In this document: positions 1 through 64,000 of the stretch, one piece after another
Layout: the number at the start of each line of letters is the position of its first letter
How positions within the stretch are numbered: position 1 is the first letter of the stretch
From: Candidatus Omnitrophota bacterium
Lineage (GTDB): Bacteria > Omnitrophota > Gorgyraeia > Gygaellales > Profunditerraquicolaceae
Reading direction: 5' to 3'
Assembly (NCBI GenBank): GCA_028717245.1
Contig: JAQUOD010000008.1
Coordinates: 2,493 to 66,492 of the forward strand
DNA length: 64,000 bases
Notes under the pieces: generated by a model
Databases searched by the model: none
Told to the model about the DNA's origin: nothing
What the model saw: the letters and a program-made list of their open reading frames with translations, nothing else
Program-made: the position numbers and the translations under genes

Positions 1-2103
1 ATCTCCGGCAAAGGCATAATCTATATTATCCCTCTGGTTAGCGTGCATCTGCACCAGCCTGCCGATACGCTCTTTCTTGTTTTTTGTGGCATTAAGCACA
101 TAAGAGCCGCTGGCAAGAACCCCGGAATAAACCCGCACATAAACCAGCTTTCCCATATGCGGGTCTGCCTGCACTTTAAAGGCCAGCCCCGCAAAAGGCT
201 CTTTGGAATCCGCCTTCCTGGTAATAACTGTCTCGGCATTATCAGGGTCGTGCCCTTCTACGGGAGGAAGATCAGACGGCGAAGGAAGGTATAAATTCAC
301 CGCATCCAGCAGTTTTTGCACGCCTTTGTTTTTAAAAGCTGCCCCGCATAAAACCGGCACCATTTTATTGACGATGGTCCCGCGGCGGATAGCCTGCATC
401 AATTCATCCTGCGTTATGGAATCAGGGGAAGCCAGATATTTTTTCATTAAGTCATCATCGAATGCCGCAGCTTTTTCTACCATGATATGGCGGTAATTTC
501 CTGCTATCTCTTGGTAATCGGCAGGAATATCCTCCACGCGAAAATCTTTGCCTTGCGATTCTTCATCATATATGTAAGCCTTCATATCCAACAGGTCTAT
601 GACCCCGCAAAATTTATCTTCAGCTCCGATAGGTATGACTAAAGGTATGACATTACCTCCTAATTCCTTTTCTATATTCTTAATCACGCTGAAGAAATCC
701 GCGCCCACGCGGTCCATCTTATTAATAAAGGCAATTTTCGGCACATTATATTTATCCGACTGGCGCCATACGGTCTCTGATTGCGGCTCAACCCCGCCTA
801 CGGCGCAAAAAACCGCTATCGCTCCGTCAAGCACCCTTAATGACCGCTCTACCTCTACGGTAAAGTCAACGTGTCCAGGGGTATCAATAACATTAATCTT
901 GTAATCCTTCCAATAACAGGTAGTCGCTGCCGCAGTAATGGTAATGCCTCTCTCCTGCTCTTGTTTCATCCAATCCATCTGTGCCTTACCGTCATGCACT
1001 TCACCTATCTTATGGGATTTACCCGTATAGAATAAAATTCTTTCGGTGAGGGTAGTTTTGCCGGCATCGATGTGCGCCATAATCCCGATATTCCTTACCT
1101 TATCTAAACTGATTTTAGGAGAAACATGGGAGACTTCTTTCTTTTCTTTTTCTTGCGGCTCTTTTTCTTGCGGCGGTTCTGCTACGGGTATTTCTACAGG
1201 TAGTTGCTCCTGTTGCGGCTGTGATGGCTCTGTTTGCGGTTGTGCCTGTATTTCTTCCGTCGGCTTTACCGGTTCTTCTTCCGGCGTAGCCGGCGCTGCT
1301 TCAGGCTGCGCAATGGCCTGCTCCTGGGCAGGCGGCTCTTCTGCCTTTACATGCTGCCTGAGCCCCTCTTCTTGCTCCCTTAATTGGTTCTTTAATTGCA
1401 GTATCTCATCCGATAAAACCTTTACCCTCTCTTCCTTATTCTCTAATTGTTTTTCCAGTTCAGTGTATTCCTCGTTTAATTCATTAAAATCTTTCTTAGG
1501 GACCCACTCGCTGTGTTCTTTCTCGTCCTTCATTTCCTTAACCGTCTTAGCGAGCGCCTCGGACTTATCCGCATGGTTCTGGACTCTATGCTTTAAGGCT
1601 TCGATTTCGTTGGATTTCTCTTTGGTATCCTTTTCCAGCAATTTTATTTTATCGTTTAATTCCTTAACGCTCCTGCTTAAATCTACGTTCTTAGCAAACT
1701 CCGCCTCCAGCGCCTTTTCTTTCTCGGAGAATTTCTTCTGGGTCTCTGAATTCTGCTGTTTAATCTTCTGCAGCGCCTCATCGCTCGTCTTGACCCACTG
1801 CTCCCGCTTAAGCATTTCGTCTTTTAATTCCTGGCCTTTTTTTCTGGCTGCTTCTAACTCATCTCTAATGCGGTTATAATCTGCCTTGGTTTTTTCCAAC
1901 TCGCTTTTTAAGGAAGTAACCTGGTTTCCCAGCTCTAAAATTTTCTGTTGTTTAGTAGCAACTTCAGCTTCCTTATTATCTAACGGACCTTTGGGCTCGC
2001 TTTTCTTTCCCTTCGGCCTGCTTAGAGGATCACCGTAAATGCTCGTAGCATAAAAAGTCAAGATGATTACGCCTAAGAAAACTGTCCAGAATAATAGCAT
2101 CAT
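1..2103 (-). CDS. fusA: Elongation factor G (GTPase N-terminal part; C-terminus lies beyond the window start) in one uninterrupted frame with a 341-aa N-terminal extension (TM helix, long coiled coil, Pro/Glu/Gln-rich linker)
   Basis: The frame is open to the window edge, so it is absent from the ORF track. Manual minus-strand translation of 1080->1 gives [124 protein letters not shown], i.e. EF-G G1-G4 motifs. The same frame stays open upstream through [20 protein letters not shown] to the ATG at 2101-2103 ([24 protein letters not shown]...). The plus-strand ORF 1046..1879 is its antisense shadow. Confidence 0.8.
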
Positions 2104-2173
2104 TTTTCTTTTAAATTATTTTATGAAACCTTTGCACAATTATAACAGAAATTTTAAGTTTGCTAAGATATTT

Positions 2174-3796
2174 TTATTTTCTTAAAATACTATGAGTAGT
2201 AAACTTATGCTCCAGCGCATCCCAGATCTGCCGGGCATCGCTTGCTTTTAATATGGCTTTGCGGGTGGCTTCATCCGCCATGGCCTTGGCGATGATGCGC
2301 AGTATCTGGACTTGCGCCCAGTCATTTTCTTTGGAGGTGAGGATAAGAAAAACAAAATGCGTGGGCTTTCCGTCCGGGGAGTTCCAGTCTATCCCGATAT
2401 CTGACCTGCCAAAGGCTACTACCGGCTTGACCAGAGAACCTAAGCGCGCATGAGGAAGGGCAATGCTTTCTTCTATTGCGGTCCCCATGATATTCTCGCG
2501 CTGCATTACTGATGAATAAAGCGTTTCTTTGGCGGAGGTATTGCCTTGCTCAGAGACAAGGGCACAGAGTTCATGGATAGCGCCGTTTCTCTCCGTGGCT
2601 TTTAATTCCGCGAGTATGGTAGCGCGCGAGAAGAATTCCATTATGCTGATTTCCTTGCGCCTGTTTACTACATATCTAAGCCACGGCCCCAGCGCCACCG
2701 AAGAAATAACCCCGCCGCAGACTATAGCTACAAAAACGGATTCAGAAATCAGGCCATGCTGCAGGGCCAGGATACCAATAACAATCTCCATGGAGCCGCC
2801 GGGAGTATGCGCAATAGCCACGGGCATGCGGTTTGTCTGGCTTAGGCCGCTGAATATCCCGCCTAACCAAGCCCCCAGGAATTTACCAAAAATACCGATG
2901 CCGGTCACAAAAAGCACCAGGAATATATTAAAACTTCCAAAGAAATCTACCTTCAGGCCTATGCCGGTAAAAAATAGCGGGATAAATATGGCATAGACCA
3001 TCTGCGAGATTACCTGCCTGGTCCTTTCGGGAAGCGCTTTTGCTTCCCCGGCCATGATCCCGGCGATAAAAAAACCGATCAAGGCATTCACGCCTATCTT
3101 CTGGAATATAGCGCCAGAGAGGATACCTAAAAGGCAAATGAATGTTAATGAACTCCCCGGTTCAGGTAAATCGTATTTTTTTATTTTAGAGATGACGGAA
3201 TTCGCAAACTTTCTACCGAAGGTCAAACAGAAGATTATAAATATTACTATCACCGCAAAAACGGCAATGAACCTGTCAACTTCTATATTGACGGAGGTAA
3301 TAAAATGCAGGATAAAGGTAAAGATTACCCAGCCGATAATTTCATTCACCGACAAGGCGGACATAATCAGAAAACCCAAATCTGTCTTAATCAGGTCTAA
3401 GTCATGCAGGGCCCTGACGGCAGTAGGCATGGCGCTGATAGTCATCACTGTAGCCATAAAAATAGAAAAAGCCAGTCTTTGATTAGGATCGGTCAGATAA
3501 TACGCGGGTAGAAAAAGGCAGGCAATAAAGGCAAGCGTCATAGGGACTATTATATCGGTCAGGGCAATGATTAAGGCCTTGCCCCTATGCCTCCAGGCGC
3601 TGGAGAAATCCATCTTCAACCCGGTCTCCAGTAAAAAGAATAAAAGCCCCAGCCAGGTTACTGTCTGCAGCATATTCTCCTGGAGGGGTCCTGCGGGAAG
3701 ATGGATTGATACAGGTGCGGCAGAAAACGGCCTAAGATTGTCGGCCCTAAGAGTATGCCTACCAGGATCTCCGCGGTAAGCGCCGGCTGTTTCCAT
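2174..3796 (-). CDS. Cation:proton antiporter (NhaP/Kef, CPA family) membrane domain fused to a C-terminal PTS EIIA(Ntr)-type domain; the 5' part is frameshifted (see 3658..3891)
   Basis: The N-terminal two thirds of the 540-aa ORF is a multi-TM domain (LLFFLLETGLKMDF...). The C-terminus carries GTAIEESIALPHARL...THFVFLILTSKEN, a PTS EIIA type-2 motif. The first ~45 aa of the called ORF (METAGAYRGDPGRH...) are probably not real. Confidence 0.7.
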   Translation of the reverse strand: METAGAYRGDPGRHTLRADNLRPFSAAPVSIHLPAGPLQENMLQTVTWLGLLFFLLETGLKMDFSSAWRHRGKALIIALTDIIVPMTLAFIACLFLPAYYLTDPNQRLAFSIFMATVMTISAMPTAVRALHDLDLIKTDLGFLIMSALSVNEIIGWVIFTFILHFITSVNIEVDRFIAVFAVIVIFIIFCLTFGRKFANSVISKIKKYDLPEPGSSLTFICLLGILSGAIFQKIGVNALIGFFIAGIMAGEAKALPERTRQVISQMVYAIFIPLFFTGIGLKVDFFGSFNIFLVLFVTGIGIFGKFLGAWLGGIFSGLSQTNRMPVAIAHTPGGSMEIVIGILALQHGLISESVFVAIVCGGVISSVALGPWLRYVVNRRKEISIMEFFSRATILAELKATERNGAIHELCALVSEQGNTSAKETLYSSVMQRENIMGTAIEESIALPHARLGSLVKPVVAFGRSDIGIDWNSPDGKPTHFVFLILTSKENDWAQVQILRIIAKAMADEATRKAILKASDARQIWDALEHKFTTHSILRK

Positions 3797-3891
3797 CTAC
3801 GGAAGAGCTCTCCTAAACCTTTAGCCAGCCCTAGAAGGAGGAAAATCTGAATCAGAAAAATAAAAATATTTTCTTCGCTAAAATAATACAT
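3658..3891 (-). pseudogene. N-terminal fragment (first TM helices, ...LGLAKGLGELFRRWKQPALTAEILVGILLGPTILG) of the same antiporter, in a different reading frame
   Basis: The 77-aa ORF overlaps the 5' end of the 2174..3796 ORF by 139 nt. Its sequence is the canonical N-terminus of Kef/NhaP antiporters. The frame switch maps near the C-run at about 3685-3688 on the plus strand. Confidence 0.5.
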
Positions 3892-3921
3892 CTACCCTCC
3901 CCTGCTAGTGAAATTCCGGGG

Positions 3922-4053
3922 TTACTTGGTAGCCTGGTAGATACCATAAGCAATGCCCGCGCTTACTGCCGCGCCTACCACAGCGCAACCGCAAGTGCCC
4001 AGCGTTAACAATACCAGCATCGCCCAGGCAAAGATTAACTTTTTTTTCTTCAT
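3922..4053 (-). CDS. Small putative lipoprotein or secreted peptide (43 aa, MKKKKLIFAWAMLVLLTLGTCGCAVVGAAVSAGIAYGIYQATK)
   Basis: A GGAGG Shine-Dalgarno sits 6 nt upstream. A signal-peptide-like N-terminus is followed by Cys. It is below the ORF-track length cutoff. Confidence 0.35.
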   Translation of the reverse strand: MKKKKLIFAWAMLVLLTLGTCGCAVVGAAVSAGIAYGIYQATK

Positions 4054-4077
4054 TATCTTCCTCCGTAAACAAAAAAA

Positions 4078-4103
4078 GGCAACTCTCTAATAGAGAGTTG
4101 CCT
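4078..4103 (-). terminator. Rho-independent terminator hairpin (ggcaactctct-aat-agagagttgcc) followed by a T-run on the minus strand
   Basis: Perfect 11-bp stem. On the minus strand it is followed by TTTTTTTGTTT. Confidence 0.45.
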
Positions 4104-4348
4104 TAAAAACACCGGTCTTTCTTAAGCCCGATCGTCTTTCTCATTTCGCGTTTGTAAATATTATAGCGCGAAATGAGGGATTATTCAACAAAATCTTGAA
4201 ACCTTCAGTTTATCGTCCTGCACTAATTTATCGCGGTGCAGATGGCAATACTGGGTATGGTTGTAGATACTCAGGATAATCCTGCAAGACGGATACCTGC
4301 AGACCCTGCCTTTATGCGAAGTCTTTACTTTTTTGATCGATAAACTCC

Positions 4349-4552
4349 TTAAGCTACAATGCGCACATTGATAGCGCGCGGGCCCTTTGGAGAGCTTTCT
4401 ACTTCGAAGGTCACTTCTTTATCCTCGGTTAAATCGGTAAACTGCGCATCCACTATGCTGCTCTGATGGAAGAATAGTTCCCTGCCGTCCGTATCGCTGA
4501 TAAAACCAAAACCCCTCTCACGGACTAACTTCTTAATTTTGCCTGTGTGCAT
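4349..4552 (-). CDS. Cold-shock protein, CspA family
   Basis: KGFGFI and VFVHxS cold-shock domain motifs; 67 aa. Confidence 0.9.
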   Translation of the reverse strand: MHTGKIKKLVRERGFGFISDTDGRELFFHQSSIVDAQFTDLTEDKEVTFEVESSPKGPRAINVRIVA

Positions 4553-4621
4553 CTTAACTCCCTCCTTTTATAAAAAATAAGGCCCGCCTCATAAATGTTG
4601 CGGGCCGTATTTCTTCTTAGG

Positions 4622-4822
4622 TTATAACTTGACTACGTTCGTAGCCTGTTCGCCTTTAGGGCCTTTTTCAATCTGAAATTCGACCTGCTGGCCTTCCTCT
4701 AAAGATTTGTAACCTTCACCCTGAATCGCGCTATGATGCACGAATACGTCACTGCCCGATTCGGGGGTGATGAATCCATAACCTTTTTGGTTATTGAACC
4801 ACTTTACTGTTCCTTTTGCCAT
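4622..4822 (-). CDS. Cold-shock protein, CspA family
   Basis: [33 protein letters not shown]; 66 aa. Confidence 0.9.
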
Positions 4823-4920
4823 TACTTACTACCTCCTTTTCCTCGAAATTATAGTAAATTCCCCTTAGAAATCCTTTTTCTACCTTTACTACCCCGATTT
4901 CTAACGGGATAAATAATGAC

Positions 4921-4965
4921 AGAAACGAAAAAACCGCAAGGTTAGTCATCCTTCTCCTTGCGGTT
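4921..4965 (-). terminator. Rho-independent terminator (aaccgcaagg...ccttgcggtt hairpin plus T-run on the minus strand)
   Basis: 10-bp stem, then TTTTTCGTTTC on the minus strand. It lies between macB and the csp genes. Confidence 0.5.
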
Positions 4966-5048
4966 ATAAGACTTCTAATCTCTTCTTTACTACGAAGCTA
5001 AGTATACCACCTTTTTACGCTTTGTCAACATAAATTTAATGTTTGAAA

Positions 5049-5240
5049 TTCGTAGCCATAAGTAGCAGTTTAACGGGTCCTGTCTTGGCTTGTTCTCGCA
5101 GCACCGTTTGTTCGCCCCAGCGTGGCTCACTGCACTTCGGTGAAAATTCTCGCTCTGCCCGATTTCATTTTAGCTAGGCAATCGTGCCCGCTCGAATTTT
5201 CGAGATGCTGCTCGAATCAAGCCAAGCCACCCGTTAAAGA
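5049..5240. repeat. Copy A of a diverged ~190-bp repeat with imperfect terminal inverted repeats (tttaacgggtcctgtcttgg ... ccaagccacccgttaaag); MITE-like or a structured RNA
   Basis: The reverse complement aligns with 25680..25850 (shared gggtcctgtcttgg, gcagcaccg, agatgctg(c/t)tcgaa, ccaagccacccg). Confidence 0.55.
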
Positions 5241-5294
5241 TTAATATGTCAATTCATAAATAAATCTGGCGGCTTTCGAGCTTACATGAGCGTT

Positions 5295-5361
5295 TAGCGG
5301 GTGACGCGGGGGATGCCTCGAGGAAAATTTGACGAGAGGCGCCCCCGCGGCAGGACCCGCT
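5295..5361. repeat. Long imperfect hairpin (agcgggtgacgcggggg...cccccgcggcaggacccgct) immediately 3' of macB
   Basis: Inverted repeat of about 17-20 bp arms, seen by eye. The arm caggacccgct resembles the end of the 190-bp repeat. Confidence 0.4.
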
Positions 5362-5372
5362 AAAAACTACTT

Positions 5373-7343
5373 TTATTCATACCGCAAGGCCTCGATAGGA
5401 TCGAGTTGCGCGGCCTTCTGGGCCGGCCAGAGGCCGAAGACTATACCTATACCTAAAGAAAAGGTAGTGGCCAGTATGATGGAAAATCCTGAGACAACAA
5501 CCGTCCAACCGGCAAGGAGGTTTATCAGCGTAGATACGCCGCTTCCCAGCAAAATCCCCGCTATCCCCCCGAGAGAGGACATCAACACCGCCTCAATCAG
5601 GAATTGCACCATAATATCTTTATTGGTTGCTCCTATGGCCTTGCGCAGGCCGATCTCGCGCGTGCGTTCGCTGACCGAAACCAGCATAATATTCATAATG
5701 CCGATGCCGCCCACTAAAAGCGAGATGGCAGCAATCGCCCCTAATAACAATGACATAGTCTTGGTAGTCGCCTCCAGGGTCTTTTTGATATCGCTCATAT
5801 TGCGTATATCAAAGGAATCTTCCGCCTCTTTTTTGCTCAAGCGGTGCTGCTTAATAATCAACTGGGATACCTCTTCCTGCGCCGCGTCTATAGAATCCGG
5901 GCCCTGTGCTTCTATAAAAATAATATCCACATATTCTTTCCCGAATACCCTAAACATGGCTGTAGTAACCGGGATAATTATGGTATCATCCTGGTCTTGG
6001 AAGGCGCTTGCCCCCTTACTGGCTAATACGCCGATGACCTTAAAATTGATTAAATTGATTTTGATGGTTTCGCCTATAGGGTTGGCATCGCCGAAGAGCT
6101 CGCGCACTACCGTCGTACCCAATACCGCTACTTTACTTCTCATCCTGACTTCTTCTTCATTAAAGAACCTGCCTACTTCCGAAGAATAAGCGCGCATAGC
6201 GGCATATTCAACCCCTGCGCCTTGCACCTGGGTATTCCAGTTTTTATCCATATAGACTATCTGGCCCTTGCCGTTTACCAGGGGACTGACGCTTTTTACC
6301 GTATCGGTGAGTTTAGCGATATTAACTGCATCCAGCAGGGTAAAACGCGTAAATGTCCCGCTCTCCATCGCCACTCCATGAACCTTGGGAGACCCTGGCC
6401 TGACTACCAGAAGGTTAGAGCCCAACGATGCCAGTTGTTTCTCAATCGATTGTTTTGCCCCGGTACCTAAGGCAAGCATGGCAATTACCGCAGCTACACC
6501 GATTAAAATACCTAAAATAGATAAAAATGAACGCATTTTATGGGAGACCATGGCGCTGGCTGCCTGGCGTACATAATCAAAAAATTCGGTCTCTCTGGCT
6601 TTTCTCTCGTGCTTAGATAAAACAGCGTCAATTACCTGATCTGCCTGGCTATCCTGCTCAGCTACCGGAGAAACCTCTGATTTTTCATCGGAAATAATCC
6701 TGCCGTCGCGCATACGGATTATGCGCCTGGCATGGCTGGCTATTTCGTTTTCATGGGTGACTACAATCACTGTCTTACCCTGCTGGTTTAATCCTTTTAA
6801 AATAGAAATAATCTCTTCCTTGCTTTTAGAATCTAAATTACCCGTAGGCTCATCCGCAAAAATTACCAGAGGGTCATTGACTAAGGCGCGGGCTATGGCC
6901 ACGCGCTGCTGCTGGCCTCCGGAGAGTTCATTGGGACGGTGATCTATCCTATCGGCTAAACCGACTTCTGTAATTTTCTCTTTTGCCTTTTCTTTTAAAT
7001 GGCGCTTACCCGCATAAATCAAAGGAAGTTCTGCGTTTTCTAAGGCAGTCATCCGGGGCAAAAGATGGAATTGCTGAAAGACAAAACCGGCCAGGCGGTT
7101 ACGTATTGCGGAGAGTTCTTCGTCCGAAAGCGCGTTAATCTTTTTCTTGCCTAAATAATACTCTCCGCCATCTGCCCTGTCCAGTAAACCCAACACATGC
7201 ATCAGCGTAGATTTACCCGAGCCCGAAGGGCCCATAATGGCTACAAACTCGCCCGCAGAAACCTTTAGAGAAACGCCCTGCAGGGCCTGCACCTTTGCCT
7301 CACCCATCTGGTAAGTCTTATAAAGACCCTTTACTTCAATCAT
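5373..7343 (-). CDS. macB: MacB-type ABC transporter (fused ATP-binding domain plus FtsX-like permease)
   Basis: N-terminal Walker [25 protein letters not shown] signature and Walker B. A large periplasmic region and 4-TM FtsX-like domain follow. Confidence 0.85.
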
Positions 7344-7369
7344 GGCTCTTCTTTTTAGAATTTAAACGG

Positions 7370-8329
7370 TTATCTTCTTCTTCCGAAAGGCGTAAAAGGG
7401 CTACTCCCGACATTAGCGGTGGGAAGGACATATTTTTTGCTGGCGATCAATATCTTATCGTCCTTATCCACTCCGGAGATAACCTCTATATTTTTATCGT
7501 CAGAAACACCTAAGGTAACGCGGGTCTTTAAGGGCACTTTATTACTCTCCTGTTTTACCAAAACGAAACTCTCTCCTTTTTCCTTACGTAATGCTTCCTG
7601 GGGAATAATCAGGATATTTTCTTTGCTCTCTACTATAAAATCCGCGGTCGCGTTCATCCCCGAACGAAAGAAAGGCGGGACTTTTTCTGGGGTAAGGTCA
7701 ACTTCGTATATGGTCACGTTATTAACGGTCTTAGATTCATAATAGATGTGTTCCACGGCGGCTTTGATTTTTGTATCGGGGTAAGCGTCTAAAGTAATAA
7801 TTGCCTTCTGCCCCAGTTTAACCCTGCCGATATCCGTCTCATCAACCTGGGCCCGGGTAATCAGATGGTCGGATAAGACAACTACTGCATCAGCAGTAGT
7901 TACGGTCTGGCCGGGTTGAGTTGTGGCTACTATTACTTCCCCCTCAATAGGAGATAATAAAGGTATACCCTTATAAACTTCCTTCCAATATTTTAAAGCC
8001 TTCTCTCCCTGGCCCCGGGCTGCATCCAAAAGCGCTGCGCGTTCAGTAGAACTCATCCAGGCCAGAATTTGGCCTGTCTTAACCATATCTCCCTCCCGCA
8101 CTTCAATGCTTTCTACGCGCCCTGGCACAGGCGGCTTTACCTCCAGGCGGTTCTTAGGCAAAACCGTAGCCGTAGTAGAGACAATCACCTCGATTGTGCC
8201 GATTGTGGGACTAATCTCTCTAATAATTTCATTTTCCATACTCCTGCCTCGTGTCTTTACCATGATAAAGACGGCGATAATTGATACAATCACAAGGACA
8301 AAAATAATTTTTAATTTAATTTTGCGCAT
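7370..8329 (-). CDS. macA: Periplasmic adaptor (membrane fusion protein, MacA/HlyD family)
   Basis: N-terminal TM anchor, coiled coil and beta-barrel/lipoyl-like domains. Its gene overlaps the tolC start. Confidence 0.8.
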   Translation of the reverse strand: MRKIKLKIIFVLVIVSIIAVFIMVKTRGRSMENEIIREISPTIGTIEVIVSTTATVLPKNRLEVKPPVPGRVESIEVREGDMVKTGQILAWMSSTERAALLDAARGQGEKALKYWKEVYKGIPLLSPIEGEVIVATTQPGQTVTTADAVVVLSDHLITRAQVDETDIGRVKLGQKAIITLDAYPDTKIKAAVEHIYYESKTVNNVTIYEVDLTPEKVPPFFRSGMNATADFIVESKENILIIPQEALRKEKGESFVLVKQESNKVPLKTRVTLGVSDDKNIEVISGVDKDDKILIASKKYVLPTANVGSSPFTPFGRRR

Positions 8330-9593
8330 ATTCTATCGTTTCTCCTTTCGCCAGGATCCAATTTGCCTCAGCGAGCAAGGCATTGGCCTGGGCATTCAAA
8401 TAACTGAGTTTTGCATTCACCAGATTATCCTGAATAATCGTCCAGTTATCAAAGGAAATAAAGCCTATGGAATATTGTGCCTCGGCGATCTTTGAACGCT
8501 CTTCGGTAGCCATTAAGGATTTTTTCTGCACCCCTACATTCTCTATGGTATCCTGTAATGTTGCCCACGTCTCTTCCAAAGTTAAAACAGCGCTGTCTTT
8601 TGTGCTCCTTTCATTCGCCCGCAGCTGGTTCAATAAAGCCTCTGCCTGAGAAACCTGCGCCAGCCTTAATCCTCCTTCAAATATAGGCAGGGATAAAGTC
8701 AGGCCTAAATTCCACTGGTCATTTTTCGGAGTCCAGCGGGAACCGGTTTTATTTGCTCCGCCTGATCCGGAGAGCGTAGGGGCAAAATCCGCATAGGCAG
8801 ATTTCAGGCTAAAGCCTGCGGCGTTCTTTTGGGCAATGATTTGTTGTAAAGAAGGATTGTTTTTGGCTAGGGCTTCAAAATCCGGCTTTTCTTTTGCGGC
8901 ATCCCCTACAATAAAGTCCCCCCTTACCCGCATACCAGTTAATTGCATCCGGCCCATTTCTTTTACTAGTTCTCTCTGGGCGACCTCCACATTTCTTTTA
9001 GCCTGAGAAATCTCATACTCTGCCTGCGCTAAATCCGCTTCTGCAGTTAACAACGCCCCCTTATGCTCTAAGCCAGATTGATAGCGTAAAGTAATCAATT
9101 CCAGGTCTGCCCTTCTGATATTAAAAATCTCCTGTGTAATTTGCAGCGATTCCTGGGCTTTGAGTAAATTCACAAAAGCGCTCCTTAACCTGAACCTGAC
9201 CTCGCTTGAGGTAAATCTAAAGCTCTCTTTTGCTGCCGTTATATTTTCTGAAGCTGCCTTTACTTCGTTTATGGTCTTGATCCCGTCAAACAACAGTTGT
9301 GTGCCCGTGACTCCATAGCTATAGGTATCGCCAGTCTTGCTGGAAGCGCCGGTATCTGTCCTGGCAGTGGATGCGCTCACGCTGCTGTCTATCTGGGGAA
9401 ATAGCGCGCTTGCCGTGATTTTCTTCTCCGCCTCGGACTGCTTGACGCTCTCTTTAGCTGCGATTAAATCAGGATGATTTTTCGCTGCCTCTCTAACACA
9501 ATCCTCCCAGGTGAGCAGTTCCTCGGCCCGGGCCTGATGCAGGGAAAAACCCAAGAACAATAAAATTACAGAAATCTTTATAAATTTACGCAT
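8316..9593 (-). CDS. tolC: TolC family outer-membrane efflux protein
   Basis: Signal peptide plus the two-repeat OEP architecture. It is the first gene of the TolC-MacA-MacB operon. Confidence 0.8.
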   Translation of the reverse strand: MRKFIKISVILLFLGFSLHQARAEELLTWEDCVREAAKNHPDLIAAKESVKQSEAEKKITASALFPQIDSSVSASTARTDTGASSKTGDTYSYGVTGTQLLFDGIKTINEVKAASENITAAKESFRFTSSEVRFRLRSAFVNLLKAQESLQITQEIFNIRRADLELITLRYQSGLEHKGALLTAEADLAQAEYEISQAKRNVEVAQRELVKEMGRMQLTGMRVRGDFIVGDAAKEKPDFEALAKNNPSLQQIIAQKNAAGFSLKSAYADFAPTLSGSGGANKTGSRWTPKNDQWNLGLTLSLPIFEGGLRLAQVSQAEALLNQLRANERSTKDSAVLTLEETWATLQDTIENVGVQKKSLMATEERSKIAEAQYSIGFISFDNWTIIQDNLVNAKLSYLNAQANALLAEANWILAKGETIEYAQN

Positions 9594-9596
9594 TAT

Positions 9597-9833
9597 TTAA
9601 TACCCGTTTTTCCTTTTTTTGAACTTTGCCAGCATTTCAGTCATATGGCTTAAGAATTCATTGAATTGGCCTGCAGGCATCAGGCCGATAAAACCTCCGG
9701 GCTTGGCGAAAACAAACAGCTTATCGCCGGCCTTGATTCCGAAAACCCCCCGTAACTTAGCCGGTATCACCACCTGCCCCTTCTCTCCTACCGTTACCGC
9801 ACCGTATACCTTAGGCCCGTCAAACTTAGCCAT
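9597..9833 (-). CDS. AbrB/MazE/SpoVT family DNA-binding protein
   Basis: VTVGEKGQVVIPAKLR swapped-hairpin motif. It ends 3 nt before the tolC start. Confidence 0.7.
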   Translation of the reverse strand: MAKFDGPKVYGAVTVGEKGQVVIPAKLRGVFGIKAGDKLFVFAKPGGFIGLMPAGQFNEFLSHMTEMLAKFKKRKNGY

Positions 9834-9933
9834 CTTGCCTCCCCTTCTTTTATGATACAGCCCCTCATTTACCGTAAGTATGATTTGTATGCTTTATATG
9901 ATAAGTATAACTAATTATGTAATTGTGTCAAGG

Positions 9934-10149
9934 TCATTTAATTAAGTCATCGACCCCCACAGCCAGCGACCTTGCGACCCTCAATAAAGTTTCTATAGTA
10001 GGGTTGGAATTTCTGCCTGATTCTACCTTGACGATAGTATTCAAAGACAGATCAGTAAGCTTAGAAAGCCGGTCTTGCGAAAAACCCTTCTTTAGCCTTA
10101 AGGCCCTTATATTCCTGCCGATTGTGCCTTTATTTTGCGTATTCCTCAT
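9934..10149 (-). CDS. XRE family helix-turn-helix transcriptional regulator
   Basis: IRALRLKKGFSQDRLSKLTDLSLNTIVKVESG, HTH_3. Confidence 0.8.
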   Translation of the reverse strand: MRNTQNKGTIGRNIRALRLKKGFSQDRLSKLTDLSLNTIVKVESGRNSNPTIETLLRVARSLAVGVDDLIK

Positions 10150-10174
10150 AGATTATAGTAGAAGTATCATAAAA

Positions 10175-10192
10175 CTACTATTATAATAGTAG
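10175..10192. promoter_or_regulatory. Perfect 18-bp palindrome ctactattataatagtag (operator overlapping a TATAAT-like -10) upstream of the XRE gene
   Basis: Perfect dyad symmetry, 26 nt upstream of the start codon at 10149. Confidence 0.55.
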
Positions 10193-10226
10193 AATAAATA
10201 ATGCAAAAAGTCAAGTAAAAAATAAA

Positions 10227-10252
10227 AAAGCCCATAAGAATTATGGGCTTAC
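10227..10252 (-). terminator. Rho-independent terminator (aagcccataa-gaa-ttatgggctt) with a T-run on the minus strand
   Basis: It lies directly downstream of the stop of the 10289..10840 gene. Confidence 0.55.
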
Positions 10253-10288
10253 CTAAAGTAACGATTAGGCGTATTAACGCTACTACTT

Positions 10289-10840
10289 CTATTTATCTAT
10301 GTTTTCATGAAGGAGAACTTGCAATAATTCCTTAACTCTGCCTATATCCTTAATCTCACCCGAAGCGTAATACCTGACTACCCCTCTCTTATCTATAATT
10401 ATGCTGTTGCTTTCGTCTTTTTTGGCGCGATAAGCAATGGACATACTCCCGTCCCAGTCGCCGTATACGGTAATCCCCTCTTTCGCGGAACTCTCACGTA
10501 AACCCTTTTCCCAGGCCCCCTTAAATAAGACACCGTGGCAATTGATTACCGCTACCCTGACAATATCTTTTTTCACAGATTCGGCCTGCGCGGCATAAAA
10601 AATATTCAGCTCATCCTTTAGCTTACGGTTCTCTTCTACGGCACCTCTGGCTTCATAAAACAATACTACTATCTTGCCTTTGATATCGCTGCGGGTCAGT
10701 GTTTTTTTATCTGCAGAGACAACTTTAAAATCCGGGGCAGGATCGCCGATAAGCGTATTATTTGAAGAGGAAAATAGCTGCGGCGATGAAACAACTAACA
10801 AAAGCAGGACAATAAAAACAGGACGCATTCTAAAAGACAT
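10289..10840 (-). CDS. Secreted thioredoxin-fold (redoxin/YtfJ-like) protein lacking the CxxC motif
   Basis: Signal peptide, then GDPAPDFKV...KGKIVVLFY redoxin-like N-terminus with no catalytic Cys. Confidence 0.5.
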   Translation of the reverse strand: MSFRMRPVFIVLLLLVVSSPQLFSSSNNTLIGDPAPDFKVVSADKKTLTRSDIKGKIVVLFYEARGAVEENRKLKDELNIFYAAQAESVKKDIVRVAVINCHGVLFKGAWEKGLRESSAKEGITVYGDWDGSMSIAYRAKKDESNSIIIDKRGVVRYYASGEIKDIGRVKELLQVLLHENIDK

Positions 10841-10889
10841 GCTTGCTCCCGATCATTAAACCATCCGGCGCATCTAAAAAATATATTGC

Positions 10890-11276
10890 TTAAGAAGTCA
10901 GGCTCACCAGGATTATCCCGGCGATAATAGAAATAGTGCCCATCCAGCGCTTGGGGCCTACCTTCTCTTTTAAGAAGATACGCGAGGCTAAAGCAATAAA
11001 AATATAATGCATGCTGTCTAAAGAAAAGGCGAGATTTAAGTCTATCTTAGAGAGGACAAAGAGCCAGATACATAAAGAAATTACGCTGAAAATAAAGCTA
11101 ATCCATACCCGCGGGATAAGGATCAGCTTGATAATGAATTTCAATATTTTAACAATATTGGCGCTTAAGGAGACCCCTAAGGAATTGATGGCGGATTTCA
11201 AGAAAAGCTGATTGATAGTATCGCAGATACTCGTTAAGGCAATCAGGAATATAATAAAGGCGAAACTACACTTCAC
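10890..11276 (-). CDS. Small 4-TM EamA/SMR-like membrane protein (ArnE/ArnF-like flippase subunit)
   Basis: 128 aa, four hydrophobic helices, paired with the next gene. Confidence 0.5.
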   Translation of the reverse strand: MKCSFAFIIFLIALTSICDTINQLFLKSAINSLGVSLSANIVKILKFIIKLILIPRVWISFIFSVISLCIWLFVLSKIDLNLAFSLDSMHYIFIALASRIFLKEKVGPKRWMGTISIIAGIILVSLTS

Positions 11277-11692
11277 GGTGACTGATACTCCTTTTCTTTG
11301 CTGCTAAGGGAAACAAATATCACCCCTATTAAAATAAAAATTATCCCCACCCAGCGCAGCATGCTGATTTTTTCATGCAGGAAAATAATAGAAACTAAAG
11401 GAACGGCAATATAGCTGAAACTGCAGACAGGTACGGCAACGCTTAGGTCTATTTTAGAGAGGATAGCAGACCAGATGATGAAGGTAGCGGCAACCGATGC
11501 CAGGCCGGCCCATAAAAACGGCGAAGATAAAACCCCGAATAAAAAAACGAGGATATCCGAAAGGACCTTTATTTCAACGCTGCTTATGGAAAACGTGCTT
11601 TTTTTAAAACAGAAATGCGTGAGGGTCTCCAGCACATCCGAAGAGATTAAAATCAGTAATATCTTAAAGGTTATTTTTTTTCTGAACATCAA
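11273..11692 (-). CDS. Small 4-TM EamA/SMR-like membrane protein (ArnE/ArnF-like flippase subunit)
   Basis: 139 aa; the start/stop overlaps with the neighbouring genes. Confidence 0.5.
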   Translation of the reverse strand: MMFRKKITFKILLILISSDVLETLTHFCFKKSTFSISSVEIKVLSDILVFLFGVLSSPFLWAGLASVAATFIIWSAILSKIDLSVAVPVCSFSYIAVPLVSIIFLHEKISMLRWVGIIFILIGVIFVSLSSKEKEYQSP

Positions 11693-12819
11693 AGTTTATC
11701 TTTTAACAGTGCGTCAGATTTTTCCGGATTAAGGAATTTAGCCAATAAAGCCAGGATTGCATTGATTGCGCGGCTGTTATGCCTAAGGTAAGCGTAGAGC
11801 GGGATAAGTTTTGCCCCCAGTTTTAACTTTGCCCCGTAATCAGTCTGGCCGGTCTGATACGAACTTATCTTGTGCTTCAGGCACCACTCTACATTATAAC
11901 ACCAGCTCAGATAATAAAGGTGTACCTGTTGGGATATATCATAATCAAAACCGATGAATTTATCAATAAATAAATCCGGATATACGAAACAGAGATTAAA
12001 GGCGGCCAACCTTCCATTTACATAATAGAGAAAAAATTTAGCCTGCCCAGGCATCTCCTTGCCTGCGTTTAAGAAAAACTGCGGGGTGAGCTTCTCGAAT
12101 TTGGTCATTCCCGCGCCGTAAGTATTCAGGTAAAGCCGGTAGATATCTTCTATTATTTCACCAACGCAATCTACTGCCTTAACGCTAATCTCTGCCGTAG
12201 AATAAGCTTTTTTGATTTCCCGGCGCAGGTTCTTTCTGGTAGCGCTGCCCAGGCTGGATAGGTAATCGTCAAAAGAAGAAAAACACCCTAGTTGTGTCAC
12301 CGCGCAGGGAAAACTCTTTACTTTAAAAAACCTATAAGGCAGGAGCGCATCCAGAAACAGAGTTTCTTTTGGTAGGAAATCTTTAAAGAGAATCAAAGGT
12401 ATCTTCTTTTCCTGGCAAAAGCCTTCTATCCCTTTAACTAACTCTGCAATCAGCTCATTTTTATGCTCAAAAGAATCCCTGACACCCGCCACGCCATTCT
12501 CTCCGAAAGGAGAACCGCAGAACAGCGTCTTGACCACGAGTAAACGCGGGAAAATTCTGCGCAGGAGTTGGATGCCGCCTGCGATAAACTTACCTGCAGC
12601 AATATCCAGGTTAAAATCGGCAATGAATAAAGGCGCAATAAAAACAATGCCGTCTCCTTCAGATAAAATAAGATAATGGAAACTAAATTCCCGCAGGCAG
12701 GAACTTTCTAAGAGTTCATAGAAAGGGTATCCTTCGGGCGCATCTTTAAAAACCGCATCCCAATCATCCCTTTTTATTTTACTGACAGAATCTACAATAC
12801 GAGCGGTAATGTTTAGCAT
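11689..12819 (-). CDS. FemAB/GNAT-type acyl- or aminoacyl-transferase domain protein
   Basis: 376 aa, acetyltransferase-like fold judged by eye. The family assignment is tentative. Confidence 0.45.
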   Translation of the reverse strand: MLNITARIVDSVSKIKRDDWDAVFKDAPEGYPFYELLESSCLREFSFHYLILSEGDGIVFIAPLFIADFNLDIAAGKFIAGGIQLLRRIFPRLLVVKTLFCGSPFGENGVAGVRDSFEHKNELIAELVKGIEGFCQEKKIPLILFKDFLPKETLFLDALLPYRFFKVKSFPCAVTQLGCFSSFDDYLSSLGSATRKNLRREIKKAYSTAEISVKAVDCVGEIIEDIYRLYLNTYGAGMTKFEKLTPQFFLNAGKEMPGQAKFFLYYVNGRLAAFNLCFVYPDLFIDKFIGFDYDISQQVHLYYLSWCYNVEWCLKHKISSYQTGQTDYGAKLKLGAKLIPLYAYLRHNSRAINAILALLAKFLNPEKSDALLKDKL

Positions 12820-12877
12820 AATAAGTACCTTGAATTTTGTGCTATTTTAGCATAAAATAGTCATATATTAAATAAAA

Positions 12878-14092
12878 ATGAGCCTATTACGAGAGATTCC
12901 TCCTACCGCAGGGTTTCCTTTTTATGCCGGAGACATCCTCTCCCTCTTTTCAGGACAGGCAGGGAAAGGCTCTTTAGAAGAAGATTTCCAGTCATATCTG
13001 GGCGTACCTTTTGCCAGGGTCACTTATTCGGGCACCGCGGCTTTTTATTTTATTTTAGAGGCCATAAAAACACTCTCTCCTAAAAGAACTATTATCATCC
13101 CTGCCTTTATCTGCCCCCTCATACCTCTGGCAATAAAAAGGGCCGGATTAAAAATCCTCGTATGCGATATACAGAAAGATAATTTTAATTTCGATTCCCG
13201 GCAGCTTAGGGAATTATGCCTAAGTAATCCGGATATCCTGGCGATTGTCGCCGTGCATTTAGGCGGAATACCCGTAGACTTTGATTCTATGCAAGAAATC
13301 ACCCGGGAAAATAAAATATTTATTATTGAGGACTGTGCCCAATCACTGGGGGCGATGTACAAAAATAAAAAGACCGGGGCACTGGGGGACTTCTCCTTCT
13401 TTAGCCTCTGCCGCGGTAAGGGCCTGACTATTTACGAAGGCGGCGTTATTGTCACCGGAGAAACTGCCTTTGCCCCGTTAATTGAAAAAACAATCCAGCG
13501 CCTCTCCCATAAAGACCCTCTCTCTGAAGGCTTAAAAATACTGGAATTATTCGGATACTGGCTTTTTTACAGGCCGCGCCTCTTCTGGTTTGTCTTTAAT
13601 GCCCCCCGGCTCTTTTGGTCCTGGCGCAGGCAGCCAGAGAGGGCAGCCGGAGAATATTATACCCCGGATTTTCCGCTGCATGCAGTATCAGAGTTCAGGA
13701 AGAGAATCGGCCACCTGACTTTTACGCGCCTGGATCAGGAAATAAACAAACAAAGGCAAAGAGTATCCGAATACCTAAAATTATTAGAAGATATTCCCGG
13801 GATACATTTGATTACCGCGCCCGCAGAAAATTATGCAAGCTATCCCTACCTGACCCTGCTTTTTGATCATCCCTCCCAAAAAAATAAAGCTGCACAAATT
13901 TTGGCTAAAACAGGGCTAGGCGTATCTATAATCTACCTTGCGGCCATTAATGATTATGCATATTTAAAAGATATCATCCCGCCCCAGGACGCGCCCAACG
14001 CCCGTTACCTCGCCCAAAGGCACATCAGCCTCTCTACCAGCACCTTCCTGACTAAAGCAGACCTGGACCGTATCGCAAAAATACTATCTTAA
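12878..14092 (+). CDS. DegT/DnrJ/EryC1/StrS family PLP-dependent sugar aminotransferase (ArnB-like)
   Basis: IIEDCAQSLGAMYKNKKTGALGDFSFFS...GEGG motifs typical of DegT. Confidence 0.75.
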   Translation: MSLLREIPPTAGFPFYAGDILSLFSGQAGKGSLEEDFQSYLGVPFARVTYSGTAAFYFILEAIKTLSPKRTIIIPAFICPLIPLAIKRAGLKILVCDIQKDNFNFDSRQLRELCLSNPDILAIVAVHLGGIPVDFDSMQEITRENKIFIIEDCAQSLGAMYKNKKTGALGDFSFFSLCRGKGLTIYEGGVIVTGETAFAPLIEKTIQRLSHKDPLSEGLKILELFGYWLFYRPRLFWFVFNAPRLFWSWRRQPERAAGEYYTPDFPLHAVSEFRKRIGHLTFTRLDQEINKQRQRVSEYLKLLEDIPGIHLITAPAENYASYPYLTLLFDHPSQKNKAAQILAKTGLGVSIIYLAAINDYAYLKDIIPPQDAPNARYLAQRHISLSTSTFLTKADLDRIAKILS

Positions 14093-14106
14093 ATTTTCTT
14101 ATGCTT

Positions 14107-15087
14107 TTAATCAATTAAGGTTTCTAAAATCCTAAGGTTAGTATCCTGGTTGGTGGCGTGGATAAGAGAATCCGAGGAATGATTTGCGGCTACATCTTTG
14201 GGGTGGTCTAAGCGCGAGAAAAACGCCTTAAACTTAGAAGCCAATATAACCGGAGAATATTCTCCGGTTATGTCTACACCGATTATCTCCAGGTGATCCC
14301 TGATTACCTTCAGCATCAGCAGGAGTTCTTCTAACGAAAGCAAACCCTCTTCCCAATTAGTCAGGGCATATTCTCTTTTCAGGCAATCCTTATCTATGGA
14401 AACATATACCTGCCTGGTAGGCAAAGATTGAATAACGCTAAGAAAAAAATCCGCTAAATTCTTTCCGGCAAGCTCGCTCCAATATATCTGACTGCCCAAA
14501 AAACATTTTTTAAGCCTTAGGGAATCATTCTGCGGGATATCCCGTAAAAAAACACGCGATGGTTTATGGTAATAAGGATATATCCTGACCCGGCTATCCT
14601 TAAGTGAGCCTAGATTCCCGCTCTGAATATACCCGGTAGAAATATCATTTGAGGCAATTCCCACTAACAGGCATTTTTTAATATTTTTATTTTTCAACGC
14701 CTGTGTTACCCATGAGCCGCAGCCATACTTAGGCGGAATGATATCCCAATCCGGATGAAAATCAAAAACTACTAATGAAAATGGTTCATCGGACTGATCA
14801 ATCAAAATAGAGCTGATATGATGAAAGTCCCCCGAACCTAAAAAAATAAGGGAATTTTCTGCCAGGCCACACAGCCGCCCTTCAATAGCCAATTTTGTTT
14901 TTTTATCCATCCAAAGCCTTACCCTGGGGCCAAAAGCAGACAAGTCTATAATCTGTGGGCTATATTTTTGAAGGATCTCTTGTTGTTTTATCAGGCTGGC
15001 ATCAAAATCCAGTATGCGGATATTCTGAATGGACATTAAGGAAGGTTTTTTAGGATTTTTTAAGTGCCCTCGAGAGGGCCTCTTCAA
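14107..15087 (-). CDS. Arginase/agmatinase/formiminoglutamase family (ureohydrolase) protein
   Basis: GSGDFHHIS (GGDHS-like), DFHPDWD (DAHxD) and SIDKDCL (SxDxDxxDP) metal-binding motifs. Confidence 0.65.
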   Translation of the reverse strand: MKRPSRGHLKNPKKPSLMSIQNIRILDFDASLIKQQEILQKYSPQIIDLSAFGPRVRLWMDKKTKLAIEGRLCGLAENSLIFLGSGDFHHISSILIDQSDEPFSLVVFDFHPDWDIIPPKYGCGSWVTQALKNKNIKKCLLVGIASNDISTGYIQSGNLGSLKDSRVRIYPYYHKPSRVFLRDIPQNDSLRLKKCFLGSQIYWSELAGKNLADFFLSVIQSLPTRQVYVSIDKDCLKREYALTNWEEGLLSLEELLLMLKVIRDHLEIIGVDITGEYSPVILASKFKAFFSRLDHPKDVAANHSSDSLIHATNQDTNLRILETLID

Positions 15088-16459
15088 AAAGATCGACTGC
15101 CAGGTCTATTTCATCCTGGCTGATATATAAGGAAGGCGCTAGAGTAAAAACATTCTTATAATAACCGCCCACATCGAGTACGAGGCCCCTCTTTTTACCT
15201 CCTACACTCAACGTGCCGCTTAAACCTATATTAGTGACGGCATCAGTAAGTTCTTTGTTAGGGGTAAAACTGTCTTTCTGGCACATTTCTATTCTTATAG
15301 CCAGGCCCAGCCCCCCTACATGGCCGACTTGAGGGTATTTTTTTGTAAGCTTACGCAGCCTGGATACAAAATACTCGCCTTTTTTAGGCACCTCTACTGC
15401 AAAATTGGACTCATCTATTAGGTTCAATGTCTCAAGGCCCACTGCCGTGCCCAAGGGATTGGAAGAAAATGTGGAGTGTGTTGAACCGGGAGGGAATACA
15501 TTGGGTGAAATTAATTTTTCTTTTGCCCAGATGCCCGATAAAGGGTTGAGTCCGTTGGTCATGGCCTTACCGAAAACAATGATATCCGGAGCCACATTAA
15601 AATGTTCAATGGCCCAGAATTTTCCTGTCCTGAAGAAACCCATCTGAATTTCATCGTCTACCATGAGTATATTGTGCCTCTCCAGGATTTCTTTGAGGCC
15701 GGAAAAATATTCCTGGGGAGGCACCACGTAACCGCCCGTGCCCTGTACGGGCTCAATATAAAAAGCCCCGAATTCGCTCCTGCCTGTTTTATGATTTGAA
15801 GCAGAATGGTATTCGGTTTCAAATAATTTTTCAAATTGCTTGAGGCAATACAAATCGCAGAAATCCCTTTTCTTTTCATAGGAACACCGAAAACAATAAG
15901 GGTAAGGTATAAACCATGCCCTATCGGAAAAATGGCCGAACCTCTCTCTGTACCTGTAGCTTGATGTAATAGCTGAAGCCGCCAGGGTCCGGCCGTGATA
16001 ACCGCCCATAAATGCAAACATCAAATTTCTGCCCGTATGGCCCCGGACGATCTTAAGTGAATCCTCTACGGCAGCCGAACCGCCCACATTAAAATGCACC
16101 CTGCCTTTTTCTTCAAAAATCGTGCTGATTCTCCGGGAGAGCTTTGTCGCCAGCCGGATTTTTTCTTCATGGAGATACTGGCAGGCCAGCTGCGGGAGTT
16201 TGTCTATTTGTTTTTTCAGGGCCTCGTTTAATCTCGGATTTTTATACCCGAAATTAGCGGCAGAATACCACATCTGCAGGTCAAGGTATTCCCCGCCATC
16301 CTGGTCATATAGATATATGCCTTCGGCGCGGTCAAAGATATTTAATTTTTCCGCGTAGTGGACCGTATCGCCCCAGGAACAATACTCTGACTCCAATTGC
16401 AGAAGCTCATCAATCCTAGTCCTCTTGGGCTTTTGCGCTACCTTCTCTTTATAATTCAT
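15050..16459 (-). CDS. Class III (acetylornithine/GABA/GSA-type) PLP aminotransferase
   Basis: DDEIQMGFFRTGKFWAIEHFNVAPDIIVFGKAMTNG lysine-containing motif. Confidence 0.8.
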   Translation of the reverse strand: MNYKEKVAQKPKRTRIDELLQLESEYCSWGDTVHYAEKLNIFDRAEGIYLYDQDGGEYLDLQMWYSAANFGYKNPRLNEALKKQIDKLPQLACQYLHEEKIRLATKLSRRISTIFEEKGRVHFNVGGSAAVEDSLKIVRGHTGRNLMFAFMGGYHGRTLAASAITSSYRYRERFGHFSDRAWFIPYPYCFRCSYEKKRDFCDLYCLKQFEKLFETEYHSASNHKTGRSEFGAFYIEPVQGTGGYVVPPQEYFSGLKEILERHNILMVDDEIQMGFFRTGKFWAIEHFNVAPDIIVFGKAMTNGLNPLSGIWAKEKLISPNVFPPGSTHSTFSSNPLGTAVGLETLNLIDESNFAVEVPKKGEYFVSRLRKLTKKYPQVGHVGGLGLAIRIEMCQKDSFTPNKELTDAVTNIGLSGTLSVGGKKRGLVLDVGGYYKNVFTLAPSLYISQDEIDLAVDLFEEALSRALKKS

Positions 16460-17127
16460 ATCTCTAACCCCCTGAAATAACCGGTAATATCCTCTAAGTT
16501 ATTAAACGCCAGGCAAAGCCTTTTATTTTTTCTAAAGTAATTCAACAAGCTCTCCTTGGCAAACAATATATCCGAACACTCTGCGGGGCAGACATCGGAA
16601 AGCCCGTCTCCTATATAAATAATAATTTTATCTCTAATATTCTTCCTAAGCAAGTTTTTCTTTTTGCAGTGGGCGCAGCGCAGGCAACGCTTATTGGCGT
16701 AAGGGAACGAAGGAATAATCCTGTCTTTATGGAATTTCAAGCTGTTAGCATACACCTTTATCCCCCTTATCCCGTTATTACGCAGGATAGTCTCTATGAT
16801 AAAGGTAAAATTATCGCTTAAGATAATCGGTTTTATCTTCTCCCTTTTCAACATATTGAAGAAATTATAAAAATGCGGGTCAATCCTGATCCGGGAGAGA
16901 TATTCTAATAAACCTTTCTTGGTCACCCTGACCGAGCGTAACTGCCCTTCTAAACAAGCCTGCGAACCTATCTCGTGCCTCTTCCAGGCATTCTCCAGGG
17001 CTATCCATTCGGTATTGATGGAAAAATGCTCTATGATATCATCCAATATGTCGGAAAGGGTGATGGTATTATCAAAATCAAAAAAGACCATGCACTGCGA
17101 TAAATAAGGAAGCCTGATATTACGCAC
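16456..17127 (-). CDS. HAD-superfamily hydrolase (HAD-IB/phosphoserine phosphatase-like)
   Basis: FFDFDNTIT motif I and ...IYIGDGLSD motif IV. Confidence 0.65.
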   Translation of the reverse strand: MRNIRLPYLSQCMVFFDFDNTITLSDILDDIIEHFSINTEWIALENAWKRHEIGSQACLEGQLRSVRVTKKGLLEYLSRIRIDPHFYNFFNMLKREKIKPIILSDNFTFIIETILRNNGIRGIKVYANSLKFHKDRIIPSFPYANKRCLRCAHCKKKNLLRKNIRDKIIIYIGDGLSDVCPAECSDILFAKESLLNYFRKNKRLCLAFNNLEDITGYFRGLEI

Positions 17128-18019
17128 CTTTTAAATCTCCCCCGATACGCTTAAAGAAACTATCCATCGCCTCTGCTACCTTATCGCGCTCCTGGTCAGC
17201 GGTAATAATATGATAAGAATCATGAAGAAGCACTATCTCTTTCATTTCGGATTTAATCTTATCGTAAATAAATTGCGAATTCTTTACGCTGGTAACATCG
17301 TCGTTTTTTGCCTGTATTAACTGAACCGGGGCATTAATATATCCCAGTTTTTTAGTCAAGTGTCTCACTAAAAGGCGCAATTGATATAAGAGGGTTACGG
17401 GAAAATAAGGATAACCGTAGCGCGCCACGCCCTCCATATCGGATATGCGGGCCTTATTATAATACCTGTGTACAACTTTACGCAACTGCTCGTTCTTGAT
17501 GCCATAGGGTGAGTCTTCTTTAAAATAAGAGAAATGCTTTAAGAAGGTATGTGATGCTAAAGGCAGGAAACACTGATACCACGGCGCGTTCCAGCCGTCA
17601 TAGAATAATGTAGGCGATAAACAACTCACCCCCGCTACTCTCTGCGGGAATTCCTCCGCAAGGAGTAATGCCAAAAGCGCACCCAGCGATAAACCCGACA
17701 CAAATATTAATCCTTTTCCTGAGTTAATCTTCATAAAGGCCTCACGCACTGACTGATAACATTCCTGCCAGGTGGTATTCTTTAATACCTCCATAGGCTC
17801 ACCATGGTTTGCCAGGACCGGGCAGAGAGTGGCGTATCCTCTGCTGTTTAAGAAACGCGCCAAAAAACTCATTTCATGGGGAGTCCCGGTGAGGCCGTGG
17901 ATAAGGATTACGGTAGAGCCGTTATTGCCTTCTAAAAAAATCCCGTTTTTCTGCGAAAGATTATCCGCTGATTTGAAACCGCTCTTTTTCCTGAAATTAA
18001 AGTAGAATTTAACTGACAT
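17120..18019 (-). CDS. Alpha/beta hydrolase (lysophospholipase/esterase-like)
   Basis: VILIHGLTG oxyanion region and GLSLGA nucleophile elbow. Confidence 0.7.
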   Translation of the reverse strand: MSVKFYFNFRKKSGFKSADNLSQKNGIFLEGNNGSTVILIHGLTGTPHEMSFLARFLNSRGYATLCPVLANHGEPMEVLKNTTWQECYQSVREAFMKINSGKGLIFVSGLSLGALLALLLAEEFPQRVAGVSCLSPTLFYDGWNAPWYQCFLPLASHTFLKHFSYFKEDSPYGIKNEQLRKVVHRYYNKARISDMEGVARYGYPYFPVTLLYQLRLLVRHLTKKLGYINAPVQLIQAKNDDVTSVKNSQFIYDKIKSEMKEIVLLHDSYHIITADQERDKVAEAMDSFFKRIGGDLKGA

Positions 18020-18775
18020 CTAGTCTTTGCTAAAAAGCAGCTTAAAGGGCAAGGTAGCGATCCCCCAGGCATCCCTTGCTCCGGTCTTTGCCGTGCCCCA
18101 AGCAGCATCTGCTGTGCCTTTTATCTGTGAAAGAAGCTGCACAAAGGTAAGGTCAAGCAATTTTCCGATCTCGGTATTCTCTATTGCTTTATAAATAGCC
18201 ATCTTCACTACCGCATTTTCATCCTTCAGGCCGACAAATGCCGTATTTTTTATTCCTATATGATATTTATATTCTTTCGGGGGTTTGGCGGTATAATCCG
18301 TATATTTTACATCGCCGATACTCAAGACCACGATATCAAAATAAAAATCCGGCTCATCGCCGGCGTCTTCTTTTTTAGGGGAAACAATCCCGTCTATATT
18401 TATCTTACCCCCCTTATTTTTGACGATATTCAACTGTTTTAAGTCCATGGCAAAAAGATAAATATCGGGTTTTTTACGGATCAGGACTTCCCAGGGGTCA
18501 AACACCAGGTGGATATAATCTAGATAGGCAAGCTCCTCTTGCGGGAAGCCTGCGGGATTATGCACGGTTATCCCTTTTACGGCGATATGGGTCAGAAGCG
18601 GCGAAAACTCTATTTTATCTATGGTAACTTTGATCCCCAGGGTCTCTTCTATTTTACTCTCGACTATCTCCTTTATCCTGAGGTGCTTCACAATAGAAAA
18701 AACGGCGATTAAAAGAATAACCAGGGCAATAAAAACTATCCCCAGAGAAATAATCAGCCTTCTTAAAATTTTCAT
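18020..18775 (-). CDS. Membrane-anchored AsmA-like/DUF748-like protein
   Basis: N-terminal TM anchor then a beta-rich periplasmic region. The family call is tentative. Confidence 0.4.
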   Translation of the reverse strand: MKILRRLIISLGIVFIALVILLIAVFSIVKHLRIKEIVESKIEETLGIKVTIDKIEFSPLLTHIAVKGITVHNPAGFPQEELAYLDYIHLVFDPWEVLIRKKPDIYLFAMDLKQLNIVKNKGGKINIDGIVSPKKEDAGDEPDFYFDIVVLSIGDVKYTDYTAKPPKEYKYHIGIKNTAFVGLKDENAVVKMAIYKAIENTEIGKLLDLTFVQLLSQIKGTADAAWGTAKTGARDAWGIATLPFKLLFSKD

Positions 18776-18877
18776 CCTTTAAAGACCTTTCTTAAGATTC
18801 CGCAAGGAAAACTTCTCTATTTACGTATAGCAGATTATATCCGTAATACCTCGCTCTATCAAGAATTTTCTCTATCC

Positions 18878-20011
18878 CTATCCCAAACTCTTACGGAATT
18901 TCATGGCGCTTAAGGTAATCACCACCAGGCCCATAATGAATAATGGCATAAGCTGGGTCCAGAGAATATCAATCCCCACCCCTTTTAGAAATATACTCCT
19001 GATCACCACCATAAAATAACGCAGGGGATTTATAATGGTAAACCACTGGATAACCTTGGGCATATTGGCTATGGGGTAAGCAAAACCGGATAAGAGGACT
19101 GTCGGCATATAAAAGAGAAAAACCGACATCATTGCCTCCTGCTGGGTGGAGGATATCGTGGAGATAAACAGGCCTATCCCTAAAGTGGTGAACAAATATA
19201 TACAGGTAGAAAAAAGCAATAAAAGCAAATTTCCTCTTAAAGGTATATGAAACCAGACTACACCCAGTATAGTAATCAGGGTAATCTGGATCAGCGCGAT
19301 TACGCCAAAAGGAAGAAGCTTTCCTATAATAAGCTCAATGGGCCTTAGGGGGCTGACCGTCAGCTGCTCCATAGTGCCAATCTCCTTCTCTTTTACTATG
19401 GCCATGGCGCTCAATAAAAGAGACATCACGGTCACAATGGTAGCGATTACCCCGGGCAGATAATAATTTCTGGAGATGAGGTTTCCGTTAAACCAGGCGC
19501 GGTCCCGCAAATCTACGCTGGGCATATTTGATACCTCACCGCTTGCCGCAGCTTCCTCTTTCATCAGGTCAACCTGATAGTTATTTACTATCGTATTGGC
19601 ATAGCCCATGATAATCATGGCTGTATTTGAGTCTGTGCCGTCAAAACTAAACTGCACGGCCGCGTCTTTTCCGGCGTTAAGGTCGCGGCCAAAACCGCGG
19701 TCAATGTGAATAACTACGCTAGATAGCCCCTTATCCAGCACTTCGTTTTGCTCCTTTTCGCTATTGAGATAACGTTCGGGAACAAAATATTTGGAGTAGG
19801 TGAACCGGCGCAGGAGCTCACGGCTCTCCTTGGTATTATCACGGTCAAAAATCGCCGTGGGGACATAATTGATATCTTTATTGGCGGCATAGCCAAATAG
19901 AATTATCTGCAGAAGCGGGGTAATAAAAATAACTGTCTTCATCCGCGGGTCGCGGAAGATTTGTTTAAATTCCTTTATCAGGATAGCCCTTGCCCGTTCA
20001 AACATTGGCAC
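18878..20011 (-). CDS. ABC-2 type transporter permease (YbhR/YbhS-like)
   Basis: Large periplasmic loop then 5-6 TM helices, typical of ABC-2. Confidence 0.75.
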   Translation of the reverse strand: MPMFERARAILIKEFKQIFRDPRMKTVIFITPLLQIILFGYAANKDINYVPTAIFDRDNTKESRELLRRFTYSKYFVPERYLNSEKEQNEVLDKGLSSVVIHIDRGFGRDLNAGKDAAVQFSFDGTDSNTAMIIMGYANTIVNNYQVDLMKEEAAASGEVSNMPSVDLRDRAWFNGNLISRNYYLPGVIATIVTVMSLLLSAMAIVKEKEIGTMEQLTVSPLRPIELIIGKLLPFGVIALIQITLITILGVVWFHIPLRGNLLLLLFSTCIYLFTTLGIGLFISTISSTQQEAMMSVFLFYMPTVLLSGFAYPIANMPKVIQWFTIINPLRYFMVVIRSIFLKGVGIDILWTQLMPLFIMGLVVITLSAMKFRKSLG

Positions 20012-20053
20012 TTTAATTTTTTGTTCAGCATGAAATCCCGCAAAGCGGAATAA

Positions 20054-21193
20054 TTAAGCCACCTTTTTCCTGAATTTCCTTACCGCAAAAGTCAACATCA
20101 CAGAGGCAAATAACAAAAGGAAAACCGCCTCATCCCACATCGTGCGTATCGTGCCGCCTTTTAAAAATAACTCTCTTAATATCACGATGTAATAACGCGC
20201 AGGAACAAGATAAGTAACTGCCTGGATTGCCTTGGGCATATTAAAAATCGGGTAAATAAACCCCGAGAGAAGCATAGTCGGTATCATGGTGGTCAGGCTG
20301 GCCAGCTGGCTAGCCATCAATTGCGTCCGGGCAACTACCGAGATTAATATCCCCTGCGACAATGCCCCGGTTAAAAATAATGAACTTAAAATAATCAGCA
20401 AAAGATAGCTGCCCCGAAAAGGCACGCCAAACAAAAATCTGGCCATAATCACGCCTATTACCAGGTCAAAGAACCCGATAGTAAAATAGGGGATGAATTT
20501 ACCGATGATCAGTTCCGGGGCCTTTACGGGAGTGGAAATTAATTGCTCCATGGTGCCCCTCTCCCATTCCCTGGCTACAGTTAAGGAACTGAGCAGTGCC
20601 GCAATAATCATAATAATCATGGCGATGACGCCGGGAATAATAAACCAGGTGCTGACTAGGCCCATATTAAACCAGATCCTGGAACGGGCATCCAACGTTT
20701 TGGCCTGTTTAAGGCCGTGCTGTGCGAGCGCGCTAGTTAAAAGGTCGACATTATATTTGGCGACTACCGAGCGCACATAGCCCATGGCTATAGTCGCGGT
20801 ATTGGCATCGCTTCCGTCCACAATCAATTGCAAAGGCGCAGTTTTTCCGGACCTGATATAATGTGAAAAATCTTTAGGTATGATCAGCGCCATCAATATA
20901 TCTCCGCTGTCAATCTTATGCTCAATATCGCGGTAGTTATCGGTATAGCCGATTATTTCAAAATACTTGGAATTTTTAAAATTAAGCAGAAAATCGCGGC
21001 TAAACTGCGAGCCGTCCTGGTTCCAGACGATGGTGCGCACGTGGTCAATATCCAGAGAGAGCCCGTAGCCGAAAATCAAAAGCAGGAATATCGGAATCGC
21101 TAATGCCATTGATAGCGACCTCGGATCGCGCTTAATCTGGATAAATTCCTTCCAGGCTAAAGCCTTAATTCTTTTTAGATTCTGAACGGTCAT
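20054..21193 (-). CDS. ABC-2 type transporter permease (YbhR/YbhS-like)
   Basis: Paralog of the preceding gene. Confidence 0.75.
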   Translation of the reverse strand: MTVQNLKRIKALAWKEFIQIKRDPRSLSMALAIPIFLLLIFGYGLSLDIDHVRTIVWNQDGSQFSRDFLLNFKNSKYFEIIGYTDNYRDIEHKIDSGDILMALIIPKDFSHYIRSGKTAPLQLIVDGSDANTATIAMGYVRSVVAKYNVDLLTSALAQHGLKQAKTLDARSRIWFNMGLVSTWFIIPGVIAMIIMIIAALLSSLTVAREWERGTMEQLISTPVKAPELIIGKFIPYFTIGFFDLVIGVIMARFLFGVPFRGSYLLLIILSSLFLTGALSQGILISVVARTQLMASQLASLTTMIPTMLLSGFIYPIFNMPKAIQAVTYLVPARYYIVILRELFLKGGTIRTMWDEAVFLLLFASVMLTFAVRKFRKKVA

Positions 21194-22154
21194 ATTCTTC
21201 TATCGAAGAAACAAATACGTCTTCCAGAGAAGGCATAATTTTATTTACGGTAAAATCGCCTGCCTTTTCTTTCTGCAGGAATCCCTCTATCGCCGGGATG
21301 GCCTTTTTGCTGTCATAAACAACGGTATGGATAGTCGCCCCAAAGAGCGCTGCTTCTTTGACGCCCTCGATTTTACTAACCCTATCCAGCCAGTCCTGGG
21401 AATTAGCTATAGCAATCTCAAGCACCTCATCCTTCATATATTTAGTCTTCATCTCCCGTGGGCTGCCCTGGGCGATAATTGTGCCGCGGTAGATTAAAAC
21501 CATACGGTTTGTATTCTCCGCCTCATCCATATAATGGGTGGTGATAAATACGGTTACACCTAAACCAGCCAGCTGCTTTATAATGCCCCAGAAATTAGCG
21601 CGGGTTATAGGGTCAACCCCTGAGGTCGGCTCATCGAGGAATATAATCTTTGGCTTATGCAGTAACGCGCACCCTAAGGCCAGGCGTTGCTTCCACCCTC
21701 CGGCAAGCGTAGCAGTAAGGCTTGACTCCATCCCTTCCAATCCTGCGGTGCGAATCGTCGCCTCAAAGCGCTCTTTTTTCTCCTTACGCGGAATTTTATA
21801 TATGCCGCTGTAAAAATTAATATTCTCCTCAACGGTCAAATCATTATAAAGAGAAAATTTCTGCGACATATAGCCGATATGCTCTTTTATTTTATGCTGC
21901 TCTTTGATAATATCAAAACCTCCTACCCGGCCGCTGCCTGAGGTAGGAGAAATAATGCCGCAGAGCATCCTGATAGTCGTAGATTTACCCGCGCCGTTAG
22001 GGCCTAAGAATCCAAAAATTTCACCCTTATTAACTTCAAAATTAATCCGGTTGACTGCGGTAAAATCTCCGAATTTTTTTTCCAGGTTCTGGACGCTGAC
22101 TGCGATATTATTATCGGGGCTCATGATGAAACTTTGCGCTCCTTTGCCTCGCAT
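21165..22154 (-). CDS. ABC transporter ATP-binding protein
   Basis: GPNGAGKST Walker A, LAGGWKQRLALGCAL signature, IFLDEPTSGVD Walker B. Confidence 0.85.
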   Translation of the reverse strand: MRGKGAQSFIMSPDNNIAVSVQNLEKKFGDFTAVNRINFEVNKGEIFGFLGPNGAGKSTTIRMLCGIISPTSGSGRVGGFDIIKEQHKIKEHIGYMSQKFSLYNDLTVEENINFYSGIYKIPRKEKKERFEATIRTAGLEGMESSLTATLAGGWKQRLALGCALLHKPKIIFLDEPTSGVDPITRANFWGIIKQLAGLGVTVFITTHYMDEAENTNRMVLIYRGTIIAQGSPREMKTKYMKDEVLEIAIANSQDWLDRVSKIEGVKEAALFGATIHTVVYDSKKAIPAIEGFLQKEKAGDFTVNKIMPSLEDVFVSSIEEYDRSESKKN

Positions 22155-22870
22155 TCTTTTATAATAGTGATGAATGCCTCTTCGAGGGTTTTGACATTAC
22201 GCTCTTTTTTGATTTTATCAGGAGAATCGCAGCGTAAGAGTTTCCCTTTATGCATCAGGCCCACCCTGCCGCAGCGTTCGGCTTCATCAAGATAACAGGT
22301 AGAGCAGAAGATAGTGACTTTTTCTTTGAGCAGATCATAGAGTATATTCCAGAAATCCCTGCGGGAGACCGGGTCTACGCCGTTAGTGGGCTCATCCAGG
22401 AATAAGACCCGCGGGGTATGAATTAATGCGCAAGCTAATCCTAGTTTCTGTTTCATGCCTCCGGAGAGTTTTCCGGCAAAACGCTGCTTAAAAGGCAGGA
22501 GCCCGGAAAAACCCAAGAGCCGCTCAATAGCCTCGCTGCGCTTATCCTTGGCAATGCCGTAAACATCAGCGTAAAAATTGATATTCTCCATTACGCTCAA
22601 TTCTTCATAAAGCCCGAAACGCTGCGACATATAAGCAATATTTTCTTTAAGGGGCTCTGCTTCTTTGACAGTATGCCTGTTATAAACCCAGGCCTCTCCG
22701 GATGTAGGCTCCAGGATTCCGGTTAAAAGGCGCATGGTAGTTGTCTTGCCTGCACCGTCAGGCCCGACTAAACCGAAGATTTCGCCTTCTTGGACTTCCA
22801 GATTAAGCTGGTCTAGAGCAGTCAGATCGCCAAATTTACGGGTGAGGTTTTCGGCCTTTATGGTAATCAT
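22121..22870 (-). CDS. ABC transporter ATP-binding protein
   Basis: GPDGAGKTT Walker A, LSGGMKQKLGLACAL, LFLDEPTNGVD. Confidence 0.85.
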   Translation of the reverse strand: MITIKAENLTRKFGDLTALDQLNLEVQEGEIFGLVGPDGAGKTTTMRLLTGILEPTSGEAWVYNRHTVKEAEPLKENIAYMSQRFGLYEELSVMENINFYADVYGIAKDKRSEAIERLLGFSGLLPFKQRFAGKLSGGMKQKLGLACALIHTPRVLFLDEPTNGVDPVSRRDFWNILYDLLKEKVTIFCSTCYLDEAERCGRVGLMHKGKLLRCDSPDKIKKERNVKTLEEAFITIIKECEAKERKVSS

Positions 22871-22879
22871 CGATGAATT

Positions 22880-23716
22880 TTACTCGAGTATTATGTAAGC
22901 GTCTGCGGGCATGCCGGGTTTTAAATCCAGGCTGGAATTATCCGCCCTAACCTTTATCCTATAAACATACTTTACTCTTTCTTCGTTAGTCTGGATGTAT
23001 TTAGGAGTGAATTCTGCCTGGCTGGATATAAAAGAAACCCGGCCACTATATTTTTTGCCGCGATAAGTATCTGTTTCTACGTAGGCCTTCTGGCCTAATT
23101 TTACTTTGCCTAAATCATACTCGTTGATATAAGCAGTAACCCAGATATTATCCAAATTTACGGCAGTAAAAACCGGGGCACCCGGTTGTACTACCTCTCC
23201 GGCCAGAGCGCTCTTAACCAGTACGTAGCCATCCAGGGGGCTGGCCAGGTCTGCCCAGCCTAATTTCGTATTCGCCAATTCCAGAGAAGCGCGTAGCTGT
23301 TTGATATTGGCGGAATCAGTATCCATCTGGGTCCTGGCTGCATCGCGCTTCTGTGCGGAGATTGCCCCTGCCTTGAGGAGGTTTTCAGCTCTTATATAGT
23401 CATCGTAATCGAGTTTATACTGGTATTCGGCAAGCTTCAGCGCTGCTTCTGCCTCGGCCTTGACTTTGCTCAGTTCGTCCTTGTTCAGCCGGGCGACAAT
23501 ATCGCCTTTTTTGATCACCATGCCTTCATCGCTCAAGAGTTCCTCGATTTGCCCCTGCACCCGAAAGGATATGCGCACATCATCGCCTTCGATGATACCC
23601 GAAGCTTTGATAATCTTACCGTTAGCGCCCCTCTCTTTTAAGATAAAAACTCCTGCGGCTAAAACAGCGATAATCAAAACTCCGGCTATAATCATAAACT
23701 TTATTTTTTTCTTCAT
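22880..23716 (-). CDS. HlyD family secretion/periplasmic adaptor protein (YbhG-like)
   Basis: TM anchor, coiled-coil hairpin, beta-barrel. Confidence 0.75.
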   Translation of the reverse strand: MKKKIKFMIIAGVLIIAVLAAGVFILKERGANGKIIKASGIIEGDDVRISFRVQGQIEELLSDEGMVIKKGDIVARLNKDELSKVKAEAEAALKLAEYQYKLDYDDYIRAENLLKAGAISAQKRDAARTQMDTDSANIKQLRASLELANTKLGWADLASPLDGYVLVKSALAGEVVQPGAPVFTAVNLDNIWVTAYINEYDLGKVKLGQKAYVETDTYRGKKYSGRVSFISSQAEFTPKYIQTNEERVKYVYRIKVRADNSSLDLKPGMPADAYIILE

Positions 23717-25302
23717 TTCTCCTCCTCTACCAGGCCCCTGCCCATAACCCTATCCAGCTTTGCCTGGGCCATAATATAATCATAAATACCTTCACTAAGG
23801 TTCTTTTCTACTTTAGCTAAAGAGACCTGCGCATCCAGAACATCCAGGTTTATGCCCACGCCGTTATTGTAACGGACATAGGAAATCTCTAACGCTTCCT
23901 TGGCATCCTGGAGATTATCTTCCTGCGATTTTATCAGTGATGATGCCTCTACCAGGTCCAGGCAGGCTTGCCTTACGTCCACAGCCACCTGGTCGGCTAA
24001 ATTCTCTTTCCCGATAACTGCCTGCATGTATTTTGCCTTGGCCGCATCCACCTTTGCCTTGGTAGAAAATCCGTCGAAGATGGGCACGCTTACGGAAAGC
24101 CCTATATTCCAGTTATTATGCTTATTATTAAACATATTTGCGTAATTATTGGAGCGGTACGAATATTCCGCGCTTGTCTCTACCTGCGGAAGCCAGCCTG
24201 CCTTAGCGTATTTAATCGCCCACTTGTTGATATCTATGCCCAGGGACTTTAAAATCATCTCCGGCTCATTCAAATAAGCCTCTTTCAAGAAATCCACTTC
24301 CTTTATTTCAAACGGCGCATAAACTAATTTATCGTTGATAATTATCTTATCGCTTATCCTTAAGCCGAGTAATTTATTCATTTCGGCGATAATCAAGTCT
24401 ATGGAATTCTGCGCGTTGATTAACTGCGGCATGAGCAGGGAAACCTGCACCTTGGACTGTAAGACATCAAACCGAGAAGAAGTCCCCTGTTTAAAATTGT
24501 GTTTTACTTCCTCATAATGGCTCCTGGCCTGCTCTACTAAATCTTCTGCGATACGCCTTGTCTCATAAGCAAGCAAGAGCCCGTAATAAAGCCGCTTGGC
24601 TTCAAACTCCACGTTAAGTTTTGTCGCCCTTAAAGTCTCTCTCTGTTCTTTTAAGGCAAGCTGCGCCTCTCTTAAGGCAGCCAGATTGGCCCCTCCGTTA
24701 TAGAGAGTGTCATTTATGCTAATTCCCATAGTGTTATCGTTTTTGTAACCGCTGAATATCCCGTTATCCTTCTTGGTAGCGCTAGTTGAAGATGCCAGCA
24801 CCGCGCCGTTACGGGTATAACCGGCATTAAAATCAACTTTCGGCAGGAATTCGCTTCTGGCATTTAAGATATCGGCATCGGCTATTTTCAGCGCATACTC
24901 CTGTATCCGGATATCCTTGTTGTTCTTAAAGGCAATCTTAATCGCATCCTTTAGCGAGGAAAGCGACAAGGCCTGTGATTTTTGCTCATCGCAAAAACCT
25001 GGGCCGGAACCGGCAAGGATAAAATTAAAGATAGCTATGATAATTATCAGATTAGCTATCTTTTGAACGATTGCCCTAAATTCCTTATATAGGGGGTAAT
25101 TTTCATTGGCGCTGAAAAAGCGGGCGTTAGCCTTGAAACTACTCTGCAAGACCCCCTGTTTTTCCAGCTTATAAAGGGTCCTTTGGAAGACCCCCGGCTT
25201 AACCCTGAGCATACGGCCCAGCTCCTGGATATAAAACTGCTGCTGGGGGCGCGCGTAAAAAACTCTTAAGAGTTTAAGGGTATTTTTGGAAAACTGTATC
25301 AT
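23713..25302 (-). CDS. TolC-like outer-membrane efflux protein preceded in frame by an ~85-aa winged-helix-like domain
   Basis: Residues about 110-529 have the TolC/OEP two-repeat architecture. Residues 1-85 (LKLLRVFYARPQQQFYIQELGRMLRVKPGVFQRTLYKLEKQGVL) look like a wHTH. There is no in-frame stop and no canonical start before the signal-peptide-like IANLIIIIAIFNFILAGSG. Confidence 0.65.
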   Translation of the reverse strand: MIQFSKNTLKLLRVFYARPQQQFYIQELGRMLRVKPGVFQRTLYKLEKQGVLQSSFKANARFFSANENYPLYKEFRAIVQKIANLIIIIAIFNFILAGSGPGFCDEQKSQALSLSSLKDAIKIAFKNNKDIRIQEYALKIADADILNARSEFLPKVDFNAGYTRNGAVLASSTSATKKDNGIFSGYKNDNTMGISINDTLYNGGANLAALREAQLALKEQRETLRATKLNVEFEAKRLYYGLLLAYETRRIAEDLVEQARSHYEEVKHNFKQGTSSRFDVLQSKVQVSLLMPQLINAQNSIDLIIAEMNKLLGLRISDKIIINDKLVYAPFEIKEVDFLKEAYLNEPEMILKSLGIDINKWAIKYAKAGWLPQVETSAEYSYRSNNYANMFNNKHNNWNIGLSVSVPIFDGFSTKAKVDAAKAKYMQAVIGKENLADQVAVDVRQACLDLVEASSLIKSQEDNLQDAKEALEISYVRYNNGVGINLDVLDAQVSLAKVEKNLSEGIYDYIMAQAKLDRVMGRGLVEEEK

Positions 25303-25315
25303 CGGTCTGTATCCC

Positions 25316-25376
25316 TATATGCAATTAGCATATAAATATATTAATATTAGATATAATTATATGCAATGAGCATATA
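25316..25376. promoter_or_regulatory. Two 19-bp palindromic operator-like sites TATATGC-n5-GCATATA (25316-25334, 25358-25376), 42 bp apart, just upstream of the 23713..25302 gene
   Basis: The half-sites tatatgc/gcatata are perfect inverted repeats in both copies. Spacing is 4 helical turns, 14-74 bp upstream of the start. Confidence 0.55.
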
Positions 25377-25679
25377 TTTGTCAAGTTATTTTTTTACTAA
25401 CTCAATCCCATTTCCTCTCTCGCAAGAGGTGCTTATCCCGTAAATGAATCTGTCAGTTTTCTCGCTCAAGTCGGTTTTTTAACGCCAATGATCTTTCGCA
25501 TTTCGGTGGCTGCAGAACTCGCAGCATTTGTTCTAACAAATGCTGCTCAAACAGCTTCGCCATCCCCGTTTTGTCGCTTCGCTCCACGGGGATTCCCTCA
25601 ATGCTCAAGCTCCATTGGCTAAAACCTCCATTCGCTCGAAAACCGCCAGATTCATTTATTGTGACTCGTCAGATTCATA

Positions 25680-25850
25680 TTTAGCGGGTGGCTTGGGTGT
25701 TTTCGAACAGCATCTTGAAGATGCGAGCGGCCAGGGTTCACCCGCTAGCAAGAGAAATTGGTGAGAGTGAGCAGAAACTTCAAGCGACAAATTCCTCGGT
25801 GGGGAATTTGGAGCGGTGCTGCAAAAAACTACCCAAGACAGGACCCGCTA
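25680..25850. repeat. Copy B (inverse orientation) of the ~190-bp repeat seen at 5049..5240
   Basis: The reverse complement aligns with copy A. The ends are tagcgggtggcttggg ... ccaagacaggacccgcta. Confidence 0.55.
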
Positions 25851-25929
25851 TCACACCTGCCATAAAAATGCTTGTTTCTTCTATCTTTAAAAGGTATAAT
25901 TTAAGGAAATATAAGTTAAGGAGGGCTAG

Positions 25930-26394
25930 ATGAAAAAAATCGTAAAAACCTGTGCGTTTTTCTTAATTTTTATCTTTGGGGTAGGAGGTCTTTCTTACTG
26001 CGGCACAATGGATATCGGGGAGCTGGTCGATAATTTCCAGAAGGCAACTGACCTACAGAAAGAACAAATATTAAAAGATAACTTGGGTAAAGAGATTTCT
26101 GCCGGGGGTAAAGTCAGTAATGTGGGGGAATACGATTTTTTTGATACGGGAAGCGACTTTAAGGGCACCTACTACCAGGTAAGCACGGAAGAACGGAAGA
26201 CAAAAAATAATGTCCTCTATCAGCTGATATTTTTATTTAAAGACAAGGATAAGGTAAAAGATATAAATAAGGGCGAGGATATCCAGAAAGACGGTAAAAT
26301 CATACGGATAAACGATGAACGGCTGCAGATTTCGGTGTGGCTTCTCTCTGCTGAATTAACCGAGGACGATAAACTGCTCCTCAAGCAAAATTAA
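25930..26394 (+). CDS. Hypothetical lipoprotein/secreted protein
   Basis: Signal peptide with Cys (LSYCG), GGAGG Shine-Dalgarno-like sequence upstream. Confidence 0.5.
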   Translation: MKKIVKTCAFFLIFIFGVGGLSYCGTMDIGELVDNFQKATDLQKEQILKDNLGKEISAGGKVSNVGEYDFFDTGSDFKGTYYQVSTEERKTKNNVLYQLIFLFKDKDKVKDINKGEDIQKDGKIIRINDERLQISVWLLSAELTEDDKLLLKQN

Positions 26395-26405
26395 ACTCTC
26401 CTGCC

Positions 26406-26672
26406 TTATTTCGTAACTTTCTTGCCAGCGCGTTTTAAACGCCCCTTCCTGATCCAGGACAATATGGTTCTAAAAATTATATATCTTATAACTATGAAAT
26501 AGAGGCTATATAAACCTATCGGCGGCAGAGAAAAAAGGCAAGGTACGAGGGCGTCGTTATTTAATTCAGCAGGGGGATTCTTTATATTTATATAGACGAC
26601 CCAGGCTGCATAAATGCCGGCGAAGATGATTATCTCCCTGAGCACTTTCTCCGGGAATTTTATTTTTAGCAC
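26406..26672 (-). CDS. Small membrane protein (2 TM)
   Basis: Hydrophobic helices; no homology recognised. Confidence 0.35.
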   Translation of the reverse strand: MLKIKFPEKVLREIIIFAGIYAAWVVYINIKNPPAELNNDALVPCLFSLPPIGLYSLYFIVIRYIIFRTILSWIRKGRLKRAGKKVTK

Positions 26673-26714
26673 CTGCTATCCTCCTTATACTAAATGCTGA
26701 ATAAACAAAAAGGC

Positions 26715-26750
26715 CATGGTTACTTTAAACCACGGCCTTTTACAATTACT
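26715..26750 (-). terminator. Rho-independent terminator (aggccatggtt...aaccacggcct) flanked by A/T runs
   Basis: It lies downstream of the stop of 26753..27364 on the minus strand. Confidence 0.45.
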
Positions 26751-26752
26751 TT

Positions 26753-27364
26753 TTATTTTGCCTCTGGTAATTGGCCTGCTTCCTTTACCTTATCTGTAGC
26801 CTGAGGAGCAACTTCTGCTACCTCAGCCGGGGCTGCTTGCGGAGCGGCCTCTTCTATTTTAGCGGGAGCTGCTACAGGAACAACTTCTTTTACCGCCTGG
26901 GCTTTTGATTCTATTTCAGGCGCGGCTTTTTCTGCCATCGGCTGTTGCGCTTGCTGTCTTGCTTTTATTTCGGGAAAAACTTCCAATAAAAAATTGTGGC
27001 CCCAACCGATAAGCTTAGAATTATCAAATACCAGAGGAGTCAACTCTTCCTCATCAATCGTACAATTGTTACTTCTAATATCGGTTATATAATAAAGTAT
27101 TTCCAGTGTCTTACCCGATGTCTCTATCGTTTCTGTACGGTGGGGATTATTTAGCCTGACATTAATACGTGTTTTAGAAGACCCCAGGTCGCAATTATAG
27201 ATACTGATTCCGGTCCCCATGATATCCAAAACACGCTGCTTGCTCATGCCCTGCGAAAGGCGCACCAAATTCATCCGGTTGTTTGCCGTCAGCTGAGAAG
27301 TCGCCATAGTCGCGCACCCGCACAAAAAAATGGCCATCGCCGACAAAAAAAACATTTTCCTCAT
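26753..27364 (-). CDS. Lipoprotein with a C-terminal Ala/Pro/Glu/Gln-rich low-complexity tail
   Basis: Lipobox LCGCA, then a globular region, then APEIESKAQAVKEVVPVAAPAKIEEAAPQAAPAEVAEVAPQ. Confidence 0.5.
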   Translation of the reverse strand: MRKMFFLSAMAIFLCGCATMATSQLTANNRMNLVRLSQGMSKQRVLDIMGTGISIYNCDLGSSKTRINVRLNNPHRTETIETSGKTLEILYYITDIRSNNCTIDEEELTPLVFDNSKLIGWGHNFLLEVFPEIKARQQAQQPMAEKAAPEIESKAQAVKEVVPVAAPAKIEEAAPQAAPAEVAEVAPQATDKVKEAGQLPEAK

Positions 27365-27563
27365 ACCTACCTCCTCTTTTATTAAAATAATCTTCGGAAG
27401 AACCTCAAGTTAAATTTATTATACTGCTATTTTATGATTATTCAATAGAAAAACTAATAATCCTGTTTCTTAACCCAAACCTCCGGTTATCCGCTTCTCC
27501 TTTTTAGCTATGTATAATTTTTGGGTTCTTATTCTTTATCTCTGCATATTTATTCTTTTTTTA

Positions 27564-28550
27564 TTATAGCACTTGCTTGCTTTTTGCCTTAGCCTCTGTC
27601 TTTAATAATGTCTCGGCCAGTCTAAGAAAATCTCTCATAGATCCATGGCTATTTCTAATAAAACATCCTGCGATATCAAAATGGCCGCCGCCGCCGTAGT
27701 GCCGCGCCAATGCCGCAGCGTTGATACCGCCTTTTGACCGGATACTGACCCTTAATCTCCCGTTATTCTTCTCCCTGAAAAAAACGGCGATTTTAACGCT
27801 CCCGATCGCCCGCATCTGTTCAGCTACCGAATCAACATCTTCATCCTGGCCCTTTGTTGTTTTAAAATCTTTTTTTCTTACGACCGACCAGACAATCTCG
27901 CCATTCTTAATAAATTTACAGCGGGATAAACATATCCCCGATAAGATTACCGATTCTTTGGGCCTGGACCAATAGATCATATCTGTTAATTTATAAAAAT
28001 CTAATCCGCCCTCGAGTAAATCAGCGCATACCCGGAAAGTAAAAGGCCTGGTATCCGGAAGCCTGAAGGCATTAGTTTCTACTATAATAGAGGTCAAAAT
28101 ATTTTGAGCTATATCGACGCCTATCCCCACATTCATCTTCTTAAGGAGTAAATATATCTGCTCTCCGACAGCAGCGGCTTTGGTATCCACATAAGTAATA
28201 CTACCGAAAGGTTTTCTGAATAAATGGTGGTCGATTTCTAAAATATCTTTTGCGCGCCTGAAACTATCGTGGCTTTTACCCAGCATCTCCTTATCATTAC
28301 AATCAACCGCGACGACAAGGTCAGCGTCTTTGTTTACTCCTCTCTTTATCAAATCTGCACCCGGCAACTGCCTGTACCGCTTGGGGACGCCGTCTGCGCT
28401 GATGAGATAAACCTGCTTTCCTAACTTTTTTAAGCCCAGCCCTAAAGACAGCATAGAGCCGATGCAATCCCCGTCCGGATTAATATGACAGGCAACAATA
28501 ATCTTTTTAGATCTAAGAATGGCCCTGGCGGCGCTTTCTAATCCCGGCAT
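27564..28550 (-). CDS. nrnA: DHH-family phosphoesterase, NrnA-like (oligoribonuclease/pAp phosphatase)
   Basis: ACHINPDGDCIGS, EIDHH, and YGGGGH (DHHA1) motifs. Confidence 0.75.
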   Translation of the reverse strand: MPGLESAARAILRSKKIIVACHINPDGDCIGSMLSLGLGLKKLGKQVYLISADGVPKRYRQLPGADLIKRGVNKDADLVVAVDCNDKEMLGKSHDSFRRAKDILEIDHHLFRKPFGSITYVDTKAAAVGEQIYLLLKKMNVGIGVDIAQNILTSIIVETNAFRLPDTRPFTFRVCADLLEGGLDFYKLTDMIYWSRPKESVILSGICLSRCKFIKNGEIVWSVVRKKDFKTTKGQDEDVDSVAEQMRAIGSVKIAVFFREKNNGRLRVSIRSKGGINAAALARHYGGGGHFDIAGCFIRNSHGSMRDFLRLAETLLKTEAKAKSKQVL

Positions 28551-28593
28551 AACGCAACGTCCTCCTTAGGTTTAATGACCACTTTTTAGCTGC

Positions 28594-29445
28594 TTAAATA
28601 TTTTTGTTCAAGAACTCGCTTATTTTTGATTCCCTGTCTGCTTGCCCTGGCCGGTCTTTTATGAAATTATCCTCAAATGCAGGAAATTCCTTTCTATAAA
28701 ATACCCCTAATGCGATCGGGGCTTCATGATTATAATCCCATTCCCTGATTTTATTTAAGGCCTGGTTAAAATCCTGAAGATTATTATCTTTCAGCTCATA
28801 AACGTGCTTATTGTAATATTCGTACATATTGAAATAAGTAACGCAGACCTGCAGGACATCTACCAGAGAAAATCCTTTATGTAAAATTGCTTCCTTAAAG
28901 ATTTTCTTTAAAAGCTCAATGCCGTGAGAGGTGCCACGCGCCAGATATGTTGCCCCGCTAGCGAGCATGAGTTCCAAAGGGTTAATCGGAGGCTCAACTG
29001 TGCCCCGGGGAGTAGAGCGGCCCTTAAACCCCAAAGGCGAGGTAGGCGTATATTGGCCCGTGGTCAGGCCGTAGACACGGTTATTATGGATAACCATCGT
29101 GATATCGATATTGCGCTTAGCTGCAAAAATCAGATGTTCAATTCCTTCTCCGTAAGCGTCGCCGTCTCCGGCAAAACAGATTACTTTTAAGCCTGGCTTT
29201 GCTAATTTTATCCCTTCCGCGACCGGAGTTGCCCTGCCGTGTATGGAATAAAAACTATTCACATTGATATAATCCACTATTTTACCGTGACAGCCGATGC
29301 CGGAAACCAGAACTATATCCTCTAAAGGCAGGCCTTCTGCGGATAGCTGCGCTATCACGAGTTTTACGGCATTCATAATCGCAAAATTCCCGCATCCCGG
29401 GCACCAGGTATTCGGCGCGTAAGTATCCAAATTTATTTTATTCAT
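28594..29445 (-). CDS. korB: 2-oxoacid:ferredoxin oxidoreductase beta subunit (TPP-binding)
   Basis: CPGCGNF...GIGCHGK...GDGDAYGEG, TPP-binding. Confidence 0.8.
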   Translation of the reverse strand: MNKINLDTYAPNTWCPGCGNFAIMNAVKLVIAQLSAEGLPLEDIVLVSGIGCHGKIVDYINVNSFYSIHGRATPVAEGIKLAKPGLKVICFAGDGDAYGEGIEHLIFAAKRNIDITMVIHNNRVYGLTTGQYTPTSPLGFKGRSTPRGTVEPPINPLELMLASGATYLARGTSHGIELLKKIFKEAILHKGFSLVDVLQVCVTYFNMYEYYNKHVYELKDNNLQDFNQALNKIREWDYNHEAPIALGVFYRKEFPAFEDNFIKDRPGQADRESKISEFLNKNI

Positions 29446-31109
29446 TTTATCGCACCCTTTACTTCTTCTTCTAATTCTTCCAAAGAAAAAGGCCTGCCGT
29501 CATATTTGAAAATCTGCTTGTCTACCTTAAAGCCGTATCCGCCAATAAGCCGCATCAGCTGGCCCGTAGCGTTATTTTCTACTAAAATCAGCTTCTTGAC
29601 CCCCGCTAATGCCTCCTGGAATTGCTTGGCCCCGAAGGGATTCAAGACAACAGGCTGGACAGCCCTTAATCCCAGCCTCCGGGCGGCTTCAACACAGACC
29701 CCTTTGTTAGACCCCCAGCAGAGAAGTGCGGTCTCGGATTCTTTTTCGGCGTGAACTTTTACGGTATTAAAATTTTCTAAATCCAGCGCTAAATACTTTT
29801 CTTTACGCAGGCGTTTCTCCTGCATCATTTTTGTCTGCTGCGGCTCCTCTGTGGTTATGCCTGACTCGTCATGCTCATAACTATTCACTTTAATCACCGC
29901 ATCCTTACTTGGGGCAAATGCCAACGGGGAAACCCCGTTCTTTGCGGCTGAATACCTCTTATATGTAGATTCGCCGTTCCATAAAACAGGGCCCTCTTCC
30001 TTTATCTCTCCAGCTAGCATAAGGTCAAAATTAAAAATACCTTCTCCTAAATTTTTATCGGTCAAGATGATGCCCGGGATCTGATACTTCCAGCTTATAT
30101 TCATCGAGGCTGCTGACCAATAATAGGCCTCTTCGGCATCGCCCGGCGCGACCACAAAACGCGCGAATTCTCCCTGGCCGGCATTTAAGGCAAAATGTAA
30201 ATCGCTCTGCGCCGAATAAGTAGGCAGGCCTGTTGACGGTCCCGGCCGCTGCCCGAGAATCACTACCACCGGCAGTTCTGCCATACCCGCTAGACTTAAA
30301 CCCTCGGTCATCAGACAAAATCCTCCACCGGAGGTGCCGACAGCCACTTTCTTTCCGGCATAAGCATAACCTAAGGCCATTAATATCACGCTGATTTCGC
30401 TCTCCGGATGAATCACGTCTAAACCGAAATCATCGCCTATCTCAGCAAGGTAATGCAGAATTGGCGAGCTGGGAGTCATAGGATAGGAAATATAAGCGTT
30501 CAGTCCGCCTTTAATCAGGCCAAGGGCAAGCGCCTGGTTTCCGGTAAGAAATGGCAAGCTCTTCTGCTGCAAGGGCTCAAAGTTAAACAACTCTCTGGCA
30601 GCGTCAAATCCGCGCCGCGCAACTTTGAGATTTAAATCTAAATCCTTGGCGAGCTCTTTTTTTAATGTATCTTCAAGAATACCAAAGTCAGCGCCGATTG
30701 CCTTTGTTAAGGCGCCGATTATACAGGTATTACGCATTATCTCAGGAGCGAGCTCCTCTTTAAGAAGCTTCCCCAAAGGCAGGCCCAACCCGCAATTGGG
30801 TCCCATCTGCGGCTTTACCTGTTCCGAATCAAAGATAAAAAAACATCCCTCATTCAGCCTCTTTTTATGAAAGTCCAGGGTATCCTGATTCAATGCCAGG
30901 ATAACATCTATTTTGTCCCGGTGAGAGGCTATCCTGTTTTTTGAGGCGCGGATGATAGAAAAAGTATGGCCGCCCCTGATAATAGAAGGATAATCCCGGT
31001 AGATATAGATATGGTATCCCATCCGGTTTAATAAACGGCCGATTATTCCGCCGGCCCTATCAATACCGAATCCGGCTCTCCCCCCGATGAGGATAGAAAG
31101 TTCATCCAT
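29442..31109 (-). CDS. korA: 2-oxoacid:ferredoxin oxidoreductase alpha subunit with fused N-terminal gamma domain
   Basis: N-terminal gamma-like domain (GGRAGFGIDRAGGIIG...) then the alpha catalytic domain. It overlaps the beta-subunit gene. Confidence 0.75.
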   Translation of the reverse strand: MDELSILIGGRAGFGIDRAGGIIGRLLNRMGYHIYIYRDYPSIIRGGHTFSIIRASKNRIASHRDKIDVILALNQDTLDFHKKRLNEGCFFIFDSEQVKPQMGPNCGLGLPLGKLLKEELAPEIMRNTCIIGALTKAIGADFGILEDTLKKELAKDLDLNLKVARRGFDAARELFNFEPLQQKSLPFLTGNQALALGLIKGGLNAYISYPMTPSSPILHYLAEIGDDFGLDVIHPESEISVILMALGYAYAGKKVAVGTSGGGFCLMTEGLSLAGMAELPVVVILGQRPGPSTGLPTYSAQSDLHFALNAGQGEFARFVVAPGDAEEAYYWSAASMNISWKYQIPGIILTDKNLGEGIFNFDLMLAGEIKEEGPVLWNGESTYKRYSAAKNGVSPLAFAPSKDAVIKVNSYEHDESGITTEEPQQTKMMQEKRLRKEKYLALDLENFNTVKVHAEKESETALLCWGSNKGVCVEAARRLGLRAVQPVVLNPFGAKQFQEALAGVKKLILVENNATGQLMRLIGGYGFKVDKQIFKYDGRPFSLEELEEEVKGAIK

Positions 31110-31144
31110 ATCTTTACTCCACTTTCAAAAAATGACGTTATTCT

Positions 31145-31185
31145 ATATGAAATAAAAACAGCCCTGGCCGCGCTAAACTGACCAG
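31145..31185 (-). terminator. Rho-independent terminator (agccctggccgcgctaaactgaccagggct) plus T-run on the minus strand
   Basis: It lies downstream of the stop of the 31222..31407 gene. Confidence 0.45.
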
Positions 31186-31221
31186 GGCTTCAAAACTAAA
31201 TCTTCATGCTTAAAATTTTAT

Positions 31222-31407
31222 TTATTTACAGCAGCCGCTGCTTCTGGCTATTTTCTTGATTACCGCGTTGATGATAAAGCAGGATATGCCTAAAAAGATA
31301 GCCAGGTTATCCGCAATCGGCAGGACATCAAAGGCTGCAGCCAAAAGTATCAGTATACCCGCTCCCCATAGAAGTGCATTGACCACGCCTATAATCTTAT
31401 TCTCCAT
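31222..31407 (-). CDS. Small 2-TM membrane protein
   Basis: 61 aa, hydrophobic; GGAGG-like Shine-Dalgarno sequence. Confidence 0.4.
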   Translation of the reverse strand: MENKIIGVVNALLWGAGILILLAAAFDVLPIADNLAIFLGISCFIINAVIKKIARSSGCCK

Positions 31408-31466
31408 TTCTCACCTCCTTTGTTAATCATAATCCAGGAAACGGTAAATAGCAAGGATAAACTTCT

Positions 31467-32039
31467 TTAAATGCTTAATCCCAGCCTATAGGCCTTAGCT
31501 AAAATACCTTTACACTTTTTGGCGTCAAAATTCCACTTGCCGGTTGAAGCGATGACCCTGATCCTTGCCTTCATCAAGCTAAAGAACGTTTTCATGGCAT
31601 TGACGCATCCGGGCACGATACCCAGGATATGCGAGAAAGGAAAAGGGGCAAAACAAGCGGTAATCAGGATTACCTTTTTCGGCTTAGGATGCAGCCATTT
31701 CGGCCCGAAGTTGGTCATCTTAAATATGGATACGCCCCGGTCAAAAAAGGCCTTGGCTACGGAAGTGACATTACTGACGAAAACCGGAGAAGCAAAAGCT
31801 ACTACATCAGAATTAATCAACTCATCCGCCACTTTTTTAAAATCATCGTTGATAATACAAACCTGCGTATCCTTGCAGGCACGACAGTTAAGGCAGGGGT
31901 TAATCTTCAGGTCATAAAGATAAATTTTCTTCACCTCATGCCCCTTATCTTTTAACCCCCTTAAAACCTCATCCAGAAGATGGTCTGTTATCTGCCCTTT
32001 ACGCGGCCCTGCCAGAATACCTAACGCCTTCATAGCCAC
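31467..32039 (-). CDS. Flavodoxin-like fold NADPH-dependent FMN reductase/iron-sulfur flavoprotein family
   Basis: ALGILAGPRKG...N-terminal flavin-binding loop, CLNCRACK cysteine cluster. Confidence 0.55.
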   Translation of the reverse strand: MAMKALGILAGPRKGQITDHLLDEVLRGLKDKGHEVKKIYLYDLKINPCLNCRACKDTQVCIINDDFKKVADELINSDVVAFASPVFVSNVTSVAKAFFDRGVSIFKMTNFGPKWLHPKPKKVILITACFAPFPFSHILGIVPGCVNAMKTFFSLMKARIRVIASTGKWNFDAKKCKGILAKAYRLGLSI

Positions 32040-32045
32040 CTCATA

Positions 32046-33629
32046 TTATACCGCTCCTTTGACTTTCAGGCGCTCTCTTGCCTTCTGTAATCTTTCAAGA
32101 AAGTTATCTCTTTTAAATTGCGAAGTCCATCCTTTCATAATAATCCATCCGCCGAAACGGATCAAATCATTGCGCCATGGCCGGTACCATTTTCTCCAGC
32201 CCGATTTGATATTATGCAAAAAGAAAATCAAGGCGGGAAAGGAAAATATATTTAACACTATCATAAACAGATGTTTAAACTGGTAAAATCTGCCCATGAG
32301 CTTCCTGATAGAAAGCTGCATTTCTTCGGCAGTCATAGGCGCATCAGGTTCAAAGAGCGGAAAATTACCGTCATAGTATTCCCAACCAACATCCTCAAGC
32401 GGATAAACCCTATTTTGCATAGCGAGCCTGTGCCTTAATTCTGTCCCCGGAAGAGGGCCTGCCAGCAAAATCTGCACGGTGTCTATTTTAGCTTTTTTAA
32501 TGAAACTCTTAAAACGCTTCTCCCGTTCTTTAGCGGACATTTTAAAATGTACGCCTTCTTTCATCGGATAACCAAAGATGAACATGCCATGCACCAAAAA
32601 TCCAAATTTGTGAAATATCTTTATCATGGCCAGCATATCTTCGGGTTTGAGATGTTTGTTCATCGCGCTTAGCTCTTCTTCGATAGGCGACTCAAAACCA
32701 ATGGCCACCGTGTTAATGCCCGCCTGGCGCATGGCAGAAAGAAGCTCGGGGTCTTTAGCTTTATCCAGTCTTATCTGGACGGTTACATCCAGCCTCCTAC
32801 CTGTATCTTTTTGATAATCTCCGAGCATTTGACAGAACCTTATGGTTTCATCCCGCTGCTGCCCGAATAGGTCATCGACAACAAAAAAATGCCTGGCATC
32901 CTGCGTCTCCAGAAGAAAACTGATCTGTTCAAGGAGCCTTTCAGGCGGGGCATACCGGGGTTTTCCTTTTACAGTGCAAAACTCGCAATCCATACCGCAG
33001 CCCCGTATCCTTTCAACGGGATAAATTTTAATCTTAGCATAACGCACCAGGGAAAAGTCCGGCAAGGGAAACTTTTCAAAATCATTCAGGCGTTCTCTTT
33101 TAGAAGTAAATATAACCTGCCCATTCTTTAAATAGGCTATGCCTTTTACCTCATTCGCATCCAGTTTTCCTTCTATAACCCGCAGAAGTTCTCTAATGAC
33201 TTCCTCTCCTTCGCCGATAACCGCATAGTCAATACCGGAATTCAATGCCTCGGTTATATTATCTTTAATAAAATGCTGCCCTCCGGCAATAGTCACAATC
33301 CCTTTATCTTTATAAAAACGGGCTATTTCATAAAGCCTGGGGATAGTGCTTGTCAGCCCGCCATAGAAACCGACAACATCCGCAGGCCTGTGTCTTTGTA
33401 AAAATTCATGGTCAGCTCCTCCTGATTCGCTCCTGGGGCCGTATCTACGAAGATTATTCTCATCAATGACCTCTACGTCCCAGCCTCCCATCCCATTTGC
33501 AGCGCTGGCAACACACACCGGGCCTAAAGCCGTGGTTTTATGAGCGATGTAAGAATAGATATTAAACGCCGGATAAGCCGGAATAATAATCCTCAATCTA
33601 AATCTTTTCTTGGATAAGTCCAGCGCCAT
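32046..33629 (-). CDS. B12-binding domain radical SAM protein
   Basis: N-terminal cobalamin-binding Rossmann region, radical SAM CGMDCEFC (CxxxCxxC), C-terminal hydrophobic helices. Confidence 0.75.
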   Translation of the reverse strand: MALDLSKKRFRLRIIIPAYPAFNIYSYIAHKTTALGPVCVASAANGMGGWDVEVIDENNLRRYGPRSESGGADHEFLQRHRPADVVGFYGGLTSTIPRLYEIARFYKDKGIVTIAGGQHFIKDNITEALNSGIDYAVIGEGEEVIRELLRVIEGKLDANEVKGIAYLKNGQVIFTSKRERLNDFEKFPLPDFSLVRYAKIKIYPVERIRGCGMDCEFCTVKGKPRYAPPERLLEQISFLLETQDARHFFVVDDLFGQQRDETIRFCQMLGDYQKDTGRRLDVTVQIRLDKAKDPELLSAMRQAGINTVAIGFESPIEEELSAMNKHLKPEDMLAMIKIFHKFGFLVHGMFIFGYPMKEGVHFKMSAKEREKRFKSFIKKAKIDTVQILLAGPLPGTELRHRLAMQNRVYPLEDVGWEYYDGNFPLFEPDAPMTAEEMQLSIRKLMGRFYQFKHLFMIVLNIFSFPALIFFLHNIKSGWRKWYRPWRNDLIRFGGWIIMKGWTSQFKRDNFLERLQKARERLKVKGAV

Positions 33630-33630
33630 A

Positions 33631-33981
33631 TTATTTATCCTCTTCTATTTTACGCTTCCCTTCTTCTGCCTCATGGTTTTTCCTGTCTTGTATCTTACGC
33701 CTTAATTCCGTTTCCCTGAGATCCCTCTCTATTTTAGTCTTACGGTCTGTCTCTTCATCTTCTGCCCTTTGTTTTCTTTCCTCTCCTTCTTCAATAAACC
33801 TTTCCCCCGCCCGAAGCTCTTTTTTTCCTTCTGTCTCAAGAGATTCCTTCTCTTTTTTTTCTTCTGACAAGCGGCTCACTTGCGCTCTTTTCATTTTCCG
33901 CGCCTGCCATATAATAAATACTATAACGATTGCGATGACTATAAATATAAAATTCATAATTCCTCCTTTAAATAATAACAA
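33631..33981 (-). CDS. Membrane-anchored highly charged (Glu/Arg/Lys-rich) coiled-coil protein
   Basis: TM helix then an ER/K-rich segment. The stop is 2 nt before the radical SAM start. Confidence 0.4.
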   Translation of the reverse strand: MLLFKGGIMNFIFIVIAIVIVFIIWQARKMKRAQVSRLSEEKKEKESLETEGKKELRAGERFIEEGEERKQRAEDEETDRKTKIERDLRETELRRKIQDRKNHEAEEGKRKIEEDK

Positions 33982-34021
33982 AAAAGAAACCCCCCTGCCG
34001 TTATGCCGTAAGCAAAAAATT

Positions 34022-34972
34022 CTATTTCAGCTGCTCGCTCAATCGATACATAACTCCCGCGGCTATCTTATCCTGAGGAAGGCCGAATTTACGCGCGGAA
34101 ATAGTAACCTGGGTGGATTTTTCCGAAAGCTTCTTTAACTTAAGAATTACCCCCGCGCCGTTAACCTCTGCGCTGATAATGCCATTGGCCTTGTCTTCTT
34201 TCTTCACCTTACCTGCCATATTAATGGCTTCTAATCCGGCATAATACGCCCTCTCTATTGTAACATCGAAGGTTTCCTGGGCATAGTCCTTACCGGCAAA
34301 GGTAAACGCCGCCACAACCGGCAAAGCCGCTACTCCCGTAAGCATGGTCACCCCATACACCTTAAGGCCATGGATACCCGCTGCCTTTAGCGGCTCTGAT
34401 ATAATCAAAGCGGAAAGTTGCTGGGCGCTGGTAATATTCTTATAAGCCTTCTTCAAATTAATATCATAAACTTTAACTACGGGCTGGCCTTCCACGCTGT
34501 AATCTTTGCTTACTACCCTGCCCATCCCTAAGCTTACAATATCTATTTGCATGGCTAGTTGTTTAGCCGGTTTCTTCTGTGCCTCTATGGACTTATCCTG
34601 CGCTATTTTTAAGGAATCAACGTTGAGCTTACCCTCTTTATTCTTTACCATGCCTATCTCTTTAATGTCTAAATCTAGCTGCTTAAGATGAATCTTGCCG
34701 GTTGCGAGCGCTCCTAAATTACAGACCACATGCACCTTGGGAATATCCGCAAGGATATCCTTAGGAAACCCCCTGGGGTTATACATCCTGAAATTAGATA
34801 TTCTTATTGACTGTCTGATTATACTCAGCGAAAGGCCGCCGACGCGAGTGGGGGCGCCGGTAACGCTAGTGGCTACGGTGCCGATTAAGGATTTAATGCA
34901 AAAATCCCTGACCCAACAAAATACAAAGAGCAAAATAACTGCCAGAATTATAATCATGATTTTCTTCTGCAT
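34022..34972 (-). CDS. Membrane-anchored periplasmic protein of unknown function
   Basis: N-terminal TM helix; no motif recognised. Confidence 0.4.
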   Translation of the reverse strand: MQKKIMIIILAVILLFVFCWVRDFCIKSLIGTVATSVTGAPTRVGGLSLSIIRQSIRISNFRMYNPRGFPKDILADIPKVHVVCNLGALATGKIHLKQLDLDIKEIGMVKNKEGKLNVDSLKIAQDKSIEAQKKPAKQLAMQIDIVSLGMGRVVSKDYSVEGQPVVKVYDINLKKAYKNITSAQQLSALIISEPLKAAGIHGLKVYGVTMLTGVAALPVVAAFTFAGKDYAQETFDVTIERAYYAGLEAINMAGKVKKEDKANGIISAEVNGAGVILKLKKLSEKSTQVTISARKFGLPQDKIAAGVMYRLSEQLK

Positions 34973-35189
34973 TCTATCCCCCCCCTATCATGAAATTAGT
35001 AAAATTAGGGACGTTTCTATTTAAAAGGCAACCCCATTTCTTTTAGGGAGTTGCCTTAGGAATTTTTGCTACTTAAACTTCATCCCGCTACCTCTCTGTA
35101 GACTCTTATTTTACTGCTCTGGAGGGCTTCGGTCAAGGGGGTTTTATCGGGTATCAGGTCATTTCTTGACAATCTGCCCATTATAATTT

Positions 35190-35939
35190 ATGATATACCT
35201 TGTGAAAAAAAATATTTTATCAATAATCATCTGGACAGTGGGATCCATACTTACCATTGCCTTGTACTTGGCAATGTTATTATGTACTGCCCTCCTTTAT
35301 CCGTTTGACAAAAAACGCGCCTTTACGCATATGCAGTGCTTCTGGTGGTCAGATGCGGTAATCGCGCTCAACCCTTATTGGAAGATTGAAATAAGCGGCC
35401 TAAACAATATCGATAAAAAACGCACCTATGTAATAATAGCCAACCACCAGAGCCTGGCCGATATCGTGCTCGCCTATCAGATAAAAATGCAATTCAAATG
35501 GGTCGCTAAAGAAAGTTTATTTAAAATACCTTTTGTCGGATGGTCAATGGCACTGGCCAAACACATAAAGCTCCAGAGAGACAATCTAAGCAGTATAAGG
35601 AAAGTTTACCGGGAAGCAGGCCATTGGTTACGTAGCGGCGTATCAATACTTTTCTTTCCGGAAGGGACACGAAGCGAAACAGCCGAGATGGGCGATTTCC
35701 GTAACGGCGCGTTTAAGCTGGCGATAAAAGAACGGGTGCCGATATTACCAGTATTGTTTGAAGGAACCGGCACAGCCATACCCAGGGGCAGCTGGATATT
35801 TACTACCAAAACTTCCGCTAAATTAAAGATCCTCCCTCCGATAGAAACAACCGGTTATCAGCCAGCAGACTTCGTTAAACTCAAGGATTTAGCACGCTCT
35901 GTTTTAGAAAAAGAATCCTGTAAGCCTTATCATCTATAA
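35190..35939 (+). CDS. plsC: 1-acyl-sn-glycerol-3-phosphate acyltransferase family (PlsC-like)
   Basis: NHQSLADI (HxxxxD) and FPEGTRS motifs. Confidence 0.8.
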   Translation: MIYLVKKNILSIIIWTVGSILTIALYLAMLLCTALLYPFDKKRAFTHMQCFWWSDAVIALNPYWKIEISGLNNIDKKRTYVIIANHQSLADIVLAYQIKMQFKWVAKESLFKIPFVGWSMALAKHIKLQRDNLSSIRKVYREAGHWLRSGVSILFFPEGTRSETAEMGDFRNGAFKLAIKERVPILPVLFEGTGTAIPRGSWIFTTKTSAKLKILPPIETTGYQPADFVKLKDLARSVLEKESCKPYHL

Positions 35940-37178
35940 ATGCCGAAGCGCCGCGTAGTGATTACTGGCCTGGGAATAGTAGCGCCCAATACCATAGGAA
36001 AAGAAAATTTTTGGGCTGCACTGATCAAAGGTAAATCCGGGATCAGAAGGATCACCCGCTTTGACCCTGCCCCATTTCCCACCCAGATTGCCGGAGAAGT
36101 TGATTTGGATATCTCCCAATTTATTGAGTACAAAAAGGCCCGGAGAATGGACCGTACCACGCATCTGGCCATGGCGGCAGCCAGGCTTGCTTTTACAGAT
36201 TCCCGGATAGACCTCGCTGCTTGTAACCTGGAAAGAATAGGCGTGACTATTGCAACTACTATGGCTGGCAAGGGTTTTACCTTGGAGGAATATGAAAATG
36301 TTTACCGCGCTAAAGGCCCGATGAAAATTAATACCTTTACTGCCATTGCTTCTTTTCCGGATGCTGCGGCAAGCTGCATTTCTCTTGAATTCGGTTTGCA
36401 GGGGCCCAGCTTTTCTTTATCTACCGCGTGTTCATCTTCTTTGGATGCGCTTAGCCTTGCCCGGGATTTGATTCAAAAGGATGCCGTAGATTCAATTATT
36501 GTGGGCGGGGCCGATGCGCCGCTCTTTGCTCCGGTATTTAGTTCCTTTTGTGTTTTAAGAGCCCTATCCAAAAGAAATGATACACCCCAAGCGGCTTCGC
36601 GCCCTTTTGACCGGTTAAGAGACGGTTTTATTTTAAGCGAGGGCGCCGGTGTATTAATTTTAGAAGAATTAGAGTATGCCTTAAGACGAGGGGCGCATAT
36701 TTATGGAGAAATACTTGGCGCAAGTTCTACCTGCGATGCATACCATATTACCAACCCTGACCCGCATGGGCTTCAGGCAGAAAGGGCTTTACGTTCGGCT
36801 ATTTCTGATGCCGGGATCGAACCGCAAGATATTGATTATATCAATGCCCACGGTACCTCAACCCCGCTGAACGATAAAATCGAGACTATGGTCGTTAAAA
36901 GGATATTCGGCGATAGGGCTAAAGAAATTCCGGTTTCTTCCACAAAATCAATGATTGGGCATACCATCGCTGCCGCAGGGGCATTAGAAATTTGCGCTGC
37001 TCTACTTGCGCTGGAAAAAGGCATTATTCATCCGACAATCAACCAGGAGGCCCCAGACCCCGAATGCGACTTAAACTACGTTCCCAATAAAGCCATCACC
37101 GCTAATCCAAAAATAATCCTAAAAAACTCTTTTGGTTTTGGCGGAAAAAATGCGGCATTAGTAATCGGGAAAATATAA
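35940..37178 (+). CDS. fabF: Beta-ketoacyl-ACP synthase II
   Basis: RVVITGLGIVAPN, active-site Cys region STACSSS, HGTSTPLND, GHTIAAAG, GFGGKNAALV. Confidence 0.85.
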   Translation: MPKRRVVITGLGIVAPNTIGKENFWAALIKGKSGIRRITRFDPAPFPTQIAGEVDLDISQFIEYKKARRMDRTTHLAMAAARLAFTDSRIDLAACNLERIGVTIATTMAGKGFTLEEYENVYRAKGPMKINTFTAIASFPDAAASCISLEFGLQGPSFSLSTACSSSLDALSLARDLIQKDAVDSIIVGGADAPLFAPVFSSFCVLRALSKRNDTPQAASRPFDRLRDGFILSEGAGVLILEELEYALRRGAHIYGEILGASSTCDAYHITNPDPHGLQAERALRSAISDAGIEPQDIDYINAHGTSTPLNDKIETMVVKRIFGDRAKEIPVSSTKSMIGHTIAAAGALEICAALLALEKGIIHPTINQEAPDPECDLNYVPNKAITANPKIILKNSFGFGGKNAALVIGKI

Positions 37179-37297
37179 AAATAAAATTTGCTGGTAATTT
37201 TAGGGGAAGCCGCTAAACAACATGGAATCTCAGGATCATTCTCTTATTTGTAAACTCTCAGGCAGTGCGTCAAAAAACTGCCGCAATTTTTCACTCG

Positions 37298-38125
37298 TTA
37301 GAAATCAATTAATTTAAATCCCAGCCGTGATTTGTATTTCTGGCCGCGTTCCTTGGCAAGTAATGCCGTCAAGCGGTCTGCCCAATAATCCATAATATTA
37401 TAGGCTTTCTTCCAATGCTCAAACTTCTCAAGGCCAGCCAGAGAAGAATTTTTATCTGCTTTGACTTCATCCGAGATAGTGATTAATCTTTCCTGGGTAG
37501 AGAAATCGGAAATTATCCCTTCAAAAGAAAATGTACCTTCCGGGCCCTCCGGTAAAGGCACGGGCGAAAAGTGGCCCGCTGCCTCTAACGCTGTGTTAAA
37601 GCCGACATTAGTCTGGGAAATATCATTCAATTTTAAACTGATATAAAGTACCTTTTTGCCTGCTGCCTCTTCTCTGTTCGGAATAACCGACATTACAAAA
37701 CCCAGAGTCTTGGAGAAACGCTCTAACATCTCTTCGCCCAGATTATTTATATCCTCATCAGCTATTTTGGTATCAGGAATCTTGGTATTTTTTACTTTTG
37801 CCCGGCTTAAGTCTACTTTATCGATAAAAATTGCTTCATAAATCTTAAAATCTGCTCCCGGCCTTATCCATAGCCCCTTGAACCCTTGAATCTTCTCGGC
37901 TTTATCTTCCGAAACAACATTATACCCTTTATCCTTCATACACTGGTTGAATTTCTTCTGTTTTAAACCAGCGTCTTTAGAATCAGAGGAATCAACTACT
38001 GCCTGGCAATCGGTTTTATCCTTTTTGAACTCTTCAGGCGGCTTTTGCGTGTTCAGATAAGCCATTTTTGTGGCGCAGCCAGACAGGAACATTACTAATA
38101 ATAAGAAACAATATATGTTCTTCAT
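37298..38125 (-). CDS. Hypothetical lipoprotein
   Basis: Lipobox LSGCA. Confidence 0.45.
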   Translation of the reverse strand: MKNIYCFLLLVMFLSGCATKMAYLNTQKPPEEFKKDKTDCQAVVDSSDSKDAGLKQKKFNQCMKDKGYNVVSEDKAEKIQGFKGLWIRPGADFKIYEAIFIDKVDLSRAKVKNTKIPDTKIADEDINNLGEEMLERFSKTLGFVMSVIPNREEAAGKKVLYISLKLNDISQTNVGFNTALEAAGHFSPVPLPEGPEGTFSFEGIISDFSTQERLITISDEVKADKNSSLAGLEKFEHWKKAYNIMDYWADRLTALLAKERGQKYKSRLGFKLIDF

Positions 38126-38216
38126 AGGAATAACCTCATAACTTACCTTGTTTGAAAAACATCTATAAATGCCCCGCGCTAGCGCTACACTACATTTTTA
38201 ATTTTCCGATATTTTG

Positions 38217-38501
38217 TTATGTCAAAGAAGCTCGATGGGTTAGGATGTTCGCCCAAGTAAGCATAGATTCAGCCCAATCAGTATCCATATGGACATCGTG
38301 AGAAAGACGCTCAAAGTCATTCTTAAACCATTCATAGGTGGGTAGGAAACGGTTTGATTTTGGGGTGGATTCCAAGGCCTTTAGATAATCTTCGGTCTGG
38401 GCCAAGAACTGTTCAACTCGTTCCTTGCGGCCTTCCATGGCGAAGCGGCATAATCGCCCTAAATTTACCGCAATATTTAAAACTATCTCCCTCGCATCCA
38501 T
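38217..38501 (-). CDS. Hypothetical protein
   Basis: 94 aa, no motif recognised; adjacent to the next gene. Confidence 0.35.
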   Translation of the reverse strand: MDAREIVLNIAVNLGRLCRFAMEGRKERVEQFLAQTEDYLKALESTPKSNRFLPTYEWFKNDFERLSHDVHMDTDWAESMLTWANILTHRASLT

Positions 38502-38505
38502 TCAA

Positions 38506-38835
38506 TTAATCCTTCAATAAAGATTCAATTAACGCTGCAGCTTTTTTACGTATTTCCTCATCCAAAATCTCACGGCTTCTATTCTGCGCAGGCCTTAGAT
38601 TAATTACAGAATCAAAATCCATCTCGCCAGTTTCTAAATCTAAGCCGGCTCCCCAAAGATCTTCTTGCCGGCTACCGTCCTCTAATAGTAGGCGTTCGCC
38701 ATCTACATGCTTTTCTCCACCTGCAGCTAAGACTTTACGCCGGACATCAACTACAATCTTTACATAACCCTTCAGATCTTCGGCTATCTTCTTTAGGGTT
38801 TCCTGATCTATTTTGTCACGGACGATTAGTAACAT
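38506..38835 (-). CDS. Hypothetical protein; apparently leaderless mRNA (TATAAT 6 nt upstream of the ATG)
   Basis: gctataatatttacATG on the minus strand. Confidence 0.4.
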   Translation of the reverse strand: MLLIVRDKIDQETLKKIAEDLKGYVKIVVDVRRKVLAAGGEKHVDGERLLLEDGSRQEDLWGAGLDLETGEMDFDSVINLRPAQNRSREILDEEIRKKAAALIESLLKD

Positions 38836-38915
38836 GTAAATATTATAGCATAAAATTAAAAATGTAGCCTAAAAAACTGCCGAAATTTTTAGGGGGAGGA
38901 AAAACTAGTCTGGTA

Positions 38916-39377
38916 CTATTTAGCTATTTTAACTATAGTGCTTCTTTTTACCAAATCGAACAATTCAATTATATCACGATTTTTCATCCTTATACAGCCA
39001 TGAGATGCGGGCCTACCGATTAAATTTTCTTCAGGTGTTCCATGAATATAGATGCCCCTCTCAAATGAATCTATACCCTTGCCTTTATTGATGCCTTTCT
39101 CAAGCCCTGCAAGGCGTAGTATTCGCGTTGTAATGAAATCCCCGCCGTTACGGCTGCGGGCGATCTTTCCGGTATTCCTGCGCCGCTTAAAAATCGTGCC
39201 CGATAAAGCGTTCTTGCCGATTTTACTCACTATTTGATGCAGACCCAACGGAGTCTTATTGCTTCCGACTTTGTTGCCGATTCCGTATTTAGAAGTAGAA
39301 ATTGAGTAGCTTTTAATCAACTCCTTACCGAAAAATACATTGAGCTTTCGTTTTGAAATCCTAACGCTTATTTGCAC
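38916..39377 (-). CDS. L,D-transpeptidase (YkuD) domain protein
   Basis: IHGTPEENLIGRPASHGCIRM catalytic His/Cys motif. Confidence 0.8.
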   Translation of the reverse strand: MQISVRISKRKLNVFFGKELIKSYSISTSKYGIGNKVGSNKTPLGLHQIVSKIGKNALSGTIFKRRRNTGKIARSRNGGDFITTRILRLAGLEKGINKGKGIDSFERGIYIHGTPEENLIGRPASHGCIRMKNRDIIELFDLVKRSTIVKIAK

Positions 39378-39382
39378 TTAGA

Positions 39383-40132
39383 TTATTCGATCGCGAAGCT
39401 AGCAGATACCACTGCCATCACTTTCTTCTCAAGGGAACTCGTATCATTAACTCCCCAATCAGAAACATCAGTAGAGGTAATCGGGGTAATCTGGAATACA
39501 CCCATCCGCGCCGAGCGGATTGAGCCAATCTTATTGCCGGTGGCTTTGACCATATTTTCTGCCCTGAGTTTTGCATTCTCAGTAGCTTTGGCCAGCATTT
39601 CTATTTTTAGTTCATCAAGCTTGGTATAGAAATACTCCGGCGACTGGGATTCAAAGTCTATATTTTCTTCAATTAATTCCGTGGATTCTCTGGAGACTTT
39701 ATCTACCTTGCCTACGTCTTTAGAGCGCGCTTCAACTGCCTGACTCAAAACATACCATTGAATTTCATTGGTATCATTGCCCTTTTCGTTCTTCTTGTAG
39801 ACCTTATTCGTGCTAATCTGGGAAATCACGATTTCTTTTTCATTAATCCCTTTCCCGGTAAGATATTTTTTAACCACCTCAAGGTCATCGTTTAGCTTCT
39901 TATAGCCTGTCTTTAGATCTGCCTGCCGGGTAGAGAATGTCCCCCTCCAGACAATGTAATCGCTTTTAATCTCCTTTTGCGCCGAACCAGTGACGGTAAT
40001 CTGTTCTCTGATAAACTTAGTAATCTTTAAAAACCCTTTTGAAAGAATCATGCTTGAAACAATCGTTGCTACTGCAATACAGATGCCCAGAATGATTATC
40101 TGGGAGTTCCTTAATATTCTCCCGCCTTCCAT
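39383..40132 (-). CDS. SIMPL domain (DUF541) periplasmic protein
   Basis: Signal anchor then ITVTGSAQKEIKSDYIVWRGTFS..., typical of SIMPL. Confidence 0.6.
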   Translation of the reverse strand: MEGGRILRNSQIIILGICIAVATIVSSMILSKGFLKITKFIREQITVTGSAQKEIKSDYIVWRGTFSTRQADLKTGYKKLNDDLEVVKKYLTGKGINEKEIVISQISTNKVYKKNEKGNDTNEIQWYVLSQAVEARSKDVGKVDKVSRESTELIEENIDFESQSPEYFYTKLDELKIEMLAKATENAKLRAENMVKATGNKIGSIRSARMGVFQITPITSTDVSDWGVNDTSSLEKKVMAVVSASFAIE

Positions 40133-40290
40133 GGTATGCCTCCTGCCTTCAGACTGTTTTATGAAATAAAATTTATTGGCCGTAATGACGTATTTCTGAT
40201 TGAACCCCCTTTCGTTTTAGGTCATTACAAACCTATTTATCCCTTAAAACACAAAAATCCTCGCCAGTCACAGTTTAACCAGCGAGAGTT

Positions 40291-41319
40291 TCAATTGTTT
40301 TTATTTATTAAATTCGCCGCTAAATTCACAATTATATCCCGCTCTAACGGGTCGCTTTCGGCAATCATCAGGGTAAGGGCTACTAAAGCATTATCTGCTA
40401 TGCGCTTAGTACCGTCCTCTTTATATAAAAGCTCATTTCTTTCTAAAAACCAAAGAAAGATTGCCGCGGCAATACGCTTATTCCCATCGACAAAAGAATG
40501 GTTCTTCACTATGAAATATAAAAGATTTGCCGCTTTCTCCTCTACGCTAGGATAAAGGTCTTTACCGCCGAACGTCTGGTAAATCGTAGCTATAGAACTT
40601 TTAAAAGATTTATCCCTTTCCGCGCCGAACAGACCAGAACCTCCCAGCCGGATTTTTAATTTTGCTAATGTCTTAATTGCTTCTTCATAGGTGAGCTTAA
40701 ACCTTTCTTCTTTTGAGGTATCCGTGACCTTTATTTTCTTATTGTCATAGGCATCTAAAAGCCTCAAGGCATAATTATAATCGCTTATAACCTCAAGAAG
40801 CCCGAGTACCTCTTTATACTCAAGCTGCTTCTTGTCTTTTATACTACCGATAAGTTTTATAGCGCGCTGCAAAGCTTGCAACTTATGCGCTACCTGCTTT
40901 AAGCGCTGTTCATTCAACGTGTACCCATCAATGAGATGCATTCTTAATACATTGGTTGCCCAAATTCGAAACTGCGTTGCCCGGCTTGAATTTACCCGGT
41001 AGCCGACAGAAATAATAGCATCAAGGTTATAAAAATTGGTGCGGTATTTCTTCCCGTCAGAAGCAGTATGTTCCAAAATGGAACATACTGAATTTTCCTG
41101 TAATTCTTTGCTCTTAAATATGTTATGCAAATGTTTTGTTATGGCCGGCCTCTGGGTTCCAAACAATTTCGCTATCTGCTGCTGGGTCAGCCATACCGTT
41201 TCAAGCTCGAGCGTTACTTCAAGCTTAACCTTCTTATCTTTAGTCTGATAAATAACAATTTCGCCTTTCTGCGGAACAATGTTCTTATTTATTTTAACCA
41301 TTTTCACCTCCATAAACAA
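40291..41319 (-). CDS. RhuM-family N-terminal domain fused to a Fic/Doc (Fido) domain
   Basis: N-terminal ...AIISVGYRVNSSRATQFRIWATNVL (RhuM). C-terminal HSFVDGNKRIAAAIF (Doc-type HxFx(D)GNKR motif). Confidence 0.7.
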   Translation of the reverse strand: MFMEVKMVKINKNIVPQKGEIVIYQTKDKKVKLEVTLELETVWLTQQQIAKLFGTQRPAITKHLHNIFKSKELQENSVCSILEHTASDGKKYRTNFYNLDAIISVGYRVNSSRATQFRIWATNVLRMHLIDGYTLNEQRLKQVAHKLQALQRAIKLIGSIKDKKQLEYKEVLGLLEVISDYNYALRLLDAYDNKKIKVTDTSKEERFKLTYEEAIKTLAKLKIRLGGSGLFGAERDKSFKSSIATIYQTFGGKDLYPSVEEKAANLLYFIVKNHSFVDGNKRIAAAIFLWFLERNELLYKEDGTKRIADNALVALTLMIAESDPLERDIIVNLAANLINKNN

Positions 41320-41574
41320 AAAACCCTCGCTTAAGCATAATCGCTCCTAGCGAAGGTTTTACTTTTTTAACGTCCGGGTTTCCCCCTTCAAACACGGGAC
41401 AACTCTAATTATTGAACTTACTTTATACCCATCTAAGCAATCTGTCAAGTTAATTTTGTACGGACACGCGGCGCACTAGTCCATTAAGAAAAAACTTAAT
41501 CCGTCTGGTAAAATTTGCCCATGAAACCTTTTAAATGGTTATTGTTTAATCTTATGGGGCGGGCGTGCTCGTCT

Positions 41575-41790
41575 CTAATGAAACAACTTAAAATGCACCG
41601 CGCCCTGGGCGACCGAGCACGAAGTGCGAGGAAGTCCTGAGCGAGCATCGCGAGCCGAAGGAGGGCGCTCCCACATCTCGCGTGCAATGGCGCTCGCTGG
41701 GCCGCTCGCTTCGTGGTAATGCAATGCGTGTGCGGCGTGGCTTTGCGTCCTCGCTACGACCTGTATCGACACAGATATCTTTTTACATCG
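41575..41790. repeat. Partial diverged copy of the central part of the 492-bp repeat (aaacaacttaaaatgcaccgcgccctgg...gcgctcgctgggccgctcgcttc...taatgcaatgcgtgtgcggcgtggct)
   Basis: Blocks identical to 43806..44030. The track ORFs 41496..41687 and 41575..41772 lie inside it and are probably spurious. Confidence 0.6.
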
Positions 41791-42038
41791 TCATGGTTTC
41801 CGGCTAACACTAAATAATAATCTTCGCCGTCAACCTTGACGACTACTCGCAACCTTATATCAACGCGAAACTCGTATTTATCGTGGTTAATCTTCTTGAA
41901 ACCGAATCCCGCAGGCAACTCACCTGTTAGGAGAAACGAGTTAAAAACCTCTAAGCTTTCTGCGAGATTATCTTTATCTTGGCGGGTGAGTTTCTTAACA
42001 GAGCGCTCAAAAGAAGGCAGAATTAAGATTCTCTTCAT
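41754..42038 (-). CDS. Type II toxin, RelE/ParE superfamily
   Basis: 94 aa; 4-nt overlap with the upstream AbrB/MazE-like gene. Confidence 0.5.
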   Translation of the reverse strand: MKRILILPSFERSVKKLTRQDKDNLAESLEVFNSFLLTGELPAGFGFKKINHDKYEFRVDIRLRVVVKVDGEDYYLVLAGNHDDVKRYLCRYRS

Positions 42039-42298
42039 TTGGTTATTTTCTTAATGTAACGAGAGAACTCTTTTCCCGGCTTCAGAACCTTTGCCTTGCC
42101 CTTTTCGTTTTCAACGATACGGTCAATGGCTTTCAGTTCTTGTGCAGTATAGCGTGGCTCAACCTTAACGGGGATAAGCTTGATAAAATTACCTTCTACA
42201 TCCACGGCAAACAGCTCATCTAGCTTCAGATGCAGTCTCTTCACAATTACGCTAGGAATAGTTATCTGATTTTTTGCTTTAAGCTTTGTAATAGTCAT
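42035..42298 (-). CDS. AbrB/MazE (SpoVT) family antitoxin
   Basis: KAKNQITIPSVIVKRLHL swapped-hairpin motif. Confidence 0.6.
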   Translation of the reverse strand: MTITKLKAKNQITIPSVIVKRLHLKLDELFAVDVEGNFIKLIPVKVEPRYTAQELKAIDRIVENEKGKAKVLKPGKEFSRYIKKITK

Positions 42299-42414
42299 CT
42301 TTTCACCTCCACAAGGAGTATACCATAAGTAGGAAAGTATGTCAAGTAGGAATTTCTAACTTTTTTACCTTTTGTGAGGGCCGGAAACCATGAGAAAATA
42401 TTGTGAAACAAGTA

Positions 42415-42645
42415 CGAAGTTAGGAAAGAACGGGCTCGACCGCTCCTGCTCCACAGCAAGAGAAATCCAGGTTCGCGGGATGCCCCGCCTTCCCGCAAGA
42501 AGCGGAACACCCGGCATTCATTTATACCGGGGCGCCTTGTGTTCAGTGCTTCAAAACCAACTGTTTGGGCGTGGCGCGGCCCCCACCCCGCGCCCCGCCT
42601 AGCGCTATCTTTTCAAAAACTGCCGTAATTTTTAGGGGGCGGAAA
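42415..42645. repeat. Partial copy of the 3' part of the 492-bp repeat (ggaaagaacgggctcg ... gcgcggcccccaccccgcgccccgcctagcgctatcttttcaaaaactgccgtaatttttaggggg)
   Basis: It matches 44041..44216 and includes the GC-rich hairpin ggcgcggcccccaccccgcgcc. Confidence 0.6.
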
Positions 42646-42700
42646 GCCAAAGCCCTTCTGATTTCAAATTTATGGCGGAAAACCGCATTTTATTAGCAAA

Positions 42701-43477
42701 TTAGTCGAGGCAATGAATCGAAACAGCCTTATCATGGCCGTTATTTGCCGAGGGTGAATATTTTACCTCTATACGCCCGCCGTTTTTAAGATGCCAAGCG
42801 CCCCTGCCTTTACCCATATCTTTTCCGGAAGCATCACGAACAGCAGTATCACTTACTATGTCTATACTCCTCATTTCGCCGCTGTCGGCAACAGCCGTTA
42901 ATAGCGCAAGCCTCCAATAGGGAGGCCTTGGTAACATCTTTTTGACTGATTCGACCCTGCCTGTAAAGGTATCCCCTGTCTGACCTGCACTTTCTTGAGC
43001 TAGCTGCGTTGTTTCGGCAGCCGCGTTTGCCGGCGTTGTTAAAGCTGCTGGCTGCGGAACATAATCCAAAGGAACATAACGCATCGAGGCGGCTTCATAT
43101 TGGCCGTTGTCACCGATCAAATATTTGATCTCCATCTTTCTACCTTTTCTCGGTGGTGCGCCGTATACTGACTTACCGTTAACATCAGTAATACGTAGAC
43201 CGTCTCTTGGCACCCAAATATCTTTCCTCTCGCCATTATCAGTAACAATTACAAACCTATAAGGACAGCGCAAGCTAAAAGTGACTCCGCCCTTCACAAC
43301 TTTGCCTATGAAAATATTGTTTTCAGCGGCATTAACCAGCATTTCCGGAACCTTTGCCTGCGTTGTTGATAAGGTTTTGGTTTCCTCGGCTTTTGCTTGA
43401 AACAATTGGATAAAAAATAAAGAACTGATAAATGTAATAGCACCCAACACCAAAAATTTCTTTTTCATATTTTTCAC
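42701..43477 (-). CDS. Secreted protein of unknown function
   Basis: Signal peptide; no motif recognised. Confidence 0.45.
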   Translation of the reverse strand: MKNMKKKFLVLGAITFISSLFFIQLFQAKAEETKTLSTTQAKVPEMLVNAAENNIFIGKVVKGGVTFSLRCPYRFVIVTDNGERKDIWVPRDGLRITDVNGKSVYGAPPRKGRKMEIKYLIGDNGQYEAASMRYVPLDYVPQPAALTTPANAAAETTQLAQESAGQTGDTFTGRVESVKKMLPRPPYWRLALLTAVADSGEMRSIDIVSDTAVRDASGKDMGKGRGAWHLKNGGRIEVKYSPSANNGHDKAVSIHCLD

Positions 43478-43570
43478 TCCATTTCAAACTGGTAAGCGGA
43501 TTCAGGCAAAATTTGTTGAATAGTTATCTGACGGATAAAATTGAGAAACAAGCGCGCTAAATTAGAAAAG

Positions 43571-43726
43571 AACCTCTCCCGCTATATCTACGCTCTTCCT
43601 CGCCTCTTATCGTTCTGTTTATAATACCGGGGTAAAACTTAGTCTCTAAGGAAACAGCTTAAATGCACCGCGCCCTTGCGACCGAAGGGAGTCCCGAGCG
43701 CAGCCGAGGGACAAACAAACCTTTTC
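43571..43726. repeat. Partial tandem unit (~160 bp) duplicated from the 5' part of the 492-bp repeat
   Basis: aacctctcccgctata(t/g)ctac...gtctctaaggaaaca(g/a)cttaaa(a)tgcaccgcgcc recurs at 43733..43835. Confidence 0.55.
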
Positions 43727-44218
43727 CCGGAAACAACCTCTCCCGCTATAGCTACACTCTGCCCCGCCTTTTGTCGTTTTTGTATCTAATACCCGGGTAA
43801 AGCTGGTCTCTAAGGAAACAACTTAAAATGCACCGCGCCCTGGGGGGCGCTCCCGTATCTTGCGATTCACCGCTCCCCCTCGCTTAGGGCTCGGGGTCGC
43901 TGGGCGCTCGCTGGGCCGCTCGCTTCTTGCTAATGCAATGCGTGTGCGGCGTGGCTCGCCGCTACAACAATAAAAAAATACACGGTCGCGGCGTGCGTCC
44001 TCGCTTGAAGCTCTCTTTACATCTTAAAAACAAAATTTTTTAGGAAAGAACGGGCTCGGCCGTAGCGCCTTAAGCTACGCTAAAAACTACAAGGACGGCG
44101 CTTTGCCCCGCCTCTTGCGTTCGGTGCTTCAAAGAACTGCTTTGGCGGGGCGCGGCCCCCACCCCGCGCCCCGCCTAGCGCTATCTTTTCAAAAAACTGG
44201 CGAAATTTTTAGAGGGAG
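43727..44218. repeat. Left copy of a 492-bp GC-rich, hairpin-rich inverted repeat
   Basis: Near-identical reverse complement of 50658..51150; only a few mismatches or indels were seen. Confidence 0.85.
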
Positions 44219-44338
44219 GAAATTAGAAGCATCCCCTTTTTACTTAATTATTATACCTCTTCAAAATAAAAATCCCAAGCAGATTCTATATGCTTGAGAT
44301 TATAAAAAATAGAAACGTCCCCTTTTCTTCTTAAAATT

Positions 44339-44995
44339 TTACTCTACCAGCAAAACTTTATCTTCGTTAGGCGTTCTCCCATAAAAATCAGCTATTTTAT
44401 CGCGAAGTTCTTTTCTCGCATTCGCCGATAATTGAAGAAGTTTGATATCTGATAATGTCCCTTTATCTCCTTTTAGGGCTTCGCAGTTAACTTTAAAATT
44501 ATCTCTAAAATCTATCATAAAAAACCTAGTTTTAGAATTTTCCCGTTTAGCATTAGTGATGATATATTCAGGAAAATACTCGTGTTCTTGATACACAAAT
44601 AATTCTAATAGAGCATATGAAATACCTATAGCTTTCCTTTTTTCTTGTTCTTCGGGAGGTAATTTTGTCCAAATATCTGGGGCTAAACTTTGTTCCGGTT
44701 CCATCATTTTATTTATACGCATCAAGTCTTCTTTAAAATATGGGTTATCAAAAAAATCTACTCTTATAGGTTTTAAAGGCGATATCGCAATAATTCCATC
44801 ATTTTTAGTTTTTTGGCTTATAGTACAACAAGGAGACAAAACTACACATAAATTAGGAAAATTTATATCAACTTTATAATTATGCTCTTCGTCCATTACC
44901 ATTGGCTTCTCGATTGCGGATGCAGCTAAAATAAAACCCTTTACCACATCACCAAACCGCAATTGACTATTATCTGGAGTTTCAGCATAAAACAT
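44339..44995 (-). CDS. Hypothetical protein (218 aa), last gene of a 3-gene operon
   Basis: 9-nt gap from the upstream gene; AT-rich; no motif recognised. Confidence 0.5.
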   Translation of the reverse strand: MFYAETPDNSQLRFGDVVKGFILAASAIEKPMVMDEEHNYKVDINFPNLCVVLSPCCTISQKTKNDGIIAISPLKPIRVDFFDNPYFKEDLMRINKMMEPEQSLAPDIWTKLPPEEQEKRKAIGISYALLELFVYQEHEYFPEYIITNAKRENSKTRFFMIDFRDNFKVNCEALKGDKGTLSDIKLLQLSANARKELRDKIADFYGRTPNEDKVLLVE

Positions 44996-45003
44996 ATTGA
45001 CTA

Positions 45004-45237
45004 CTATTCCTTATAAAACTGCTCAACATCATGATAACCTTGTTGGGCATTTTTTTGTTTGTATGACATGAAGTCTTTGTTTATTTCTACTTCAGTAATA
45101 CCCACAAATTCATTCGAAGGGCTAACTTTTACAGTAATGTTAAATCTTTCGAATGGATAAACAATGGTTCTAGATTCTTGTGTTAAGTTGCTATCACCTG
45201 TTCCTGGACATGAAACATTACTTATTAAATTATCCAT
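45004..45237 (-). CDS. Hypothetical small protein (77 aa)
   Basis: 4-nt gap to the upstream gene. Confidence 0.45.
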   Translation of the reverse strand: MDNLISNVSCPGTGDSNLTQESRTIVYPFERFNITVKVSPSNEFVGITEVEINKDFMSYKQKNAQQGYHDVEQFYKE

Positions 45238-45240
45238 AGT

Positions 45241-46008
45241 CTACTTAGCCTCCTCTTTCTTTAAATCTTTTTTCATGTATTCAATAACTGGAGCTTTTAT
45301 TGTTTTTTCGAATTCAGCAGAAATAAGCTCGTGCAATTTATCCACTACACCCAATGAGTCTTCTGGTTTGATGTTTTGTGCATAGCTATCAAAATCGAGA
45401 ATATATTTATTTTGTTCGGCATTAAACGATTCAAGGTATCGGACAAAATATCCATTTCTTTTAACCAGAGTAACATAATTTGTTTCCATAGTTTCCTCAA
45501 TACTAAAACGTTCAAAAGGGAATACCGTATTATACCATTCCTTAAAAGTGGCTGTTGTCCGCGCCGGAACAGGGCATTCATCAATATACCTCAAACCTAT
45601 TCTTTGTATTATGGGCAATTTCACTATAGAAAAGAAATTATCTAACACGAGCTTTATGGTATCCCGAAATCGTAATGTCGCATCCTTGTTGTTGTATGTT
45701 TTATGGTAGTTGGAAGTTAAATCCAAAGAACTGGTGAGAACATTCAAAATAATCTTTTTTTCTGACTTAAACTGCCAAATTTTTTGTCCTTCTGAAGGTC
45801 CACCCGGTAACTGTTCGATTTTCCCTTCAGGTCCGATATCGGCAAAAACAATTTGTTTCCGAAACACCAATGAAGATTCCGGAAATTCATTTATGATTTT
45901 TGCCTGGAAATCTCCTATTTTATTTTCGATAGAAAATAAATTGGGAAATTTAATTTGGAAAATAACCTGCTTGACGGTAGGATTAGGAAAAACTTCATTT
46001 ATCGACAT
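45241..46008 (-). CDS. Hypothetical protein (255 aa), possibly TIGR04255-like
   Basis: N-terminal VKQVIFQIKFP and internal IIQRIGLRYID resemble what I recall of that uncharacterised family. This is unverified. Confidence 0.45.
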   Translation of the reverse strand: MSINEVFPNPTVKQVIFQIKFPNLFSIENKIGDFQAKIINEFPESSLVFRKQIVFADIGPEGKIEQLPGGPSEGQKIWQFKSEKKIILNVLTSSLDLTSNYHKTYNNKDATLRFRDTIKLVLDNFFSIVKLPIIQRIGLRYIDECPVPARTTATFKEWYNTVFPFERFSIEETMETNYVTLVKRNGYFVRYLESFNAEQNKYILDFDSYAQNIKPEDSLGVVDKLHELISAEFEKTIKAPVIEYMKKDLKKEEAK

Positions 46009-46275
46009 AGGTATCTCCTTTTTTCCTTTGGCTATTTCGAATCTTTAGCTTTTGCCTTGACAGCTTCTCTCTTTATTTAATTAACCCTTTTCCCTGACCT
46101 CTCGCCTCCTGGGATTAAGAATCTCGCCGATACAATGACACCAATTACTAATTTCCATTCTTAATTAACTTTTTGTAATCAATAAAACCACAAATTTTAT
46201 TTGATTTTTGATATTATAACACTGTATTCATCATTGTAAACTTAAAGATTGGAGGACAACGTTTCTATTTTCCTA

Positions 46276-46533
46276 TTAAGCTTTCTTTTTCAAATTATCG
46301 GGCGCATTAACAGATGTAACATTTGTTGATTGTATAAAATATAGCGGGTTCCTTTCGTTATCATACTTATTGTCTAGTCGAAGCACTTTAGTTGCTACGA
46401 GCTTCATTTTTATAACAGTGCCGTCATCTAGTAAATACTGATTCCAATATTCATTTGTTTGATTGATATCAATTGGAGTAGCTTCTACTTCTTCCCCACC
46501 AAAATTAATTTTTACTTTGTCTGCCATATACAT
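46276..46533 (-). CDS. Hypothetical small protein (85 aa)
   Basis: Separated by AT-rich 270-bp and 35-bp intergenic regions. Confidence 0.4.
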   Translation of the reverse strand: MYMADKVKINFGGEEVEATPIDINQTNEYWNQYLLDDGTVIKMKLVATKVLRLDNKYDNERNPLYFIQSTNVTSVNAPDNLKKKA

Positions 46534-46568
46534 TCTCCCTTCTAATTTATAACTTTACCCGTTTATGA

Positions 46569-47741
46569 TCAAAGCTTAATACTTAACTCTTTTGAAGGTC
46601 TATTATATATATAGTCATCGAAGATTATTTCTGTTCCTGTTTTATGTTTAATCTTACGAATAGGAACTCGTTCATTTTTTATTAATTTAAATTTATTTTT
46701 ATGCTCCTTTAAATCAAGCATAATCTTAGCCGCAAGGATACTAGCAAATTCAACTGGAACAGCATTTCCTACCATTTTATAACCGTCCGCGATATCAGTA
46801 TATTTAAAAACAAAACTGTCCGGGAAAGTTTGGATCCTCGCGCATTCTCTTACCGATAATCGCCTATATAAATGTTCTTTACCTTTTATAAACTCTCTTT
46901 TATTTTGTTCAATAAACTTCATTTTGGGCGCTTTCGGATGAATTGGAGCGTGCCTCCCTCCCGCCTGGATCGTAAATGACCGCTCATCCCAACTTCTTAC
47001 CCTATTTCTAGACATATAAATCGTTGAAAAATTTCCAATCATATACTCATGATTAGGAATCTCAAGGTTATCGCCATTCGTTTTGTTATATTTTAGTGCT
47101 GGCTTGGGCTCTTTTAAATCGCCAATGGCATCGCGCAAGCTTACAAATCTTTTAGAACCTTCCGGAAATTCATAAGACATTCCCATTTTCTTGTGGTACC
47201 CAACTATAATAACTCTTTCCCTGTCTTGCGGAACATTATAATTGCCAGCATTCAGCAACTTATAAGAAACATTGTATCCAGCTGAAGAAAACTCGCTTAA
47301 AATCTTCTCAAACGCTTCCTTATGAATATTTGCTAAAATTCCAGATACATTTTCTGCTAGAAAAAATAAAGGTCGTTTGTCCTTTAAGACTCTAATATAT
47401 TCAAAAAATACTTGCCCTCTATGGTCTTTTATTCCCCGGCAAGCTCCTGCTTCGCTCCATGCCTGACAAGGAGGACCGCCAATAATCCCATCGCATCCAT
47501 CTGGGATTTCCTTAGATGGAATATCAACAATGCTTCTTTTGTCTAGGGGCGTATGAGGAAAATTTAAGGTCATTGTTTCCCAAATAGACTTGTCAAACTC
47601 GTTTGACCAAATAATCTCGAATCCCGCCTTTTCAAACCCCAAATCCAAACCTCCGCAACCGCTAAAGAGCGACACTATTTTAAGCTTCTCTTGATTTTTT
47701 GTATACATTTCGGTATGTCCTTTATTAGTTGTTGTTGCCAA
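46569..47741 (-). CDS. dcm: DNA (cytosine-5)-methyltransferase
   Basis: FSGCGGLDLGF (motif I), GGPPCQAWS (motif IV), ENV (motif VI). Confidence 0.9.
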   Translation of the reverse strand: MATTTNKGHTEMYTKNQEKLKIVSLFSGCGGLDLGFEKAGFEIIWSNEFDKSIWETMTLNFPHTPLDKRSIVDIPSKEIPDGCDGIIGGPPCQAWSEAGACRGIKDHRGQVFFEYIRVLKDKRPLFFLAENVSGILANIHKEAFEKILSEFSSAGYNVSYKLLNAGNYNVPQDRERVIIVGYHKKMGMSYEFPEGSKRFVSLRDAIGDLKEPKPALKYNKTNGDNLEIPNHEYMIGNFSTIYMSRNRVRSWDERSFTIQAGGRHAPIHPKAPKMKFIEQNKREFIKGKEHLYRRLSVRECARIQTFPDSFVFKYTDIADGYKMVGNAVPVEFASILAAKIMLDLKEHKNKFKLIKNERVPIRKIKHKTGTEIIFDDYIYNRPSKELSIKL

Positions 47742-48193
47742 AATCTTATAACTTGCCAGCCAGACTTTCTTAATTCCTTATTATTCTTCTTATCCCTAGC
47801 AACATTTCTTTCAATTTTCGGTATCCAATAATCCCTATTATCTTTTATTTTCTTCTTTTTTTGTTTCCACCTGTAACCATGCCAAAATTCGCCATCAACA
47901 AATATGGCTATTTTTCTATCAATAAGCGCTATATCCGGCTTACCGATTACATTAACACAGTTTTTTCTAAACTTAATCTTTTCTTTACGAAGCGCTTTTT
48001 GAAGTAGAATTTCGGGGGTAGTCTTATCGCTTCTGATTTTCCGCATTAAATCAGAACGCTCAGCAGAAACTTTAAACTTATAAACCATATTATAACTCGT
48101 AAAACCACCAAGTTCAATATTTATGCATTTCTTGCCTCCTTTATTGGGTAAACTGTTTTTCTCTTCCCAATATAATAGACGCAAGGAATGCAA
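47675..48193 (-). CDS. vsr: Very-short-patch-repair (Vsr) endonuclease
   Basis: IFVDGEFWHGY...RNVARD...GWQVIRFWQQ; overlaps the dcm 5' end. Confidence 0.85.
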   Translation of the reverse strand: MHSLRLLYWEEKNSLPNKGGKKCINIELGGFTSYNMVYKFKVSAERSDLMRKIRSDKTTPEILLQKALRKEKIKFRKNCVNVIGKPDIALIDRKIAIFVDGEFWHGYRWKQKKKKIKDNRDYWIPKIERNVARDKKNNKELRKSGWQVIRFWQQQLIKDIPKCIQKIKRSLK

Positions 48194-48211
48194 GAATCTA
48201 ACAACAATTTT

Positions 48212-49096
48212 TTATTTTTCTAATACCTGCTTTTCTAGATCGGGCAATTCTATCGCTTGAGTATCAAATTTGAGGCTTTTACCTAGCTTAGAAGCAGCTG
48301 TATGCAGCCTCATAGACAGTTTCCAGCCATTAGAAAAAGTTAGATAGATATAGCTTTTGCCTTCTAAAGCCGCCTGAACGCTTTCGGCTTTAGGCATCTT
48401 AGTAAAATCCAGAATCAATACTTTATCGACCAAGTCGATTACCTTATAGAAACCAGTTGACCCCACTAAGAAATTAAACAAATACTGAGCATGGCTTCTA
48501 TCAACACATAATTTATTAATAGCCTCGGTAATGACCTTACATACAGGATAATAAAGATTATCCTTTATGTAATCGCCAGTTATAGTAACGAGATCTCTAA
48601 AGTTTCTAGCCAGTGGCATTGCAACTTTACTATCAAAAAGAAACCGATCTACAATATCATTATATGCTTTTCGAAACTCCAAGTCTTCTTTTGATTTTTT
48701 ATTGTATCCACACCATATTGCTGTAGTGGGCGGACGTTGATGTTTAAGCGCCGAATGATTGTGCTTTACAGACAAATTTATTGTTTTATCACCAAAAACA
48801 ATACTAATATCTGTTACGTCGCCTTTTTTCCCACTCTCGTCTGTATTTTTGTCAACAAAGATTTCTTTACAGCTTATCAAATTCAGCAACCAATTATGTA
48901 TCATAACTGCGGTTTTTGAATAATTGCTTTTTAGCTCAATAGGCAGACTTTCGTACTTAGAAATATCCCTTAGTTGATCAGATTTAGCTTGTTGACTTAA
49001 TACAACCTTAAACTTTGACTGCCCACTAATTAGGTAGTCAATAATCTTATATTCTAACGCTCTACCGTTCCTATCAGAAATATTTTCTAATTGCAT
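48212..49096 (-). CDS. Putative restriction-endonuclease component (about 295 aa from the internal Met MQLENISDRN...)
   Basis: The position in the C-protein/PLD-nuclease/Vsr/Dcm operon suggests the call, which is context-only. The track ORF start at 49198 overlaps the upstream gene, so the likely start is 49096, abutting the upstream stop. Confidence 0.4.
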   Translation of the reverse strand: MQLENISDRNGRALEYKIIDYLISGQSKFKVVLSQQAKSDQLRDISKYESLPIELKSNYSKTAVMIHNWLLNLISCKEIFVDKNTDESGKKGDVTDISIVFGDKTINLSVKHNHSALKHQRPPTTAIWCGYNKKSKEDLEFRKAYNDIVDRFLFDSKVAMPLARNFRDLVTITGDYIKDNLYYPVCKVITEAINKLCVDRSHAQYLFNFLVGSTGFYKVIDLVDKVLILDFTKMPKAESVQAALEGKSYIYLTFSNGWKLSMRLHTAASKLGKSLKFDTQAIELPDLEKQVLEK

Positions 49097-49097
49097 C

Positions 49098-50354
49098 TTA
49101 TAATTCAATCTTAATTTCTTCGCCGTTATCCCACAGATAATTAAAATGTTCGATATATTGATTAAGAATATGTCGCGGGCAATTGGGAAAGATAACAAAA
49201 CAATTTACTTCCGAGAAATTGTCATTTTTTACTATCTTCCCTTTGCCCTTTCCCATCTCCATTTTCCTGAGACCAAAAGCGAACTGGGTAGAAGTATAAT
49301 TGGCAGTAGAAATTAAAAGCGTATTGTCTATAATCATAAACTTATCGTGTGCCAAATTGTTATACTTCTGTCCGGCATGCATTACATACTGAAAAATCGT
49401 TTCCGCTATTGCTGCGCGCCGCTTATCAGCCAAGCTGGTGTGAGGCACCTGTTTTAGAAACCGAAATTCTATGGCAGGAGAACTGCAAAATTTTGTATAA
49501 ATTGCATTAATTACTGAGCTTGCATTAGGATCAAAAGAGGAAAGGTCATGAAAATGCTGAGCACATACCCAAATCCTCGTTTTTGCTTTCTTAATAAGAT
49601 TTATGATCCGTTTTAGGACATAGTGATTGCTGCCATCTTCATCATAATAATAAAATGGCGCTGTAAAAAGGCAGTTATTGAATACTTTATTTTTGTGGAT
49701 TTCCCTACCAGCACACGAAAATAAGAATTCCTTTCTTGAAGTATTGAATTCTTTCAAAAAAATATTATACGGGACTGAGTATTTTTCGAGGTCTTTAAAA
49801 AAATCCCTAAAGGCGGCTTCGACTTTTGGCATACTTTCAAGTACGATCAAATTCTCGCTATGCTGCGGATCACCAAACATGAAATTGCCAGAAGATAGGA
49901 TGCATTTGGTTCTATCATTTTTATAACTAGCGAGAATCGCCTTAACATGAAAACTGAAAGAAGCTCCCCCATCAGCATACAATGCCCCATACCAAGCATA
50001 CAGGTGAGGGAAAATATACAAGGACATATTTCTTGTTGAACTAATTTTATTATAAATTTGCTTTGCAATATGCCGAGGGGAAACTTTTCCTCTTCGTCCA
50101 TTTACGCTAACTTTCTTATTGTTATACCCAGATAAAGGAAGCGAAGTAATCTTGATCTTGCATCCTAAAGAGGCTAATTGTTCCAAAAAACTGAAATAGG
50201 CAGGGTTGTTAAATAAATATGCGGCGATATGAATTTCCTTTGCCCCCCTCAGCTCTTTAAATAAATCAGCCATAAGTTGAGGGCAACTTCCTTCTGGTAA
50301 TTTCTTTCCGCTACGTAAACCGGGTGGAATTCTACAATATGCCCGAATAGACAT
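49098..50354 (-). CDS. Phospholipase-D-family (HKD) nuclease domain protein, candidate restriction endonuclease (BfiI/NgoAVII-type)
   Basis: HDKFMIIDNTLLISTANYT matches HxK(x)4D(x)6(G)SxN. There is a second degenerate HVK...SSGN element. Confidence 0.55.
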   Translation of the reverse strand: MSIRAYCRIPPGLRSGKKLPEGSCPQLMADLFKELRGAKEIHIAAYLFNNPAYFSFLEQLASLGCKIKITSLPLSGYNNKKVSVNGRRGKVSPRHIAKQIYNKISSTRNMSLYIFPHLYAWYGALYADGGASFSFHVKAILASYKNDRTKCILSSGNFMFGDPQHSENLIVLESMPKVEAAFRDFFKDLEKYSVPYNIFLKEFNTSRKEFLFSCAGREIHKNKVFNNCLFTAPFYYYDEDGSNHYVLKRIINLIKKAKTRIWVCAQHFHDLSSFDPNASSVINAIYTKFCSSPAIEFRFLKQVPHTSLADKRRAAIAETIFQYVMHAGQKYNNLAHDKFMIIDNTLLISTANYTSTQFAFGLRKMEMGKGKGKIVKNDNFSEVNCFVIFPNCPRHILNQYIEHFNYLWDNGEEIKIEL

Positions 50355-50356
50355 CG

Positions 50357-50587
50357 TTACTTAAACAACTCCCTTATATCAACGTTTAAAGCTTTAGCAA
50401 GTTTTTCAATATTCTTTAAAGCAATATTTCTTTTACCACTTTCAACCTGCCCAATATAAGTACGGTGTAAATCAGCTATCTCGGCAAGCTTTTCTTGAGA
50501 GAGCTTTTTCTTTATGCGATATTTGCGAACTTTAGCGCCAAATTGCTCTAAAATTACAGACATGGTAACCCCTCCTTTTATTGACAA
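50357..50587 (-). CDS. Controller (C) protein-like XRE-family HTH regulator
   Basis: 76 aa, KLSQEKLAEIADLHRTYIGQVESGKRNIALKNIEKLAKAL. It is the first gene of the operon, with its stop 3 nt before the nuclease start. Confidence 0.7.
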   Translation of the reverse strand: MSIKGGVTMSVILEQFGAKVRKYRIKKKLSQEKLAEIADLHRTYIGQVESGKRNIALKNIEKLAKALNVDIRELFK

Positions 50588-50657
50588 TATTGTATACTTA
50601 TGTTATATTTAAGTCTACAGAATCGGAGTAACATTATCATAAACAGAAACGGCTTTT

Positions 50658-51150
50658 CTCCCTCTAAAAATTTCGCCAGTTTTTTGAAAAGATAGCGCTA
50701 GGCGGGGCGCGGGGTGGGGGCCGCGCCCCGCCAAAGCAGTTCTTTGAAGCACCGAACGCAAGAGGCGGGGCAAAGCGCCGTCCTTGTAGTTTTTAGCGTA
50801 GCTTAAGGCGCTACGGCCGAGCCCGTTCTTTCCTAAAAAATTTTGTTTTTAAGATGTAAAGAGAGCTTCAAGCGAGGACGCACGCCGCGACCGTGTATTT
50901 TTTTATTGTTGTAGCGGCGAGCCACGCCGCACACGCATTGCATTAGCAAGAAGCGAGCGGCCCAGCGAGCGCCCAGCGACCCCGAGCCCTAAGCGAGGGG
51001 GAGCGGTGAATCGCAAGATACGGGAGCGCCCCCCAGGGCGCGGTGCATTTTAAGTTGTTTCCTTAGAGACCAGCTTTACCCCGGTATTAGAGACAAAAAA
51101 CGACAAAAGGCGGGGCAGAGTGTAGCTATAGCGGGAGAGGTTGTTTCCGG
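50658..51150. repeat. Right copy of the 492-bp inverted repeat
   Basis: Reverse complement of 43727..44218. Confidence 0.85.
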
Positions 51151-51259
51151 AGAAAGATTTGTTTGTAAGGGCGAGGAGATAGAGCTGTTTCAGGGCTTTA
51201 CCCCGGGGGAGTTTCTCAGGGAAGAGAAAGACAAAAATTTAGAGCCAACTCCCATAGGG

Positions 51260-51351
51260 AACCCCATTTTTCTTTCGGCCATTTTTGGGCGAAATAAACA
51301 TAAGGTAACTTGTAGTCAAAACGCAACTTAGCGTCGGCGAGCCGAAAGTTC
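51260..51351. repeat. Left copy of a perfect 92-bp inverted repeat bracketing the serine recombinase gene
   Basis: Identical to the reverse complement of 52842..52933 (ccccatttttctttcggccatttttgggcgaaataaacataaggtaacttgtagtcaaaacgcaacttagcgtcggcgagccgaaagttcg). Confidence 0.85.
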
Positions 51352-51490
51352 GCTTTTGCTGCGCAAAAGTTTATGCTTCGCTTAATGCCAATCTTTTCTT
51401 TATACCGCGCTATGTAATATTTAGATTTTTTGAGCTATCGAGGGCTCAAAAAATTTTAATTGGCAGTCGCCAATTTTCAAGGAGGTATTT

Positions 51491-52939
51491 ATGAACAGAT
51501 ATTTCTTGTATGCCCGCAAATCCACCGATTCGGAAGACAGGCAAGTCCTCTCTATCGAAGCGCAACTTGCGGAATTAAGAGAATTCGCTAAGCGACAAAA
51601 CCTGTTTATTAAGGAAGAGCTATTTGAAGCGAAGACCGCGAAGCAGCCCGGACGAGAAGTTTTTAACTTGTTGGTGAAACGCATTGAGCGAGACGAGGCA
51701 AACGGAATACTTGCCTGGCATCCTGACCGCTTAGCGAGAAACTCGATGGATGGCGGGAAGATAATTTACTTAACCGACACAGGCAAACTGGTGGATTTGC
51801 GGTTTCCTACTTACAGCTTCGAGAATACGGCACAAGGAAAGTTTATGCTCTCGATTATCTTCGGCCAGTCGAAGTATTTTGTTGATAATCTCTCTGAGAA
51901 CGTCTTGCGCGGCTTCCGCCAGAAGCTAAGGCGCGGTGAATATCCGGGCTTTGCTCCTTTAGGTTATAAAAATAATATCCTTGATCACTCAATAGAAGTC
52001 GTGCCGGAAGCCGCGCATAAGATTAGAGAACTTTTCGAACTGTATGCGACTGGCCGCTACTCAATGGAAGAGTTAAGAAAATTGGCGACTGCCTCTGGCT
52101 TGGCCAGCAGAAGGAAACATGTCAGGCTGAGCCTTAGCAATATCGAGCGCATCCTCAAGAATCCTTTTTATTTCGGCGCATTCAGATTTAAAGGCGAACT
52201 CTACGAAGGCACGCATCCGCCGATTATAACTAAAGAACTTTTTAATAAAGCGCAGGTCGCGCTTAGGCTACGCAGTAAGCCGCACATTAACGCACCGCAT
52301 TATCATGTCTTTCGCGGTTTTATACAATGCGCCGAGTGCGGCTGTATGATCACTTCCGAAATCCAGAAACAGAGATATATCTATTATCGTTGCACTCGTA
52401 AGCGCGGCGGATGCGGGCAACCTTTCTTGCGAGAGGATGCGCTCGTCAGTCAAATTAGCGAAGCCATCGAAAAAGTTGCGATTAGCACAGACTTAAAGAA
52501 ATTTTTGTTTGATAAGATAGATAGCGAGGCTTCTGCTGGTCTACCTCCCTCTGCTTCTACCCTTGCCCTCAATAACAGGATTACAGAGATAGACCGAAAA
52601 CTTAATATGCTCTTAGATAGCTACATTAGTCAGGTTATAAGCGAAGAGGAATACAAGAAAAAGAAGTCAATTTTGCTCAGTGAGAAGTTAGAATTGAAGG
52701 AAAAATTGACAAGCGATGAGGGCAAGGGTAAAGTTTGGCTCGAACTGGCTCGAACTATTGTAACTTCTGCTGGCCAAGCCAGTTACATAGCGCGGAAGGG
52801 ATCGCTGGAAGAAAAACGGGAGTTTGTGAAAAAGATTGGCTCGAACTTTCGGCTCGCCGACGCTAAGTTGCGTTTTGACTACAAGTTACCTTATGTTTAT
52901 TTCGCCCAAAAATGGCCGAAAGAAAAATGGGGTGGCTGA
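51491..52939 (+). CDS. Large serine recombinase (resolvase/invertase catalytic domain, recombinase domain, zinc ribbon, coiled coil)
   Basis: YARKSTDSEDRQVLSIEAQ (catalytic Ser region), zinc ribbon CAECGCM...YYRCTRKRGGCGQ. GGAGG Shine-Dalgarno 7 nt upstream. Confidence 0.85.
   Translation: MNRYFLYARKSTDSEDRQVLSIEAQLAELREFAKRQNLFIKEELFEAKTAKQPGREVFNLLVKRIERDEANGILAWHPDRLARNSMDGGKIIYLTDTGKLVDLRFPTYSFENTAQGKFMLSIIFGQSKYFVDNLSENVLRGFRQKLRRGEYPGFAPLGYKNNILDHSIEVVPEAAHKIRELFELYATGRYSMEELRKLATASGLASRRKHVRLSLSNIERILKNPFYFGAFRFKGELYEGTHPPIITKELFNKAQVALRLRSKPHINAPHYHVFRGFIQCAECGCMITSEIQKQRYIYYRCTRKRGGCGQPFLREDALVSQISEAIEKVAISTDLKKFLFDKIDSEASAGLPPSASTLALNNRITEIDRKLNMLLDSYISQVISEEEYKKKKSILLSEKLELKEKLTSDEGKGKVWLELARTIVTSAGQASYIARKGSLEEKREFVKKIGSNFRLADAKLRFDYKLPYVYFAQKWPKEKWGG
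52842..52933. repeat. Right copy of the 92-bp inverted repeat (the last 31 codons of the recombinase plus the first nucleotides of the tRNA-His 3' end)
   Basis: See 51260..51351. Confidence 0.85.
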
Positions 52940-53007
52940 CGGGGATCGAACCCGCAAAACCTCTAGAGCCACAGTCTAGCGCTCTGACCGATTGAGCTAC
53001 AGCCACC
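52928..53007 (-). tRNA. tRNA-His (anticodon GTG) with extra 5' G-1 and encoded CCA
   Basis: Cloverleaf folded by hand: acceptor GTGGCTG/CAGCCAC, D-arm GCTC...GAGC, anticodon stem CTAGA/TCTAG with loop CTGTGGC, T-loop GGGTTCGATCCCC. Confidence 0.8.
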
Positions 53008-53018
53008 AAAATTATTTG

Positions 53019-53477
53019 TTATGCATGCAGAATAGCGTGACAATTACAGCATATTCTTTCTAAATTATCAATTTTATTATTTCTTCTATTCCCATCCTTA
53101 TGATGGACAATCAATACCCTTTTATCGGAAATCCCGCACCTTGCGCATTTATATGGAATATTATACCTGCGCATTAAATCACGGTAAACAGTTTCCCCAG
53201 AAATCCAATTTGGAGCATTAACACCATAACGGACATTCTTATTCTCCCAAGAACAATGGCAAGCTACGCCACAGAAGAATTTATTTCGTTTTGACCTTTT
53301 AAAATCTTTAGGCGTCCTCCAAATTTTTTTGCCGCAATAAGCACATTCAACCCATTTACCTTTAAACTGCGCTTTAGTGCGGCACTTTACGGAACAACAT
53401 TTACCCCAACCCTTTTTCGCATGAAAAGGCTTTACATAGAATTCCTTGCCGCAAATCTTACATTTTCTATATGGCAT
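53019..53477 (-). CDS. HNH endonuclease (Cys-rich zinc-finger)
   Basis: VHHKDGNRRNNKIDNLERICCNCHAILH HNH motif; multiple CxxC pairs. Confidence 0.75.
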   Translation of the reverse strand: MPYRKCKICGKEFYVKPFHAKKGWGKCCSVKCRTKAQFKGKWVECAYCGKKIWRTPKDFKRSKRNKFFCGVACHCSWENKNVRYGVNAPNWISGETVYRDLMRRYNIPYKCARCGISDKRVLIVHHKDGNRRNNKIDNLERICCNCHAILHA

Positions 53478-53571
53478 AATGGAATTCTATCAAAAAACGG
53501 TAAAAATGTCAATATAATTAACTGAACCACAGTCATACGTTCTAACTAATTAAAATAACCACCAGATCTAA

Positions 53572-54555
53572 TTAATAAAAACTGGGCATTTTGTTTTTCA
53601 GCGTGAAATTGAAGACCAGCTTATTCGTCTTGCTGATAGCGCTGAAAATATCCATTACCGTAGAAATAATCTTCTGGGCCTTCTCTTGCCCCTCCACGAT
53701 TTCCGGTTTCTTGAATACAACGTCCTTTAGTTCCAGCCGGCACTTGGAAACAATATCGCCTGCCGTACCGGTAATATTACTGGTCACGTTCAATTTGGCC
53801 TTTTCTATGTGCGCCTTTTCTATATCCACCCATTGGGAATAATAAGGGTAAAGATAAACGGCATCAATATCATTAATCTTTAGAGTGGCCTGCATCTCTT
53901 TTTTGAATAAATTCAGCTGGCCTTCTGCTTCGATACTGCCCTCCTGCTCTCCCTGCTGCCAGGGAATCTTTCCTTCTAATTTAAAATCCGTAGCTACCGA
54001 ATACGGATACAAGTAGAAATTGGTCAGGGTGAAATTTATATCTTCTACGGTAATCTTGATCCCCTCGCTGCCTACCGTATGATCGATAAAATATAACTTA
54101 CCCTCTTTTATACTTAAACGTTTAAACGCCAGAGCCACAGGGCGCGGGCTTTTATCCGTAGAGGAAAGGCCCTTTGTGGTTACTGATGCGGGGATAAGAA
54201 CAGCCGTATTGCCGGAATTGCTAGCCGCTACGGAGAGTTGCTTCTCATAGGTAAATTCCGGCCTTACCAGCCTGACATCATTTAAGACGATTTTTCCGCT
54301 CAATAACCCTAATACGCTCGGAGAAATAGAGGCATAATCTACTTTCGCCAGGCCTTCTATATTCAGCTTTCTGACCTCTAAATTTAAAGGCAGGGTCAAA
54401 CCGATATAACCTATATTAGTTTTCTTGCCTGTTAAATTCTCAAGCTGCTTGCTGACAAGTGTTTTGCCCTGTAAAAGCAAAAATACAGAAGCAAGCGCAA
54501 AGATGAACGCGAAACAAATAACTCCGATGATTAAGATTTTTTGTAATGTTTTCAT
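53572..54555 (-). CDS. AsmA-like N-terminal domain membrane protein
   Basis: TM anchor and AsmA-like beta-rich region. Confidence 0.45.
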   Translation of the reverse strand: MKTLQKILIIGVICFAFIFALASVFLLLQGKTLVSKQLENLTGKKTNIGYIGLTLPLNLEVRKLNIEGLAKVDYASISPSVLGLLSGKIVLNDVRLVRPEFTYEKQLSVAASNSGNTAVLIPASVTTKGLSSTDKSPRPVALAFKRLSIKEGKLYFIDHTVGSEGIKITVEDINFTLTNFYLYPYSVATDFKLEGKIPWQQGEQEGSIEAEGQLNLFKKEMQATLKINDIDAVYLYPYYSQWVDIEKAHIEKAKLNVTSNITGTAGDIVSKCRLELKDVVFKKPEIVEGQEKAQKIISTVMDIFSAISKTNKLVFNFTLKNKMPSFY

Positions 54556-54577
54556 GGCTTATATGGTTTAAATTATA

Positions 54578-54654
54578 TGGTGCGCCTGGGCCGGATCGAA
54601 CGGCCAACAACCGGCTTAGAAGGCAGGTGCTCTATCCAATTGAGCTACAGGCGC
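54578..54654 (-). tRNA. tRNA-Arg (anticodon TCT), CCA encoded
   Basis: GCGCCTGTAGCTCAATTGGATAGAGCACCTGCCTTCTAAGCCGG...TTCGATCCGGCCCAGGCGCACCA. There is one mismatch in the anticodon stem. Confidence 0.75.
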
Positions 54655-54672
54655 ATAAAACAAATTATCAAA

Positions 54673-54747
54673 TCGGGGCGACAGGACTTGAACCTGTGAC
54701 CTCAGCGTCCCAAACGCTGCGCTCTAGCCAAACTGAGCCACGCCCCG
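54673..54747 (-). tRNA. tRNA-Pro (anticodon TGG), no encoded CCA
   Basis: CGGGGCGTGGCTCAGTTTGGCTAGAGCGCAGCGTTTGGGACGCTGAGGTCACAGGTTCAAGTCCTGTCGCCCCGA. Confidence 0.8.
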
Positions 54748-54835
54748 TTAATCCTAACTAATTTAATACCACTTAATTATAACACTCAAAAAAAACTTTG
54801 CAAACGCTAAATTTTAGAGTAGACTATAATCAGTT

Positions 54836-57316
54836 ATGAAGAAAAAAATATTTATCGTTATCGCTTTGCTCCTTATCTTTTCCGTCTTCTGCGGCATAAT
54901 CTACCTTAATAATGTTTTCCTGCCCACTAAAGCCAAAAAACTCCTGGCCGATACCCTAACACAATCCCTGCATTACAATGTAGAAATAGGGAAAATAAAA
55001 TACAGCCTCATCAGGGGCTTTATCATCAATGACATTGTTATCTACGATAAAACCAAAGATAAAGAAAACACCCTGCTCACCGTCAAAGAAACCTCCTGCC
55101 ACATCCTCTTTTTGCCTTTAATCAAAGAAAGGAAAATTATAATCCCCGTAATACATATAGACTCTCCGTATTTATACATCCGCTACCAAAAAGACAATAA
55201 CTTTAATTTTTCGCGCGTATTCTCTCTTAAGGATAAACCACAGGATAAACCCGGGGTTAAACTTTCTTTCTTCATCTACAAGATAAATATCTTTAACGGA
55301 AGCGGCACCTTTCAAGACGAGCACTTCGAGCCTAAATTCACCAGAACCATCCAGGATTTCAGCATGGGCTTTAATCTTAAACCAATAGATAAAGTTGCAT
55401 TTTTAACCCAGGCTAAAATCATCTCGGATAAACAGACCATCACTAAAGTATCCGGCGAGGGAGAATACGGCTTTTTCTCTAAAGAGCTTAACGCAAAAAT
55501 CAGCTTAGCCAACCTTATTCTCCCCGAATTCAATCCTTATTTCAGGGGCCTGCCCTTTTCTATTGCCACAGGAGCGGTAGAAAACGGTAAATTTGAATTG
55601 AAATTTAAAGACGGCCTTGCGAACCTGAAAGGATCCCTTGCGGTAAAAGGACTGGCCTTAGGCAAAGGCAACCTGAACCTGACAGGGGATATTAATATCG
55701 TGCCGGAGTTAAGTTATGACCGTAAAAAAGACATCTTCAACTATCAGGCCAATTTACAGCTCCTGCAGGCTAATCTTACCGGGATTCAATATATAAATAA
55801 ATTAAATAATATTTCCGGGGACATAGGTTTGACCAATGACCGGATCTGGACGAATAACCTAAAGTTACAAGCGCTGGATTGCGCATTCCTGCTTAATGGC
55901 GCGATAGAAAACCTTATAAACCCTTCTCTCAAAGCCAACCTTACCTGCGAACAACTCAACTTAGAAAAATTATTTTCAATCCTACCTTCTAAACCCAAGG
56001 GTTTTAATTTAAGCGGCACCTCCAAAACCCGCATAGATATAGAAGGCCCCATAAACAAACTTCCCTTGGGCATAAAAGCGAACCTGGAATTAAAAGACGC
56101 AAAAATAGAGGCTGCATTATTAAAAGATCCGCTAAAGAATATAAACGGGAAAATCGATTTAACTACCGATACCTTAAAGTGGACGGATTTATCTTTTAAT
56201 TACCTGGATACCGCCTATACCTCTATAGGGAAACTGGCAAGCTTTAATGCCCCCCAGTTAAACTTTACGCTTACTTCTAAAGAACTGGATTTAGCCTCTG
56301 ACATCAAGATTAAAAATGACCTGATAAAGATAAATGCCTTGACGGGTAAATACCTTGATTCTAAATTCAATATCAAAGGCAATATTGATACGCAAGATAG
56401 GGCTAACCCTATGTTAGATATGTACGCCGAAGTTAACCTTAAGCCCGAAGACGCTTTCGGATTCCTCCCCCCTGCCCTGGCGGAAAATCTGAAAAAAATA
56501 AAACCGCAGGGTATCTTGAATATCAAAGGGGCGTTAAAAGGCAAGGCGCCGGCTTATAAAGACTGGGAGGCATCCCTGACTGCTACTGCCCCTACATTTT
56601 CCGTATATGGCCTGAAACTTACGGAATTCTCTATCGAAGCCGCGCAAAAAAACGGAATATTGAAAGTCGTACCGCTTACTGCTTCTGCTTATTCGGGAGT
56701 GATAAGCCTCAATTTTATATCTGATTTAAAGCCGGCCCTTCCGGAGTACGCGTTAAAATTTGACGCCTCCAGGATTGAACTGGCCAAATTAAAGTCGGAT
56801 ACGGAATTTAAAAACCAGGACATAGCGGGGACATTGAGTCTTACCGCGGATTTAAAGGGCAATTTTAACGGCCCGGACAGCTTAAAAGGCCAGGGCGCGA
56901 TTTCTGTCAAAAATGGGAAATTGTGGCAGCTTAACCTATTTAAGGGCTTGGGAGAATTATTTTTGCTGTCGGATTATGAAAAAATCGTGTTTAAAGAGGC
57001 CTCCGCGGATTTCGTGGTTAACGATAAAAACATCTCTACCGATAACCTCAAGTTAGCCAGCGACCAAATGAAGCTAAATTGCCAGGGTCAGCTGGGATTT
57101 GACGGGGCATTGGGCTTTACGGTCTATACCGAAGTAAACAAAGAGCTCATCCGCGACTCATCGGACATCAGAAAATTTACCGCAGCGATATTGGGAGGCT
57201 TAAGCGATGCCCTGACTATCAAGGTAAGCGGGACAATCCAGGACCCTAAATATAAAATTGTCCCCGTAGCTGCGGATTTGATAAAAAACCTTAAGGATTT
57301 TATTTTAGGCAAGTAG
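54836..57316 (+). CDS. AsmA family/TamB-like large membrane-anchored periplasmic protein
   Basis: 826 aa, N-terminal TM anchor, repetitive beta-rich body. Confidence 0.6.
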   Translation: MKKKIFIVIALLLIFSVFCGIIYLNNVFLPTKAKKLLADTLTQSLHYNVEIGKIKYSLIRGFIINDIVIYDKTKDKENTLLTVKETSCHILFLPLIKERKIIIPVIHIDSPYLYIRYQKDNNFNFSRVFSLKDKPQDKPGVKLSFFIYKINIFNGSGTFQDEHFEPKFTRTIQDFSMGFNLKPIDKVAFLTQAKIISDKQTITKVSGEGEYGFFSKELNAKISLANLILPEFNPYFRGLPFSIATGAVENGKFELKFKDGLANLKGSLAVKGLALGKGNLNLTGDINIVPELSYDRKKDIFNYQANLQLLQANLTGIQYINKLNNISGDIGLTNDRIWTNNLKLQALDCAFLLNGAIENLINPSLKANLTCEQLNLEKLFSILPSKPKGFNLSGTSKTRIDIEGPINKLPLGIKANLELKDAKIEAALLKDPLKNINGKIDLTTDTLKWTDLSFNYLDTAYTSIGKLASFNAPQLNFTLTSKELDLASDIKIKNDLIKINALTGKYLDSKFNIKGNIDTQDRANPMLDMYAEVNLKPEDAFGFLPPALAENLKKIKPQGILNIKGALKGKAPAYKDWEASLTATAPTFSVYGLKLTEFSIEAAQKNGILKVVPLTASAYSGVISLNFISDLKPALPEYALKFDASRIELAKLKSDTEFKNQDIAGTLSLTADLKGNFNGPDSLKGQGAISVKNGKLWQLNLFKGLGELFLLSDYEKIVFKEASADFVVNDKNISTDNLKLASDQMKLNCQGQLGFDGALGFTVYTEVNKELIRDSSDIRKFTAAILGGLSDALTIKVSGTIQDPKYKIVPVAADLIKNLKDFILGK

Positions 57317-57917
57317 AAATAATCGGCTTTGTCTTACGCAGGGCGCGGAAACGATGGCTCATCTTGTGTTTTACGGCAGGCCCCAGTTGCGCGAAAGTCT
57401 TTTGATATTTAGGGATGACGAATAAAGGGTCATAGCCGAATCCGAAATGGCCCTTTCCGGTAAAACCGATAAAGCCGCTACACTTACCTTCTGTAACTCC
57501 CACTAATCCGTCTTTATCCGCCAGGGCCACAGCACAACAGTAATGCGCCTTCCTTTTTTTAACGGGTAACCCTCCTAAAAGCTTAAGTAATTTTGAATTA
57601 TTCTGCCGGTCGCTCTTGCCTTTCCCGGAAAAGCGCGAAGAGTAGACGCCGGGCTTACCGCCTAAAATATCCACGCAGAGCCCTGAATCTTCTCCTAAAG
57701 TCATCTTTCGGGTAAAGCGAGCAATCCTGACTGCCTTCTTTATAGCGTTCTCGCGAAAGGTCTTGCCGTTTTCAATGATGCGGGGCGGCTTGGGATAGTC
57801 TGCCAGAGAAGATATTTTCAGCCTCAAGGGCTTTAAGATCTCTCTAATCTCCTCTAATTTCTTTTTATTTTTGGTGGCTACTACTAATTCTTTTTTTAAC
57901 TTCGAACATTTAAACAT
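57300..57917 (-). CDS. rdgB: Non-canonical purine NTP pyrophosphatase (RdgB/HAM1)
   Basis: LVVATKNKKKLEEI, ...GEDSGL..., FGYDPLF, SHR motif. Confidence 0.8.
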   Translation of the reverse strand: MFKCSKLKKELVVATKNKKKLEEIREILKPLRLKISSLADYPKPPRIIENGKTFRENAIKKAVRIARFTRKMTLGEDSGLCVDILGGKPGVYSSRFSGKGKSDRQNNSKLLKLLGGLPVKKRKAHYCCAVALADKDGLVGVTEGKCSGFIGFTGKGHFGFGYDPLFVIPKYQKTFAQLGPAVKHKMSHRFRALRKTKPIISTCLK

Positions 57918-57996
57918 TCAAACTTTCTCCCGCTCAGGCTTCTTATATGAAGGCGGGATCCCGCTGGCGTACTTAAATTACAAAGCGGGAAAACAT
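57906..57996 (-). promoter_or_regulatory. Structured intercistronic element, copy 1 (rph stop to rdgB start): four segments S1 tcccgct, S2 ggcggga, S3 tcccgctgg, S4 agcggga with alternative pairings
   Basis: gcgggatcccgc is a perfect palindrome. S1 is the complement of the rdgB Shine-Dalgarno GGGAGA on the mRNA. It repeats at 58726..58823. Confidence 0.5.
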
Positions 57997-58713
57997 TTAA
58001 ACAACATCTTTCAAGAGATTTCTCTGGATATCAATGAGCTCTGCAATTCCCTTTTGAGCTAGCCCCAAAAGCTTATCCATCTGTTCTTTATTGAAGGTCT
58101 TGCGTTCGGCAGTGCCCTGGATTTCTATAAATTCTCCTTTGCCGGTCATTACGATATTCATATCTACTTCGGCCTTGGAATCTTCTTCATAATTTAAATC
58201 CAAAAGCGCATTGCCGCTGACCACCCCTACACTGGTAGCTGCCACAAAGTCCTTAATGGGAATCTTATTCAACTGGCCGTCTTTTTTGAGTTTATGCAGG
58301 GCATCGGCAAGGGCGATAAAGCTTCCGGTGATGGAGGCAGTGCGTGTTCCTCCGTCGCCCTGAATAACATCGCAATCCAACCAGATAGTGCGTTCGCCTA
58401 TGGGTTTCATATCGATGATCGCCCTTAATGAACGGCCCACCAGCCTCTGTATTTCATAGGTGCGGCCGGAATCTTTGCCGCGGTGAATGCGCGTCTGGCA
58501 GGAACGCGGGAGCATGCCATACTCCGCGGTTACCCAGCCTGTGCCGCTGCCTTTTAAAAAAGGCGGCACCGAATCTTCGATAGAGGCGCTGCAGACAACG
58601 CGGGTATTACCCAGCTCTATTAAACATGAACCCTCTGCGTACTTAAGAAAATTACGGCTGATCTGCACCTTCCTTATTTTATCCAATCCCCTGCCATCTA
58701 AACGCACCATCAT
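57997..58713 (-). CDS. rph: Ribonuclease PH
   Basis: [45 protein letters not shown]... Confidence 0.9.
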
Positions 58714-58725
58714 CTCCTCGCTTTC

Positions 58726-58823
58726 TCACTTAACATTTGAACTTTTAAACATTTTCCCGCTATGACCTCTTATATTAGGGCGGGATCCCGCTGGCATACT
58801 TAGATTACAAAGCGGGAAAACTT
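58726..58823 (-). promoter_or_regulatory. Structured intercistronic element, copy 2 (fumarase-beta stop to rph start)
   Basis: Core gggcgggatcccgctggcatacttagattacaaagcgggaaaac is nearly identical to copy 1. In both copies the upstream gene's TAA lies in the conserved ttttaaac end. Confidence 0.5.
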
Positions 58824-59336
58824 TTAAACTTTATAAAGACTCTTTCCTGTTGCGTCTATCCCCACAATTAACGGAAAATCTTTCACCTCTAATTTATAAA
58901 TTGCCTCCGGGCCCAAATCCTTGTAAGCAACTACGGTAGATTTTTTAATATATTTTGACAAGAGCGCGCCGCATCCGGCATAAGTCAAAAAATATACTGC
59001 CCCGTATTTCTTTATGGCCTGTATTACTTCTCCGGAACGCCTGCCCTTGCCGATCATAGCCGATACGCCCTTTTTCAATAGTGCCGGCGTAAATTCATCC
59101 ATTCGGCTGCTTGTCGTGGGGCCGCAGGAGCCGATAACCTTACCCTTAACAGCGGGGGTAGGACCGCAATAATAAATTACCGCATCCTTTAAACCTGGAA
59201 GCGGCCTCTTCTCTTGTATTAACCTCTTATGCGCCTGGTCCCGGGCAGTATAGATAATCCCGCTTAATAGAACTTCCTCGCCTCTTTTTAATTCTTTAAT
59301 TTTTTCTCTGGTTAAGGGTGTATTTATTTTTTTCAT
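58824..59336 (-). CDS. Fe-S hydro-lyase (class I fumarate hydratase/tartrate dehydratase) beta subunit
   Basis: EVLLSGIIYTARDQAHKRL...GPTP..., about 170 aa beta region. Confidence 0.65.
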   Translation of the reverse strand: MKKINTPLTREKIKELKRGEEVLLSGIIYTARDQAHKRLIQEKRPLPGLKDAVIYYCGPTPAVKGKVIGSCGPTTSSRMDEFTPALLKKGVSAMIGKGRRSGEVIQAIKKYGAVYFLTYAGCGALLSKYIKKSTVVAYKDLGPEAIYKLEVKDFPLIVGIDATGKSLYKV

Positions 59337-59404
59337 TCTTAAAATGGGACAGGTACAATCTTAATTTCGCACCAGGTGCCCGATTGAGTTTGTACCAGGT
59401 GCGA

Positions 59405-60238
59405 TTATATGGTTTTGGGGGCGCTGCGTAAAGCGTGACAGCTGATATTTACCGCTACAGGCAGACCGGCGATATGCGTAGGATATGTCTCGATGTTTAC
59501 TCCTAAGCAGGTAGCCGCGCCGCCTAAACCCATGGGGCCGATATTCAATTTATTGATATTATTTAGTAAATCTTTTTCTAATTTGGTCGTTGGTCGTTGG
59601 TCGTTGGTCGTTGGTTTTCTTAATAACGCTTTCTTGGCTAAAAACATGGCGTAATCCGCAGTGCCGCCGATACCCACGCCTACAATGTAGGGCGGACAGG
59701 CATCCGGGCCTGCTGACTTTACTGCCTCCAGAATGAATCCCTTGATTTCATTGATGTCCACCGTAGGATTAAACATTTTTAGCTGGCTTTTATTTTCACA
59801 ACCAAAACCCTTAGGCAAGACAGTTATTTTTAACCTCTTGCCCCTGACAATCTCGGTATGGATTACCACGGGAGAATATCCGGGCTTACCCCTTAAGAGC
59901 GGATTATTAATTATAGAATTTCTCAAGTACCCTTTCTTATATCCTGACTCTACGCCTCTATTTACTGCTGACTTTAAGTCTCCGGAAATTTTTACCTCCT
60001 GGCCGATTTCTAAAAAGACAACCGGTAATCCCGTATCCTGGCAGATAGCCAATCTTTTTCTCCTGGCGAGTCCAGCATTAGCCATAATCGCTCCTAATAT
60101 TTTCTTGGCGCGCTTATTTGTTTCTTTCAAAGAGGCGATTTTGAGTTGCTTAAGGACATCCTTTCTTAAAACCGTATTCGCCCTGATGCATAATTCAGAA
60201 ACCGCGTCCCTGATTTTATGGGCCGGGATTATTCTCAT
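59405..60238 (-). CDS. Fe-S hydro-lyase (class I fumarate hydratase/tartrate dehydratase) alpha subunit
   Basis: AICQDTGLPVVFLEIG..., VGVGIGGTAD, conserved Cys. Confidence 0.7.
   Translation of the reverse strand: MRIIPAHKIRDAVSELCIRANTVLRKDVLKQLKIASLKETNKRAKKILGAIMANAGLARRKRLAICQDTGLPVVFLEIGQEVKISGDLKSAVNRGVESGYKKGYLRNSIINNPLLRGKPGYSPVVIHTEIVRGKRLKITVLPKGFGCENKSQLKMFNPTVDINEIKGFILEAVKSAGPDACPPYIVGVGIGGTADYAMFLAKKALLRKPTTNDQRPTTKLEKDLLNNINKLNIGPMGLGGAATCLGVNIETYPTHIAGLPVAVNISCHALRSAPKTI
59584..59615. repeat. 7-nt repeat (tggtcgt) x4 plus a partial unit inside the fumarase-alpha coding region
   Basis: tggtcgttggtcgttggtcgttggtcgttggtttt; encodes ...PTTNDQRPTTK... on the minus strand. Confidence 0.7.
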
Positions 60239-60633
60239 TCCTTCTTATACTCCCTGATAATGCTGGTGGTTATTCCGCCGCGGGGGTTGAATACACCCTT
60301 AATCTTTACCCAGCGCGGTTTACAGGCAGATACGAAATCATCCAGCATCCGATTAATCACATGCTCGTGGAAGATGCCGATATTACGGTAGAATATGGCG
60401 TACATCTTAAAAGACTTTAATTCTATACAGTATTTATGCGGCACGTATTCAATGCTAATATTGGCGAAATCCGGCAGGCCGGTCTTAGGACAAATGCAGG
60501 TAAATTCCGGGACCTCCAGGCAAACGGTATACAATTTGTCCGGATACTGGTTCTCCCAGACCTCTATGACAGGGGCCTTTAATCTACGGATATTTTTTTG
60601 CCGGCCTTCGTAACTGCTGGTTTTCTTAGCCAT
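60235..60633 (-). CDS. queF: NADPH-dependent 7-cyano-7-deazaguanine reductase
   Basis: EFTCICPKTGLPDFANISIEYVP...ELKSFKMY...FHE. Confidence 0.8.
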   Translation of the reverse strand: MAKKTSSYEGRQKNIRRLKAPVIEVWENQYPDKLYTVCLEVPEFTCICPKTGLPDFANISIEYVPHKYCIELKSFKMYAIFYRNIGIFHEHVINRMLDDFVSACKPRWVKIKGVFNPRGGITTSIIREYKKE

Positions 60634-60634
60634 A

Positions 60635-61312
60635 TTATTTTATCCCTATTCTCGCGTGCAGCTGCGGGATGATGCAGCTGGTAATATCATTTTCGCTGGC
60701 AATACTCTTAAAAGAATCTAATTTTGCGCGCATGCTATTTTCATCTTCATAAGTGTTTGGCTGCAAAATCAGGATGAGAAATTTATTTATCCCGCCGATT
60801 AAACTTAAGGCCCCCCTGATGTCCTCTTCTGTCGTGGAATGGCAGACTACTATTTTTAAGAACACCTCTTTTTTGGATGCCACATCCAGGAAACGGCGAT
60901 GGTAATGCCAGAAATCTTTTAATCCCGTGGAACTAGGCAATTTCAAATCCATAGCTACGATATCCACATAGTCTATAACGTCTTCTAAGGCGCTGTACAA
61001 TATGCCGTTAGTCTCCAAATAATTACTATAACCTTCTTTCTGAGTCAGCTTGAGCATCTCTTTCAAAAAATATTTCTGTAAAAGGGGCTCCCCGCCGGTA
61101 AAGGATATGGTGCGGTGATTATCATGATACAACTTCAGTTCTTCCAACAACTCCTGTGGTTCATATTCCGTGAAACGGTCTAACTGCGTATCGCAGAATT
61201 TGCATTTAAGGTTACAGCCGAAAAAACGCACGAAGATCTGTTCTTCGCCGAAATAAAGGCCTTCGCCCTGCACGCTGCTGAAGACTTCTGTAATTTTTCC
61301 TTTTATCCTCAT
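60635..61312 (-). CDS. queE: 7-carboxy-7-deazaguanine synthase (radical SAM)
   Basis: CNLKCKFCDT cluster motif; about 225 aa. Confidence 0.75.
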   Translation of the reverse strand: MRIKGKITEVFSSVQGEGLYFGEEQIFVRFFGCNLKCKFCDTQLDRFTEYEPQELLEELKLYHDNHRTISFTGGEPLLQKYFLKEMLKLTQKEGYSNYLETNGILYSALEDVIDYVDIVAMDLKLPSSTGLKDFWHYHRRFLDVASKKEVFLKIVVCHSTTEEDIRGALSLIGGINKFLILILQPNTYEDENSMRAKLDSFKSIASENDITSCIIPQLHARIGIK

Positions 61313-61314
61313 CC

Positions 61315-61989
61315 CTATCTGGTTATTAACGGATCGTTTATCCCGGCTTCCTGAAAACCTTTATGGCGGTAATAGCAACTATCACATTTACCGCAAGGGG
61401 ACTCCCCTCCCCGATAACAGGACCAGCTCAGGCCAAAAGGCACGCCGAGTTTACTGCCCAGACGGATAATCTCTGCCTTGCTTTTATGCAGTAACGGCGT
61501 AACTACTTTAATCCCTTTATGCTCAACCCCTGCCTTTGTCCCGCAGTCGATTACTCTCTGAAAAGCGCGGTAGAATGCCGGACGGCAATCCGGATACCCC
61601 GAATAATCCTCACTATGCGCACCGATGAATAATGCCTTTGCCTTTTCCGTCTCCGCAAAAGATAAAGCAAAGCTTAAAAAAATGATGTTCCTCGCCGGGA
61701 CATAAGTTGTGGGTATATATTCGCTTACCCTCTCACGCTGCGGATGCAAGCGGGGAATACGCAGATGCGTATCCAGGAGCGCTGAACCCTTGCGAGGTAA
61801 ACTGATATTCTCTATTATAATAGCACATCCTGCCTTATGTGCTATTGCCCTGGCGCTCTCAATTTCCCGGCGATGGCGTTGATGATAATTAAAAGTCAGA
61901 CAGTGGCACTGAAACTTCTGTTTTTTAGCCAGATATAAAGTTACGGCAGAATCGAGCCCGCCGGATAATAAGACTATGGCCTTTTTCAT
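61315..61989 (-). CDS. queC: 7-cyano-7-deazaguanine synthase
   Basis: AIVLLSGGLDSAV PP-loop; C-terminal Zn-binding CxxC...CxxC. Confidence 0.8.
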   Translation of the reverse strand: MKKAIVLLSGGLDSAVTLYLAKKQKFQCHCLTFNYHQRHRREIESARAIAHKAGCAIIIENISLPRKGSALLDTHLRIPRLHPQRERVSEYIPTTYVPARNIIFLSFALSFAETEKAKALFIGAHSEDYSGYPDCRPAFYRAFQRVIDCGTKAGVEHKGIKVVTPLLHKSKAEIIRLGSKLGVPFGLSWSCYRGGESPCGKCDSCYYRHKGFQEAGINDPLITR

Positions 61990-62345
61990 ATCTCATAATA
62001 AGAGGCGCAGCTGTTATGGCTCTCCCAGACCGTAACTAACTTAAGGCCCTTCACCTTTGATTTAAGATTTTTATAGATATATTGCGCGATATTTTCCGAG
62101 GTAGGGTTAAATTTTCGGAAATAAGCGATATGATTCAAACATTTATGGTCTAATTTTTCCAAGGCCATGTTTATGGCTAACTTTAAATCATGAAAGTCCA
62201 AAATCATGCCTGCTTTATCTAATTTCTCTGCTTCTACGCTGACTTCTACTTTCCAATTATGGCCGTGCAGCTCTTCGCATTTACCTTTGTAAGCGCGTAA
62301 GTAGTGCGCCGAGCTAAAATAGGATTCGATTTTTATACTATACAC
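61986..62345 (-). CDS. queD: 6-carboxy-5,6,7,8-tetrahydropterin synthase
   Basis: CEELHGHNWKVEV motif; 119 aa. Confidence 0.8.
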   Translation of the reverse strand: MYSIKIESYFSSAHYLRAYKGKCEELHGHNWKVEVSVEAEKLDKAGMILDFHDLKLAINMALEKLDHKCLNHIAYFRKFNPTSENIAQYIYKNLKSKVKGLKLVTVWESHNSCASYYEI

Positions 62346-63135
62346 TGCTCACCTTTTTTACGTCGGATAACGGCGTGCCTAAAAACCTCCCCGCTACATC
62401 AGCGAACCACCTGGTATTATCGCTGACGTAGAATTTACGCCTGGCTCTGCGGGGGGCCATATTCAGCAGGCGGCACTCCGCGGAAAGAATCTTTTTTACT
62501 TCTATAGCTACCTGTTTAGCGGAATCAATAAGCGTAACGCCGCTGCCTAATGCCTCTTTGATTACCGGTTTAAGCAGAGGATAATGCGTACATCCTAAGA
62601 TGACCGTATCCACGCGCGCATTCTTCAGGGGCTTAAGATATTTTTTAGCCACGTTTAAAACCTCACTGCCTGAAAGCCAGCCTTCTTCGGCAAAGGGCAC
62701 GAATAAAGGACAAGCAACAGCCGTAACTTTTATTTTCGGGTCAAGCTGCCGGATTTCGTTTTCATAGGCGCGGCTCTCGATGGTGCCGCGCGTGCCGATA
62801 ACGCCTATATGTTTATTCTGCGTGGCATAAACCGCCTCACGCACCCCTGGCGTAATCACCCCTATTATAGGCACGCGAAAATGGCTCTTGATTACCGGTA
62901 AGGCAATGCTGGATACGGTGTTACAGGCAACACAGATTAGCTTCACATCCTGTTTCAATAAAAAAAGGATATTCTCTATGGAAAATTTGATGACCGTTTC
63001 TTTGGATTTGATGCCGTAAGGCACGCGCGCGGTATCTCCGAAATAGATGATGTCTTCGTAAGGCAGCTGCCGGATTAATTCCTTAACCACAGTCAGGCCG
63101 CCCACGCCCGAGTCAAATACGCCTATTGATTTCAT
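62338..63135 (-). CDS. murI: Glutamate racemase
   Basis: IGVFDSGVGGLTV, DTARVPYG, CNTVS, GCTHYPLL. Confidence 0.85.
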   Translation of the reverse strand: MKSIGVFDSGVGGLTVVKELIRQLPYEDIIYFGDTARVPYGIKSKETVIKFSIENILFLLKQDVKLICVACNTVSSIALPVIKSHFRVPIIGVITPGVREAVYATQNKHIGVIGTRGTIESRAYENEIRQLDPKIKVTAVACPLFVPFAEEGWLSGSEVLNVAKKYLKPLKNARVDTVILGCTHYPLLKPVIKEALGSGVTLIDSAKQVAIEVKKILSAECRLLNMAPRRARRKFYVSDNTRWFADVAGRFLGTPLSDVKKVSSV

Positions 63136-63998
63136 CGCTTGGCAACCTCCGTAAACGCAGAATTCCTGATATAATTACGTATCCCCTGCTCTATGCTTTC
63201 AGCTAACTGCTGCCGGTAATAACCATTATTAATCAGGCGCTCTTCGTTATAATTGGAAAGATAACCTACCTCAATTAAAATCGCCGGCATATGCGCGCCT
63301 TTCAAAACATAAAAGGGGCCGTTTTTTACGCCCAGGACCTTAGTGTTTAAATTTTTGTCTATGGTGCGGCAAACATAGCGGGATAACCTTAATGCATCCG
63401 CGCGGTTAGAGGTATAAATCATATCCCAGACTGTTGCTTTTAGATTTAAAGACGGGGACTGCGCAAAAGAAGACCTGTCTATATCCGGCGGCGCCCCCTG
63501 CCTTGCGCTATCTAATGCCCGTTTGGAATCATTTACTGCGGTAGTAACGCAATATACCTCAAAACCGCTCAGGCTCCTGACTCGGTTGGCATTGGCATGT
63601 ATGCTGATAAAAAGGTCTGCCTTTGCATTATTAGCTATCGCCACCCGGCGCGAAAGCGGGACAAACGTGTCGCTGGAGCGCGTCATTATCACTTCCAGGC
63701 CGTCGTTTTTCAAGAGATTAGCTAATCTCTTGGCAATATCCAGATTGACATATTTTTCCTTTAAGCCCCTTTTACCGATAGTACCCGGGTCATTTCCGCC
63801 ATGCCCGGCATCGATAACGACCTTCCTTATCCTGGTTAAAGGCACGCTCTGCTTGGCATAAGTTTTCCCAAATAAAGAGTCCAAAACCTGTTCTTTGAAT
63901 TTATAGGGCACGACTACTGCGCCTTGATACAAATCAACGGGGTGTTTAAGATATTGTCCCACGCCATCTACCAGAATGAGCCTCTCTCCTACCATCAA
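63132..63998 (-). CDS. N-acetylmuramoyl-L-alanine amidase (Amidase_3, AmiC-like)
   Basis: VVIDAGHGGNDPGTIGKRG, SIHANA, conserved Glu region. Confidence 0.8.
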   Translation of the reverse strand: MMVGERLILVDGVGQYLKHPVDLYQGAVVVPYKFKEQVLDSLFGKTYAKQSVPLTRIRKVVIDAGHGGNDPGTIGKRGLKEKYVNLDIAKRLANLLKNDGLEVIMTRSSDTFVPLSRRVAIANNAKADLFISIHANANRVRSLSGFEVYCVTTAVNDSKRALDSARQGAPPDIDRSSFAQSPSLNLKATVWDMIYTSNRADALRLSRYVCRTIDKNLNTKVLGVKNGPFYVLKGAHMPAILIEVGYLSNYNEERLINNGYYRQQLAESIEQGIRNYIRNSAFTEVAKR

Positions 63999-64000
63999 AT

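What the first reader, a model, noticed from the sequence alone, without database searches (positions are those of the whole stretch)
1..2103. EF-G is in one open frame with a 341-aa N-terminal membrane-anchor, coiled-coil and PQE-linker extension
Manual translation of the minus strand from the ATG at 2101-2103 shows no stop codon, and the frame runs straight into a canonical EF-G G domain.

- The extension starts with a predicted TM helix ([24 protein letters not shown]).
- About 200 aa of heptad-like coiled coil follows ([55 protein letters not shown]...).
- A Pro/Gln/Glu-rich linker ([70 protein letters not shown]) connects to [19 protein letters not shown].
- The conserved residues preceding the P-loop (LDKVRNIGI) are in frame but no ATG, GTG or TTG precedes them.
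- The only canonical start is the Met of [10 protein letters not shown], with an AGGA 11 nt upstream, and using it would delete conserved residues.

So this is either a genuinely membrane-tethered EF-G paralog, two genes merged by a lost stop, or EF-G initiating at a non-canonical codon. The gene is also not in a str-operon context: an antiporter lies upstream and no rpsG is present.
Basis: partly seen in the sequence, partly recalled or inferred. Interest (0 to 1): 0.6.

Follow-up and report, generated by a model that had tools for sequence, protein, structure and literature searches.

The report
Membrane-tethered elongation factor G
In this Omnitrophota bacterium and many relatives, a fully canonical translation factor EF-G is made as one protein with a membrane anchor, a long coiled-coil stalk and a flexible acidic leash, an arrangement I could not find described anywhere and which GenBank's annotation of this genome cuts off.

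Summary
Window 2103..1 (minus strand) is one open frame of 701 codons. It encodes a TM helix, a heptad coiled coil, a Pro/Gln/Glu linker and then a canonical EF-G.

It is not an artefact:
- An independent assembly is base-identical across the junction.
- More than 120 protein clusters, 36 species-representative genomes and 61 of 80 metagenome loci carry the same in-frame fusion.
- Fused genes have no conserved start codon at the EF-G N-terminus. All unfused relatives have an ATG there.
- The extension is under purifying selection (dN/dS 0.12-0.26).
- Lys/Arg counts are 0 before the TM helix and 156 after it, which places EF-G in the cytoplasm.

The EF-G moiety scores 1050 bits on TIGR00484 (cutoff 659).

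GenBank (MDD4980838.1) starts this gene at an ATC codon, which drops the extension.

Fused EF-Gs form one clade beside free, non-str-operon Omnitrophota EF-Gs. Two genomes carry both types. Several lineages, including this organism's nearest relatives, have deleted only the EF-G part.

So this is most likely a membrane-tethered EF-G paralog, not the sole EF-G. Its function is inferred, not shown. I found no description of it in the literature.

The parts
2139..2166 (-). Sigma-70-like promoter, TTAGCA-16 nt-TATAAT with a TG extension. It lies in the 70-nt gap between the antiporter gene and the ATG.
   Evidence: It is the only minus-strand promoter-like site in window 1-2400, matching 10 of 12 consensus positions. 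This is a consensus match only; the number of such sites in the region is not above chance.
2101..2103 (-). ATG start codon of the fused gene. A second ATG follows directly at 2098-2100.
   Evidence: All complete fused orthologs also start with ATG directly before a hydrophobic helix.
2032..2103 (-). N-terminal transmembrane anchor, aa 1-24 ([24 protein letters not shown]).
   Evidence: The Kyte-Doolittle mean over 19 aa is 2.24, and the AlphaFold2 model has a helix at aa 2-22. Across 36 fused orthologs there are 0 Lys/Arg before the helix and 156 in the 15 aa after it. This indicates an N-out, C-in topology.
1978..2031 (-). Basic, disordered segment next to the membrane, aa 25-42 ([18 protein letters not shown]).
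   Evidence: AlphaFold2 pLDDT is below 50 for aa 25-42. There are 5 Lys/Arg in the first 15 aa after the helix.
1510..1977 (-). Coiled-coil stalk helix 1, aa 43-198. It contains the conserved motifs RExWV (W103) and KEKxLxxEFxKNVxL (F136).
   Evidence: AlphaFold2 predicts a single 156-residue helix with pLDDT above 90. Hydrophobicity has a sharp 3.5-residue periodicity: power 99.6 against 6.9 +/- 6.9 in shuffles, with 0 of 2000 shuffles reaching it. Invariant columns are listed.
1498..1509 (-). Conserved helix break, E-W-V-P (aa 199-202).
   Evidence: AlphaFold2 breaks the helix at aa 199-202. W200, V201 and P202 are invariant or nearly so in alignments A1, A2 and A4.
1369..1497 (-). Stalk helix 2, aa 203-245. 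It contains the conserved KxxFNxLNEEYxxLEKxLE motif.
   Evidence: 3.5-residue periodicity, z = 5.4. K203, F206, L209 and N210 are invariant.
1114..1368 (-). Disordered, acidic Pro/Gln/Glu-rich linker, aa 246-330.
   Evidence: AlphaFold2 pLDDT is 40-56 with no secondary structure. In orthologs the last 90 aa are 13% Pro with a median net charge of -12. The length varies, but always by whole codons. dN/dS is 0.23-0.26.
1111..1113 (-). ATC codon (Ile331) that the GenBank annotation of this genome uses as the EF-G start.
   Evidence: P0101, which is MDD4980838.1 and MDD5592737.1, begins [11 protein letters not shown] and is otherwise 100% identical.
1..1113 (-). EF-G moiety: G domain with the G' insertion and the start of domain II, aa 331-701. 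It continues beyond the window for about 327 more aa.
   Evidence: In the window it scores 579 bits on TIGR00484. The full 698-aa moiety scores 1049.8 bits against a cutoff of 659.4. Pfam finds GTP_EFTU and EF-G_D2. The motifs [24 protein letters not shown] and HEVDSS are all present.
1051..1077 (-). P-loop AHIDAGKTT (aa 343-351).

Best explanation
The gene encodes a single polypeptide of about 1028 aa: a membrane-tethered but otherwise canonical EF-G.

Architecture:
- An N-terminal hydrophobic helix anchors the protein in the inner membrane with almost nothing outside the cell (N-out, C-in).
- A short basic segment follows.
- Then come about 200 residues of heptad coiled coil. This is a 156-residue helix of roughly 23 nm if straight, a conserved EWVP kink, and a 43-residue helix. 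A coiled coil implies at least a dimer.
- An acidic, disordered Pro/Gln/Glu leash of 85 aa follows (about 70-120 aa in relatives).
- Last comes a complete five-domain EF-G with all catalytic motifs.

Shown here:
- The frame is continuous.
- The fusion is conserved across a whole Omnitrophota clade.
- Every segment is under purifying selection.
- The topology signal is strong.
- The fused genes lack any conserved internal start.
- The catalytic part matches EF-G at equivalog level.

Inferred:
- The anchor module is itself a functional membrane scaffold. Its motifs are conserved, and it survives as a stand-alone gene in lineages that deleted the EF-G part.
- The fused gene is a paralog that coexists with a free EF-G. 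It is probably not the only EF-G.
For: In the window:
- The frame is open for 701 codons, against 49 and 60 stops in the other two frames.
- An independent assembly is identical across the junction.

Conservation of the fusion:
- More than 120 clusters of 985-1172 aa cover 100% of the query at 54-74% identity.
- 36 fused loci were found among GTDB species representatives.
- 61 of 80 metagenome loci that carry the anchor are fused in frame. Two more are fused apart from a frameshift, in one case inside a poly-A run.
- Fused genes have no conserved start at the junction. Unfused genes always have one.
- dN/dS in unsaturated pairs is 0.16-0.22 for the TM helix, 0.12-0.16 for the stalk, 0.23-0.26 for the linker and 0.04-0.05 for EF-G.

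Structure of the extension:
- Lys/Arg counts are 0 before and 156 after the TM helix across 36 orthologs.
- AlphaFold2 predicts a TM helix, one long helix, a kink, a second helix and a disordered linker.
- Heptad periodicity has z = 13.5.
- Invariant residues are W103, F136, K203, F206, L209 and N210.

The EF-G moiety:
- TIGR00484 scores 1049.8 bits against a cutoff of 659.4.
- Only one position differs consistently between fused and free EF-Gs: K638 versus Q638. Overall conservation is equal, 0.79 versus 0.82.

Evidence that it is a paralog:
- Fused EF-G domains form one clade beside the free Omnitrophota EF-Gs.
- Both types occur on one contig (L068) and in one MAG (L039 and L052).
- Stand-alone anchor genes sit in the same syntenic slot as fused genes and nest inside the fused clade. 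One such group is sister to this window's sequence. Those lineages must therefore have another EF-G.
Against: - No experiment shows membrane insertion, the size of the protein in cells, or its activity.
- Support for a single origin of the fused EF-G domains is only moderate: 64 of 100 NJ bootstraps.
- Matching contig lengths between the fused and free EF-G hit lists found no shared contigs. That result is inconclusive.
- A long disordered linker is also what a protease-released precursor would look like.
- The promoter match is a consensus hit only.
Confidence: 0.75

Rival explanations
1. The fused gene is the only EF-G in this genome and in most genomes that carry it. In that case all translocation and ribosome recycling in these very small cells would be done by a membrane-tethered, oligomeric EF-G.
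For: - The fused EF-G moiety is as conserved as the free type and keeps every catalytic motif.
- Among the sampled species representatives, the fused and free sets of assemblies are almost disjoint.
- The complete chromosome CP070807.1 gave only a fused hit (L065).
- None of the 80 metagenome loci has a free EF-G within 8 kb.
Against: - Both types coexist on contig L068 and in MAG JAHJCI01.
- At least three or four lineages nested inside the fused clade have deleted the EF-G moiety cleanly. One of these is the sister group of this window's sequence. Such a deletion would be lethal without another EF-G.
- A preprint reports S12-S7-EF-G-EF-Tu operons in several complete Omnitrophota chromosomes (10.64898/2026.06.07.730766).
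Confidence: 0.2
2. The fusion is a latent precursor. EF-G is stored at the membrane and released by regulated cleavage within the disordered linker, so the active species is free EF-G.
For: - The linker is long, disordered and exposed to proteases.
- Membrane proteases lie nearby in some loci. L007 has a PDZ plus M48 peptidase. L068 has a Trypsin_2 peptidase and an M48 peptidase between the fused and free copies.
Against: - No conserved cleavage motif appears in the linker. It is the least conserved segment and varies in length.
- The protease neighbours are not conserved across loci. The recurrent neighbours are pheST, a MgsA-like ATPase, a PPIase and UvrD.
- Nothing here tests processing directly.
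Confidence: 0.12
3. EF-G is translated separately from a non-canonical internal start (the ATC chosen by GenBank), or the open frame is an assembly or sequencing artefact that merged two genes.
For: - GenBank annotates a 698-aa EF-G from the ATC codon.
- An out-of-frame ATG at window 1125-1127 would give [10 protein letters not shown]... and a TAA stop for the upstream gene if one T were added. This was my own test hypothesis, read.
- Stand-alone anchor genes do exist.
Against: - The same in-frame fusion occurs in more than 120 clusters and about 100 loci from unrelated samples.
- An independent assembly is identical at the junction.
- The codon aligned with the ATC is not conserved, and most fused orthologs have no ATG, GTG or TTG nearby.
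- The linker evolves by whole-codon indels with dN/dS below 0.3.
- No promoter-like site lies inside the gene.
Confidence: 0.03

Closest known systems
Canonical bacterial EF-G (FusA; EFG I subfamily, TIGR00484)
   Same: It has five domains and all the G motifs, including the domain IV loops. It scores 1050 bits on the equivalog model. The precomputed Pfam architecture is GTP_EFTU, D2, EFG_III, EFG_IV and EFG_C.
   Different: It carries an N-terminal membrane anchor, coiled coil and leash of about 330 aa. It lies outside the str operon, with no rpsL, rpsG or tuf nearby.
Second EF-G copies (EFG II/EF-G2, spdEFG1/2, P. aeruginosa EF-G1A/1B; Margus et al. 2011, PMC3150367; Palmer et al. 2013, PMC3832671)
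   Same: It is probably an extra EF-G gene outside the str operon that coexists with another EF-G.
   Different: In the known paralogs it is the catalytic body that diverges, and none is described with a TM segment or N-terminal extension. Here the catalytic body is almost unchanged, with one fixed substitution, and the novelty is an added localisation module. The EF-G2 model NF009377 scores 517 bits against a cutoff of 890.
RNase Y of Firmicutes (N-terminal TM helix, then a coiled-coil or disordered region, then KH and HD catalytic domains)
   Same: [quoted passage not shown] This comparison rests on general knowledge. RNase_Y_N was seen only as a neighbouring gene in L004 and L008.
   Different: The sequence is unrelated: the extension matches no Pfam, NCBIfam or PDB family above threshold. 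The enzyme is also different.
FtsY (the SRP receptor) and LepA/EF4
   Same: Both are translation-associated GTPases that act at, or are stored at, the membrane. FtsY has an acidic N-terminal membrane-binding extension. This comparison rests on general knowledge. One paper proposes a role for LepA in membrane-tethered synthesis (PMC10138997).
   Different: Their membrane association is peripheral or reversible, and they are not EF-G itself. Here a bona fide translocase is covalently fused to an integral anchor.

Membership tests
EF-G (TIGR00484 equivalog, EFG I) | Whole-protein score above the curated cutoff of 659.4 bits | tested here: met
   P0101, the EF-G moiety of this genome, scores 1049.8 bits. 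The fused ortholog P0007 scores 1043.4 bits. The half present in the window scores 579.5 bits.
EF-G (TIGR00484 equivalog, EFG I) | Five-domain architecture with intact G1-G4 motifs and domain IV tip loops | tested here: met
   Pfam finds GTP_EFTU, EF-G_D2, EFG_III, EFG_IV and EFG_C. The motifs [24 protein letters not shown] and HEVDSS are present.
EF-G (TIGR00484 equivalog, EFG I) | Gene located in the str operon (rpsL-rpsG-fusA-tuf) | tested here: not met
   tblastn finds no S12, S7 or EF-Tu in the window or within 6-8 kb of any Omnitrophota-type locus. The same queries detected all 15 control operons.
EF-G (TIGR00484 equivalog, EFG I) | Ribosome-dependent GTPase, translocation and recycling activity | not testable with these tools
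   This needs biochemistry.
EF-G2 / EFG II-like paralogs | Score above the cutoff of NF009377 (890 bits) or NF058620 (1000 bits) | tested here: not met
   The scores are 516.7 and 502.7 bits.
Tet(M)/Tet(O) ribosomal protection proteins | Score above the cutoff of NF012153 (775 bits) | tested here: not met
   The score is 382.6 bits.
Single-pass N-out/C-in membrane anchor | Hydrophobic helix of about 19-25 aa, with positive charges on the cytoplasmic side only | tested here: met
   The Kyte-Doolittle 19-aa mean is above 2 in 34 of 36 orthologs. The two exceptions reflect a wrong start-codon choice in my script. Lys/Arg counts are 0 before and 156 after the helix. AlphaFold2 predicts a helix at aa 2-22.
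Single-pass N-out/C-in membrane anchor | Demonstrated insertion in the membrane | not testable with these tools
   This needs fractionation or reporter fusions.
Left-handed coiled coil | Continuous heptad (3.5-residue) hydrophobic periodicity over a long helix | tested here: met
   Power at a period of 3.5 is 99.6 against 6.9 +/- 6.9 in shuffles, and 0 of 2000 shuffles reach it. AlphaFold2 predicts a 156-residue helix with pLDDT above 90. The only PDB profile hits are generic coiled coils.
Left-handed coiled coil | Oligomeric state (dimer or trimer) | not tested
   No multimer prediction or experiment was done.

The most novel reading that the evidence does not exclude
The tethered protein is the sole or main EF-G in this and many other Omnitrophota. 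Under this reading the conserved anchor module is a scaffold that organises a translation zone near the membrane. Elongation in these ultra-small cells would then be spatially confined to the membrane, perhaps linked to their very large membrane-anchored proteins.
Probability: 0.2. Interest if true: 0.9.

Novelty: new variant of a known kind. Interest (0 to 1): 0.72.

Why it matters
Translation elongation factors are normally treated as freely diffusing cytoplasmic proteins. Here a widespread clade of uncultured bacteria keeps an otherwise unaltered EF-G covalently leashed to the membrane. The leash is a conserved, probably oligomeric, coiled-coil stalk.

If the protein is active, translocation can be driven by a tethered factor. 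That would give a natural system for asking how the spatial supply of EF-G shapes translation at membranes.

There is also a practical point. Homology-guided annotation silently removes the extension: GenBank calls this gene a 698-aa EF-G starting at ATC. The architecture is therefore under-reported in public records.

Tried and rejected
1. A 1-nt deletion hypothesis.
   - The junction holds an out-of-frame ATG at window 1125-1127.
   - With one extra T, the upstream ORF would end at a TAA and EF-G would start [10 protein letters not shown].
   - The first homolog search seemed to favour this, because it found only stand-alone anchor proteins.
   - I rejected it for three reasons: the whole-protein search found more than 120 fused clusters, 36 genome loci are fused, and an independent assembly is identical at the junction.

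2. Looking up P0101's own contig to see what lies downstream of the gene. The protein was not on record.

3. Looking for a second EF-G in fused-gene genomes by matching contig lengths between the fused and free EF-G hit lists. There were no matches, which is inconclusive.

4. Searching for a known domain in the extension. Pfam, NCBIfam and a PDB profile search gave only sub-threshold generic coiled-coil or SMC-like hits.

5. Literature searches for a tethered or N-terminally extended EF-G. Nothing relevant turned up.

6. A metagenome scan with the broad anchor alignment A2 failed because it had no conserved stretch to search with. I repeated it with the narrower alignment A4.

7. Tetranucleotide comparison of the two JAHJCI01 contigs (L039 and L052). 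They are compatible with one genome, but the test does not discriminate.
Full report
**1. Observation**

The minus strand of window 2103..1 translates as 701 codons without a stop. The other two frames contain 49 and 60 stops. At this base composition, the chance that the 330 extension codons stay open is about 1e-9.

The peptide begins [24 protein letters not shown]. It continues through about 200 residues rich in Glu, Lys, Leu and Gln, then a Pro/Gln/Glu-rich stretch, and runs directly into ...[24 protein letters not shown].

Residues 330-701 match EF-G:
- They cover profile positions 4-372 of TIGR00484 at 579 bits.
- Pfam finds GTP_EFTU and EF-G domain 2.

No in-frame ATG, GTG or TTG occurs between codon 191 and the Met at codon 342.

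The gene upstream is a Na+/H+ exchanger fused to a PTS EIIA-2 domain. tblastn with E. coli S12, S7 and EF-Tu finds nothing in the window, although it detects all three in 15 control str operons.

**2. Is it an artefact?**

My first protein search used the extension alone. It returned only six proteins of 226-315 aa, each ending just after the acidic tail. None is followed by EF-G.

That made a merged-gene artefact look plausible, and the junction offered a mechanism. An out-of-frame ATG lies at 1125-1127. With one extra T in the adjacent T-run, it would start [10 protein letters not shown]..., and the upstream frame would reach a TAA.

The idea failed every test:
- A search with the whole 701-aa product found more than 120 protein clusters of 985-1172 aa. 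They cover 100% of the query at 54-74% identity and carry all EF-G Pfam domains.
- A scan of GTDB species representatives returned 65 Omnitrophota-type loci. In 36 of them EF-G is preceded in frame by 290-401 codons that begin with ATG and a hydrophobic helix.
- A metagenome scan with the anchor module returned 80 loci:
  - 61 are fused in frame.
  - 7 are cut by contig ends.
  - 2 are frameshifted. One of these is inside a poly-A run and has no start codon for EF-G.
  - 10 are genuinely stand-alone.
- A contig assembled independently from another sequencing run (Logan SRR22315508) is 100% identical to window 770-4669, across the junction.

**3. Is it translated as one protein?**

Start codons. 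In the fused genes, 25 of 36 have no ATG, GTG or TTG within -12 to +3 codons of the EF-G N-terminus. The few that occur are at non-conserved positions, or are TTG codons for a conserved Leu. By contrast, all 25 unfused Omnitrophota-type EF-Gs and all 15 outgroup EF-Gs have an ATG at the N-terminus, with stops just upstream.

The internal Met. The Met of [14 protein letters not shown] is a conserved internal residue in unfused EF-Gs too. In several fused orthologs it is replaced by Ile or Val.

The GenBank start. The codon aligned with the window's ATC encodes I, V, Y, F or T in relatives, so no near-cognate start is conserved.

Selection. In pairs where dS is not saturated, dN/dS is 0.16-0.22 for the TM helix, 0.12-0.16 for the stalk, 0.23-0.26 for the linker and 0.04-0.05 for EF-G. 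Linker length changes only by whole codons.

Promoter. The only promoter-like site on this strand lies just upstream of the ATG at 2103: TTAGCA-16-TATAAT with a TG extension, at 2166-2139. This is a consensus match only.

GenBank nevertheless annotates this genome's gene as a 698-aa EF-G beginning MSLDK, which means it starts at the ATC codon at 1111-1113 (MDD4980838.1 and MDD5592737.1). That looks like a start chosen by homology, and it hides the extension.

**4. Anatomy of the extension**

Membrane anchor and topology. Across 36 orthologs, the 0-6 residues before the hydrophobic helix contain no Lys or Arg at all. The 15 residues after it contain 156 in total. By the positive-inside rule, the N-terminus is outside and everything else, EF-G included, is cytoplasmic.

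Predicted structure. An AlphaFold2 model of aa 1-345, built on a 50-sequence alignment (mean pLDDT 76), gives the following:

| Residues | Prediction |
|---|---|
| 2-22 | TM helix |
| 23-42 | Disordered |
| 43-198 | One helix, pLDDT above 90 |
| 199-202 | Break |
| 203-245 | Second helix |
| 246-345 | Disordered |

Coiled coil. The alignment-averaged hydrophobicity of the long helix has a sharp peak at exactly 3.5 residues. The power is 99.6 against 6.9 +/- 6.9 in shuffles (z = 13.5), and 0 of 2000 shuffles reach it. That indicates an uninterrupted heptad register over about 22 heptads.

Conserved motifs. The stalk is not just generic coiled coil. W103, F136, K203, F206, L209 and N210 are invariant. 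The motifs RREEWVxKSE, KEKELQEEFxKNVDL and [24 protein letters not shown] are conserved in fused and stand-alone forms alike.

Linker. It is about 13% Pro, has a net charge of about -12, and varies in length.

Family. No Pfam, NCBIfam or PDB family matches above threshold. An exhaustive search of cluster representatives found 127 relatives at E <= 1e-3 and 24 at E <= 1e-30.

**5. The EF-G moiety**

The full moiety scores 1049.8 bits on the EF-G equivalog model, against a cutoff of 659.4. It scores far below the cutoffs for EF-G2 and for Tet-type ribosomal protection proteins.

All G motifs and the domain IV loops are intact. Comparing 36 fused EF-Gs with 25 free Omnitrophota-type EF-Gs, only one column differs consistently: K638 in all fused sequences, and Q in all free and outgroup sequences. 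Mean conservation is equal, at 0.79 and 0.82.

This is a working-grade EF-G, not a decaying copy.

**6. Evolution, and whether it is the only EF-G**

Phylogeny. In an NJ tree of EF-G domains, the fused sequences form one clade (bootstrap 64 of 100). It sits beside the free Omnitrophota and Auribacterota type. The two together separate from the Ignavibacteria outgroup in 100 of 100 replicates.

Genomic context:
- Neither type lies in a str operon.
- About a third of fused loci share the order pheS-pheT-MgsA-like ATPase-fused EF-G-PPIase-UvrD.

Coexistence. Both types occur together on one contig (L068, 3 kb apart) and in one MAG (L039 and L052).

Stand-alone anchor genes:
- They occupy the same syntenic slots as fused genes. 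L001 matches L007, L004 matches L008, and L133, L137 and L153 match L015.
- In a tree of the anchor module they nest inside the fused clade. One group (P0001-3) is sister to this window's sequence.
- So the EF-G part has been deleted cleanly at least three or four times while the anchor was kept.

Two things follow. The anchor has a function of its own. And those lineages, including close relatives of this organism, must have had another EF-G.

A recent preprint also reports S12-S7-EF-G-EF-Tu operons in several complete Omnitrophota chromosomes (10.64898/2026.06.07.730766).

I therefore rate 'a paralog alongside a free EF-G' at roughly 75% and 'the sole EF-G' at roughly 20% for this genome. 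I could not test it directly.

**7. Mechanism**

Shown: a single ORF, a conserved fusion, selection on every segment, the topology signal, and an intact catalytic body.

Inferred:
- The first helix targets the nascent chain to the membrane and anchors it.
- The stalk oligomerises and projects about 23-30 nm into the cytoplasm.
- The acidic leash gives EF-G the freedom to dock on ribosomes within a few tens of nanometres of the membrane.
- This raises local translocase and recycling activity for translation near the membrane.

A regulated-release precursor is the main functional rival. Protease genes lie nearby in two loci, but they are not conserved neighbours.

**8. Comparison with what is known, and novelty**

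The catalytic part is a member of canonical EF-G in every sequence test. It fails only the genomic-context criterion (str operon).

Known EF-G paralogs (EFG II/EF-G2, spdEFG1/2, P. aeruginosa EF-G1B) diverge in the catalytic body. None is described with a membrane anchor (PMC3150367; PMC3832671).

The closest analogues by design are RNase Y (TM helix, coiled coil, enzyme), FtsY and membrane-associated LepA. This comparison rests on general knowledge, for LepA. None of them is related in sequence to the extension.

Six full-text searches found no description of a tethered EF-G.

I class it as a new variant of a known kind. It is real, widespread and currently mis-annotated, and its function is unproven.

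Noticed in passing
window 1111-1113 (minus strand): GenBank's annotation of this genome (MDD4980838.1 and MDD5592737.1, 698 aa) starts EF-G at an ATC codon, which drops the 330-aa extension. NCBI-sourced fused orthologs carry no product name. The architecture is therefore probably under-annotated in public records.
   Followed up: yes
L001-L006; L091-L094, L096, L103, L133, L137, L151, L153: Stand-alone genes encode the TM and coiled-coil anchor, with or without the acidic tail. They sit in the same syntenic slot as fused genes and nest inside the fused clade. This points to repeated clean deletion of the EF-G moiety with the anchor retained.
   Followed up: yes
L037-L070 (unfused class); L042 and L051 are Auribacterota: The free EF-G of Omnitrophota and Auribacterota is also outside the str operon, with no S12, S7 or EF-Tu within 6 kb. 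Yet a preprint reports str-type operons with EF-G in some complete Omnitrophota genomes. The phylum may carry up to three kinds of EF-G locus.
   Followed up: partly
L109 8100-8160: In one fused ortholog the anchor and EF-G are in different frames. The break is at a poly-A run (A8...A7) at the junction, and there is no start codon for EF-G. This is most likely a homopolymer sequencing error, though a slippery site is possible.
   Followed up: partly
L049 (JAIWAR010000002.1): A 70-kb contig with an Omnitrophota-type free EF-G is binned in a MAG labelled Methanosarcinales archaeon. This may be a binning artefact. It could be related to the known association of Omnitrophota (Velamenicoccus) with Methanosaeta.
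   Followed up: no
window 2174-3796 (minus strand): A Na+/H+ exchanger (CPA2-like) is fused to a C-terminal PTS EIIA-2 or PtsN-like domain. The same architecture occurs near the fused EF-G in L007.
   Followed up: no
window 51491-52939 (+) and 52928-53006 (-): A large serine recombinase gene (Resolvase, Recombinase and Zn-ribbon domains) ends next to a tRNA-His gene. tRNA-Arg and tRNA-Pro lie about 1.6 kb further on. This may be the boundary of an integrated element.
   Followed up: no
P0200 (724 aa) and P0209 (529 aa): These proteins have a similar coiled-coil N-terminal region, fused instead to MshEN (both) and PilZ (P0200) c-di-GMP-binding domains. In P0200 the match starts at residue 4, so it may include a TM helix. 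The anchor-like module may be reused to tether other cytoplasmic domains, but the similarity could be only compositional (E = 6e-10 and 4e-8).
   Followed up: partly
L068 1-8076 (JAQVMQ010000001.1): A fused EF-G (1036 aa) and a free EF-G (695 aa) lie on the same strand 3 kb apart. They are separated by a PIN-domain gene, a trypsin-like peptidase gene and an M48 peptidase gene.
   Followed up: partly

Follow-up and report, generated by a model that had tools for sequence, protein, structure and literature searches.

A mobile three-gene operon of bacteria and archaea that links a TIGR04255-family protein to a candidate MazF-fold effector

Genes A, B and C of a Candidatus Omnitrophota bacterium form a co-inherited operon that is horizontally mobile, sporadic in distribution and crosses the boundary between bacteria and archaea. 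The best explanation of this operon, to which we give about an even chance, is a mobile three-part toxin-antitoxin or abortive-infection module in which (i) C is the effector, (ii) B is the neutraliser and (iii) A is an obligatory third partner. A toxin-based conflict system is the leading reading because of the MazF/Kid/CcdB toxin fold predicted for C. The operon was analysed within a 64,000-nt stretch of contig JAQUOD010000008.1 (the window), where the trio, as called from open reading frames (ORFs), is co-directional on the minus strand and spans 44339-46008. The features of the region are:

44339-44995, minus strand: gene C, ORF of 218 aa, predicted MazF/Kid/CcdB fold
45004-45237, minus strand: gene B, ORF of 77 aa, small acidic protein, always between A and C
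45241-46008, minus strand: gene A, ORF of 255 aa, TIGR04255-family protein, most conserved of the three
46009-46093, minus strand: leader of A, kept in the closest relatives, includes AAGGAG at 46015-46020
46094-46275, minus strand: AT-rich 182-nt segment between ORF Z and the leader of A, missing from the closest relatives, carries the promoter candidate
46213-46240, minus strand: sigma-70-like promoter candidate, TTTACA, 16-nt spacer, TG-TATAAT (extended -10), 11 of 12 consensus positions
46276-46533, minus strand: ORF Z, 85 aa, dN/dS 0.05, precedes A in the closest relatives only

An earlier note on this DNA described a tight, co-directional trio. This arrangement holds; the gaps it gave (4 and 9 nt) are each one too many, with 3 nt separating A from B (45238-45240) and 8 nt separating B from C (44996-45003). 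A Shine-Dalgarno-like motif precedes each gene: AAGGAG for A (46015-46020), GAGGAGG for B (45249-45255) and AAGGAA for C (45007-45012). In comparisons with relatives of 85-90% DNA identity, A has a dN/dS of 0.13 and C of 0.20, and the values for B are 0.08-0.19; purifying selection acts on all three. The low dN/dS values, together with the many homologues of each protein, identify A, B and C as real genes and not chance ORFs. Only A matches a family model (NCBIfam TIGR04255) among Pfam, NCBIfam, PADLOC and PHROGs; B and C match none of these collections, and neither of their profiles has a sequence match in the PDB. At E ≤ 0.1, no model of PADLOC-DB v2.0.0 (2023) is matched by A, B or C.

The three genes are strictly linked elsewhere. 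All 39 loci that were reached via C and include upstream DNA have the three genes side by side in the order A-B-C. Among 80 metagenome loci reached via A, 67 have all three genes, 12 end at a contig edge and one (L088) is a rearranged remnant; the A-B-C order is found in 67 of the 68 loci with enough downstream room. The loci L042-L045 likewise contain A, B and C. Thus, co-occurrence of the triplet in other genomes is well supported. The hosts, all uncultured, span many bacterial phyla as well as ANME and methanogen archaea, and include Omnitrophota, KSB1, Zixibacteria, Dehalococcoidales, Planctomycetes, Firmicutes, Methanophagales, ANME-2 and Methanosarcina. The flanking genes differ from locus to locus; in one subclade, the DNA upstream of the module is conserved too.

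Upstream of A, an AT-rich promoter region had been placed at 46009-46275, and the top sigma-70-like site within 44000-46700 (46240-46213) does fall there, as a candidate by consensus match only; such sites are no more numerous in the region than expected from shuffled sequence. In blastn alignments of the window to L051-L056, positions 46093-44311 and 46538-46276 align and 46094-46275 does not. ORF Z, which has no family match in Pfam, NCBIfam, PADLOC or PHROGs, is found in L051-L056 and missing from the other 43 loci compared. It was considered as a fourth component and rejected, as it is confined to the closest relatives, and is instead viewed as a lineage-specific neighbour outside the conserved triplet. 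A 13-nt inverted repeat, AAAATAGAAACGT, occurs on both sides of the operon (44306-44318 and 46259-46271). As the boundary of a mobile unit it was rejected as marginal (within-window BLAST E ~0.1), and it is further weakened by the presence of the same 12-15-mer elsewhere and of one arm in the segment missing from relatives. An Rfam scan of 43500-51500 gave no match.

The C protein is a candidate toxic effector based on its modelled fold. It is predicted to form the SH3-like barrel of MazF, Kid and CcdB, split by a five-helix insertion at about residues 79-123. In the model, the helices (79-83, 85-89, 91-95, 106-111 and 114-123) lie between barrel strands 68-73 and 132-135, and this insertion would account for C being twice the size of the MazF/CcdB toxins. 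An RFGDV motif is present near the N-terminus of C, one strand reads VVLSPCC, and the C-terminal helix is basic (R194, R198 and K200). The Cys-rich patch remarked on in the earlier note corresponds to C56 and C57, each with a conservation of at least 90% among 58 homologues. The note recognised no catalytic motif in any of the three proteins; structure prediction adds the toxin fold of C. The protein is not basic (median pI 6.2). When 58 members of the C family are compared to Pfam, no PemK or CcdB match is detected even at E ≤ 10, and hhalign of the C profile to MazF of E. coli and B. subtilis yields a probability of at most 1%, which is not significant. A search of 1.84 billion representatives with the C profile retrieves 373 clusters, of which the best 150 are all C-sized. 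The PemK/MazF family is expected to be far larger than 373 clusters; thus, judging in part from this expectation of family size, the C family probably does not merge with PemK. By a hand mapping anchored on the shared VVLS strand, Arg29 and Thr52 of MazF correspond to N48 and K75 of C, and both positions are variable among homologues. Polar residues that are invariant in C are found at other positions (R13, D16, N84, N95, R194 and K200). If C cleaves RNA, it would thus probably use residues other than those of MazF.

The B protein is a candidate neutraliser, either an antitoxin or an adaptor. It has a pI of 4.8 in the window (family median of 5.1), and all proteins retrieved with a B profile are stand-alone and 69-99 aa long. 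Only Thr13 is invariant in the family; it is part of a G-T-G motif in an otherwise variable N-terminus, while the C-terminal tail is conserved as K-x-F-x(13)-HDV-x-EFY-x-E and the middle is probably a beta-rich core, as judged from sequence. Pairwise identity is lowest for B (42%), slightly under that of C (45%). Small, acidic, least conserved by this measure and encoded just upstream of a putative toxin, B is antitoxin-like. No DNA-binding domain of the ribbon-helix-helix (RHH), AbrB, helix-turn-helix (HTH) or Phd-like type is recognisable in B by sequence searches.

Several known systems resemble the operon in part. The arrangement of classical type II toxin-antitoxin systems is kept in all loci, with the small gene B ending 8 nt before C; by contrast, classical antitoxins usually have a DNA-binding domain. 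C is predicted to have the toxin fold of the MazEF, Kid-Kis and CcdAB systems but has no sequence membership in the PemK/MazF or CcdB families, and it is not assigned to the CcdB gyrase-poison family, for which both fold and sequence would have to agree. The operon further differs from MazEF-type systems in that (i) the positions of C that match the catalytic Arg and Thr by hand mapping are variable, (ii) the partner encoded upstream of C lacks a recognisable AbrB, RHH or HTH domain and (iii) a third gene, of the TIGR04255 family, is obligatory. Tripartite systems (TAC, CmdTAC, omega-epsilon-zeta, HipBST and PaaR2-PaaA2-ParE2) similarly comprise three co-transcribed genes, with a third protein controlling an antitoxin-toxin pair, and the accessory-antitoxin-toxin order of omega-epsilon-zeta and HipBST matches A-B-C. 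However, the third gene of TAC, CmdTAC and MqsRAC encodes a SecB-like chaperone, which A is not, and A is the largest and most conserved part, with a TBP-/guanidino-kinase-like double repeat, instead of a small DNA-binding regulator. The RnlA and LsoA toxins of the anti-phage RnlAB and LsoAB systems are a further parallel; RnlA combines TBP-like domains and a HEPN RNase on a single chain, whereas here the TBP-like protein (a weak structural match) is encoded by a gene of its own and a MazF fold is predicted for the putative nuclease.

For a toxin-antitoxin or abortive-infection module, we infer the following functions and benefit. C would be toxic: it would act on nucleic acid and stop growth, with RNA cleavage as the default expectation for the fold. 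B would neutralise C, holding it inactive as long as B is continuously made. A may be the sensor of a trigger, may stabilise or modify B, or may act as a gate on C. The benefit would be either to exclude phages or to stabilise the mobile cassette. In favour of this reading are the tight and strictly linked operon, its sporadic spread across two domains amid unrelated flanks, purifying selection on A, B and C, the antitoxin-like B, the recurrent methylase, restriction and recombinase neighbours, the setting in the window and a published precedent: GajC, the essential effector of an abortive-infection system (type II Gabija), also has a MazF-like domain split by five helices (PMC13069673). Points against this reading are that C has no sequence similarity to PemK, MazF or CcdB and is not basic, that the mapped counterparts of the MazF catalytic residues are variable in C, that the fold of A suggests no function, that B has no recognisable DNA-binding domain, and that the module lies mostly among housekeeping neighbours, is nearly absent from viral contigs and is absent from plasmid and phage collections.

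A less likely alternative is that the operon is an activation-type defence system, in which C is a latent nuclease similar to GajC, and A senses infection and switches C on directly or via B; no antitoxin would be involved and C alone would be harmless. Type II Gabija (Liu-DS1) is a two-gene E. coli system of GajC and the UvrD-type helicase GajB, in which five helices interrupt the MazF-like domain of GajC, and GajC, which requires GajB, is the essential effector of an abortive-infection phenotype (PMC13069673, NAR 2026). The C model is likewise split by exactly five helices, and this likeness to the published description of GajC favours activation of a latent C. The conservation of A, which is the highest of the three, and the invariant charged residues of its sheet are as for a ligand-binding or enzymatic sensor, and the lack of a recognisable DNA-binding domain in B and the non-basic C fit an operon with no antitoxin. 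By contrast, the operon encodes no helicase or other known sensor domain: C is accompanied by a TIGR04255 protein and by a protein of 77 aa, neither with a helicase domain, and helicases are not recurrent among the scanned neighbours of the module. An unrelated DEAD/ResIII gene is located downstream in one close relative (L050). In addition, the placement of a gene for a small acidic protein directly before one for a MazF-fold protein is classical for antitoxin-toxin pairs.

In the window, the triplet is part of a mobile island that also carries a restriction-modification system. The upstream restriction-modification operon encodes an HTH control protein, a PLD-like protein, a HaeIII-like endonuclease, Vsr and Dcm. 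A 446-nt inverted repeat of 99% identity (43777-44222 and 50654-51099) encloses the low-GC cassette, which is adjoined by a large serine recombinase gene and a tRNA-His. The earlier placement of the triplet directly downstream of a restriction-modification operon, in a cassette bracketed by an inverted repeat on a tRNA-associated island, is thus accurate in each part. The serine-recombinase/tRNA-His island also encodes a Fic/RhuM gene and a MazE-like pair. Elsewhere, the setting differs. Among 229 neighbouring proteins (two nearest ORFs per side at ~90 loci), most are products of unrelated housekeeping genes; about 8-10 are from DNA methylase or restriction genes and about 8 from recombinase or transposase genes, and of the neighbours that recur, DNA methylases/restriction genes and recombinases are the most frequent. 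By a rough estimate, such neighbours are well above the level for random genes, though in a minority of loci. In its distribution, the module resembles toxin-antitoxin-type cassettes that are scattered over genomes and are somewhat enriched close to restriction-modification and mobile-element genes. The proposal of a candidate defence or abortive-infection module gains from operon linkage, mobility, the lack of a PADLOC match and the toxin fold of C, while a defence-island context as typical of the family is not supported by the loci scanned. In tblastn searches, A and C have no match in a phage collection or in 72,556 sequenced plasmids, a set biased towards cultured hosts, and the module is present in 4 of 2.9 million viral contigs.

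Rather unlikely is a role in addiction alone, by which the same toxin-antitoxin biochemistry would be selected for post-segregational stabilisation of mobile cassettes or islands and not for phage protection. Several loci are beside integrase, resolvase, transposase or ParAB genes, the operon of the window is inside an inverted-repeat cassette next to a serine recombinase, and many loci are solitary insertions among housekeeping genes, all of which is consistent with addiction. However, most loci have no mobile-element gene in the two nearest genes per side, and the module is missing from the sequenced plasmids, subject to the host bias of that collection. Addiction and phage protection are also not mutually exclusive.

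The A protein belongs to TIGR04255, an uncharacterised and sporadic NCBIfam family. The resemblance proposed earlier for the 255-aa protein is firm: the match scores 87.1 bits (cutoff of 30; E 1.6e-24) over positions 2-247 of the 252-position model, and public sources label a protein identical to A as a TIGR04255 family protein. With an E-value limit of 0.001, the subfamily of A has 986 matches in a set clustered at 90% identity; a literature search on TIGR04255 and CHP04255 found no paper. What is added here is the strict linkage of one large TIGR04255 subfamily to a small acidic protein and to a protein with a predicted MazF fold. A is predicted to have a pseudo-duplicated beta-alpha-beta4-alpha fold with a TBP-like or guanidino-kinase-like sheet, the strands of which carry many invariant charged residues (Arg, Lys, His, Asp and Glu). 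Structural matches to guanidino-kinase- and glutamine-synthetase-like sheets are at 6-9% sequence identity, with TBP, Med20 and AdoMetDC scoring nearly equal, and Foldseek against the PDB retrieves Med20 alone, with weak matches. A Pfam scan of 41 A-family members at E ≤ 10 gives nothing meaningful, the A profile has no sequence match in the PDB, and no nucleotide-binding motif is identified. The predicted fold gives no function. A SecB-like chaperone was rejected for A since the predicted fold does not support it, and a DNA-binding regulator is less likely given its acidic pI.

Two proposals assign enzymatic activity to A. The first, which is doubtful, refines the toxin-based module: A may be a kinase- or ligase-like enzyme with a guanidino-kinase-type sheet that covalently modifies Thr13 of B, or may sense a nucleotide or phage ligand, thereby setting the silencing of C. 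The second, which we consider very unlikely, dispenses with the toxin. Here A would be a kinase or ligase that uses ATP and forms the core of the system, B a substrate or cofactor and C a nucleic-acid-binding accessory in nucleic-acid or protein modification or repair. The guanidino-kinase-like or glutamine-synthetase-like sheet with its invariant strand residues and the lone invariant Thr of B fit such a system. Against it are the low identity and close competitors of the structural matches, the lack of an identified nucleotide-binding motif in A and a sporadic, mobile distribution that is that of conflict systems. To our knowledge, the MazF/CcdB fold is known almost exclusively from toxins, which also counts against an accessory role for C. 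Finally, that A, B and C are unrelated or housekeeping genes adjacent by chance is extremely improbable, as this is contradicted by strict linkage over more than 100 loci, many phyla and two domains, with tightly coupled genes amid varying flanks.

The operon ties two families of unknown function, a TIGR04255 subfamily and a 77-aa family, to a recognisable toxin fold, and thus offers a testable hypothesis for both. The split-MazF architecture, recently validated in the effector of type II Gabija, is predicted here in C with wholly different partners, which suggests a reusable effector cassette. The module occurs in bacteria and archaea of anoxic sediments and, with upstream DNA conserved in one subclade, points to recent inter-domain transfer. 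Few defence systems are characterised in anoxic-sediment communities with ANME and methanogens. If A does gate C through enzymatic action on B or ligand sensing, this would be the first biochemical function for TIGR04255 and a new regulatory logic for MazF-fold toxins, common to uncultured anaerobic bacteria and ANME/methanogen archaea.

The three minus-strand genes A, B and C stand about an even chance of being a conflict module with three parts, either toxin-antitoxin or abortive-infection in type, in which C would be the effector, B a neutraliser or adaptor, and A an obligatory third partner (sensor, stabiliser or modifying enzyme). This reading is the best supported, given the strict linkage and tight coupling of the genes, their sporadic spread across domains and the predicted toxin fold of C. 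The genes are co-directional and closely spaced in the ORF map, as the earlier note had described, with 3 nt between A and B and 8 nt between B and C; the gaps it had claimed (4 and 9 nt) are each 1 nt too long. A Shine-Dalgarno-like motif lies 5' of each of the three genes, and the stretch that holds them has a GC content of 0.33-0.36 compared to 0.42-0.47 in the surroundings. Purifying selection acts on A, B and C, with dN/dS values of 0.13, 0.08-0.19 and 0.20, respectively, against relatives that are 85-90% identical in DNA. The best-scoring promoter candidate, identified by its consensus match, sits within a 182-nt segment (46094-46275) that is missing from the closest relatives. The 13-nt inverted repeat around the operon is of marginal statistical significance (E of about 0.1 for a window-wide comparison), and 12-15-mers resembling it are found at 35008-35022.

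Features of the operon
44339-44995, minus strand: gene C, ORF of 218 aa
45004-45237, minus strand: gene B, ORF of 77 aa
45199-45201: codon of B Thr13
45241-46008, minus strand: gene A, ORF of 255 aa
46240-46213, minus strand: promoter-like site, TTTACA-16-TG-TATAAT
46276-46533, minus strand: ORF Z, 85 aa, 5' of A
44306-44318 and 46259-46271: 13-nt perfect inverted repeat AAAATAGAAACGT, flanking the operon plus promoter segment

Protein C matches no family, and a MazF-type relationship is not detected by sequence methods. For C, AF2 confidently (pLDDT 89.4, pTM 0.85) predicts a MazF/Kid/CcdB toxin-type barrel interrupted by five helices (residues 79-123). When 1.84 billion representatives were searched with the C profile, 373 clusters were returned, and the 150 listed are all C-sized; thus, C seems to make up a closed family by itself. 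Within it, R13, D16, N84, N95, R194 and K200 are the invariant polar residues, and conservation is 90% or higher at C56, C57 and C171. When anchored on the shared VVLS strand, Arg29 and Thr52 of MazF would map onto variable positions of C. GajC, the effector of type II Gabija, is needed together with the helicase GajB for abortive-infection immunity (PMC13069673, 2026) and, judged from its published description, has the same architecture as C. An activation-type system resembling type II Gabija, operating without an antitoxin, is a possible though rather unlikely reading, and the partners differ: GajC is paired with a helicase, whereas C is paired with A and B. Protein B is a short acidic protein (median pI 5.1) whose pairwise identity, 42%, is below that of A and C; its C-terminal tail is conserved. 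The sole invariant residue of the B family (alignment A4) is Thr13, a candidate modification or recognition site in a G-T-G motif within an otherwise variable N-terminus. The B homologues found by profile search are exclusively stand-alone proteins of 69-99 aa.

In the window, the operon shares a low-GC 6.4-kb cassette with ORF Z and a restriction-modification operon, which lies upstream on the same strand and encodes an HTH control protein, a PLD-like protein, a HaeIII-like endonuclease, Vsr and a Dcm methylase. An Rfam scan of the cassette gave no match.

Features of the surrounding island
40291-41319, minus strand: RhuM/Fic-domain protein, at the island edge
41567-41609, 41689-41742, 42559-42619 and 43567-43680: partial shorter copies of the GC-rich 446-nt repeat
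43777-44222 and 50654-51099: 446-nt inverted repeat (99%), bracketing the cassette
48212-49198, minus strand: HaeIII-like endonuclease (longest ORF call), overlapped ~100 nt by the PLD-like ORF
49098-50354, minus strand: PLD-like ORF, 418 aa, between control protein and endonuclease
51261-51352 and 52842-52933: perfect 92-nt inverted repeat, flanking the recombinase gene
51491-52939: large serine recombinase gene (Resolvase, Recombinase, Zn_ribbon_recom), beyond the 446-nt repeat
52928-53006: tRNA-His, beyond the 446-nt repeat

The short repeat copies separate small gene units, including a MazE-like pair (41754-42298), and the repeat set resembles an array of cassettes delimited by repeats, or a hotspot able to invert or recombine. 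A 258-aa ORF between repeat copies (42701-43477) has, by eye, a signal-peptide-like N-terminus. The PLD-like ORF, an unusual additional component in a type II restriction-modification operon, has weak matches to DISARM DrmC and NucT. One arm of the 92-nt repeat is within the 3' end of the recombinase gene and abuts tRNA-His; the repeat may have arisen by duplication of an integration site, or may mark an invertible stretch. The RhuM/Fic gene adds to the mobile/conflict character of the 40-53 kb region. ORF Z has no family match, and its dN/dS of 0.05 indicates strong purifying selection; it is beside the triplet solely in the closest relatives, arranged there as integrase, 31-aa ORF, Z and A-B-C, and none of the other loci checked carries it.

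Elsewhere the flanking genes change between loci (e.g., serS and a histidine kinase, glycosyltransferases, ParAB, integrases and a transposase). The two nearest ORFs per side were taken from about 90 loci, 229 proteins in total. A first census found three phage integrases, two DNA methylases, one transposase and one HipA; a second found four N6_N4 methylases, two N6 methylases, two Eco57I-type matches, one MvaI/BcnI endonuclease, two resolvases and two rve integrases, with varied housekeeping genes as all other neighbours. Thus, restriction-modification and mobile-element genes are the commonest recurrent neighbours, though in a minority of loci. The restriction-modification pairing present in the window, part of the defence-type context that had been proposed, is not general; the closest relatives have an integrase at that position. 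A-B-C behaves as a scattered, self-contained cassette; that the biochemistry of the putative conflict module was selected for cassette addiction instead of phage defence is improbable.

The hosts, all uncultured in a scan of one genome per GTDB species, include bacteria (Omnitrophota, KSB1, Zixibacteria, Dehalococcoidales, Ignavibacteria, Marinimicrobia, Planctomycetes, Firmicutes, Desulfatiglandales and Chlorobium) and archaea (Methanophagales, ANME-2, Methanogaster and one Methanosarcina genome bin). In one subclade, ~100 nt 5' of A, with an invariant AAGGAGG motif, are conserved (alignment A5) across bacterial (KSB1, Marinimicrobia) and archaeal (Methanophagales, Methanogaster) loci (L001, L009, L010, L014, L020, L021, L024 and L036), a similarity not shared by the window's own leader. 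This points to recent transfer, and the aligned DNA suggests either such inter-domain transfer or a conserved leader/operator. In IMG/VR the triplet is very rare (four viral contigs), and A and C have no match in the plasmid or phage collections searched.

Protein A is the most conserved of the three (mean pairwise identity 54%). The resemblance to TIGR04255 noted earlier proves to be membership (87 bits; cutoff 30); A matches no Pfam family, and a literature search found no paper mentioning TIGR04255. Its invariant residues include H102, K103, R136, R140, D143, C145, E193, D205, D207 and H226. The AF2 model (pLDDT 85.7) predicts a pseudo-duplicated beta-alpha-beta4-alpha fold, for which Foldseek gives weak Med20 matches alone. 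A toxin-free modification system with A as its catalytic core is quite improbable.

For the C-side survey, contigs with C were collected, one genome per GTDB species was scanned, and six-frame ORFs were searched with HMMs of the three proteins. A-B-C is adjacent, in unchanged order, in 39/39 loci having upstream DNA; the remaining two stop at the contig end and are outside this count. The A-side survey, by the same HMM approach, covered two long contigs and 80 metagenome loci: 67 of the 80 carry the full triplet, 12 stop no more than 350 nt from A, and one (L088) is rearranged and lacks C. Chance adjacency of the three genes is contradicted by this linkage (39/39 and 67/80) and is highly implausible. 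In L088 (234-1619), a 207-aa ORF comes after A in place of B and C, and has a B-like N-terminus (T-G motif and IIYNFEKYEIKI strand) and an unrelated remainder; the locus is a rearranged remnant or variant. An IMG/VR contig (L046:8001-12132) has an A homologue that loses similarity at its C-terminus, with a zinc-ribbon/HTH-like ORF and a 575-aa ORF, by eye resembling a primase/helicase, in place of B and C; this module appears to have been broken up when a mobile or viral element inserted.

The observation in the earlier note is confirmed, and its reading as a novel defence or abortive-infection module has partial support: the triplet is conserved and linked, and C has a predicted toxin fold, but the pairing with restriction-modification is not general. 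A-B-C is predicted to be a mobile module based on a MazF-fold toxin, in a three-part configuration, including an orphan family, that is previously undescribed. The module, with its putative toxicity and defence, merits experimental testing.

Follow-up and report, generated by a model that had tools for sequence, protein, structure and literature searches.

A dispersed extragenic palindromic repeat of Omnitrophota occupies both rph junctions of a fumB-rph-rdgB gene string

Introduction

The REP and BIME elements of enterobacteria and the REPINs are extragenic repeats with tens to hundreds of copies in a genome, and the cognate RAYT (Y1 transposase) gene is flanked by the repeats. REPINs are doublets of REP sequences that form hairpins, and in Pseudomonas and others RAYT transposases mobilise them (PMC3337134, PMC3116915). 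As published, a REPIN has two inverted short palindromes and a variable spacer, such that the REPs are conserved, the spacers are non-identical, and a hairpin is formed (PMC3337134). The element described here, which is present twice in a 64-kb stretch of DNA (the window, 64,000 nucleotides in full), resembles REP, BIME, and REPIN sequences in several ways. It consists of inverted copies of a conserved GC-rich motif with spacers that vary in length and sequence, it is predicted to fold as small hairpins or as one long hairpin, and it is intergenic, often within operons, and present or absent between relatives. The core of one Pseudomonas fluorescens REP (GCGGGCTTGCCCCGC) shares the GCGGG/CCCGC type of stem with the element. 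Unlike a REP, which carries a 5' GT(A/G)G, the element has no GTAG or CTAC beside its segments, either in the window copies or in the family consensus. Unlike a REPIN, it has four copies of the motif and a central palindrome with a spacer of zero, its core is common to ~45 species-level genomes and not to one genus, and its local density is low (2 per 64 kb). In addition, exact direct repeats flank each window copy, whereas transposition of the IS200/RAYT type makes no direct repeats.

Bacterial MITEs, such as Correia/NEMIS in Neisseria, RUP in Streptococcus, ERIC/IRU, and Nezha, are ~100-300 nt long and have terminal inverted repeats and short flanking direct repeats. They are found at gene ends, are co-transcribed as hairpins, and can donate stops, promoters, and ribosome-binding sites. 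Similar donation is seen with the element, as window copy 1 gives rdgB its Shine-Dalgarno sequence and AUG and as a unit from the genome MHGF01 has a promoter-like end. The element differs from MITEs in that its direct repeats are unusually long and similar between copies, and in that conservation is confined to an internal core, with terminal arms that are wholly different from one genome to the next; a parent insertion sequence with matching ends, which is a MITE trait, was not found among the loci examined.

Two other kinds of sequence invite comparison. Cyanobacterial genomes contain HIP1 (GCGATCGC), small dispersed repeats nested in other repeats, and the tandem heptamer STRR. The element likewise has a very short palindromic core that is found phylum-wide, nested in larger lineage-specific repeats, and placed beside 7-8-nt tandem repeats, but the sequences are unrelated, its core is not highly iterated, and GCGGGA is unenriched outside elements. 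With riboswitches, attenuators, and RNA thermometers the element shares mutually exclusive helices, one of which contains a Shine-Dalgarno sequence. Unlike them, it is not syntenic with a regulated gene, it is independent of orientation, its loops are variable and its stems invariant, and it belongs to no Rfam family.

Results

Two copies of the element flank rph

The genes of the fumB-rph-rdgB string and the features at their junctions are as follows.

57300-57917, minus strand: rdgB, a Ham1-family NTP pyrophosphatase of 205 aa (PF01725, E 4e-60)
57905-58002, minus strand: repeat copy 1, between rph and rdgB (family HMM, E 4e-11)
57905-57915 and 57992-58002, no strand assigned: exact 11-nt direct repeat AACATTTAAAC at the flanks of copy 1
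57915-57934, minus strand: region where rdgB translation starts, contributed by the element (mRNA AGCGGGAGAAAGUUUGAAUG)
57928-57990, minus strand: conserved core of copy 1 (TCCCGCT at 57928; GGCGGGA abutting TCCCGCT at 57952-57965; AGCGGGA at 57984-57990)
57997-58713, minus strand: rph, RNase PH, with a repeat copy on each side (PF01138, PF03725)
58732-58829, minus strand: repeat copy 2, between fumB and rph (family HMM, E 9.5e-12)
58740-58750 and 58819-58829, no strand assigned: exact 11-nt direct repeat AACTTTTAAAC at the flanks of copy 2
58755-58817, minus strand: conserved core of copy 2 (segments at 58755, 58779-58792, and 58811-58817)
58824-59336, minus strand: fumB, class I fumarase beta subunit

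The two elements are direct copies of 98 nt each that are identical at 84 of the 98 positions and that differ at only 2 positions over the ~44-nt stretch GGCGGGATCCCGCTGGC(R)TACTTA(R)ATTACAAAGCGGGAAAAC, in agreement with an initial annotation of this DNA that had described two copies nearly identical over a ~44-nt core. A 17-mer common to both copies occurs 2 times in the window (0.07 expected), and no third copy was found in the 64 kb by a two-copy HMM or by two family HMMs. The four segments that had been proposed (S1 to S4) lie where they had been placed in both copies, as does the palindrome at the S2/S3 junction (GCGGGATCCCGC, at 57953-57964 in copy 1 and 58780-58791 in copy 2). TCCCGCT of copy 1 is present at 57928 and 57959, and the segments of copy 2 are found at the copy 1 positions +827.

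The 11-mer AACATTTAAAC has no occurrence in the window beyond its two copy 1 sites, and an additional 8-mer, ATTCAAAC, is present in copy 1 at 57916-57923. AACATTTAAAC and AACTTTTAAAC are themselves identical at 10 of 11 positions, one base apart; neither occurs elsewhere in the window, and both sit within short 8-nt tandem arrays. Because the two direct repeats are so alike and their flanks are short tandem 8-mers, they may be element sequence and not target-site duplications. The window copies also have terminal inverted repeats, (G)TTTTCCCGC...GCGGGAAAA(C).

Copy 1 extends over the rph stop and the initial 13 nt of rdgB, and copy 2 extends over the fumB stop. The second AACATTTAAAC (57992-58002) holds the rph stop, TAA on the minus strand at 57997-57999, and the second AACTTTTAAAC (58819-58829) holds that of fumB, TAA on the minus strand at 58824-58826. 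The earlier placement of the copies exactly between a stop and a start is thus correct for the stops, which lie in the terminal GTTTAAA of both copies, but copy 2 does not abut the start of rph: 19 nt lie between the end of the copy and the rph ATG (58713), which is served by a GAGGAG of its own.

On the mRNA of copy 1, the fourth core segment is the rdgB Shine-Dalgarno sequence, GGGAGA, which lies, as previously described, 8 nt before the ATG (57917-57915), so that both signals are inside the element. Both are partly paired in the predicted fold (P unpaired 0.31 for the Shine-Dalgarno sequence and 0.41 for the AUG), and the ribosome-binding site of rph is clear of copy 2 (predicted P unpaired 0.79). 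The RdgB protein of the window carries an N-terminal extension, MFKCSKLK; RdgB starts M-E-L-V-(I/V)-A-T in relatives, and the window has AAA at that position. The same rdgB start is used by an independent gene call in Logan contigs. An exact-protein look-up returned only two short Logan contigs per gene, each 100% identical to the window, and no strain polymorphism was seen among them. The read sets SRR22315506 and SRR22315508 yield contigs with this full identity. FumB ends in SLYKV before its stop in the window and in SIYK in a relative.

The same junctions in related genomes

The element is absent from the fumB-rph-rdgB junctions of at least 13 related loci (Rph 72-84% identical). In the syntenic relatives (loci L119-L134), the genes at the rph junctions overlap or are 3-15 nt apart, without the core, and in all relatives rph lies between fumB and rdgB without any element. 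The element is therefore not a conserved part of this operon, as both junctions are empty in all syntenic relatives. Two of the L119-L134 relatives have other palindromic doublets at the same junctions.

A second set of orthologous sites, at the 3' end of ligA, is also both filled and empty, the site being empty in locus L098 and filled in five others. In these five of six orthologous loci the core is kept, with LigA proteins that are 58-71% identical and loops that are wholly diverged. At the ligA site, the LigA residues F-S-R are encoded by S1, and the gene that follows has S4 (GCGGGAAGGAG) as its Shine-Dalgarno sequence.

Predicted folding of the element

The predicted folds of the copies are better than those of shuffled sequences on both strands (z -3.5 to -5.9), and the element aligns to its own reverse complement (E 2e-8). 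Its four alternating segments allow the core to fold, as RNA or single-stranded DNA, into either one long hairpin or two adjacent hairpins. For copy 1, pairing of S1:S4 with S2:S3 gives a predicted energy of -32.3 kcal/mol and pairing of S1:S2 with S3:S4 gives -34.8 kcal/mol; the corresponding values for copy 2 are -37.7 and -30.7 kcal/mol. The two mutually exclusive schemes that had been proposed are therefore both feasible in each copy, with a gap of 2.5-7 kcal/mol between them. These alternative pairings arise because the element is four inverted copies of one motif, and they are not evidence of a riboswitch, which removes a false lead at this locus.

The initial annotation also reported covariation in the outer stem (tttCtcccgct in one copy and ttttcccgct in the other). 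Both copies have the same partner segment, AGCGGGAAAAC, so the change is one-sided and leaves a C.A mismatch in copy 1. Extension of the pairing into the loops was no better than in shuffled sequences in fixed-offset tests of either scheme, and complementarity of loop 1 to loop 2 was not significant (z -0.7). A scan for intrinsic terminators flagged neither window copy, and neither has a U-tract (tails GAAAGUUUGAAUG and AAAAUGUUUAAAAG), on which grounds a terminator function was rejected. T-runs are present in some other families of the repeat.

A dispersed family in Omnitrophota

The core has the layout TTTCCCGC, a variable loop, GCGGGATCCCGC, a second variable loop, and GCGGGA(A/G)A. In the form TTTCCCGC-N14-24-GCGGGATCCCGC-N3-25-GCGGGA, it has ~120 occurrences in the 8-kb blocks of ~45 species-level genomes, nearly all of them Omnitrophota, and family HMMs detected ~121 elements in 780 kb. 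The shorter pattern TTTCCCGCT-N14-24-GCGGGATCCCGC matches 109 genome_contigs blocks, ~100 of which come from low-GC MAGs labelled Omnitrophota or PVC. The fourth segment, which lies outside this search pattern, was present as an exact GCGGG in 83/104 matches compared with 4/104 in a control window. On viral contigs, a loose GC-only pattern gave chance matches only (contigs of 66-73% GC) and was replaced by the A/T-anchored pattern. Many copies are present in several genomes: 16 blocks of CAYGZJ01 contain 21 cores, MHGF01 has at least 9, and JBDRHJ01 has 8. Outside elements, GCGGGA occurs 51 times compared with 46.5 expected (z 0.7), and 8-mers likewise show no enrichment. A role as a DNA uptake sequence was rejected, since the short motif is not over-represented outside elements.

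The loops (14-24 and 3-25 nt) and the flanks are lineage-specific, while the stem sequence is invariant and without covariation. When 95 elements were placed relative to ORFs, 79 (83%) were extragenic, compared with 17% of random positions, and 16 were inside ORFs, compared with 83% of random positions. Copies are found at gene 3' ends and within operons, not at promoters, and their orientation relative to the neighbouring genes is mixed. Among 66 elements, 57 (86%) lie between co-directional genes, a share that is not clearly higher than the genomic background, and the others lie between convergent or divergent genes. In about a fifth of the copies, a start codon is found 8-19 nt past the terminal GCGGGA. 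The neighbouring genes are unrelated housekeeping genes; recurrent neighbours were considered as partners of the element and rejected, as they reflect synteny or abundant housekeeping families. The two window copies are members of this family, which is spread outside genes and independently of orientation and is absent from the orthologous junctions of relatives.

The upstream flank of an element is more complementary to its own downstream flank than to those of other elements (z -3.8), and CAYGZJ01, MHGF01, and JBDRHJ01 have longer, family-specific inverted ends, with terminal arms that are wholly different between genomes. The core sits in Y-shaped composite units of like layout, with G/C-rich 8-mer arms in MHGF01 and A/T-rich 8-mer arms in CAYGZJ01. 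The MHGF01 unit terminates in a promoter-like sequence. A universal 8-nt periodicity of the flanks was rejected, since lags 7 and 14 were enriched (z 3.3) and lag 8 only weakly so (z 1.5), and short tandem flanks are thus a property of some families only.

Rfam contained no relevant match, either for the whole window at gathering thresholds or for the region at E<=10, so that the look for a known RNA family suggested by the initial annotation identified none. Its fallback proposal, a REP-like hairpin, agrees with the dispersed, extragenic, and orientation-independent family found here, and the observation that it named as refuting its main idea, many copies elsewhere, was made at the level of the family.

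Discussion

Based on the above results, both elements are probably dispersed, short, non-autonomous extragenic palindromic repeats of a REP/BIME/REPIN-like or MITE-like kind, one of which was inserted in each of two formerly tight junctions. We favor such a repeat over a dedicated riboswitch-type regulator because the element belongs to a family scattered in Omnitrophota and because copies are inserted at both rph junctions. The consequences for the fumB, rph, and rdgB genes are best read as incidental or co-opted.

The leading idea of the initial annotation, an attenuator, RNA thermometer, or riboswitch dedicated to hiding or exposing the rdgB ribosome-binding site in cis, is very improbable even though the alternative folds of copy 1 are similar in predicted energy and this copy contains the Shine-Dalgarno sequence and AUG of rdgB. 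Relatives lack the element at this operon, it is found beside unrelated genes in both orientations, copy 2 leaves the rph ribosome-binding site clear, the covariation that had been claimed is not real, and the loops, which would have to form any ligand pocket, are hypervariable. Ligand-binding RNAs show the opposite of invariant stems and free loops. Together with the lack of an Rfam match, the absence from relatives and the dispersed family leave a switch unsupported as the reason for the element to exist, and what stands of the proposal is local, namely that the rdgB start signals in copy 1 are predicted to be partly paired. A more general RNA role, in which a host-selected intercistronic module acts as a 3'-exonuclease barrier, as an RNase III/E processing site, or in translational coupling via a hidden Shine-Dalgarno sequence, with mobility secondary, would account for that pairing, for the persistence of the ligA 3'-end core in spite of diverged loops, for the start codons that follow about a fifth of the copies, and for the position of 86% of the copies between co-directional genes. 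We nevertheless consider it unlikely, since orientation relative to transcription is mixed, some copies lie between convergent and divergent genes, the co-directional share is not clearly above the genomic background, and the same junctions are empty in all close relatives. The invariance of the stems, without covariation, also points to recognition of sequence and not of the fold alone.

Alternatively, the element could be a double-stranded DNA site for a dimeric protein, whether as an operator or as the target of a gyrase-type REP binder or nucleoid-associated protein; its centre would be the 12-bp GCGGGATCCCGC, with auxiliary half-sites. The perfect palindrome at the centre, the invariance of all four half-sites across genomes without covariation, and the independence of orientation are as expected for such a site. 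Its outer half-sites, however, are 14-24 and 3-25 nt from the centre, which is natural for hairpins and awkward for a duplex binder, no regulator gene recurs nearby, and the copies are at gene 3' ends or inside operons and not at promoters, making this explanation quite improbable. Since an imperfect palindrome lies in direct orientation on both sides of rph and direct repeats flank each copy of it, the copies could also be cassette boundaries (integron attC-like or other site-specific recombination sites) that mark rph as an inserted cassette. This is barely credible: rph lies between fumB and rdgB in all relatives without the element and so did not arrive by insertion, GTTTAAA / TTTAAAC at the ends departs on direct reading from the attC consensus GTTRRRY / RYYYAAC, and there is no integrase among the nearby ORFs.

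For the inserted repeat that we favor, one copy would have entered each of the two fumB-rph-rdgB junctions in the window lineage, and an 11-nt direct repeat now brackets each. The copies would be co-transcribed in the operon mRNA as stable hairpins (~-30 to -38 kcal/mol, predicted), which may be tolerated because folding out brings the upstream stop and the downstream start together, and which may shield the upstream mRNA from 3' exonucleases, as REPs do. As the ribosome-binding site at the rph-rdgB junction is partly occluded, rdgB translation probably needs ribosomes that finish rph and open the base of the hairpin. The two window copies, which are adjacent and the only ones in 64 kb, may have arisen by local duplication.

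Dispersal of the repeat would suit an enzyme that makes an 8-11-bp target duplication, or else a RAYT/IS200-type transposase that acts on single strands and recognises hairpins. A tblastn search with two approximate Y1 queries returned nothing relevant to a RAYT/Y1 transposase in the window and ~1.1-1.2 Mb of loci, and no transposase recurs near copies among the loci examined. The 3' end of an IS200-like tnpA (L094:1-96), the only IS200-like fragment seen, was rejected as a source, as its end hairpin, CTATGGCCGTAAGGCCATAG, is unrelated. If a cognate hairpin-binding enzyme exists, long-term association of repeat and host of the REPIN-RAYT type would reach well beyond Proteobacteria.

That five divergent genomes keep the core at the 3' end of ligA hints at selection, and this retention and the identical core in ~45 species-level genomes fit host-level selection better than a purely selfish repeat. 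It is conceivable, though on balance doubtful, that the invariant four-segment core is more than a selfish repeat, namely a functional nucleic-acid module whose double hairpin is bound by a protein conserved in Omnitrophota, either a factor that binds RNA or hairpins or a single-strand transposase that has been domesticated. We retain this reading because of the ligA sites and because the Y-shaped units have a like layout with different arms. If correct, the element would represent either a REPIN-like system that spans the phylum or a structured element of a new class.

These data document a repeat family in Omnitrophota, an uncultivated phylum with small compact genomes, for which no description was found in the literature searched; searches for Omnitrophota repeats or the core sequence returned nothing relevant. 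They also illustrate how repeats can lodge in overlapping gene junctions and take over stops, Shine-Dalgarno sequences, and start codons. In Omnitrophota MAGs, the core should be a useful marker when intergenic hairpins are annotated or assembly breaks are to be explained. The stem of the element also resembles CCCCGC/GCGGGG, the stem of type I-E CRISPR repeats.

Two copies of a palindromic element lie on either side of rph

The element occurs twice within a string of genes on the minus strand of the window, as follows.

60235-60633, minus strand, queF
59405-60238, minus strand, fumA
58824-59336, minus strand, fumB
58732-58829, copy 2 of the element, 98 nt, between fumB and rph; a direct repeat of copy 1
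57997-58713, minus strand, rph
57905-58002, copy 1 of the element, 98 nt, between rph and rdgB
57300-57917, minus strand, rdgB/Ham1

The copies are identical at 84 of 98 positions, and a 17-mer common to both (GGCGGGATCCCGCTGGC) occurs twice in the window (0.07 occurrences expected). No third copy was found in the 64 kb when an HMM of the two copies and HMMs of the wider family were used. The initial annotation had described four segments (S1 to S4) that can pair in two mutually exclusive ways, and this observation is real: the segments, the palindrome GCGGGATCCCGC, and the GGGAGA 8 nt 5' of the rdgB ATG are positioned as it reported, and constrained folding shows that both schemes are feasible (-32.3 versus -34.8 kcal/mol in copy 1, and -37.7 versus -30.7 kcal/mol in copy 2). 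In addition, the element is similar to its reverse complement (E 2e-8) and folds better than shuffled sequences on both strands (z -3.5 to -5.9). The part that did not stand was the co-variation proposed for the outer stem, where the change is one-sided and AGCGGGAAAAC is the same in copies 1 and 2; a C.A mismatch in the outer stem of copy 1 is the source of the GGGAGA on the mRNA. Comparison of the copies gives one true compensatory pair, CTTC/GAAG versus CCTC/.AGG in a small hairpin within a loop, and as a single case it has little weight.

Exact 11-nt direct repeats flank the two copies, AACATTTAAAC at copy 1 and AACTTTTAAAC at copy 2, and neither 11-mer recurs elsewhere in the window. Copy 1 has an additional 8-mer, and the rdgB ATG arises at the join of this 8-mer and the repeat. 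The flanking repeats look like target-site duplications but may instead be part of the element, as those of the two copies are alike at 10 of 11 positions and belong to 8-nt tandem arrays.

The element is not a conserved part of the fumB-rph-rdgB operon

A protein-guided search through metagenome contigs recovered 80 rph loci. In the nearest relatives (loci L119-L134, Rph 72-84% identical), the order fumB-rph-rdgB is kept, fumB runs at its 3' end into the Shine-Dalgarno sequence and ATG of rph (...GGAAGGAGCATTTATG), and 3-15 nt separate the rph stop codon from the rdgB ATG. None of these loci contained the core (the conserved four-segment part of the element), and fuzzy matching and the family HMMs likewise detected nothing there. 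The element is no conserved part of this operon. The idea that rph itself is a gene cassette was rejected, since rph has the same position in relatives that do not have the element.

In the two nearest relatives, L120 and L119, the fumB-rph and rph-rdgB junctions hold different palindromic doublets, so these junctions gain such elements repeatedly. The doublet in L120 (940-1103 and 1818-1990) is GGGACACCC...GGGTGTCCC, present twice, and an ancestral junction sequence of ∼15 nt (GGAAGRAGCATYTAT) lies on both sides of the insert, an unusually long duplication; in L119 (3715-3790), GGGACGTCTTTGAATCCAATC is present twice.

The ends of the neighboring proteins also differ. The FumB C terminus is SLYKV* in the window versus SIYK* in L120, and that of Rph is KDVV* versus DIL* in relatives. 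RdgB of the relatives begins M-E-L-V-(I/V)-A-T, and the window codon at that M is AAA; the window rdgB starts at an ATG (57917) within the arm of the element, which adds MFKCSKLK and matches an independent gene call on public contigs. As read from the sequences, these codon-level differences indicate changes made by the insertions.

Two stretches of the window, 54724-58518 and 59588-62280, are 100% identical to short public contigs (L199-L202) from two sequencing runs (Logan SRR22315506 and SRR22315508), which shows that both runs contain the source organism; the gap between these stretches contains copy 2.

The core defines a dispersed, largely intergenic family

One genome per species was scanned with the pattern TTTCCCGCT-N14-24-GCGGGATCCCGC, which matched 109 blocks. 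About 9 of these are chance matches within genes of high-GC genomes. The remainder come from ∼45 assemblies, nearly all of them labelled Candidatus Omnitrophota/Omnitrophica or "Planctomycetales" MAGs, the latter with LigA that clusters with Omnitrophota, and one of the assemblies is the complete Ca. Velamenicoccus archaeovorus genome. The fourth segment, which was absent from the query, was present as an exact GCGGG within 35 nt downstream in 83/104 hits, compared with 4/104 for a control window. The family consensus is therefore TTTCCCGC, a loop of 14-24 nt, GCGGGATCCCGC, a loop of 3-25 nt, and GCGGGA(A/G)A. Loops and flanks vary from genome to genome, the nearest to the window copies by loop sequence being L012 and L093; neither of the two collections scanned includes the source genome. 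Outside the elements, the motif shows no over-representation.

Only 16 of 95 elements have most of their length within an ORF (at least 90 aa), whereas 83% of random positions fall in one. When both neighbors were called, these were co-directional in 57 of 66 cases, convergent in 4, and divergent in 5. The neighbors are ordinary housekeeping genes (ispF, cysE, cysS, tmk, pta, ackA, pyrG, ligA, and valS), with no recurrent transposase among them, and copies with asymmetric loops have mixed orientation relative to transcription. Many copies are tightly wedged between genes: about a fifth of them have a start codon 8-19 nt past the terminal GCGGGA(A/G), and several upstream genes terminate within the element (e.g. 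...F-S-R-stop as TTT TCC CGC TAA).

A variant last segment, GGCGGTGA in place of GCGGGAAA, was seen in L015, L019, L024, L065, L073, and L110; its hosts are low-GC MAGs labelled Gammaproteobacteria, and a Magasanikiibacteriota (CPR) MAG has it as a tandem pair. Full cores are also present in L076 and L083 (labelled Chitinophagaceae and Ignavibacteriaceae). The family may extend past Omnitrophota, or the MAG labels may be wrong.

Composite units and the ligA 3' end

Some genomes have the core embedded in a bigger repeat. The MAG CAYGZJ01 (L013-L107) has 21 cores in 16 blocks, with one tandem duplication (L092); its unit of ∼190 nt (e.g. L014:1880-2080) has A/T-rich 8-mer arms (TTTAGACT/TTTAAATT) and inverted ends (TAAATTCAAAG...CTTTGAATTTA). 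The ∼290-nt unit of MHGF01 (loci L025, L032, L044, L046, L059, L084, L090, and L116) has the same layout with arms of G-rich 8-mers, a C-rich arm that is long and complementary, and an end that looks like a promoter (TTTAACA..N..TATTATAC), and 7 of its 8 copies are oriented toward the downstream gene. Four MHGF01 copies contain a further small palindrome (GCCTGCCTGCCGCAGGCAGG) that the other four lack, as if it were nested. The unit of a third genome, JBDRHJ01, is ∼140 nt.

Complementarity between upstream and downstream flanks is greater within than between elements (z -3.8). Simple fixed-offset tests gave no sign that either pairing scheme continues into the loops. Enrichment of short tandem repeats in the flanks is seen at periods 7 and 14 and is weak at 8; some families, the window copies included, have such flanks.

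Five of six orthologous ligA loci have the element at the 3' end of the gene (L057, L086, L096, L105, and L106; LigA 58-71% identical). There, S1 encodes F-S-R of the LigA C terminus, the stop codon falls within loop 1 (the S1-S2 spacer), and S4 (GCGGGAAGGAG) is the Shine-Dalgarno sequence of the next gene, while the loops have no similarity to one another. In the sixth locus, L098 (3880-3910), the genes overlap and the element is absent. It is possible that selection maintains the four segments at this site or that the site has been hit repeatedly.

The element is probably a REP-like repeat

REPINs consist of inverted copies of a short GC-rich motif with free spacers, can form small hairpins versus one long one, and are extragenic and patchily present (PMC3337134). 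The element is like them in its four inverted motif copies, its conserved motif and free spacers, its alternative hairpins, and its extragenic, patchy occurrence. GTAG, the REP hallmark, is missing. Because of the REPIN-like architecture, we interpret the element as a non-autonomous repeat, one that would spread as, or be recognized as, a hairpin. It also resembles E. coli BIMEs.

No Rfam family matches the element, and its copies are not terminator-like, so a terminator was rejected. The reading favored by the initial annotation, a riboswitch, attenuator, or thermometer, is not supported, and its REP-like alternative is. A literature search returned no such Omnitrophota repeats and no report of the core sequence; the element is a new family among repeats of an established kind. 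That it forms a hairpin system integrated with its host is improbable, and what likelihood we grant it comes from the invariance of the core across species, its retention at ligA, and the composite layout shared despite unrelated arms.

The copies would form stable hairpins within the operon mRNA. The long hairpin of copy 1 has the rph stop codon and the rdgB AUG at its two feet. For the rdgB Shine-Dalgarno sequence and AUG, partial pairing is predicted (P unpaired 0.31 and 0.41), and for the rph ribosome-binding site that follows copy 2, a free state (P unpaired 0.79). This folding model suggests that rdgB translation could be coupled to termination at rph, and the hairpins may, by analogy with REPs, slow 3' decay.

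No Y1 transposase was found in the DNA searched with two approximate query sequences. The start of contig L094 (1-200) carries the 3' terminus of an IS200/IS605-type tnpA (...YFASTVGIDEVVIQRYIEHQ...), followed by a perfect hairpin (CTATGGCCGTAAGGCCATAG) unrelated to the core; this fragment, the sole IS200-like one seen, was rejected as a link to the element, as its ends differ.

Other features of the window

Direct repeats that are GC-rich, 30-60 nt long, and unrelated to the element cluster in a gene-poor stretch at 41500-44250, where small ORFs resemble a toxin-antitoxin pair (∼41770-42300). GGCGCGGCCCCCACCCCGCGCCCCGCCTAGCGCTATCTTTTCAAAAA is at 42559 and 44135, further repeats are at 41567/43638/43802 and 41689/43903, and a related 32-mer is at 37272 and 38871. 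Three tRNA genes (His-GTG, Arg-TCT, and Pro-TGG) lie within 52928-54747, and near them are two DUF748/AsmA-like genes (53572-54555 and 54836-57316), the second of which ends at the rdgB end.
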